A DNA stretch of 63,327 nucleotides, the filler included, from Kipferlia bialata (taxonomy: Eukaryota): assembly GCA_003568945.1 (NCBI GenBank). It is 8 parts of 8 records of this genome, joined end to end, with 100 filler letters (N's around TTAATTAATTAA, not from the genome) between each part and the next. Parts side by side here need not be neighbours in the genome. Positions count along the whole stretch, not along the records: positions 26,530 to 37,635 come from BDIP01001293.1; 7 more parts are not named here. One strand, written 5' to 3'. The position numbers and the translations under genes were made by a program. Each line of letters begins with the position of its first letter. The first letter of the stretch is position 1. Shown here piece by piece: positions 1-63,327 of the stretch. A model generated the notes under the pieces. The model worked only from the letters and a program-made list of their open reading frames with translations. It did not search any database and was not told the origin of the DNA.

Positions 1-55
<55 letters not shown>

Positions 56-59
56 TCAG

Positions 60-3000
60 GGAGGTGCAGTTACAGAGGCTTGCAACCCCTACACTGCCTC
101 TGATGAGGCCTGCTCTGACATCTGTGACAGTGGGGAGGCACCTGCTTATAGGTAGGCCTATATAGTATAATCTATATAGTATATTATTCGTATATGTATA
201 TATATTGCCACAGACGAGACCTGCTCTGATACGTGTGACAGTGGGGCGGCACCAGCCTATTGGTATATAGGCTATATACAATATATTCCGTATATTGTAA
301 TTATGGGTATATGATGCGTATATATATGAGGTCTGTGCAGACAACTGTACAGTGGGGAGGTACCTGCATACAGGCATGCTAGATCTACACATACATTTGT
401 ATATAAAGAGTGTGAATATAATACCGTGCATATTATGATACAAATACATACTCTTTTGTATAATACAAGTGTTGAAAAGGACTCTCTCACCTCTAGATAC
501 CCAGCTCAGACCGGTGCGTATGAATACCTCATGCGGGGCACATACTCTCCAGACCTCTCAGACGCTGAAGAATGGAGGTAAAATGCCTAATTATATGCTT
601 CATGTGGGAATCGAACTCGCAACCTTGACAGTGCTAACAGAGCAGGGATATTGTTAAGGCAGAGGTCTATGGAGGCACACCAGTGGGAGTCTCGATATAC
701 TCCAACTTCTCTGGGACCAGTCCAGGTACCAATCCCTCTCTCTCTCTCTCTCTGACCAGAGATACTGTTATACAAGTGTCTCTCTGACCATGTTTTGGTT
801 GTAGTACTATCCTCTCTCTCTCTCTCTCTGATTATCAGGAAGTGTACCTATCTATAAAGTGATAGACACCTCCTATTCCACTGACCATGCTGTATTTCTT
901 CTTCTCTCTCTCTCTCTCTCTCTCATTTTCAGGGTCTACCCCCCTCTATAAGGTTGTGGATACGTCCTATTCCACTGACCATGCTGTTGTTGTGGTCGGG
1001 TGGGGGGAGGCATACTGTGCTGAGACGGGACAGACAGAGGTATATGTATGTACCTATGTATATATATTCAGAGAGGGGGAGGGAGAGAGATGGGGAGGTA
1101 TACTGTGCTGAGACAGGACAGAATGATGTACATGTATTGATTGTGAGAGAGTAACACACAGCTCTCAGACATGCTAGAATAGAGCATATCCTATCAGGTG
1201 AACCTATATATATGTGTGTATGTGTGCATTTTTCCTATATCTCCGTCTTGTGCACTATTATCCTCCCCCTATCTGAGGTCCTCTTTCATAATTCTCCTGA
1301 TTCTGCCTGCCCTTATCCCCAGATATACTGGGCTGCCAGTTATCACACCTTCTCTCTCCGCTTAGCCCGCTAATTCTCTATCTGGCCCATTAGCTCTCTA
1401 CCTATATAACACCTCATTCCCAGATATACTGGGAGGTGACCAGCTTTCACAGCTTATATTATTCATTTTTCAGTATTATTTATATTATTCATTATTAATT
1501 CCCAGATATACTGGGAGGTTGCAAACTCCTGGGGCAACTGGGGTGACGATGGCGGATACTTCAAGATATTCGATGGGTATGTTGGAGTGTCTCCCTAAGC
1601 ATATTTTCTTCTCCCTCTCTCTCTATATATATGTATACATGCGAATCTACCTTACCCTAGGAGTCTCAACTTCTTCTCTTCACCCTCCCTGCTCAGTCTC
1701 TCTCTCTCTGTCCTTACCCTAGGGGTCTAAACTCCTAGTGTTTCTCTCTCTCTCCCTCTCTCTCTTCTTACCCTAGGAGTCTCAACTTCCTCTCCTGGCC
1801 CTCCCTCCTCAGTGTGACATACCCAGTGCCAAGGGAGATTGAGGTATGTACACACACACACATATTTATATAGTATATGTAGTATGTTATACAATTATAG
1901 TATGTGTATTATTCCATCCTCAGTGACATACCCAGTGCCAAGGGACATTGAGGTTAGAATACTGAAATGGTGTATGGTGTATAAATGTATGGGTATCGTT
2001 ATCGCAAAGCGCCATTGGTGTTCAATCACTCCAGGTTGAGTCCAGCGTGTTTGGACTACTCCTCTTTCTCTCTTTCCTCTAATACTCCATTGTGGACCTT
2101 CTCTGAAAACCTAGGTTGAGTCCTCCAATGTGTTTGGACCTGTCCTAACAAGTGGAGCCCTGCTTCTAGGTAGCCTCTCTCTTCCTCTTCCTCTCTCTCT
2201 CTCACTTATCACAAGACGTTACTGCCTCTACCGGCCACTCTGTCACCCTCACCAGTGTCTTTCTCTCTCTACATGTATAGAATTATTGAGCTCTAACAAC
2301 AGACGTTACTGCCTCTGCTGGTCATTCTGTCACCCTGACTGGTGGCCCCTGGTCTGATGACAGCACACTGTCCTTTGGTGGAGAAGTAATATCATCGGTA
2401 CGGTATATACGTATACACACACACATACACAAGTATATAGTCTAGTGTACCTATGTTATTGGTTTAATATATGATGAGAGCACCCTGTCCTTTGGGAGGG
2501 AGGTCATATCATCGGTACGTACATATTTGTACATCATTGCTAATATCAAGAGTACGAATTGTAAGTAGGTATGTGATCCTTTGGATGAGAGATCATGGCA
2601 GCGGTACGACGGTCGCTATTGAATTGTTCCAGCTAGAGTCTATCTAATTGCTCTCACACAGACACTCTCTCTCTCTCTTTACCCTCACCCCAGGTCACCC
2701 TGTCTCTATCTCCCTTCCTGCCTCTCTCACACACACACTCTCTCTTCCTACCTCTCACCCCAGGTCACCTCCCGCACCAAGGACACCATCACATTCGGAA
2801 TCATCACTAGTAAGGTATGAGTATATATATATGATATGTATATATATATATATGGGTATTCATATGATATCTATGTCTGTATTGATGGAAGCAAGGACAC
2901 CATCACATTCAGAATTATTACCAGCAAGGTTAGACTAGAATTGTATGTTTATGTGTATCATTTACATATATATGTACCTGCATGATGTTTGTGTAGGTAT

Positions 3001-6000
3001 GGATCCAATGATCATCGCATTCAGGATCACCAGTAGAAAGGTTAGTAGGTTATGTGTATGTGAATCCACCCATAAAGCTGCCATATATACTCATTGTCAG
3101 GTCACCTCTATGCAGAGTAGCGTAGAGTCACAAAGCCAGAACTGTATAATACAATGATATCTATTAATTTATGTATATTGTATATATTCTCATATTATAG
3201 CTGTATATACTTTCTCACATCTAGGTCACCTCTATGCAGACCAGTGTGGAGGCACAGAGCCAGNCTTTCTCACATCTAGGTCACCTCTATGCAGACCAGT
3301 GTGGAGGCACAGAGCCAGAACTTGACACTATCGGTGGAGGGTACGTTGCATATGTCACCAGTGTGGAATCTCTCTCTCTCTTCGTGTCAAGGTGTGTTGG
3401 TGACCTATCGGTCTCTTCACTCCACAATTCATAATATTATGACAGTCTGCTTGGCTCCCTCTCTCTCACTGTAGGCTATGAGACTGATATCCTACTGGTC
3501 TCATCCGATGTACCTGTGGATGCATCGACAACTCTCTCCCCACTGGCTGTGGTGGCAGGTATGTTGTATATACATATACTGTATATATATTATGTATAAT
3601 TGCCATGCTAATGCATATATATATATGTACCGGTAGACTCATCCACCACACTGTCCCCACTGGCTGTAGTGGCAGGTATGTATAGGATGTACTTGTGCGT
3701 ATATACGTGTATATATATGTAGGTTTAGTTTCTATGCATATATATATACATATATATGTACCAGAAGATGCATTGACAACATTATCACCACTGGCTGTGG
3801 TAGCGGGTATGTAGTGTATATGACATATACATGTTTACAGTTAGCATGCCTTTGATATATAATGCCACACTGTAATAATATATATCTGGGTGTGTAAATA
3901 TCCGGCTTATCGCAGGTGTCGCCACCACCTTCACTGTTGTCGCTCAGGATACCTATGGGAACACTGTCACCAGTGGGACAGTGGACTGTATAGCCAGTTG
4001 GGACTCAGGTACAGTGTATACATTTATATATATACTATATATGTATGGGATGCAGGTACAGTGTATACATATAGTATACTATGTACATATATTAATACAT
4101 ATAGCCTAGCACATTTTTAGTATATAGTTACACTGCCACCAGTGGCACAGTGGACTGTATAGCTAGTTGGAATGCAGGTACTTATGTAGTTCCTCCTTCA
4201 CCTACAGTGCCGTAGCGTGTATATAGTCCATTCTGCATTGGTCTCTTTTATGTATCTCTAGTCATAGATAGTACCTGATTCCAGGCTTTTCCGACCCTGT
4301 CTCCTTCCCCTACAGTGCCACAGCTGGTGGGTTCTCTGGTGTCATGACACCAGATACCACGGCTGGGGGTGTTACTATGTACATAAGGTTTGCCAAAAGT
4401 GTTTATATATTGAGCACTATAGAGCAACTAACGTTTCAGGTTCTACGATGCAGGAACCACAGATACTGCTGCATCCTTCTCCCGTGCCATCATATACATA
4501 TCATTATGCATATATGTATATATATATACAATGTATGTTATACATAGTTATGTAGATATCTATTCACTAACTTGTCAGATTCTACGACGCCGGAACCACC
4601 GATACCATAGCCACCATCTCCCGTGCCATCACCCTGGGGTCAGGCCTGCCAGATGACAGCAACACAACTCTGACACCTCTAGCTGCCACTACTGGTACGT
4701 ACATACACCTACTATACTATATATGTGTGTATACTATATATACTATATATACTATATATGTGTGTATATATGTATATGTATACACATATACATATATGTA
4801 TGCCTGCCAGATGACAGCAACACCACACTGACGCCTCTAGCTGCTACAACGGGTACGTTCAACTATATGTATGTATATACATTATATACATAGCAACACA
4901 ACTCTGACCCCATTAGCTGCCACAACAGGTTCGTGCATATGCGTTCCTATTCTACTCTACAGTACTATACCATACTATATATTCAATGTAGTATATATAT
5001 CATGATTCTCATTGTTGCTTACCCACCAGGAGTAGCCACCACCTTCACTGTAGTGGCCGCAGACGTGAATGGAAACACAGTCAGGTATTGGAGTACTAAT
5101 GAGAACTCACCCTCCCACTCTATTACTCTCTCTCTCTTCACGAAGTGTACCCGTGTACTATCTATAACTATGTATGTATATGTGTATGCTCTTTATACTC
5201 ACGACCAGCTCCGGTTCTGCTCAGTGCGTCCTGAGCCTGGACTCCTCACTCGCTTCCCCCACCGCCCTAAGCTACGCGGTTGGTGTTGGGTACTCCGGTA
5301 CCTTCCTCGCTGGCTCCACCCCTGGTCCAGTGACTGTGTACATGGGCTTCAGTGACCTCAGCAGCAACCATCTAGTCACCTTGTCCCGTACAGTCTATGT
5401 CACAGACATCCCACCTGCCGGTGCCTCTCTCTCACCTACCTCTGCTGTAGCTGGGGAGTCCACGCTATTCTCCGTCACCGCCTTAGACAGCGAGAGTGCT
5501 CCTATCACCTCGAACCTTGCCTGCGAGATTAGTGCCTTCTCTGACTTCACTACCTACACCTCTCTCTCCCTCGCTAGCGGAGAGACAGCCTTTACGGGTA
5601 GCATGGACGCCCCCACCTCTGCGGGATCTGCAACTGTGTACATACGCTTCATCAGCACCTACTCCAACACTGTGGTGGGTACATTCTCCGATACCATCAG
5701 TGTATCTCCTGCTGCCCCAGACGCTACTAGCACCACTCTCTCTCCCATAGAGGCTGTGGCTGGAGAGAGTGTGACATGGACGGTGACAAGCACAGACACC
5801 TACGGCAACACGATCACTGGAGACTACTCCCTGGAGCTCAGCACGTTCAGCGCTTTCACTACATCGAGTACCATGTCCTATAGTGCTGGCACTGGGTTCT
5901 CTGGTAGTATGAGTGCACCTACAATGTCGGGGTCTCAGTTAGTCTATGGACGCTTCACTGCCAATGGGTCATTTGATGTCCTGACATCATTCCAGCAGGC

Positions 6001-9000
6001 AGTCACAGTGTCGCCAGGTACATTATCTCTCTCTCTCCCTATATAGGCCCACGTTTCTTTTACCACCACCTTGTTACCTCTGTCCAGTAGTGTGTGACAG
6101 TATCCATACATATGCACTACAGTATCTCCTCGTTTCTCTACATTGACTCAAGGCGATCCAGTTGCCTCTTCGACCACTCTATCCCCCCTTGTAGGAGTTG
6201 CTGGGACGTCCACACATTTCACTGTGACAAGTAGTGACACGCACGGTAACACGATCACTGCAGGTGTGGACTGCAGCCTCTCCCTCAGTCCCACCTTTGC
6301 CTCTGGTGTATCCTCTGTCTCCTACACCTCGGGTGTCGGATATGTAGGGGACCTTGCCCTTGGCAGCACTTATGGTGCCCAGACAGTCTATGGGCGCTTC
6401 ACAGAGACAGGGACTAGTACCCTGGTAGCGTCCTTCTCTGATGTAGTGGCTGCTGTTGCTGATATCCCTGTCGTCAGCAGTACCACCCTGACACCTACCC
6501 TGGCTGTGGCAGGTGCATCTACGGAGTTCACCGTGACAAGTCGTGACAGTCACGGCAACGCGGTCAGTGACACCACTGTGACATGTGAGATTAGCAGTGA
6601 CGCCGCCTTCACTAGTGTCGTTGCCCTGTCCTATACTACAGGGACAGGCTTTGTGGGGTCTCTTACCGTTAGGACTCTAGCCGGGTCTCAGAGTATCTAT
6701 GGACGCTTCAAGGATCTCTCGACTGGCAACGTGCTAATCACATTCTCGGAGTCCGTTATAGTACAGCCTGCTGCCCCGGATCCGACTCGCACCACTCTCT
6801 CCCCCCTCTCTCTGGTGGCTGGTGTGTCTACTCTGTTCAGTGTGACAAGCAAGGATCAGTATGGCAACACTGTTAGCACCACTGTAGATTGCTCCCTTAG
6901 CGCTGATTCATCGTTTACCAGCTCCGGCGCTCTCTCTCTCTCTGGTACCACCTTCTCTGGTAGTGCTGATGCACCTACCACTGCTGGTACACAGACAATG
7001 TATGGTCGCTTTACAACACCTGCCACTAGCACTGTGGTAACATCCTTCTCTGTAGGTGTTACTGTCTCTGCCAGTGACCCTGTGGCTGCTAGTACTACTC
7101 TATCCCCCACAGAGATGGTGGCTGGGGAGGACACTCTCTTCACAGTGACAAGTACTGATGCCTATGGTAACACAATTGTGGGTGGAGTGGATTGTGAGAT
7201 TACCACATACTCCTTCTCCAACCAGAGTGTATTGCCATATACACACTCTCTCCCTGGGTTCTCAGGGTCCATGGTTGCCAACACACTGGCTGGAAATCAG
7301 AAGGTGTGTATTCATAGCAGTAGTTGTATAATTTGTGCTGAAATGATACTCCCATCACTCTTTGTAAGCTATTATGACACTAACACTAGATATATGGGAA
7401 GTTCTATGAGTGTGGCACCACCACCATCATCACAGCCTTCGATATATCCGTCAAGGTCCTGCCTGCCGCCCCTGTCGCCTCTGGAGTCTCTCTCTCTCCC
7501 TCGGTAGTACCTGCTAGTGACTCTACTGAGTTCACTGTCACCGCCTCTGATCAGTATGGCAACATAGTATCCACTACTGCATCCTGTGGGGCTGGTCCCT
7601 CTTTCACGGAGCTAGAGACGTTCTCCTATGGTGCTGGTTTGGGTTATGTAGGCAGTGTCTCTGGCTACACGGTAGCTGGGGCTCAGTCTCTGGCAGTCAA
7701 GTTCAGTGATGCCGGTACGTCTCTCTCTTTCTCTCTGTGTGTGTCTATTCCCCTCTTCTTCATCCCTCTTCGCATCTACTCACCCTAGTCACTGAGGCAC
7801 GTGTTAGAGCCATCCCTCCTCTCTCTCACTCTCTCTCTCTCTCTATTGACCCTCTATATATTCATTCGTATACTCACTCCAGTCACGGAGACCACCCTAC
7901 TAGAGCTCTCCCTCCCCTTCACTGTCGTCCCCTCCACCCCCATAAAGTCCTCTATCAGCCTGGTACCCGATCAGATGTGCATATGTGCCGGCGCCACTCT
8001 AACAGTATCCGGCACTGACATGTATGGAAACAGCGCGCTATCTGAGAGTGCAGAGTGTACCCTCAGCACTGCATCAGACTTTTCCTCCACAGCGACGTCT
8101 GTCTCTCTCTCTCCTGTCTCTGGGGCAGGGTTCACGGGCATGTTCACACATGACACCGCTGGTGATCTGACTGTGTTTGGCCGGTTCACATCACCTGGGT
8201 CTAGTGAAGTGCTCTTGTCGTTCTCTCGCGAACTGAGTGTGTTAAGCAGCGTACCTTGTACCGAGAACAGTAGCCTCTCTCTACCCACGGGCTCAGTGGT
8301 AGCCGGAGAAGCATTTGAGGTGGGTGTACTTGTATGTAAGTTCTTGTTCAATTCTCATGTATCGTGAATATGTATGTTGTAGAGTATCTCACTGTAGGTG
8401 TCTGTCAGTACGTGTGATGAGTGTGGTAACACTCTCAATCCTCAGAGGTCCGATGCATTGGTATCACTGTACATCAATGACACACTCTCCAGCACGACCT
8501 ACGATACAACTGCAATTGCGTACACTGTCAGTGCAACGCGGTATACTGCCGGTGACTACAGTGTGTCTGCAGTGTATGAGGAGGGTACTGAGGGCGAGGT
8601 GACCTTCCTGAGTGGGTACTCAATCTCTGTGGGGCCTGCTGCTGCCGATGCTGGTCTGAGTGTACTAGACACACCAGCAGAGCTAGAGGCCAAGACGGAT
8701 GTCACACTGACAGTCAGTCTCAAGGTACGACACCTATATATAGATACTAAAGGATTGTCTGGTAATATGTTCATGTATGTATGTGTATATCCCCTTTTTC
8801 CTTTCTTTTACCGTGAATAGTATATAGATTAATCCCTTTTTACCATCTCACCCCAGGACGCCTATTCCAACACAATCTCTGAGTCAGTGGTGGTTGTGGG
8901 TCTTGAGGATGTTTACTATAGCCTCGTGTTTGATACCACGTCAGGGTTATACTCTACCACAGTGACCCTCCCATCTGCCGGGGTTCACTCAGTGTCAGTA

Positions 9001-9468
9001 CTTGTGGATAATGTCCACCTGATGTCTGAGTCTATCACTGTAGAGGGTGGAGTGCCAATAGTCGGTATAGCCCTGGTGATAGCTGCTGGCGTGGTTGTGA
9101 TAGGAGGCACAGGTGCTGCAGTGCACTTCCTCCGCAAGCCTTCCAAGGAGGTTCCTGATGTCAAGGTTAGCGAGGACACCCCACCTGGTGAATGTGGAGA
9201 GGGAGAGGGTGAGGGAGATATGGAAGAACCTGATGTTATAGAGGAGGGTGCGGTACATATACCCTGTGAAGAGGTTCCCCTAGACGTCGAGGCGGTAGAT
9301 GTGGTGCTAGACTGTGCTCCTGTTGGAGGTAATGCAGTGTTGGTGGAGCCTATGCCTCTACCTGTACCAGAGGCGACTCAGCTATCGGCATCTGGTAATG
9401 CTATAGTGAGTACGGGAGACGGGAGTGGGAGTCTCTTTGCCCCATATATCCCGGGGGGTGCTAGATAG
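60..9468 (+). CDS. 5'-partial, multi-exon type I membrane protein: papain-family (C1A) cysteine protease domain, IPT-like segment, about 10 tandem ~103-aa Ig-like (filamin/invasin-type) repeats, TM helix and acidic tail
   Basis: Spliced exons 60-151 (GGAVTEACNPY), 497-577, ~646-725 (IVKAEVYGGTPVGV), 933-1039 (DHAVVVVGWG, catalytic His motif), 1506-1576 (YWEVANSWGNWGDDGGYFKI, catalytic Asn motif) and 1777-1843 join in phase. Downstream exons repeat TTLSPxxxVAGxxxxFTVTSxDxYGN. Hydrophobic VPIVGIALVIAAGVVVIGGTGAAVHFL followed by RKPSK at ~9050-9150; stop at 9466-9468. The catalytic Cys region is upstream of the window. Confidence 0.85.
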
Positions 9469-9862
9469 GATTGATGTAGCACATTGAATCGTCATCAAAG
9501 TCTTACTAGCGGATGTGTCATTGATGTATCCATATTATTAACAACTTGCTTTTCTAGTTCACCAATATATGAACGTGGTACAGATGTAATCTTTTTGCTT
9601 GCTGTTTGTCGTATTATCAGTCCAATAGTTCGAAATTGGAATTGTGTAGTCAAATTCAAGAGAACACTGATATATAGAGGTTCATATACCATTTGAAATT
9701 GTGAGACAGTCACTCTGCCAGCTTGAGTCAAAGCCGTCCTCTCCCTCCTTTATACAAGAATCTCCAATCAGATACTTAGTGTCTGATGTGAGTATCACAT
9801 TATCCCTCCATCTGTATCTACTCCACTTCACACTCTGCGCATCATCTCTCCTCAGAGGGGAC

Positions 9863-11110
9863 TTAGTCCTCCCCAATCTCTCTCTCCTCATCTCCCTGTA
9901 TCTCACCGAGTAGGGCTGGTCCCTCACTGCATACCACCATGTGGGTGGGGGAGATCAAGCATGCAGAGCCATTTCCTAGCGAGTGAGATCCAAAGTACAA
10001 AGACCTGATACTCATACTGATACTGATACAAGTTGTATCATATAACCATGTGGGTAGGGGAGATGAGACAGACACTGCCATTACCTAACAGGTCACAGGA
10101 ACAACTCCACACATCACAATGCAATATTTCACAAAGTCGACGAGGGCTGATTATCACTATGTGTAACACATAGTATGTGTTTCTATACCTAGGGAGTGGG
10201 GTAAGCTGTCACTGGCTGTCCACTCATGTGTCTGTGTGTTGTATACATGCACCTACAAGTTAGATGATGAGTGTTATAGAGATATTGACTCTAGTAGTGA
10301 AGCTAACACTTGTGCTATAGTGATACACTGTTAATATGGTCTGAGCCATAGACTCTAAGGAATCAGCCGTACCCTAACTACCAAATATCAATACACTTAC
10401 CTTCTCCCTCTGTGGTCCACCACCTAATAGGTAGATCTCAGGGCCCACCGCCACAGACGCTGCTCCTCGGACCTACTCATGAGAGTAATTACAACAACAC
10501 TACGTTATAGGACTTTGATTCAAATGAAAAGGGGTATACCTTAAACTGTAGACGTGTGACGTTCCGCCACCCTGTCTCTAGGGAGTAGGATATGTGGAGT
10601 CTGGAATTAGATCGTTGCCCTGTAACAACCAGACTCTCTATCCATAGTATAACATGTGTACCTTGGGTTCCCTCTGGCTAAGTCCCCCATGACAATGTCA
10701 TGATGACATAGATCAACATATATATACAGAGTATGAATATATACTGTATACACTCTATACGTGTGATACACTCTCTGTTAGTTATATTCACATACTTTGG
10801 GTTCCCTCTGGCTAAGTCCCCTATGACATGGACAGTGTCACCAACGACAGCAGCAGAGGACCTGGTTGTATTAGTATTATGGTTAGTACACTCTTTACAT
10901 ACTTGTAATAACTACTGTACCCGACAAAATCCACTGAAGGTGCCACCCCCTGTGTCCATAAGTTATGGAGTACATAGAGGCTACATCATATAGTTACATT
11001 AGTTTAGTGTCAGTTAGAGTAATGTCCAATATATAGTCACCATGCAAATGCCACCGGTGGTGCCACCCCCTGTGTCCAAAAATAACTATATGTATCAATA
11101 CAATTACATA
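9863..11110 (-). CDS. Kelch-repeat protein, 3' part (5' end lost at the contig edge)
   Basis: Minus-strand exons give kelch motifs SAAVVGDTVHVIG (~10798-10860), VRGAASVAVGPEIYLLGG (~10401-10470) and VHVYNTQTHEW (~10189-10251). The last exon ends at a stop at 9863. Some exon phases are unresolved. Confidence 0.6.
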
Positions 11111-11210
11111 NNNNNNNNNNNNNNNNNNNNNNNNNNNNNNNNNNNNNNNNNNNNTTAATTAATTAANNNNNNNNNNNNNNNNNNNNNNNNNNNNNNNNNN
11201 NNNNNNNNNN
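11111..11210. other. Artificial contig-joining spacer (44N-TTAATTAATTAA-44N); identical spacers at 15224-15323, 26430-26529, 37636-37735, 48839-48938, 55256-55355 and 60091-60190
   Basis: Identical 100-nt design each time; the core gives stop codons in all six frames. Genes are truncated on both sides. Confidence 0.98.
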
Positions 11211-11319
11211 GTTTTTTTTTTTTTTTTTTTTCCTTCCCCCCCCCCCCCCCCCCCATTTCTCGTTCTGATGATGTGTCTCTATATACCTTATACTATCACC
11301 CTTCCCCCCTCTGACCCAG

Positions 11320-26395: not shown

Positions 26396-26541
26396 GTTAG
26401 TATATACACACACATATATATGTATATATNNNNNNNNNNNNNNNNNNNNNNNNNNNNNNNNNNNNNNNNNNNNTTAATTAATTAANNNNNNNNNNNNNNN
26501 NNNNNNNNNNNNNNNNNNNNNNNNNNNNNACTCACTCCCAG

Positions 26542-27058
26542 GACCACCTACACTACGGCTGACGATGCCTTGTCTGCAGTGAGGACATACTACACGGGTG
26601 TCACAATGTGGGAGACAGTCGAGAAGGACATAGCCAGTGTCAAGTTCTCCAGCGTGTATAGCCCATCCCATTACTATCTCGACTGTGGTAATGGCTACAC
26701 CCTGAGGGACAATGGCTTCTCCGGTGTTGGATCTTGGTTGTCCGCTAGTGACGTTGTGGGTCAGTATGCCGTGGTGGTGTATGATACCCCTACACTTGTG
26801 GGTGCCATAGCCACAGCAGGCAGACCATTTGACTTTGATCAGTATGTGACAAGCTACGCGATTGAGTACTTCGACCCAGCCGTGGACGAGTGGGTATCCG
26901 TGGTTGAGAGCAAGGAGTCGTTTGTGGGCAACACAGATATGAACACCATTGTGCTACATACCCTGTCAGAGCCTGTCGTTGCCGATAGGGTGCGCATCCG
27001 TGTGTTGAGTTGGTATGGGCGCATAGCTATGAGGTTGGAGGTATATGGATGGCAGTGA
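26542..27058 (+). CDS. Terminal exon of a protein ending in an F5/8 type C (discoidin) domain
   Basis: Acceptor ctcactcccag at 26531-26541; motifs W..(SW), AIATAGR, QYVTSYAIEY, FVGNTD, EPVVADRVRIRVLSWYGRIAMRLEVYG typical of FA58C domains. Confidence 0.85.
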
Positions 27059-27546
27059 GTGAACAATGTGTCTGTCTCACATGTCAAGCATACATACGTG
27101 AATAGAAACTTGAAAGAGGCAGCTGGTATAGAGGGTGTGCGCCGGTCTCAGCCTAGCACCATCACGAGGGCTGGTTTACCTACCAAAGTGCCGTCCCCTA
27201 GTGTCCAGGTACAGCCCTGGTGGTCAGAAGTCCACTATAGATGGAGGGTCCTCTAAGCGTGTAGGATGTTGAAGGATTAGTACACACCGTCTTTTCCCTG
27301 GTCCCGATGTTGGAGAGAAAGAGAAATGTCAGTGCGATGCGCAGAACTGACACAGAACCCTGTGTAGAAGTATTGCTGCTAGTATCACGGCTAGCCTATC
27401 TTTCTGCTTCTTCACTCAGTTGAAGTGTTACTCAAGTAGAAAGGGTCTAGTGTGTTTTTGATCCTCCTCCTCAGACACCGTCCTTGACCTCCATATCCAA
27501 CGGTATAGGGGAACACAGGCCAGTGGGCAGTAGATCTCAGCGAGAT

Positions 27547-28054
27547 ATGGAGGCTGGCCTCAATGTGCTGATCATCAAGTGGTCATATGTGTGTGTGACT
27601 GTGTTGTGCACCCTGGTACTGGCTGTGCATGGCATTAGTGCATGCCGCAAGAGGCACACCAGGGAGGGCAAGGGGGGCATCACAGAGGTCACGGCAGCTC
27701 TGTTCGAGGTGGGTGAGGGACAGATCCGTTGCTCTACGTGGTGTGTGGGTGACAGTCGTATCTGACCTTTTGTATACTATATATATATTTGTCTGCTTAC
27801 TCTTACTTACCCTCTAGGTGTATGCTCTGTTTGTATTGAGGACCATCCTGTTCACTGTTCCCGGGGCATCCTGGCTGGCCCTGTTCACAAAGTACCCAGG
27901 TGATACTCAGGCGTATCTCTCTCTCTCTCTCTCCTCTGTCATTATCATGCCATATCCAACTACCCCTTCCTCTCTCTCTCTCTCATGTAATGCTATGTGA
28001 AATCCCTTTCTCTTACCCTTGCCCCAGCCATCCAGGGTGGTATTCCCCATCCTG

Positions 28055-28086
<32 letters not shown>

Positions 28087-28269
28087 CAATACCTATCTGT
28101 AACCCCTCTCTAATTCTATACTTAAACCTCTCTAACCCCATCAGTCCCCATCCAGGGCATCCTCCTGTCCCCCCATCACCCCCCCCCATCACCCCTCTCT
28201 CTCAGTATAGTCACAGATATCCGCTCTCATTTACCCTTTGACCCCAGCCGTCCAGGGCATCATCGACAT

Positions 28270-28326
<57 letters not shown>

Positions 28327-29719
28327 GACCTCTTATATATACTTTTGACCTCTTTGACCCCAGCCGTCCAGGGCATCATCGACCTCTCCCCCGAGGTCAT
28401 GTTCTTCTCTCTCTTCTGGACCCTGCTGGTCAGGTCGGCCTTTCTGTCCAGGATGGACTTCTCCCCAGAGGCCGTGAATAAGGTATTGGATTGAAAGTCG
28501 TTGTATATAGGTAGTATATATATATATGTGTATATGATATATAGTATATATATATAGTATATTGATATTACGATAATCTCAAATCTCTACTCCTACCAGG
28601 TCAAGAGGGATGCCCGCCTTGGTGTGGCCGTTGAGACTGTTGGTGCCCTACTCTTTGTTGCTGCTGCCTCCACCGCACACTACATAGACCCAGAGAGGTT
28701 CCCATTCACATACGCAACTGTATTCGACTTCGAAGGTGGGTCAAACAGTGCATATATCCCTCTCACTTCCCCTCTTCCCTCGTTACCTCTCTTACATCAG
28801 GCATATTCAACATGGTGTCCCTGCTCTGCGTCATTGCAGTCTCGGCAAAGGTATATGTGCTCTATACCGTCGATATATACCATCAGTACCGTGTGTAAGT
28901 AGTACTGGACAGATATCCTCAATCGTTATGTTTCTCCCTCACCCCCCCCCCTTCCCCTCCCTTACCCCTCAGGTCCTCTCCAATACCTCCCCGGCAAAGC
29001 TCAGAATACACCCCAGAATGACTAGTCAGATCATATCGGCCCAGTTCTTTAGGTACAACTGTCTCTCTCTCTCTCTCTCTCTCTCTCCCTTACCCTGTAG
29101 GTCCCTTGTCATGGTTCTCTTCAGTCTCTCTCTCTCTCTCTCTCTCTCTCCCCCTCACTCCCTAGGTCCCTTGTCATGGTTCTCTTCAGTCTCTCTCTCT
29201 CTCTCTCCCTCACTCCCTAGATCCCTTGTCATGGTTCTCTTCATTGTCTTCTGCCTCAAGGCCTGTGTGGTGCTGCTACTCAACGTCCTTCTATACCCAG
29301 ACCATGTCTCGACAGACGTGTACAGGTGGGTGGGGTGGTTTGCATACTCTTATGCTATGTTAACTCAATAGTCTGTTCCACCCTATATATCTGCCGTCTG
29401 GGGTCAGTGGTTTACATGTCAAGAGTAACGTGTGTAGTGTCCTAGTCAACTCTCTAACACCCAGATACAGCACCCTGGTCTACTTCCTTGTCCTAGAGAT
29501 AGTCCCATGCTGCTGGGCCATATACAGACTGCTCACGGCTGACAGGTGGGGTCATTCTCATTATACACTTGATGAATGAACGTATGATAGTAATAACAGT
29601 GTCTGTGTAGTCAGTGGTGACATAGTATTTGTCTCTTTCTATCCCCCTCACCCAGGTTCTTCAAGCGTAAGCTGAGGGAGTTCAACTCTGACAGAAGGGG
29701 CCTCACTGCATTCGCATAG
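27547..29719 (+). CDS. Multi-pass (about 7 TM) membrane protein, TOM1/TOM3/THH1-GPR137-like
   Basis: Nine exons from ATG 27547 to TAG 29717-29719. Hydrophobic helices include DLSPEVMFFSLFWTLLV and LVYFLVLEIVP, resembling the DUF1084 motifs DLPxxxFFS and YYxxxEILP (from recall). Confidence 0.6.
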
Positions 29720-29721
29720 GA

Positions 29722-29753
<32 letters not shown>

Positions 29754-30023
29754 GATGGAAAGACTCACACCGCGGCAGGTGTGCGAGACACTTAGATTTG
29801 ACTGCTTCATAGCAGAGGTGCTGGTTTGCACAAAGTATTGTATAATAATAGATATGTAGTCACAGTCCAAGAAGCCCAAACCCAATAATTGGTTAAGTAT
29901 TTATGCATACGCTATTAGGACAAGGGAACAGGACATGGCTCCACCACTCAGTCCCCCTCGGAACAGGAGGGAAGACACCGGGAGACCACTGGAGATTGAC
30001 TAGAACAAAGGGGGAGAGGGTGA

Positions 30024-31058
30024 TTACTCGCTCTTCTTGCTCTTCTTGGACTTCTTCTTCTCCTTCTTCTCCTTCTTCTCCTTCTTCTCCTTCTTGACTG
30101 GGGGTTAGAGAGAGTGAAACAGAGTATTAGAGAGAGAGTATGCGTACCGCGCTTGGCCTCCTTCTCTGGGGCCTCGGCTCCCTCCTCAGTCTCAACCTCT
30201 CTGGAGCGCTTCTTCTTCTTCTTCTTCTTCTCTCCGTCCTGGGGTTAGATCCAAAAGAGACAAGTGTGGCACGTAGAGTGTATGTAAAAGTAGGCGTGTT
30301 GTGATGCATACCTCGGACTTGTCCTTCTTGCTCTTCTTGGACTTCTTCTTGGACTTCTTCTCTGGGGGTGAGGGGGTATACACGAAATACATAGACTATA
30401 TGTAGAGAGAGACATGGACGTACCCTCGCCCTCCTCGATCACGGTCTCCTCAACCACAGTCTCCTCAACCACAGTCTCCTCAGCCTCCATGGCAACGTCC
30501 TCACCGGCAAAGTACTTGCCCTCGCGGGTCACCTGGTTCTGCTCGTTGTAGGCCTGGGGGTGAGGAATGGAAATATGGTACCATACTCGAAAGAGAGAGA
30601 GAGAGAGAGAGTGATGTGCGTACCGTGATGTTGTGGTCGATGGAAGACCTGATCTCCCTGGCCACAGTGTTGCCCTCGAGCTCCCTCACCCTCTTCTCGA
30701 GCTTGGTGGCAACGTCCTCGGCCACAGTGATGCCCTAGCGGGTTAGAGATACATGTACATAGGGTGTGCATGCATATATGTGTATGTATATATATATGTA
30801 GGTACCTTGTCCACGCTGAATGCATCGACACGGGCACAGATGGCAGCACAGGCACCAAGGGCACGGGCAAGCTTACCCTGAAGGTCAGAGACAACACACT
30901 TCGAGAGGGACATAAAGAGACAGAGGTACGACCCTGACTTTACATATGTACCTTGTTGTTGGGTGCGCACTGTCCGAGCATCTTGGCGTGGAAGATGATT
31001 CCATACTTCGGGGTGGGGGCCTTCTCCTGCAGGGCACGGAACAGAGCCTGGGGGTAAG

Positions 31059-31094
<36 letters not shown>

Positions 31095-31559
31095 GAGAGA
31101 GAATGAAGACACGCACCTTCTCGGCTCCGATGATCTGGATGGTGGATCCGGCGTACTTGGCAAGGGTGAGGAGGGAGCCGGCGTGGCCGATGAGACGGGC
31201 GGTCACGACCTAGGGGTGAGTATATATGTATATATATAGTATATACATATGTACATACATACACACACCTCTCCGATGATGGCTGCCAGGTTGGGTGACA
31301 CAGCCCTGACCCTGTTGAGGAGGTACTCGTGGAGGTCAGCGTGTGCAGAGCCAAGGGCCAGCACCTGCTCGGCAACCTCACCGATACTGGGGGGTCAGAC
31401 GGGTGTAATAGATAGAGACATAGATAGATAGATACCAGGGTCAGAGGGGTGTAATAGATATATATAGAAGTATATTGTGTGTGTGTGTGAAGGTACATAC
31501 CGGGCCATATCCTCCTCAGTGATAGCGGCACCGATGGAGGCGTTTCCAGACTCGCAGAC
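30024..31559 (-). CDS. NOP58: Nucleolar box C/D snoRNP protein Nop58 (Nop56/58 family), 3' part; 5' part lies in the N gap
   Basis: Nop domain [63 protein letters not shown], GQxxPxxKGK and [11 protein letters not shown] favour Nop58 over Nop56; [11 protein letters not shown] tail; stop at 30024-30026. Confidence 0.85.
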
Positions 31560-32551
31560 CTATGCGTGAGAGAATGAACCATGAAGGAGTAGAGAGAGAG
31601 AGGGTAGTGTCGGAGAGAGGGTAGTGTCGGAGAGTGGAGGGTGTGTGTGTGTGGGGGGGGGGGGGGGGGGGGGGTTTTTGGATGTGGGGTNNNNNNNNNN
31701 NNNNNNNNNNNNNNNNNNNNNNNNNNNNNNNNNNNNNNNNNNNNNNNNNNNNNNNNNNNNNNNNNNNNNNNNNNNNNNNNNNNNNNNNNNNNNNNNNNNN
31801 NNNNNNNNNNNNNNNNNNNNNNNNNNNNNNNNNNNNNNNNNNNNNNNNNNNNNNNNNNNNNNNNNNNNNNNNNNNNNNNNNNNNNNNNNNNNNNNNNNNN
31901 NNNNNNNNNNNNNNNNNNNNNNNNNNNNNNNNNNNNNNNNNNNNNNNNNNNNNNNNNNNNNNNNNNNNNNNNNNNNNNNNNNNNNNNNNNNNNNNNNNNN
32001 NNNNNNNNNNNNNNNNNNNNNNNNNNNNNNNNNNNNNNNNNNNNNNNNNNNNNNNNNNNNNNNNNNNNNNNNNNNNNNNNNNNNNNNNNNNNNNNNNNNN
32101 NNNNNNNNNNNNNNNNNNNNNNNNNNNNNNNNNNNNNNNNNNNNNNNNNNNNNNNNNNNNNNNNNNNNNNNNNNNNNNNNNNNNNNNNNNNNNNNNNNNN
32201 NNNNNNNNNNNNNNNNNNNNNNNNNNNNNNNNNNNNNNNNNNNNNNNNNNNNNNNNNNNNNNNNNNNNNNNNNNNNNNNNNNNNNNNNNNNNNNNNNNNN
32301 NNNNNNNNNNNNNNNNNNNNNNNNNNNNNNNNNNNNNNNNNNNNNNNNNNNNNNNNNNNNNNNNNNNNNNNNNNNNNNNNNNNNNNNNNNNNNNNNNNNN
32401 NNNNNNNNNNNNNNNNNNNNNNNNNNNNNNNNNNNNNNNNNNNNNNNNNNNNNTTTGTTTTGCCCCTTTTCCCCCCCCCCCCCCCCCCCCCCCCCCAACC
32501 TATTTGGTGGTATATCCGTATCCTTTTGTTTCTGCTGTCACTCACGCCCAG

Positions 32552-35500
32552 ACAAGGTCCAGAAGACACTCTCCCTCAGCGACACCCAGTTTGTTTCCAC
32601 TCTCTTTGGCAAGGAGTGGCAGCTTGCCCTCAAGGCCCCGCCCCTCCCTCCCAAGCCCACCATCCACGCCGTGTCCAAGAACCACCCGCTCTACACCAAC
32701 ACCCTCCAGTGCCTGCCCGACGACATGAAGAGCCGGGTCTTTGCTGTACGCACTGGCACTGTCCCCTCCCGCAAGGGTCTCTACCTCAAGGCCAAGCAGA
32801 ACCTGGGTGTGGGTGAGCGTGTCCCCATCTACCATGGTACTGCAGAGCCCTGGCGTGCCACCCAGATCGCACTCAACGGCTTCGACCTCAACCTCAAGCT
32901 CAACGGCAGGGCACTCGGGGACGGTGTCTACACGACCTCCGACCCCAACACCGCCAACGGGTATGCCAGGGGGAGCGGCTCCATCGTTGTGATGCGGGGC
33001 CTCCTCTCCACCGACATCACCCCGGCAAGCAGCGACGTCATCTTCGTCTACACCAAGCCCGAGCAGCTGTTGTGTGAGGCCATTGTGGACTTCTCAGCCG
33101 ATACCTCTGGCAGAGAGGCTGCCGCTGATGCCGCCGCTGACGAGGAGGAGGCTGAGGCCCGGGAGCTTGCTGCGCTGAAGCGTGACATGAAGCAGAGAGA
33201 GGCCAGTCACAGGGTCACGATGACTAGGGACTGGAGGCAGATGCTGCAGGGGTATCTCGACAGACTGCAGGGGTGGCAGAGGCAGATACCAAAGGGTAAC
33301 AAGGGGGCAGCGGAGAGGGAGATGCTGGCCCACAAGGTGGAGCTGGAGCAGAAGCAGTTCGAGAGCCGCCTCCCCATCTACCTCCACAAGGGTGAGGTCG
33401 TGCAGCAGCTGAGGGCGAGAGATGTCCTCTTTGTGAGTGCACCCACTGGTACTGGCAAGAGTACCCAGCTGCCTCAGTACATAGTGGACGAGGTGTTCCC
33501 CAACGACACTCGCCGTGTTGCTGTGCTGCAGCCAAAGCGCGTCAACTGCACCTCTCTCGCTGCCAGGGTGGCCTCTGAGCGTGGCGGTGTTGTGGGTGAG
33601 GAGGTGGGGTACAGCATGGGAGGCGGTGCCGTCTGTACGAGTGAGCAGACCCGCATTGAGTTCATCACCCACGGTCTCTTTGCCTGCATGTCCCTCAACG
33701 GAGACCTCAGGGCCAAGTACTGTGCTGTCGTGCTGGACGAGGCCCACGAGCGGACCATTGAGGTCGACATGTCTCTTGCCCTGATCAGACGTGCCCTCAG
33801 GGGCGAGGGTCCACGGAAGGACACTTCCAAGGAGCTGTCCTTCAAGGTAGTTGTCTGCAGTGCCACTCTGAGTGAGGACACAGTCGACACCCTCAAGGAG
33901 TACGTCGACCCCGACTGCACCAGGTCTGCTGTTGTGGAGCTGCCCAGCCACTCCTTCCCTGTCCACGTCATGTACAGAGACCAGGCTCTGCTGCAGCAGG
34001 ACGACAGCACCACCACCCAGGGCAACGTCATGACGTCTGCCGCAGTGGACACCGCCCTCCAGCTCTTCAAGCAGACAGACCGAGGCAACATCCTGGTGTT
34101 CCTGCCAGGTATATAGTATTGGTGTCTTCCACAGTCTCTCTCTCATGTTGTACTAATATTGTTAAAGAGCGGTGTTCAAATTGTCTCTAACGTCAGGCCA
34201 CCACCACCTGTCCCTGGCCTTCGACTGCTTCCATCGCTACCTAGAGGGCGAGGCCGGTCACAGTATCAACACTCTAGAGCACTCCCTCAGGTTCAACACT
34301 GAGAAGAAGGAGACGGTGGGAGTCTTCAAGTTCCACGGACGGCTCTCTGCTACGCAGCGCAACATTGTCCTCAACTACGCGGACCACGGCTACGACCGCA
34401 TCATCGTGTTTGCCACCATCGTTGCCGAGACTGGTATCACCATCCCTGACTGCCGCTACGTTGTGGACTCTGGACTCGAGCGGACTGTGCGGTGGAACGC
34501 AGAGCTGGGCTGCAACGAGATGCGCACGGCCCTAGCCTCCCGCTCCTCCCTCGAGCAGCGCAAGGGCCGCGCAGGCCGTACTGCATCCGGTGTATGTGTC
34601 CGCCTCTACTCCAAGGAGATGTTCGAGGAGGCGCAGCAGGCCCACCCCCCTGGCGTCACTGAGAAGAACGTCCAGACGGTTCTGCTGCGCCTACTGCACG
34701 AGCAGGAGAAGGGCAACGATATCAGGATGCCGGAGGAGATCCCCCAGAGCGCCAGGGAGGAGGCGACTGGTGTACTGCAGGAGCTAGGTGCTGTGTCGGA
34801 GACAGGGGAGGTTACGAGAGAGGGCAAGTTCATGCTCGACCTCGGCGTCGACTTCCGCCTTGCCTCCTTCCTCCTAGCCTGTGACAACCTAGGGTGTCTG
34901 ACCAGTGGCAGCATCATCGTTGCCATGGCTACCACCACCGGCACTCTCACCATGCTACCCCTGAAGCCTGACTCCCGAAACAAGTCCCCGCTCAAGCCAC
35001 CCCTGGAGGAGTACTTTGACTGCAGTGGCGACCACGTGACCCTGCTCAACATCTTCAAGGGATACAAGGCGGCCAAGAGCAAGACCTCCTGGTGCATCGA
35101 TCACGATGTGCCCCATGACACCATGAAGACAGTCCAGGCCAACCTCGATTCCATTCTGGAGCGACTTTCTTCAAGGTATGCATATGTACTATACTCATGT
35201 ACATATGTCTGCTACTGCTACGTGACAGTGTATGTTCTTGTTGGTCGCACTCCTAACATCCAGGGGCTGCAGTCTAAAGGATGATCCCGAGAAGACCGCT
35301 GAGCACGGTGGCACCCACAGCTGCATCCTGCGCTCCCTCTGCGTTGGGTTCTTCGACCACATTGGTGTTCTCAAGATCCCCTTCCAGCCTGAGAGTGGCG
35401 TCACCCGCCTGCTACCTGCTGCCCAGGTCGGGTCCAAGTGCGAGGCCCTCAACCAGTTCGTGCAGGACGTTGGCCCCCGCTGTGCCCAGGCCTCAGCGGT

Positions 35501-37035
35501 ACCCGAGGCCGACGAGGTGCTGGTCCTCGTGGACAGACGCTCCGCCCTGCACAACGCACAGGAGGCCGCCGACAGGGATGACGCTGACCCTGGCGATGGT
35601 AGCATGGTTGTCTTCCACTCCCAGATGATGGTCGACAGTGCCAGGTACCCCAAGGTCCAGCTGGTCTCCTACATCTCGAGCGAGGACCTCTCTGACATAT
35701 CACCCGGTATGCGCAAGGAGATTGAGAGGAGCAAGCGCAAGTTCTCTTGTGTTGTGCGGAAGGTTCCTCTCTCCAAGAAGCAGTGGGATGTGATTCGCAG
35801 CCACATGAGTGTGTTCATGTCCCAGCTGAGACGGATGCACCCCAACGCTGGTATCAGCGTCGATACCTCCGACCACCCTAGACGCACTCTAGTGGTGTCA
35901 GCCCCAGAGAGTTCCATCGACCACATCATGGATAAGGTAATTCCATTGTGCATTGCATGCATCCTTACTGTGTGTGTAAGACATCATATCATGTCACTAA
36001 TGTCAGGTGGAACGCAAGCTAGAGACTGCGGAGACTGAGGATGTGCTGGTAGAGCTGCCTGAGGGCATGCTGTGCAAGCACATCTCCTCCAAGATGAAGA
36101 AGCTCAAGGCAGATCTGGAGGCCCTACTCCAGGAGTCTGACTGCTTGGGTCCCTTCAACGTCTGCCTGGACTTCAACGCCAACGCCATCAAGATCACTGC
36201 CGGAGGAGACGCCAAGTGCCAGCTGGCTCTGCTGATTGGCCGTGTCCACAGCTTCCTTGCCACGCACTCCAACAGCCACGTCACTCTATCCATGACGGCC
36301 GAGGGCAGTGAGGGCCGGGCTATCGTGACAAACCCTCGGTACCGCCAGCTTGCAACCTCAGCCACCCCCCAGATAGTGCGAGGGGGCCGCAACAACATGA
36401 TGCTGTTACTCTCGCACCACCTGATCTGGCAGTGCAAGTGCACAGTGTATGGCGGCATGGTGAGGGACTGGGTGATCAGGAACGAGGCCGCCAACGACAT
36501 TGACTGTCTCCTCCCCAACATGAGCATGATGGTCTCAGTCAAGGGCACTATTGAGAGATTTGCATCAAGGCTGGGCCTGCACAAGGTGGAGGAGAGGCAG
36601 CAGCCAAACAGCTACATGATCAGGTTCGGCGGCACCAGCGGCAAGGATATCCGGGTGGAGCTGGTCGACCCCCTGCTCCCCACTGCCGCCCCCCACTGCG
36701 ACTGCTCTGCTGGCAATGTCTGTGTCAACGCCAAGGGCGTCATGGCCAAGAAAGCCCATGCCGGTGGGAACACAGTCACCCTCGCCGAGTGCATCACGCA
36801 CATCAAGAAGAAGCAGTTTGTGTGCTTCCTCGACTGGAACGCCCCTCAGAACGCAGGGTCTCTGCTGGGTAGGGTCAAGGACAAGTACCTCGACCGTGGC
36901 TGGTCCCTGTTGAACCAGCTGCCCACTGCTCAGATGCGGCAGCTGCAGAGCCAGGCTGAGTACTCAAACTGGCATAGAAGGGGGCAGCTGCAGTTTGATC
37001 CCAAGTACACAGGCCTCGACTGGTCCAAGATCTAG
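32552..37035 (+). CDS. 5'-partial (>1400 aa) multidomain protein: PARP-type ADP-ribosyltransferase, DEAH-box RNA helicase with HA2, two KH-like repeats and a C-terminal class II nucleotidyltransferase
   Basis: Exons 32552-34108, 34197-35175, 35264-35936 and 36007-37035 join in frame. PARP: IYHGT (His at 32833), GRALGDGVYTT, VIFVYxKPEQ. Helicase: LPIY, GTGKSTQLPQ (33448), QPKR, DEAHER (33736), SAT, LVFLPG, ATIVAETGITIP, QRKGRAGR. NTase: VYGGMVRD (36445) and DID (36496). Confidence 0.9.
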
Positions 37036-37384
37036 TCCCAGTGCCAATTGATACATTAGTCAATAGAGTATTACTATACACAATTTGGATGAGTTTTATA
37101 TCTCAATCACATAACTGATATATATCATTATTGTGTGCTACTCCATTTACTGTTTGATGTGTCTATGACACTTGTCTATGACGTGATTGAAGACTGGTTC
37201 AGGTGCAGACATCATCAGTGCTCTATATCATTATTCAAAGTCAGCACGCATACCTGCCACTAGTGTTAATGCACTTTGGATCTGGGGGCCCACATCTCTG
37301 GCCAGTCAAGACAGAGCATGCTAATGGTCCTGAATCTCCAGGCGTTGTCATTCTCAGGTTCGGACGAAACAGCACAATTAATAA

Positions 37385-37569
37385 TCAGAATGTCCAGGTG
37401 CCCGTTGGCAGCACTATTAGCACTACAGAGCCGAGGGTGTTGCCAGGTAATGCTGAGGCTGCAAACTTAGTGCAGGCACTGACGATGAGGGAGCAGGCCT
37501 TGTCGACGGGGAATCCGAATATACCGGTGGATATGCAGGGTATGGCGATGGAGGCTATGCACCACAAAC
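37385..37569 (-). CDS. Terminal exon of a macrodomain (ADP-ribose binding/hydrolase) protein; the rest is lost at the contig end
   Basis: Acceptor ctgaccccag on the minus strand at 37579-37570. Translation SIAIPCISTGIFGFPVDKACSLIVSACTKF...LGSVVLIVL matches the macrodomain signature SIA(F/I)PxISTGI(Y/F)G(F/Y)P plus the final helix and strand. Confidence 0.8.
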
Positions 37570-37583
37570 CTGGGGTCAGTGCA

Positions 37584-37621
<38 letters not shown>

Positions 37622-37735
37622 AAAAAATTTATTTTNNNNNNNNNNNNNNNNNNNNNNNNNNNNNNNNNNNNNNNNNNNNTTAATTAATTAANNNNNNNNN
37701 NNNNNNNNNNNNNNNNNNNNNNNNNNNNNNNNNNN

Positions 37736-37780
<45 letters not shown>

Positions 37781-37849
37781 ACCTCTCTCTGTCTCTCTTT
37801 CACTCCCTTCCCCTTCCCTCCCTCTCTCTCCATGCATACCTGACCCCAG

Positions 37850-40737
37850 CCGAGACCATCAGACACCACGGCAACAAGAGTGACACGGTGTGTCTCATAG
37901 ACTCCAATGTGTCAGAAAACGGAATCAAGGTACCCCCCCTCACTCTTTCCCTCTCTCTATTGCAACATCTCTAACCCTCCCCCCCCCCTCCCCCCCTCCC
38001 TTCCCCCCAGGTCCTGTCCTCTGCCTTCACCCATGTGGTCAGAGTGTCACTCCACGAACACGAGGTACAGGATGTGTTAATAAACATTCCTCGTTTCTCT
38101 CTCTCTCTCTCTCCCCCTTCTTCTTCTCTTCTCTCTCTCTCTCCCACATCCAGTGCAATATGCCCCGGTGGGAGAGGTTCAAGGAACTCTACGCCTGGCT
38201 ACCAGGTATTAGAAGTTACACATATGGACTTTCTGCTGTATTCCATGTCCCTGTCTCTCCTCACCCCCAGCCTGTTTCACCAAGCTGGCATGCCTCCGCC
38301 TCCACCCATACAACAAGGTAGAGAGGGGTGTCTATGGGTGGTGGTGGTGGTGGTGGATTATCATATCTCCACATATCTAAATGATTCTCACCTGAGGTCC
38401 TTTTCTTCGATGCTGATATGATCTGTCTAGGGGTGGTTGACCATGCCTTTGCCCTCAATGCACCTGCCGGGGTCATGATGACCAGGAAGAACGCAGGTAT
38501 ATATATACTATATGTTATGCTTATGGAGGACTATGCACCATGATGTCGTCCCCACCCCAGGTCTCCCCCATGGGTCCCCTGTCCCAGAGAGGGACCTCAG
38601 GATGAGTCTCAAGGGGTACGGTGGCTGTTACTCAATCACCTAGTGTTCATATACCGCATACACAGTCCATACTGTCTCACCCAAAGGTCCTATGGTATGT
38701 CCGGTGCATGTTGGTTACTGGAGCCAAGTGAAGAGGACCACAAGGTGCATACATACATGTATGACATTATCAGTGTGTCCCTATTCTGTATGTGTGTATC
38801 CTATGTCACCGCTACCCCCCTCTCCCCCCCAGGCCATGCTGGCCTCTGTGGATGGGTATGGCAGTGACAAGTATGGAGATAGGGTGCTGTGTGCTGGGCC
38901 AGACGAACAGCTGGTGTCGCTGCACTACATGAACAAGCGGTGCGGCATACATTGACGTACTGTATGGAGAGGTACTCGGTGTCTGACCCCCCCCCCCTAT
39001 CCTCTCTGACCCCAGCGCCCCTGACGCCCCCTTCACCCCCTGGACCAACATCGGCAGGGTGTTCAACTGTGTGTCCTGGCAGAAGGGTACGTTGTTGAGT
39101 GTGTCCCAGGAGTAGGTCCACCCATCATATCCCATACCACCCTTTGACCCCAGGTGATGTGGAGTGTGGCAAGCTGAGACTGCTCGACATGCCTAGGTAT
39201 AAAGGAATAGGGCAAGGGGGGGGCTCGCTGGGAAATAGGAGTATGTGGACTCTTCTATACCATACAAGTATTGATGTCATTGCATCTAGTCAACAACTAG
39301 TGCTTACCTCAGGTCAGGCCCAGGTGCCCAGGTGCCTCAACCTATGCCGGCTAGTCCCAGGTGTGCACACTCTATATATGCATAAATATATGTGAATGTC
39401 TTTCGTGTGCCAACCCTCTTCCTCTCATTGACAGTCGCTACTCGATAGGCGAGGACGGTACTGCCACACTGCTACCCCGCACTGAGGGAGAGACAGGGAT
39501 GGACGCTGAGGAAGAGAGCAGAGAGAGGGCTGTGCGTGTGCTGCACTATGTGACTGAGAAGCCATGGAACGCAGACCCGGCTGCACCTTCAAGGTGGGTC
39601 ATTCATAGGATTCATAATCATATGTATAGCCACCCATACAAGGAATTCTGCAATAGTCCTACTGTCATACACAATGAGTAGAGGGTTAGTGCTGAAATGA
39701 TCTTAACACTTAGGGAGAAGAAGCAGCTCTGGCCCGACTACAAGATATGGTACGAGTCCCTGGAGAGGATAAAGGCAGGCACGGGAGTGTGAAGTGTGGG
39801 ATCACTCTGTATCACCTCTATATTGATTACAGTTAGTTGTATATATCTATGGCTCAATATCCTTCTGACCCGCCTAACCCCAGTTCTGGGTGACGATGCC
39901 TCTCTGGCCACACCGGCAGTGGTGGATGGGGCAGGTGGGGAGTATCTGTAATCTAATGCTGGGGAGAGAGATATCCATTGACCGTATAGTGGTGGCCTTC
40001 TGTTTACGGATCTAAATACTTGGGAGAGTTCTAACCTGACTGCCCACCCACCGACAGGCGTTGAGTGAGTGAGTGAGACCAAGCCCCCCCAGCCCATCCT
40101 ACCAACCTCATGGGCTGATGACATAACATGTATAATATACATATACTATATATGTATATACTGTATATATTCCTGTATACATCCACTTACCGCAGCAGGT
40201 GTGCCCATCCTGCCAACCTCATGGGCCGAGGATCAGTTTGTGACACAGGTATGGCAGAGAGGCATCATATGTATATACATGCATGTGCCCTTCCTGACCC
40301 CTAAGGCCGACGCTGACAAGGCATTTGGGAAGACACCTAACAAGAAGACCTTCAGCAACAGACCTAGGTATGGGCAGAGGCATCTCCTACACACACCCCT
40401 TCTATCTCTCTCTCTCTCTTCCTTACTCAAGGGACTCCTTCCGTGGCCGGTCCAACAATCGTGGCAGGTGGGTGTCACATGAGTGTGTATATATAGTGTG
40501 AACACTCATGTACTATGATATTACTACGTAACGCTATGAGAAGTGATACCCACATCTCCGACCCTTACGAGTAGAGGCAGCGGCCGCACTCCCTATGGGG
40601 GAGGGGGTACCATGCGGGGTGGCTTCAGAGGTGGGGACAGGGGATCTTCTAGGGGATGGGCGGCAGGGAGAGAGAGAAATGGGGAGGGTAACCAGTTCAT
40701 GCCAAGGTCTCCTGTGGCCAAGAAGAAGTTCAGCTAA
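37850..40737 (+). CDS. 5'-partial glycosyltransferase family 8 (glycogenin-like) protein, probably extended through a GC-AG intron into an RGG-rich tail
   Basis: Spliced motifs CFTKLACLRLHPYNKVLFFDADM (DxD), GACWLLEPS, GPDEQLVS, FN and VLHYVTEKPW. The unspliced reading stops at 39790-39792; in-phase downstream exons continue to a stop at 40735-40737. Confidence 0.8.
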
Positions 40738-41042
40738 CCTAGTATTGTCGAGGTCTCATATTGTATCTAAAGATACAGAAGAATATACCACACCCCAGTG
40801 TATGGTAGACACGTTGTGTAGGGCCACCTTCCTATATTTGTCTCTTGACAAGACTTGTCACACAGTCTTTCCGGTTTGTACCCGATCGGACTCCGACCTG
40901 TCAGCGTCTCAACGTGCTCATCAGAAGGGTATCATTTGCCTGTTCATCGGCCTGTAACAGGGCCTCACCAGCCTAGAACCCCATATTTGCCTATTCTAAC
41001 CCACCACTGATACTCCTGAGTTGTCTTGAGTGGATTTGAGTG

Positions 41043-43277
41043 ATGTCCACCTCTGTTGCGCACAGATCTGGTCGCTGCATCGTCTCTGAGGGCCCAGCGA
41101 CCATCCTAGGGCAGTCTGGACACCCACAGACACCAGAGTCCCGCATTCCGTCCTTCCTGAGCCCCAGGTCCAGCTCCCAAAGGGTGAATCCTCAGCCTTT
41201 GGCCAGGAGCGGCAGCAAGACCCCTCTCAGACCACGCCCCCCACACCCCACTCCCCCCACCAGAACACACGGCGAGACAGAGCTCCCTCGGGGAACGCCG
41301 AGATCTGCTAGGGACCCTAGAGAGCGGCAGTATGTCTCTTCGGACAGAGTGCGTCCCTCACAGTCTCTGAGAGACAGGCCCAGGAGCTCCTCTCGCAACC
41401 CCAGGGTGCCTAGACAGGTGCGGAACACCAGACGGATACAGGAGGAGGACGCTCTGGTGGGTATCTTCAATGTCGCCATGGGAGGCTCCACCCCTAGGGG
41501 GTCAGGTGATGATGACAGGAGCAAGCACATCAGCCGGAGGCGTCACTCCAGCGCCATGGATCAGTGGAGTGAGAGGGTCAGGCGCCACAAGCCCACACCA
41601 GGTACCCACTTGTATGTCATGGTTACGCATTTACCCATATCTACCCTCTTGTGATACTCAAACTGATAGTCTCCTATCCGACCCTCAGGCGTATATCTGT
41701 CACTCAGTCCATTCCCCCATTCAATCATCATAGAGTTTACATGAGTTTGCCGATCTCTATATCTCCCCTGTCTTCTATCTAACTGTCCAGGGTGCAAGTA
41801 CAACCCAGAGAGCGGAGAGCGTTACCTTCGCAGCATTCCTGGTGAGTATATGTATTATTAACACTGATGAATGACACATGGAGTTCTATTCTGCCATCCT
41901 CACTCTATCTCTCTACCCCCCCCCTCACCCCCCAGGCCATGGCTGTGCCAGTTCAGTCCAGTCCAGAGACGACCGGAGCTCATACCTCGGAAGGTGTGCA
42001 TTACTGTGTACCGCCATCGTCCAATCACTCCCTACCTCAGTCCAAGCTCACGTCTCCCCCTCACCCCCAGGTCTAACGCTTCCATCCCCACCTTCCCCAC
42101 CCCTGGGCCTGGTGTGTACAAGCTGCCTGATCTCTTTGCCCCAGAGAGCAACTCCCCTTCAGGTACCTTTCTCTCACCGCCCTTTTCCTCTACATCATGT
42201 AGGGAGTGTCCTTCCCCCCCCCCCCCTCCCCCACCCCAGACCGTGTGGGCACCCCTCTGTCTCAGGTGGCAGGTGCCAGTTCCCGAAGAGGCAGCCGCAT
42301 CAACGCCACCCCCCGCACCCTGGGCTCCCCTTTCAGTACACCTGGTAGTCACAGGGGAGGGGCACCCTCACCCCCATCAGGGTCACCGGCATCCCCTGGG
42401 TTCTCCACCAGCAGGAGTGGGTTTGCATCCCCCTCTGCCTCAGGACGCATGAGAGATGGAGAGGGAGAGAGAGGGGTGAGGGTGGATGCCCAGCAGAGGT
42501 GGCCAACAACATCCCAGGTACAATACGTCACATTGTGTGCACTCTTATTAGCATAAGCACCTGCAATATCCAGGCTTACGTACATTTTCATCATCACATG
42601 TTGCCGATGCATCCCTCCCCGTGTCTGACCCCCAGGCCACCATGCGTACCCCCACTGCAGTCCAGCCAAACAGTGGGGTGCCTCTACAGAAGGTGGGGCC
42701 TACATTGCTCTCACAAACATACCTGTATACCTGTATACCTGTATACCTATATGTATGTGTGTCATTCCCTTACCCCTCAGGCCACTGCTAGGCGTCCTCT
42801 GCCGTCCCTGAACCCTACCAGTCCCCCAAGCACAAAGTGAGTGATTTCATTTGTTTACATGCTCTAGTATCTATATCCTCTTATTCCCAAGTACAAAAGT
42901 GAGTGTAAACTCCACTCTGTCTCTCACACCCTCCCTTCTTCTCGTTAGCATATCCTCTTACACCCCCAGGTACTGTCCCAGTGATGTGACCACATCCAGA
43001 CGCAAGCATGATGGGAAGAGACACTCGTCTGCAGCAAGGTGGGATGCTATATAATCTACTGTCTATATCTTGTCCAATATTGCTTAATACACCCTCACTG
43101 TCAGGGGTGGGAGTGGTGCCATCTCATATGCACACAGCAGTCCGAGAGATGTGTCTGGGTGGCTGCTGTCCCAGTGAGAGGGAGATAAGGAGGTTGGTTG
43201 AGAGAGGGAGAGAGGGAGAGGGAGAGAAGTACCGGAAGGATAGGGGAGACATCGTCTTCTTTACACAGTTCCCCTAA
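41043..43277 (+). CDS. Hypothetical S/P/R-rich disordered protein with one TPGPGxY (SHIPPO/STPGR-like) motif
   Basis: ATG at 41043, long first exon to 41601, several GT-AG exons, FPTPGPGVYKLP at ~42092-42128 and a stop at 43275-43277. Confidence 0.6.
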
Positions 43278-43632
43278 TCTCTCTGTTCTGTATGTAACAT
43301 AATGTATTGTATTGTATTGTAGTAGTAGTTTTGTTTATGTTGAAGAGAGCGTTAAGCAACAATAGATCGATTGTTGCATTATCTCAGTCCCTCCCTGTTC
43401 CGTATTCTTAGCTCTTCCACAAAAGAGAGTGTACCCCTGACCCACGTGACACACAAACGTCACATATATCCATAAAGTATTTACCATTTACACTGATCAA
43501 ACCCAGTTGCTAGTGCCGGAGAGAGGACACTTATCCTGACCTAGCAACCGAGACCGGTATCACACACAAAACCATACACATCTACCCTATTCTCCCACGC
43601 ACTTGACTCTCCTCTCTCTCTCTCTCTCTCCC

Positions 43633-45230
43633 TCAGTCCACCTTGACCACTGCTGGTGTGACATTCATGCCCTCTGATGCCTCCCCCCCTGTGGACAGGG
43701 TGGGGGTGGCAGGTCGGGACAGAGAGGCAGAGACGGTGGGGGTGCCACTAGACGCAGAGACAGGTCTGCGGTGAGGGGGGGGGGGAGACATCATAGTGCC
43801 CCGTCTACCATATATATACAATACATATATGCATCCTACCTAGGGCTCTGTGTGAGTGGGCTGGTCTGGCCTCTCCTGGTGACCCTCTTGGCATCGAGGG
43901 AGGAGGGCTGGGGGTGAGGGGGCAGCATACCACTTGTCCCACACTTGTATATATAGAGTGCATGTCAAGGTACCTTGGGCAGAGAGAGTACCTGGGAGAG
44001 GGTAGCTGTGGGTGCAGGTCTAGGCCTGACAGCTGTGGGTGACACATCACCAGAGGAGTGCATGGGGAAGGAACGCTCCCTGTCGCTCTGGGGTCAGTGT
44101 CACTGAAGGAGACTACTGGGAAGCATGAGAGAGAGAGAGAGAGTACCTGTGTGGTGGACACGCTCAGCCTACTCCTGGACCCACGTCCTGCACTGGGGGA
44201 CCTGGGGGTAAGTGACATCCAAGTACACTATAGAAACATATATAGACGTATTCCCATAAACACGTACCGCATGTCTGGGAGTGCGTTGCTGACCCCTGGG
44301 ACATTGGCAGGCATGGACGTGGAGGAGGGCATGGGGCTGGACAGGACATCCAGGTCATCCTGGGTGGTGAGGGGGATGATAGAGAGAGACAGACACACAA
44401 ACATACACCGGGCACCACTCAGCTCCCTGTCTACTACCATACCACCCGTACCTTTCTCTTTGTCTGCAGGTGCTGCTGGATCCTGGAAGGTGTGCCGTAC
44501 CTGGCCCTGAACTGCTCCAGCAGCTTCTGCCTCTCCCTGGTGGGTCAGAATACACACACATACATGAGTGCCACTGACACACCAATCCGTATTCCCCTCC
44601 TATTCACATGACCTTACCTGCTGACAGGGAGATTGGATGGGGACACAGGCCTGGAGATACGCCTGGGATAAAAAAGTAGTAAGATTAGTGTGTAATATAG
44701 TGTAAGGCACTGTATCTGAATATACACCCCCCTACCTCGCTGGTGCTGGTGTGTCTCCCTGCTTGGCCAGGGTGGGCTGGATGGAGGTGAGGCCACCCGC
44801 AGTCTGCTTAACACGCTGCAGGCCCTCGCTAGTCTCTCTCTCTGCCTCCTCGATGGCCTTCCGGCCTGACACGGCCAGGGTGTCCTTGACGGTGGAGGAC
44901 CCAGCCTCTGGGGGGTCAGGGATAGTAGAGGGGGGGGCAGTTGGAGAGAGATGAGAATATCCACCAGTATAGAGTACTCCTCCACCCACCCAGTGTCTGC
45001 TGCAGAGTGGACAGAGCAGTGGTCGCAGTGCCCTCCGTGCCAGAGGCCACGCTCTTGAGGGTGGCCACGTTGTCGTGTAGGGTGTCTGAGGGTGAGACTG
45101 TCACAGACAATTGAGAGAGTATTATGATGACCGACACCCACCCCTGAGCTGCCCTGTCTCCCTGGTGACCTGTGCCACCAGACGCTGCTGCAGCACACCA
45201 ACCTCAGACACGTACCTAGGGTCAGAGACG

Positions 45231-45262
<32 letters not shown>

Positions 45263-45928
45263 CCAGCGCCACGTACTGTCTTGTGTTTCCAGCTGCCTGG
45301 TCTGCCCTGTCAAGGACTGCCAGACACTCAGGAAGGGAGGTCTGGAGCATCTCCTGAGGGTAAGAGAGGGGGAGGGGGGTTTATACAGAGTATGTATCTA
45401 TAAAAACATCCCGCCCTGTACCTGCTGGGCCTTGCCCCCTCTGTATGATATGTCAGCGGTGGCCAGCTGGGCCTCTCTCTCTCCCTTGTCCTGACCGTCA
45501 GAGGGATGGTGAGGGGGATGCACAGTGTATCAGTGTATCAGTCTACGGTACCTGTATGCGTGTGAGGGATGTGCTGCAGTCCGTGACCCTCTCTGTCACC
45601 TCAGCGTGCAGACCCCGGGAGGACTCAACGCCTGAGAGTCAGAGAGAGTGGATATAGTAATAGATATGCACATCTACCACTCACCCACGTCCAGTGTTGA
45701 GCACAGCTCCTCCACTGTCCGGAACCTGGTCTCGGAGGAACGCTGCCTGCCCTGGGGTGAGGGACATATCCTGCCATATACTATATATACATATATAGTA
45801 TATGGCAAACGCGGTACATGTATATGCTTGTGTATGTGTACATATATACCCATACCTGCTGCAGTGCACTGGCCACCGCATTCATGATGGCCTCCTCCTG
45901 CTCGTCGGCCTGTCTCTCCTGCTCCTCT
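43633..45928 (-). CDS. 3' part of a coiled-coil protein with an S/P/T-rich tail (5' part in the N gap)
   Basis: About 14 short minus-strand exons with canonical sites, e.g. EEQERQADEQEEAIMNAVASALQ and RKAIEEAERETSEGLQRVKQ; stop at 43633. Confidence 0.6.
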
Positions 45929-46420
45929 CTGGGGTGAGGGGGGGGGGGGGGGGTATACAGGGGATATGGATGTGANNNNNNNNNNNNNNNNNNNNNNNNN
46001 NNNNNNNNNNNNNNNNNNNNNNNNNNNNNNNNNNNNNNNNNNNNNNNNNNNNNNNNNNNNNNNNNNNNNNNNNNNNNNNNNNNNNNNNNNNNNNNNNNNN
46101 NNNNNNNNNNNNNNNNNNNNNNNNNNNNNNNNNNNNNNNNNNNNNNNNNNNNNNNNNNNNNNNNNNNNNNNNNNNNNNNNNNNNNNNNNNNNNNNNNNNN
46201 NNNNNNNNNNNNNNNNNNNNNNNNNNNNNNNNNNNNNNNNNNNNNNNNNNNNNNNNNNNNNNNNNNNNNNNNNNNNNNNNNNNNNNNNNNNNNNNNNNNN
46301 NNNNNNNNNNNNNNNNNNNNNNNNNNNNNNNNNNNNNNNNNNNNNNNNNNNNNNNNCTTGGAAATGCCCCCCCCCAATCCAATCCCCCCCCCCCCCTGTA
46401 TAACTGCCCCCCCACCCCAG

Positions 46421-47101
46421 GCCAGCCCGTGTTCTCCAGACCCTCCGGTCTGCAGGGCATCACCAGGTCTGTGGCAGTGCACCCCGAGTGTGGGTTGTTG
46501 GCTGTCGGTGGGAGCTGCGGTGTGGTGCTCCTCCATGATGTTCGGACAGCCAGGCCCGTGCGCACCTTGCGTCCCTCCCCCTGCGGCGTGTCGTCCCTGT
46601 CCTTCCACCCCTCGGGCACCCGGCTCTGCATCGGGGCCGAGGACAGTGCCATCCGGGTCCAGGACCTGCTCTCCGGCACAGCCACCCAGGCCGTGCTGGG
46701 GCATGCCTCCACAGTGTCCGGTCTGCAGTGGGGATGCCTGGGAGGGAGGGGCGGAGAGCTGCTGCTCAGCACATCCCCCAGACGCCTTGCCCTGCACAGG
46801 TGGAGTGCCTTCCAGCACCTGGCCACCCCCCAGGTACGTGCCGGGTATCTGCCACTCACTCTCAGTCTTTCTGTCTCTATCGCTCCCATATAGCCCACCC
46901 TCACCCCAGGTTCTGCGCACCTCCAACTCCCCCGCCCCTGCCATCCTGTGTGCCGCCCTGGACAAGGCCGACATGCACGGCACAGAGTCCTTCTACGCTA
47001 GTCAGTATGGCGAGGCCGAGTCCGAGTACGTTGTGTATGGAGACCACTCAGGCCGGCTTAGCGTTGCATGCATAGCCCCAGAGGGAGATGTCGAGATGTG
47101 A
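46421..47101 (+). CDS. C-terminal part of a WD40-repeat protein (possibly TAF5-like)
   Basis: Exons 46421-46833 and 46910-47101; WD blades SVAVHPECGLLAVGG..VLLHDVR, VSSLSFHPSGTRLCIGAEDSAIRVQDL and LGHASTVSGLQW. Confidence 0.75.
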   Translation, partial: ASPCSPDPPVCRASPGLWQCTPSVGCWLSVGAAVWCSSMMFGQPGPCAPCVPPPAACRPCPSTPRAPGSASGPRTVPSGSRTCSPAQPPRPCWGMPPQCPVCSGDAWEGGAESCCSAHPPDALPCTGGVPSSTWPPPRYVPGICHSLSVFLSLSLPYSPPSPQVLRTSNSPAPAILCAALDKADMHGTESFYASQYGEAESEYVVYGDHSGRLSVACIAPEGDVEM

Positions 47102-47645
47102 GAGTGTCATTTACAATGATTGGCCAATAGAAGCTTAAAATAGTCTATTGTGTCATAGCGGAACCACATATGATACTTAATTTTCGTAATTCTGAGTAAG
47201 TATGTATGGTCCTCAGTCAACAATCATGGTGATTCTGTGTGTGACGTAGAGAGAATCTATGTTTTTGGCGGCTATCAATGTGACGTATTAATAACGTCAC
47301 TGACGTATGAGGGCCAACTAAAGGGGGTATACTAGTATTTTTGTTCTAGATGTTCCCACGTGAGAAGTGGATTAAGGAGTTGAGTCCTGAGGATAGGGCG
47401 GTTGTAGAAAGAGTGGAAAGAGAGAGAGGAACAGAATAATTGGCTGTATTATTACTTGTGTGTATCAGGGAGCAATAGATTATAGTCTCTGCTGTATATC
47501 TTACCCACATGAATAGGTGATAGAGGCTAGGTTAATTACTTAATTACTTACTTTTTTTTTGTCCAGTTGAGTTCTAGATTCTAAGCAATCGTACCGACAA
47601 GACATGTCATGACTCGCTCCGTGTCTCTCTTTAAGCAATTAAGAG

Positions 47646-48194
47646 ATGTCCATGACCCAGGAGCAGAAGCAGGCGCTTGTGAACGAGGTATGCGCCGTAT
47701 TCTTCATGTTGTGTGTTGTTTTAACGGGGCGTGGCCATATGATTGTTCTTCTTTAAATTGATGAAGCAACCTTTATCCTCTCACGCCCTCTCATGCCGTC
47801 TCTGACTTCTCAGGCAGTTGAGGCTGGCAAGAACGCCTACTGCATCTACTCCAAGTACGTTGTGGGAGCCTGTCTTCAGACCCCCTCCGGCAAGTACATC
47901 CGGGGATGCAATGTGGAGAACGCCTCCTACGGTGCCTCCATCTGTGCCGAGAGGTGCGCAGTGTTCTCTGCTGTGGCCCAGGGTGAGCGTGAGTTCGATG
48001 CGGTTGCTGTGATTGGCATGGGAGGTGCTGTCCCCTGCGGCATGTGCAGACAGGTGCTGAACGAGTTCAACCCCAAGATGGTGGTGCTGGTGGGAGACCT
48101 CGACGGCAAGATCGTGCTCGACACCACCCTCGACTACATGCTGCCCCATGCCTTCGGTCCCTCCAACCTGCTGGACCTCAACCTCAAGGAGTGA
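47646..48194 (+). CDS. CDA: Homotetrameric-type cytidine deaminase, 140 aa, 2 exons (47646-47687, 47814-48194)
   Basis: AYCIYSKYVVGA, GCNVENASYGASICAERCA and PCGMCRQ zinc-binding motifs; phase-0 intron. Confidence 0.95.
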
Positions 48195-48677
48195 TTGTCT
48201 TCTCCTGGCTCTCTTTGAGTCTGTTTTGTGTCCTTAGGTGCTTGGCAACCTTTGCTTTGTTGCAGACTTATAGTCTCTGTGGATCAGAACCCTCCGATGG
48301 CACACGCATCTGCCCATGGTGCGGGAGGGGGATGACCACCAAGCCACATGTTCAATAGATACTGTGTCGTGTATCAGTCCTGTAAATCCTGTAATATATA
48401 CCTACATTATGCCTCCCTCAACATTTGCAGTATCTTGGATCTCTGTGGCAGTCAAAGAAGTGTCATAGTGACCCATATATACAGGGTCAGACCCTACCGG
48501 TGTCCCACGTGTCCAATGAACCCTTAGAGTAGACTGAATGGCACGGCAGTCTCGGTCTCCTTTGCCTGCACTGTCTGGTCTGGACCGTCAGTGTTCACAC
48601 GGGTCGTCAGGTTTCACACTAGTTGGTTAGTGCTGCCGCGGTTGAGGTGTTGACTGGATTGCGGCCTAGTCTAATCC

Positions 48678-48770
48678 ATGGGGTTAGATCACGCAGTTGT
48701 CGATAAGAGACTGTATCTCATATACAGCCTCGCCCTTTGTTCCTTCCTGACGATATTCTTAGGATACGAG
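48678..48770 (+). CDS. Probable first exon of a membrane protein, truncated at the contig end
   Basis: ATG, hydrophobic LYLIYSLALCSFLTIFLGY, then a strong gtaagt donor. Confidence 0.4.
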
Positions 48771-48795
48771 GTAAGTTATGCTCCCTCCTCCTCCT

Positions 48796-48838
<43 letters not shown>

Positions 48839-49302
48839 NNNNNNNNNNNNNNNNNNNNNNNNNNNNNNNNNNNNNNNNNNNNTTAATTAATTAANNNNNN
48901 NNNNNNNNNNNNNNNNNNNNNNNNNNNNNNNNNNNNNNAAGAAGAGGGGAAGGGGGGGGGGGGGGGGGGGGGGGGGGGGGTGGACTATTGTGTGTGTCAT
49001 TGGTACGGGTGTTGTAAACAATGTATATTTGGGCTTCCACTTGCGTGTATAGTCAGTAGTCATATATATATATACATTATGTAGGAAAGCAATTAGTCAA
49101 CTTGCCGAATTGAGGGAGAGGGGGGGGGGGAGACAATGTATATATGTGTGAGATTCTCATTGTCACTACGACGGTGATCATAAAAGTCATATTCAGCAGA
49201 GGGGAGTGGAGTGAAGGAGAATGACAAAAGGAGTAGAGGGAGAGATATATGAAGCGGGGGGGGGGGGGATGGGCTATCCTGCATAGAGAGAGAGACACTC
49301 AC

Positions 49303-49436
49303 CATGTAGACAGAACGTGGGAGAGTACTGTCATGTATATCTCGTTCTCCCCGCACAGGGAACCGGCCCACCCCAGCACACACTCACACACACCATCTGT
49401 CAGAGTGCCATAGGAGCCACAGTCAATATCTGTCAT
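49303..49436 (-). CDS. First exon of a protein with an N-terminal EGF-like motif, truncated
   Basis: MTDIDCGSYGTLTDGVCECVLGWAGSLCGE has the CxC..GW.G..C EGF pattern; gtgagt donor. Confidence 0.6.
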
Positions 49437-50079
49437 AATGCCTCTCTCCCTGTTAAGAACGTGTGGGGCTCCTAGACCCTTCTTCTCCCCTACAAGTGAT
49501 AACAATTATGTCGACTAGCAACCCGGTAGCTTTCTGAGAATTGTGTCACTTAGAAGTAGTCTCTATGGAGAGAGGGAAGACCAGGCTTGCGTGAAAATAT
49601 ATCCGAAATATCGACCGGAAATTAGGGGTCCAGGTTTTTTGCGTATTATAGTATAGTGTATTGATGTGTGTTATGGTATAGTGTATTATTATTTGCATAT
49701 TTATATCCAGTATTCAGTTCCTATACCTATAAAATGACATACAATCAAACCATAGCAGAAAAGGATGTATCACACTGTCTGAGAGATTTCTCTCTCCCTC
49801 TGAAGCTCAGAGTCTGCGTCATTACACTGTGTATTGTGTTAATTGATCCTGAAAGTAGACTGTCCTAGGTACCGTTGGCACATTAGACTCTAGTCACCAA
49901 TTTACCTCAGGGAGTGTATTCTAAACCTAATCTATTCTAGGTTCGACTCCTTCTGGCCCCATCTACACTAGAGAGTCATCTATCACACTATCACACAATG
50001 ATACGATGGTGACTATCGTACTCTCACACACAATTCCTACACCTGAACACTCCACTGAACAGTTCAAAGTCTTTGACCG

Positions 50080-63327: not shown

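What the first reader, a model, noticed from the sequence alone, without database searches (positions are those of the whole stretch)
4646..4928. Intronic exon-end copies differ from the real exon only at synonymous sites (11 of 11)
Seen: the exon end 4646-4694 (LPDDSNTTLTPLAATT-G|gtacgt) is copied in the intron at 4804-4852 and 4892-4928. Copy 1 has 6 substitutions (aca>acc, act>aca, aca>acg, gcc>gct, act>aca, act>acg). Copy 2 has 5 (aca>acc, cct>cca, cta>tta, act>aca twice). All are silent, although the copies start mid-exon after (TA)n and have no clear branch-point acceptor. Neutral decay would make most changes non-silent. Inference: the copies are recent snapshots of other functional alleles or paralogues, captured by template switching or unequal exchange, or they are periodically swapped into the coding position. 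Introns would then act as an archive of coding variants.
Basis: partly seen in the sequence, partly recalled or inferred. Interest (0 to 1): 0.85.

Follow-up and report, generated by a model that had tools for sequence, protein, structure and literature searches.

The report
Introns storing other alleles' exon edges
In the free-living protist Kipferlia bialata, many introns carry spliced-out partial copies of the neighbouring exon's start or end that differ from the exon mostly at silent positions, likely because they are pieces of other working alleles brought in by recombination, which would let one genome record the diversity of its population.

Summary
Observation confirmed: 11 of 11 differences are silent. 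The DNA is Kipferlia bialata, gene KIPB_005485. The case is one of many: 95 exon-edge copies lie in 46 of 67 introns of five genes picked for their repeats. They are not purely silent: 138 synonymous against 74 non-synonymous changes, pN/pS 0.16 (CI 0.12-0.23), 0 stops. Simulated neutral decay gives 0.80; a purified exon beside a neutral copy gives 0.46. A spliced contig skips all 16 detected copies of introns 1-12. Copies mostly keep GT/AG while their intron flank has diverged, divergence is uniform within a gene, and the Ctf4/Mcl1 gene, with no close paralogue found, shows it too. Best reading (0.55): splice-junction duplicates that are seeded or rewritten from other alleles of a very diverse, recombining population. 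In a toy model swapping with the own exon alone fails (0.57-0.69) and exchange between haplotypes fits (0.10-0.27). No second strain was available, so the allele source is inferred; an archive function is not shown. The scan met a similar junction repeat once in another genome (e1-7810567).

The parts
4579..4694 (+). Exon 14 of KIPB_005485 (116 nt), the functional exon
   Evidence: Model identical to P0001; RNA-type contig 4577-4695 with 0 differences
4802..4858 (+). Donor-type copy 1: last 51 nt of exon 14 plus GT donor; 6 silent differences
4892..4934 (+). Donor-type copy 2: last 37 nt of exon 14 plus GT donor; 5 silent differences
4427..4492 (+). Acceptor-type copy: branch-point/AG region plus first 53 nt of exon 14, in the upstream intron; 10 differences in the aligned exon part, three amino-acid changes
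4695..5029 (+). Intron 14 (335 nt), TA-rich tracts separating the copies; real acceptor at 5029
5030..5084 (+). Exon 15, joined in frame to exon 14 in the annotated protein
60..9468 (+). KIPB_005485 (5' partial): papain-family protease domain, Ig-like/filamin repeats; 19 exon-edge copies in introns 1-14, none detected in introns 15-20
11519..14795 (+). Gene g2, 7 exons, 4 donor-type copies
15818..26395 (+). KIPB_005495, Ctf4/Mcl1-type protein (PF12341), 25 exons modelled, 51 copies, pN/pS 0.20
50530..54815 (-). Gene g4, 12 exons modelled, 13 copies, pN/pS 0.06
60918..63178 (-). Gene g5, 7 exons modelled, 8 copies, pN/pS 0.20

Best explanation
The copies are spliced-out, one-sided duplicates of exon edges whose sequence likely comes from other working alleles, brought in by out-of-register recombination or gene conversion in a population predicted to be very diverse. 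Step 1 (inferred; microhomology shown): repair or replication switches template between a TA/CT-rich intron tract and a few matching bases inside the exon, duplicating a splice site with 14-55 nt of exon. Step 2 (layout shown, cause inferred): only duplicates that leave the reading frame whole survive, so exon-end copies sit downstream, exon-start copies upstream, and no copy covers a whole exon. Step 3 (shown for one transcript): the spliceosome uses the outermost donor and acceptor and skips the copies. Step 4 (inferred): because introns differ too much between alleles to pair, strand exchange falls on exon sequence, so the exon and its copies keep exchanging with exons of other haplotypes; exon and copy then differ as two alleles do, mostly silently, plus some later decay. 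Capture at birth and later rewriting cannot be told apart here; an old hybridisation is a special case of the same reading.
For: pN/pS 0.16, bootstrap CI 0.12-0.23, all five genes 0.06-0.20, 0 stops and 4 gaps in 95 copies; controls through the same pipeline 0.80 and 0.46, minimum 0.35 in 60 runs. 4-fold sites 101 of 522 against 0-fold 61 of 1986, odds ratio 6.4 after stratifying by trinucleotide. Both copies of a pair carry private silent changes: the copy with fewer private changes has 17 silent to 11 not (p 7e-4; one pair per edge 12 to 10, p 0.014). Ortholog-like profile: GT/AG kept in 79 of 90 copies while the next intron bases differ at 35-58%; 12 of 15 copies of 28 nt or more with 0-1 differences have flank scores of 8 or less out of 56, and exon divergence does not track flank similarity (rho -0.04, n 88). 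Divergence is homogeneous within each of four genes tested (p 0.06-0.58) but differs between genes and has no gradient with distance (20 against 17), as for draws from an allele pool. Free ends continue the flanking dinucleotide repeat more than chance (0.73 against 0.39 nt, 0 of 2000 shuffles). Toy model fits only with exchange between haplotypes. Precedents: synonymous diversity 0.20 and exon-biased crossovers in Schizophyllum commune (PMC4576712, PMC4209137, abstracts); metamonads lack NHEJ and fornicates use Dmc1 paralogues in place of Rad51A (PMC8516963, passages).
Against: No second haplotype or strain was seen: the DNA run shows other letters at only 3 places of 60-4721, all from one paralogous protease contig, and two runs of another sample laid nothing. 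Diversity and sex in K. bialata are not documented in anything I read. Required silent divergence reaches 0.36 in KIPB_005485, above the S. commune figure. Copy-derived changes are less skewed (44 silent, 30 not), so real decay is mixed in. 31 of 95 copies are identical to the exon, more than one pooled rate predicts (37 against 21 with no third-position change). The toy model is one run per setting with 400 genomes. The sample is five hand-picked genes in 63 kb.
Confidence: 0.55

Rival explanations
1. The copies are under present selection because they are sometimes used: spliced into minor isoforms, or swapped into the coding position by a programmed DNA or RNA template switch.
For: Low pN/pS, conservative replacements, no stops. 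Acceptor copies score as high as the real acceptor in 23 of 47 cases and 18 of 47 keep a CTNAC branch motif with AG, against 36 of 67 real acceptors.
Against: Each copy has one splice site and covers at most 76% of its exon. AG at the free end of donor copies (15 of 44) and GT at the free end of acceptor copies (17 of 51) are near my rough chance estimate of 0.3. The spliced contig matches the copy-free model at 6 of 6 checked offsets. Donor copies are weaker than real donors (p 0.007) and splice dinucleotides change faster than 0-fold sites. Contigs drop rare isoforms, so minor use is not excluded.
Confidence: 0.12
2. Plain tandem duplication inside one clonal lineage, with silent changes accumulating in the exon and two-way conversion or collapse purging bad copies.
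For: Polarity fits tandem duplication (41 of 41 donor copies upstream of acceptor copies). 31 identical copies. The 9 sites where the exon differs from all its copies are all silent. 7 of 88 copies have clearly homologous flanks.
Against: Predicts pN/pS of about 0.5 or more: 0.46 and 0.57-0.69, outside the CI 0.12-0.23. Predicts an age gradient and matching flank divergence, neither seen.
Confidence: 0.09
3. Assembly artefact: divergent haplotypes of a heterozygous or mixed culture stacked in tandem at microsatellites.
Against: Single contigs of the DNA run span exon end and copies with 0 differences: 60-804 (depth 362), 937-1603 (455), 2866-3112 (433), similar to the 445-530 of most other contigs listed, not half. 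All sampled 31-mers of 3300-9500 are in that run (share 1.00). Junctions join intron tract to mid-exon, which no allele of the same gene would contain. Up to five or six copies per intron in strict order. No second-haplotype exon was listed.
Confidence: 0.07
4. The copies were captured from close paralogous genes elsewhere in the genome.
For: KIPB_005485 is a repeat protein and has at least one paralogue of its protease part (record 2).
Against: No K. bialata paralogue among 6 hits (next best 33% identity or less; only proteins of 673-2000 aa searched). One hit among 4 candidates for an exon of the Ctf4/Mcl1 gene, which holds 51 of the 95 copies. Every copy sits beside its own exon.
Confidence: 0.05

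Closest known systems
Minisatellites whose first unit spans an exon-intron boundary (human F7 intron 7, CBS intron 13, 6-16, LAMIN B2, PDGF; PMC1557585, passages read)
   Same: A splice site with some exon sequence is repeated in the intron and the authentic outer site is normally used.
   Different: Those are a few genes, regular near-identical monomers, described on the donor side. Here both sides, about half of the window, irregular units with mostly unrelated flanks, and a coding-type pattern of differences.
Tandem exon duplication and mutually exclusive exons (PMC9013439, PMC5740500; search listing and abstract start only)
   Same: Exon-like sequence in introns with low pN/pS.
   Different: Those are whole exons with both splice sites that enter mRNA; these are partial, one-sided and absent from the assembled transcript.
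Intron gain by tandem genomic duplication (PMC3443670, passages read)
   Same: Local duplication involving splice signals reshapes introns.
   Different: There an exonic AGGT duplication makes a new intron; here duplications across existing splice sites lengthen old introns (intron length against copy number, rho 0.81).
Exon-confined recombination in hyperdiverse Schizophyllum commune (PMC4209137, PMC4576712; abstracts)
   Same: Supplies the population setting that the best explanation needs: silent diversity near 0.2, exchange limited to conserved exons.
   Different: No intronic exon-edge copies are mentioned in the abstracts; such diversity is not shown for K. bialata.
Silent-cassette gene conversion archives (trypanosome VSG, Borrelia vls, Anaplasma msp2; recalled, no call)
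   Same: Non-expressed partial copies that can exchange with an expressed gene.
   Different: Those store amino-acid variety for surface antigens; these differ mostly silently and occur in a replication gene too.

Membership tests
Exon-junction-spanning minisatellite (F7 intron 7 type) | Splice site plus exon edge reiterated in the adjoining intron | tested here: met
   GT/AG kept in 79 of 90 anchored copies
Exon-junction-spanning minisatellite (F7 intron 7 type) | Outer, authentic site is the one used | tested here: met
   Spliced contig matches the copy-free model over introns 1-12 of KIPB_005485; other genes only by annotation
Exon-junction-spanning minisatellite (F7 intron 7 type) | Regular head-to-tail monomers, near-identical over the intron part | tested here: not met
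   Flank score of 30 or more out of 56 in only 7 of 88 copies
Exon-junction-spanning minisatellite (F7 intron 7 type) | Copy number varies between individuals | not testable with these tools
   No second isolate laid
Mutually exclusive / tandemly duplicated exon | Whole exon with both splice sites | tested here: not met
   Longest copy is 76% of its exon; one splice site each
Mutually exclusive / tandemly duplicated exon | Coding-type constraint | tested here: met
   pN/pS 0.16
Mutually exclusive / tandemly duplicated exon | Included in some mRNA | tested here: inconclusive
   Absent from the one assembled transcript; contigs hide rare isoforms
Silent-cassette conversion archive | Stored variation is mainly amino-acid changing and limited to surface antigens | tested here: not met
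   138 silent to 74 replacement changes; 51 of 95 copies in a Ctf4/Mcl1 gene
Silent-cassette conversion archive | Directional conversion of copy into the expressed site | not testable with these tools
   Needs clones followed over time or several isolates

The most novel reading that the evidence does not exclude
K. bialata recombines between divergent homologues by mismatch-tolerant, microhomology-prone repair, and its introns are a standing bank of other alleles' exon edges that is read back into the exon by conversion, so that a single haploid genome carries and can re-use population variation at thousands of splice junctions.
Probability: 0.2. Interest if true: 0.9.

Novelty: new variant of a known kind. 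Interest (0 to 1): 0.74.

Why it matters
Non-coding DNA with a protein-coding signature at this density is unexpected. If the allele reading holds, one genome yields an estimate of silent diversity (about 0.1-0.35 per gene) and evidence of sex in a free-living relative of Giardia, and it explains how introns grow in the one intron-rich fornicate. Independently of the origin, an organism with a reduced spliceosome (87 of 174 proteins, PMC6679479 passages) ignores up to five upstream acceptor look-alikes, which makes splice-site choice directly testable on natural decoys.

Tried and rejected
No whole genome was held, so no genome-wide count. No RNA holder is on record as RNA; the RNA label of X2 is a guess, though its contig joins exons exactly. 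Runs X3 and X4 laid nothing at 80% likeness: no evidence either way. The metagenome scan found 5 distant relatives (29-39% identity), no other strain. 'Broken exon rescued by an inserted whole exon' predicts that start and end copies meet: 3 of 18 within 3 nt against 3.1 expected, rejected. Context-dependent mutation as the cause: rejected. Wrong frame: shifted frames give 1.8-2.0 with 10-11 stops. Frozen copies with a fast-changing exon: disfavoured by private silent changes in both copies and by diverged flanks. mRNA-derived copies: rejected, they end in GT or start with branch point and AG rather than the next exon. The first microhomology test ignored chance extension and was redone. Pfam scans of five single short exons found nothing. 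Earlier-findings look-ups: nothing in this genome, nothing relevant.

Full report
Observation. The exon end 4646-4694 and its copies at 4804-4852 and 4892-4928 are as described: 6 of 6 and 5 of 5 differences are synonymous, and the 7 differences between the two copies are synonymous too. The chance of 11 of 11 is 2e-6 to 1e-5 under neutral change and 2e-4 to 7e-4 if only the exon is purified, before allowing for post hoc choice and one shared change.

Source and frame. A long exon of the gene matches hypothetical protein KIPB_005485 of Kipferlia bialata at 100%, and my 21-exon model translates to that protein letter for letter. The exon is 4579-4694. An RNA-type contig covers 4577-4695 with no difference; another, 1418 bases long, matches the copy-free model at 6 of 6 checked offsets across exons 1-13, so the 16 detected copies in introns 1-12 are absent from it. 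Contigs cannot show rare isoforms.

Extent. I modelled five genes (67 introns) chosen because one search showed repeats in them, aligned up to 90 nt of each exon edge to its own intron and kept scores of 28 or more (reached by 0.2% of 2010 control comparisons). This gave 95 copies in 46 of 67 introns, 2998 of 19426 intron bases: 44 copies of the upstream exon's end and 51 of the downstream exon's start, 14-55 nt of exon each. All 41 donor/acceptor pairs within an intron have the donor copy first. Copies below the threshold and genes in the other half of the window were not counted; that half has 9 local repeats against 148, so 46 of 67 is not a genome rate. One exon boundary (exon 19 of the first gene) was off by two bases in the stored file; no copy lies there.

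Signal. Over the 95 copies: 138 synonymous and 74 non-synonymous differences, pS 0.211, pN 0.035, ratio 0.16 (0.21 with strong transition weighting), mismatches by codon position 35/29/148, no stop, 4 gaps, 31 identical copies; without the finding 0.17; best copy per edge 0.15; each gene 0.06-0.20. Bootstrap over 46 introns: 0.12-0.23. Through the same pipeline neutral copies give 0.80 and a purified exon with a neutral copy 0.46, never below 0.35 in 60 runs. Sequence context does not explain it (odds ratio 6.4). So the copies themselves carry a coding history: changes private to a copy are 44 silent to 30 not, and even the less changed copy of a pair has 17 to 11.

Anatomy. Copies keep GT or AG in 79 of 90 anchored cases, but the next ten intron bases differ at 35-58% (unrelated introns 61-65%). 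Twelve of 15 long near-identical copies have flanks scoring at the level of unrelated introns, and exon divergence does not track flank similarity. Divergence is homogeneous within four genes tested, differs between genes (third-position rate 0.09-0.27) and does not rise with distance. Free ends continue the neighbouring dinucleotide repeat slightly more than chance. This is the profile of two alleles or orthologues: exon conserved, splice signal conserved, intron changed. A templated insertion that takes only a few intron bases would also give unrelated flanks, so the flank result does not by itself date the copies.

Real or artefact. In the DNA run single contigs span exon end and copies without a difference at 60-804, 937-1603 and 2866-3112 at ordinary depth, and other letters are listed at only 3 places, from one protease paralogue. 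Stacking is unlikely (0.07) but only long reads close it.

Mechanism. Paralogues are poor donors: none close was found for KIPB_005485, and the Ctf4/Mcl1 gene KIPB_005495 (PF12341), with 51 copies, was the only hit for one of its exons; both searches are limited by word sharing and length range. A toy Wright-Fisher model (400 haploids, one run per setting) gave 0.57-0.69 with two-way conversion between exon and copy but no sex, 0.10-0.27 with recombination added, and 0.12-0.14 when copies are rewritten from other haplotypes; pS near 0.2 needed allele diversity near 0.15-0.23, and low diversity gave pS 0.03. I therefore read the copies as junction duplicates, tolerated because the frame is untouched and the outer splice sites win, whose sequence is drawn from an allele pool (0.55). 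Shown: layout, exclusion from one transcript, coding-type differences, flank decoupling. Inferred: template switching, exchange between homologues, high diversity, sex. Background that fits: no NHEJ in metamonads and Dmc1 paralogues in place of Rad51A in fornicates (PMC8516963, passages; that Dmc1 tolerates mismatches is recalled); exon-biased crossovers and silent diversity of 0.20 in Schizophyllum (PMC4209137, PMC4576712, abstracts). Against: no second haplotype seen, pS 0.36 in the first gene is very high, and more identical copies than one pooled rate predicts. Rivals: present use of the copies (0.12), clonal duplication with swapping (0.09), artefact (0.07), paralogues (0.05); the remainder is for causes I have not thought of, such as exon-specific mutation.

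Comparison and novelty. The layout is known from human minisatellites spanning a splice donor (PMC1557585, 10 of 10 passages; lead from earlier finding e1-7810567, whose own case was reported near chance for silent bias and which I did not recheck). These copies fail the regular-monomer feature of that class and the whole-exon feature of mutually exclusive exons. The K. bialata genome paper counts 124,912 introns and, in 12 of 19 passages and section 12, does not mention such copies; the word stem 'duplicat' does not occur in its main text (PMC5874029; supplements not read and may bear on this). PMC6679479 (5 of 5 passages) and PMC3443670 (12 of 16 passages) do not describe it either. Ten library searches (listings only, open-access library) returned no description of partial exon-edge copies with coding-type divergence. 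I rate it a new variant of a known kind, interest 0.74: the signal is strong and odd, the allele source is a prediction that a second isolate would test directly.

Noticed in passing
whole window: Patchiness: 148 exact local repeats of 14 nt or more in the five genes (30.9 kb) against 9 in the other 30.7 kb. Genes with short introns, such as the minus-strand gene near 30000-31560, show almost none. Unexplained.
   Followed up: partly
window 11111-11210, 15224-15323, 26430-26529, 37636-37735, 48839-48938, 55256-55355, 60091-60190: The window is several contigs joined by 100-base spacers (two runs of 44 N around 12 bases); neighbours across a spacer are not linked (first contig 11110 bases as).
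   Followed up: yes
window 3185-3319: Exact acceptor-type duplicate around a single N at 3264; a DNA contig runs from 3319 back to 3185 with 34 other letters, and the 54-base unit has depth 1000, so the assembly likely under-represents this real duplication.
   Followed up: partly
window 20800-21400: Five acceptor-type copies precede exon 14 of the Ctf4/Mcl1 gene; across all genes 23 of 47 acceptor copies score at least as high as the real site, which suggests exon definition or another distal-site rule.
   Followed up: partly
window 60-9468: KIPB_005485 joins a papain-family protease domain to many Ig-like/filamin repeats and a likely C-terminal membrane segment; a paralogue of the protease part is present in both runs of sample S1.
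   Followed up: no
window 9930-11081: Three further repeat pairs (9930/10039, 10659/10793, 10925/11045) look like exon-edge copies of an unmodelled minus-strand gene; not counted.
   Followed up: no
window 21399-21479 and 26315-26395: My Ctf4/Mcl1 model differs from the NCBI protein by two residues at the exon 14/15 join and by most of the last exon.
   Followed up: no

What the first reader, a model, noticed from the sequence alone, without database searches (positions are those of the whole stretch)
32552..37035. PARP + DEAH helicase + KH-like + nucleotidyltransferase fusion: candidate RNA-triggered defence enzyme
Seen: four in-frame exons encode about 1410 aa with intact motifs for three enzymes. 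These are an ADP-ribosyltransferase (H in IYHGT, Y in GDGVY, and a hydrophobic third triad position in SDVIFVY-K-EQ), a complete DEAH/RHA helicase (motifs I-VI plus an HA2 region), and a GGxVRD...DxD nucleotidyltransferase; two degenerate KH-like beta-alpha-alpha-beta-beta-alpha units (~35750-36270) lie before the last. Known: H-Y-hydrophobic ARTs with an IFVxF...Q tail are mono-ARTs such as PARP11/12/13 (ZAP), several of them antiviral; DEAH helicases and KH domains bind RNA; GGxVRD/DxD is the class II PAP/CCA catalytic head. Inference: one polypeptide that captures or unwinds RNA, then ADP-ribosylates and tails it or makes a nucleotide signal. I do not recognise this architecture from any characterised protein.
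Basis: partly seen in the sequence, partly recalled or inferred. Interest (0 to 1): 0.92.

Follow-up and report, generated by a model that had tools for sequence, protein, structure and literature searches.

The report
Protist four-enzyme RNA helicase family
This protist gene, which is longer than its annotation, joins an RNA helicase to predicted enzymes that add ADP-ribose, remove it and add nucleotides; the same build recurs in distantly related protists and likely serves to mark foreign or damaged RNA, though no activity has been tested.

Summary
Four exons give the annotated Kipferlia bialata protein KIPB_005499; all three introns are spliced in a probable RNA run. An RNA contig runs 1,086 nt further upstream, across the N gap, and joins in frame to a second annotated fragment, KIPB_011887, which holds a macrodomain and a Nudix domain. 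The full protein (at least 1,795 aa) is Macro–Nudix–ART–DEAH helicase–KH–KH–nucleotidyltransferase. Of 140 relatives of the NTase, 25 put the ART before the helicase as here; 8 put ART and WWE domains after it. Named carriers are metamonads, oomycetes, chrysophytes, a rhizarian and a choanoflagellate. Catalytic motifs are kept across the family. The ART is closest to PARP12/14, the macrodomain to PARP14 macro-1. The NTase has a class II head but lacks the CCA-templating motifs. It resembles phage Gad2 by language-model features, and giant-virus contigs encode the same NTase family. Best reading (0.5): an RNA-triggered defence enzyme that modifies RNA ends. No activity was tested. Ten paper searches found no description, but two key surveys could not be read.

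The parts
31691..32453 (.). Assembly gap. The missing 5' exons (Macro + Nudix = KIPB_011887, at least 383 aa) belong upstream of 32552; they are not in the window.
   Evidence: RNA contig 6 runs 1,086 nt past 32550; 261 codons + 1 nt predicted and 261 residues found; loose ends translate to P0007 residues
32552..34108 (+). First exon in the window (an internal exon): ART, helical linker, RecA1
32647..33093 (+). ADP-ribosyltransferase domain; H96 (32833), Y128 (32929), Y139 (32962); third triad position likely I165 (33040)
33358..34630 (+). DEAH/RHA helicase core, RecA1 + RecA2, motifs I-VI (crosses intron 1)
   Evidence: Pfam DEAD E 1.2e-7, Helicase_C E 1e-12; PDB Prp2 E 3.5e-29; motifs
34109..34196 (+). 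Intron 1, 88 nt; also kept in one RNA contig, where it would bring an in-frame stop
   Evidence: joint and contig 7; stop seen
34197..35175 (+). Exon: RecA2, HA2
34646..35723 (+). HA2 (winged helix + ratchet) and a conserved region in the place of the OB fold (OB is inferred from position only)
   Evidence: Pfam HA2_N E 0.0054; conserved in relatives
35176..35263 (+). Intron 2, 88 nt
35264..35936 (+). Exon: OB-like region, start of KH1
35745..36267 (+). Two KH-fold domains (residues 1008-1080 and 1081-1158) without a GxxG loop
   Evidence: model pLDDT 94; FBP KH3-4 Z 8.7, vigilin KH Z 7.8, rmsd 2.5; sequence
35937..36006 (+). Intron 3, 70 nt
36007..37035 (+). Last exon: KH2, NTase, stop; the RNA contig continues to 37119
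36292..37032 (+). Nucleotidyltransferase with class II head: GGMVRD (36451), D1235 (36496), D1237 (36502), third carboxylate likely E1289 (36658)
37385..37569 (-). Convergent neighbour: last coding exon of a paralogous macrodomain, 84% identical to the gene's own, ending right after the domain
   Evidence: Pfam Macro E 8.5e-6; 43/51 identical to P0007; X2 contigs 9 and 10

Best explanation
The gene encodes one protein of at least 1,795 residues, Macro–Nudix–ART–DEAH helicase–KH–KH–nucleotidyltransferase, that likely acts in defence by loading on foreign or aberrant RNA and chemically marking its ends. Shown: the domain order, the splicing, the intact catalytic motifs, the conserved family, and giant-virus copies of the NTase. 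Inferred, step by step: (1) the helicase, with the KH pair, grips single-stranded RNA and moves along it 3' to 5', as DEAH helicases do (established knowledge). (2) The NTase, predicted to pack rigidly on the KH pair (pTM 0.91), would add untemplated nucleotides to the 3' end, giving the helicase or a nuclease a handle. (3) The Nudix domain would remove a 5' cap and leave a 5' phosphate. (4) The ART would mono-ADP-ribosylate that phosphate or bound proteins, as PARP10/11/15 do on phosphorylated RNA ends. (5) The macrodomain would reverse the mark and the Nudix would clear free ADP-ribose, which keeps the response off on self RNA.
For: One polypeptide; single open frames of 2,058 and 2,027 aa with Nudix-ART-helicase-NTase in 2 of 29 loci; end-to-end alignment at 30-35% identity with 9 of 13 chosen relatives. 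All five motif sets kept in 24 of 25 type A proteins, so the enzymes are likely under selection together. RNA substrate: DEAH core, KH folds, and best fold matches to RNA-end enzymes TUT1, FAM46 and CCA-adding enzymes. Defence: ART closest to PARP12 (E 1.1e-6) and PARP14; macrodomain closest to PARP14 macro-1 (E 1.2e-20), a hydrolase on protein and nucleic acid (PMC10499325, abstract and section 6); accessory domains vary between members (WWE, IBR/RING, CCCH, kinase, LRR, PARG); at least three NTase copies in Kipferlia; the same NTase family on giant-virus contigs (hhalign 96.9-98.2%); Atlas score 0.96 with the phage anti-defence protein Gad2.
Against: No activity, substrate, induction or phenotype was tested. 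The KH domains lack GxxG and could bind protein (PMC10450202, passages). The Nudix profile does not single out decapping enzymes: CoA, ADP-ribose and 8-oxo-dGTP hydrolases score alike (E about 5e-4 to 1e-3) and a viral decapping enzyme lower (E 0.0036). Only 7 of 25 type A sequences show a macrodomain, though many are 5'-incomplete. In the other arrangement WWE and IBR/RING domains point to protein targets. The Kipferlia copy has Ile at 595 where 34 of 37 aligned rows have Asn in helicase motif V, which may weaken it. The Gad2 link rests on one kind of evidence; tblastn against phage records found nothing significant. Viral copies fit any useful RNA-end enzyme, not only counter-defence.
Confidence: 0.5

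Rival explanations
1. RNA-sensing signalling hub with protein or small-molecule output: the helicase senses RNA, the ART modifies proteins, Macro and Nudix trim or erase the mark, and the NTase nucleotidylates a protein or makes a soluble nucleotide signal.
For: All 8 type B proteins carry WWE domains, 3 of 10 scanned WWE-bearing long proteins have weak IBR hits. Gad2, the nearest Atlas match, inhibits a protein defence complex (bioRxiv 2023.05.01.538930, passages). The NTase lacks RRD (4 of 127) and EDxxR (5 of 127) of tRNA-tailing enzymes. KH domains are degenerate.
Against: The top fold matches are RNA-end enzymes, and no cGAS, OAS or CD-NTase is among the rows shown (absence from a list is inconclusive). 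The NTase is predicted to pack on the KH pair and follows the helicase in both arrangements.
Confidence: 0.27
2. Housekeeping or repair enzyme for RNA ends: it heals and re-tails broken tRNA, rRNA or mRNA, or feeds aberrant RNA to decay, like a one-chain TRAMP with Tpt1-like end clean-up.
For: ART + Nudix fusions and nucleotidyltransferases are proposed parts of RNA repair systems (PMC9503650, section 3.7.3). Helicase plus non-canonical polymerase is the TRAMP plan (recalled). The gene is covered end to end in a probable RNA run with no known challenge.
Against: The ART profile matches PARP12/14 and tankyrase, with no Tpt1/KptA in the 60 rows shown. No ligase or 2H domain was found in the scanned members. 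Only 140 clusters at 50% identity among 1.84 billion, none of the 12 named clusters from animals, fungi or land plants, and shuffled accessory domains are unusual for a core gene.
Confidence: 0.18
3. Artefact: separate genes joined by gene prediction, or KIPB_011887 belongs to another locus.
For: The 763-base gap is too small for the missing exons; no single RNA contig spans the whole gene; intron 1 is partly retained.
Against: Contig 6 holds exon 1 and the macrodomain on one record with exact frame arithmetic; relatives have the same order in single open frames.
Confidence: 0.03

Closest known systems
PARP14 / PARP9 / PARP15 (macro-PARPs) and PARP10/12 (clade 3 mono-ARTs)
   Same: Mono-ART-type domain closest to PARP12/14; macrodomain closest to PARP14 macro-1; KH folds; WWE in type B members; predicted writer and eraser in one chain.
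   Different: ART is N-terminal to a DEAH helicase, not C-terminal; one macrodomain, a Nudix domain and an NTase; no RRM-KH array. Not an orthologue by architecture.
Class II nucleotidyltransferases (CCA-adding enzyme, bacterial poly(A) polymerase; PF01743)
   Same: GGxxRD and DxD head; best VIA match T. maritima CCA enzyme, Z 8.8, rmsd 3.9 over 171 residues; weak PF01743 hits in 7 of 33 members.
   Different: No RRD, no EDxxR templating motif; no body or tail domains; own motifs PxVDxDxxN and RxxKYxxRGW; fused to KH and helicase.
Gad2 (Gabija anti-defence 2, PF26128) and small phage or giant-virus NTases
   Same: Atlas score 0.96, 185 of 256 features; phrog_1614 NTase in 10 of 33 members; BFVD giant-virus matches to E 7e-7.
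   Different: Gad2 is a stand-alone phage protein whose NTase is itself only predicted (bioRxiv 2023.05.01.538930, passages). No direct sequence comparison with Gad2 was made.
Plant DEAH11/DEAH12-type helicase-KH-RBR proteins (architecture recalled)
   Same: DEAH helicase followed by KH folds; IBR/RING in some type B members; one weak KH_DEAH11 hit (E 0.03).
   Different: Type A has no RING/IBR, and adds Macro, Nudix, ART and NTase.
TRAMP (Mtr4 + Trf4) and TUTase-based RNA surveillance (recalled)
   Same: Helicase coupled to an untemplated nucleotidyltransferase.
   Different: One chain; DEAH rather than Ski2-like helicase; class II head; ADP-ribose enzymes attached.

Membership tests
DEAH/RHA helicases | Motifs I-VI with DEAH and QRxGRAGR | tested here: met
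DEAH/RHA helicases | HA2 and OB fold after RecA2 | tested here: inconclusive
   HA2_N E 0.0054, below cut-off; HA2_N E 9.6e-7 in relative P0029; no OB hit; region not folded
PARP-like (diphtheria-toxin-fold) mono-ARTs | H-G-T and G-x-G-x-Y motifs, PARP profile match | tested here: met
   H 39 of 39, Y128 38 of 39, Y139 38 of 39; family profile vs PARP12 E 1.1e-6; relative P0063 above Pfam cut-off and E 1e-15 to the query ART
PARP-like mono-ARTs | Non-glutamate third triad residue | tested here: inconclusive
   No Glu at the I165 column in the rows printed, but the column is assigned from a recalled PARP12 motif; the ART was not folded
Macro-PARPs (PARP9/14/15) | Macrodomain N-terminal to an ART | tested here: met
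Macro-PARPs (PARP9/14/15) | C-terminal ART after tandem macrodomains, no helicase or NTase | tested here: not met
   ART is followed by about 1,230 residues of helicase, KH and NTase
MacroD-type hydrolases | NAAN, glycine loop and GIFG motifs | tested here: inconclusive
   HGSGVAGAI and TGIFGFP present; NAAN lies before the start of the partial P0007, present as NAAN in 4 and as NPAN in 1 of 7 relatives; activity untested
Nudix hydrolases | Nudix box RExxEE | tested here: met
   19 of 21 aligned, including P0007; Pfam NUDIX to E 1e-10 in relatives, none for P0007 itself
CCA-adding enzymes / bacterial poly(A) polymerase | Pol-beta head with GGxxRD and DxD | tested here: met
   122 of 127; fold
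CCA-adding enzymes / bacterial poly(A) polymerase | RRD and EDxxR motifs, body and tail domains | tested here: not met
   RRD 4 of 127, EDxxR 5 of 127; domain ends within 60 aa of the C terminus in 127 of 138
Gad2 family (PF26128) | Profile match to PF26128 | not testable with these tools
   No Pfam scan returned this model; only the Atlas feature score
cGAS / OAS / CD-NTase | Class I head with Mab21/OAS helical lobe | tested here: inconclusive
   Not among the rows shown; class II matches rank first
DEAH11/12 helicase-RBR | C-terminal RING-IBR-RING | tested here: not met
   None in P0005; weak IBR only in type B
DEAH11/12 helicase-RBR | Helicase groups with DEAH11/12 in a tree | not tested
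   No DEAH11/12 sequence was fetched

The most novel reading that the evidence does not exclude
An undescribed innate-immune enzyme of microbial eukaryotes that rewrites both ends of a captured RNA in one pass: decap, ADP-ribosylate the 5' end, tail the 3' end, and reverse the mark on self. Its nucleotidyltransferase is a new family shared with giant viruses, which may use their copies against it as phages use Gad2.
Probability: 0.3. Interest if true: 0.93.

Novelty: categorically new. Interest (0 to 1): 0.8.

Why it matters
Antiviral immunity of protists is little known. This family puts the toolkit of vertebrate antiviral PARPs (mono-ART, hydrolase-type macrodomain, KH, WWE) on an RNA helicase with a nucleotidyltransferase that Pfam does not name, in lineages across the eukaryotic tree. 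It offers a one-protein test of whether RNA ADP-ribosylation is an ancient defence mark, and a candidate host target or source for giant-virus NTases. The parts are known; the combination and the NTase family were not found described. If it proves to be a protein-modifying hub like PARP14, it drops to a new variant of a known kind. It also corrects an annotation: KIPB_011887 and KIPB_005499 are one gene.

Tried and rejected
No whole genome is held. Folding the last exon without an alignment failed (pLDDT 36). Single-sequence PDB searches missed the NTase and the ART; the NTase profile gave only E 0.37 to a plant CCA enzyme. The word-based search for longer NTase relatives found only the gene itself among 485 candidates; the alignment search looked only at 3,816-5,000 aa proteins and found nothing. 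No prokaryote relative: 22 pattern matches, none confirmed. Phage records: nothing significant. Viral contigs: no relative of the ART (7 matches, none confirmed); one short NTase fragment. PADLOC and NCBIfam gave generic helicase and macrodomain hits only. The NTase tree (65 of 138 rows, quick method, 32 of 62 inner branches open) does not resolve types A and B and shows no donor. No listed holder is on record as RNA; X2 is RNA by guess and by its spliced joints; runs X3 and X4 hold next to none of the words. The DNA left of the gap was not checked against reads, so the scaffold join is open. cGAS/OAS were not among the fold matches shown. No complex was predicted. Rejected: separate genes; CCA-adding enzyme; PARP14 orthologue; ordinary splicing helicase (Prp2-like hits cover only the helicase core).
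Full report
1. The observation. The window has four plus-strand exons, 32552-34108, 34197-35175, 35264-35936 and 36007-37035, with GT..AG introns of 88, 88 and 70 nt. Spliced, they give 1,411 residues, identical to the annotated Kipferlia bialata protein KIPB_005499 (P0005, 1,413 aa) from residue 3 on. Two runs of one sample were laid on the gene. X1 (DNA, possibly the source) covers 32508-37511 in one contig with no difference. X2 (RNA by guess) skips all three introns; one contig spans exons 2-4 to 37119. The intron-1 joint has only 26 letters on its short side, and another X2 contig keeps that intron.

2. The gene is longer. X2 contig 6 (2,646 nt) holds exon 1 and 1,086 nt more upstream. 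Part of that matches, with 5 differences in 101, a macrodomain exon at 37455-37555 on the other strand. Searching with that exon returned one protein, KIPB_011887, partial, 383 aa (P0007). The contig predicts 261 codons plus one base between a fixed serine and base 32552, which is the phase exon 1 needs; P0007 has exactly 261 residues after that serine. The loose ends of the reads translate to P0007 residues 79-88 and 123-131, and contig 6 has the 202 letters that X2's loose end shows. So the two annotations are one gene, cut by the gap at 31691-32453. P0007 holds a macrodomain (Pfam E 1.6e-31) and a Nudix box. The full order is Macro–Nudix–ART–helical linker–DEAH helicase–HA2–OB-like–KH–KH–NTase, at least 1,795 aa; the start is still missing. 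The gap is too small for these exons, so its size or the scaffold join is wrong.

3. The domains. Helicase: Pfam DEAD and Helicase_C above cut-off, PDB Prp2 E 3.5e-29, motifs I-VI intact, with Ile for the usual Asn in motif V. ART: weak alone (Pfam E 0.06; no PDB hit; Atlas 0.90 to a PARP cluster). In the family, His is kept in 39 of 39 rows and both tyrosines in 38 of 39; a Nudix+ART profile of 10 rows hits PARP12 at E 1.1e-6, then PARP14 and tankyrase. No printed row has Glu at the likely third triad column, which suggests a mono-ART; that column is assigned from a recalled motif. Macro: best PDB hit is PARP14 macro-1 (E 1.2e-20). KH-KH-NTase: an AlphaFold2 model from 80 sequences has pLDDT 94.4 and pTM 0.91. 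VIA-align ranks CCA-adding enzymes first (Z 8.8, rmsd 3.9, 171 residues) with KH domains beside them (FBP Z 8.7; vigilin Z 7.8, rmsd 2.5); these Z values are middling, but Foldseek agrees (TUT1, FAM46, CCA enzymes, E about 1e-4). GGxxRD is in 122 of 127 NTase rows, both DxD aspartates in 122, RRD in 4 and EDxxR in 5: a likely active class II head without CCA templating.

4. The family. phmmer with the NTase over 1.84 billion representatives gave 140 proteins at E up to 0.001, the query included. Local profiles sort them into 25 with the ART before the helicase (type A, query included; Nudix seen in 20, Macro in 7), 8 with the ART after the helicase (type B; all with WWE), 33 partial or other ART, WWE or helicase fusions, 72 others (mostly short) and 2 without a firm NTase match. 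Pfam confirms full Macro-Nudix-PARP-helicase order in the choanoflagellate protein P0077. All five motif sets are intact in 24 of 25 type A and 6 of 8 type B proteins. P0005 aligns end to end at 30-35% with 9 of 13 chosen relatives. Two metagenome loci hold type A in one open frame and one holds type B, of 29 loci. Of 30 clusters looked up, 12 name an organism: Kipferlia, Chilomastix, Carpediemonas, Eukaryota sp. TZLM1-RC, Aphanomyces stellatus (both types), Lagenidium, Pedospumella, Chlorochromonas, Paulinella and Choanoeca. One search from a divergent query does not give the true range. No prokaryote relative was confirmed.

5. Viral links. The Atlas puts the NTase at 0.96 with phage clusters partly labelled Gad2 (25-97% of members). 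Gad2 is an anti-Gabija protein with a predicted NTase domain (bioRxiv 2023.05.01.538930, passages). Ten of 33 members match phrog_1614, a phage nucleotidyltransferase, and the best BFVD matches are giant-virus proteins (E 7e-7). Three of 28 metagenome loci are gene-dense, low-GC contigs; one carries a giant-virus major capsid gene, another Rpb2 and MutS. The NTase frames of these two align with the family over the whole domain (probability 98.2 and 96.9%), and one recurs at 95% on a giant-virus MAG contig. The direction of transfer was not tested.

6. How it likely works. See Best explanation. The anatomy gives an RNA motor, a predicted rigid KH-NTase unit behind it, and an ADP-ribose writer, eraser and clean-up set in front of it. 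PARP10, 11 and 15 ADP-ribosylate phosphorylated RNA ends and MacroD-type hydrolases reverse this (PMC6582358, abstract). PARP14 has both activities in one chain (PMC10499325, abstract and section 6) and carries type I KH domains (PMC10450202, passages). I put 0.5 on RNA-end marking in defence, 0.27 on protein or small-molecule signalling, 0.18 on housekeeping repair or decay, 0.03 on artefact. All steps beyond architecture and motifs are inferred.

7. Is it known? Ten searches of the held library found no paper describing this architecture; I saw listings and abstract openings for most hits. The viral NAD+-ADPr survey (PMC9503650, passages and section 3.7.3) mentions a KptA-Nudix fusion but, in what I read, not this family. 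The eukaryote PARP survey PMC2964712 has no occurrence of helicase, Nudix, nucleotidyl or IBR in its main text. PMC13224862 and PMC13670838 were read as passages. Two recalled Aravind-group surveys (RNA repair 2016, asked for and not held; ART natural history 2015, not asked for) and all figures and supplements were not seen and could show it. Earlier notes of this scan describe a rotifer helicase-KH-NTase-PARP gene; these are unchecked AI notes, not tested here, and suggest a third arrangement.

8. Verdict. Real, spliced, conserved and larger than reported. It works like an RNA-binding antiviral PARP joined to a helicase-polymerase pair, but fails membership of macro-PARPs, CCA enzymes and DEAH11/12. 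Novelty: categorically new as a combination, function untested. Interest 0.8.

Noticed in passing
window 37385-37569 (-): A convergent neighbour ends in a macrodomain 84% identical to the gene's own and stops right after it: a recent duplicate that could be a stand-alone eraser or decoy. Its 5' part runs off the scaffold.
   Followed up: partly
window 34109-34196: Intron 1 is kept in one RNA contig (depth 14.2 against 30 for the spliced joint; contig depth is a poor measure). Retention would end the protein after RecA1, leaving Macro-Nudix-ART without a working helicase or NTase.
   Followed up: no
L029:7623-10304, L027:6031-8541, L028, L030: Giant-virus contigs (major capsid protein on L027; Rpb2 and MutS on L029; L030 is a giant-virus MAG contig) encode 800-900 aa proteins with this NTase family at the N terminus and no Pfam match. 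L027's ends in GG plus a basic tail, recalled as typical of virion proteins.
   Followed up: partly
P0008, P0009 (Kipferlia, outside the window): Further Kipferlia copies: KH-KH-NTase (KIPB_010413) and an NTase annotated at two loci (KIPB_003670, KIPB_003501). They may be stand-alone or pieces of split genes.
   Followed up: partly
P0089, P0104, P0140, P0109, P0116, P0102: The NTase also occurs fused to kinase + ART, microbial PARG + WWE, LRR, RRM, RING, and in the order NTase then PARP.
   Followed up: no
window 11111-11210, 15224-15323, 26430-26529, 37636-37735, 48839-48938, 55256-55355, 60091-60190: Pairs of 44-N runs around 12 bases (TTAATTAATTAA at 37680-37691) look like artificial linkers: the window is a chain of scaffolds, and this gene's scaffold is 26530-37635. 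Genes beyond are not true neighbours.
   Followed up: partly
window about 30127-31560 (-): 3' part of a Nop56/Nop58-like gene (Pfam Nop E 3e-15), head to head with this gene; its 5' part must also lie in or beyond the 763-base gap, which is therefore too small.
   Followed up: no
window 6098-7504, 26486-27055, 47757-48191, 53929-54537, 56208-57206: Other frames with Pfam hits: filamin repeats, F5/8 type C domain, cytidine deaminase, FG-GAP repeat, weak MIZ zinc finger.
   Followed up: no
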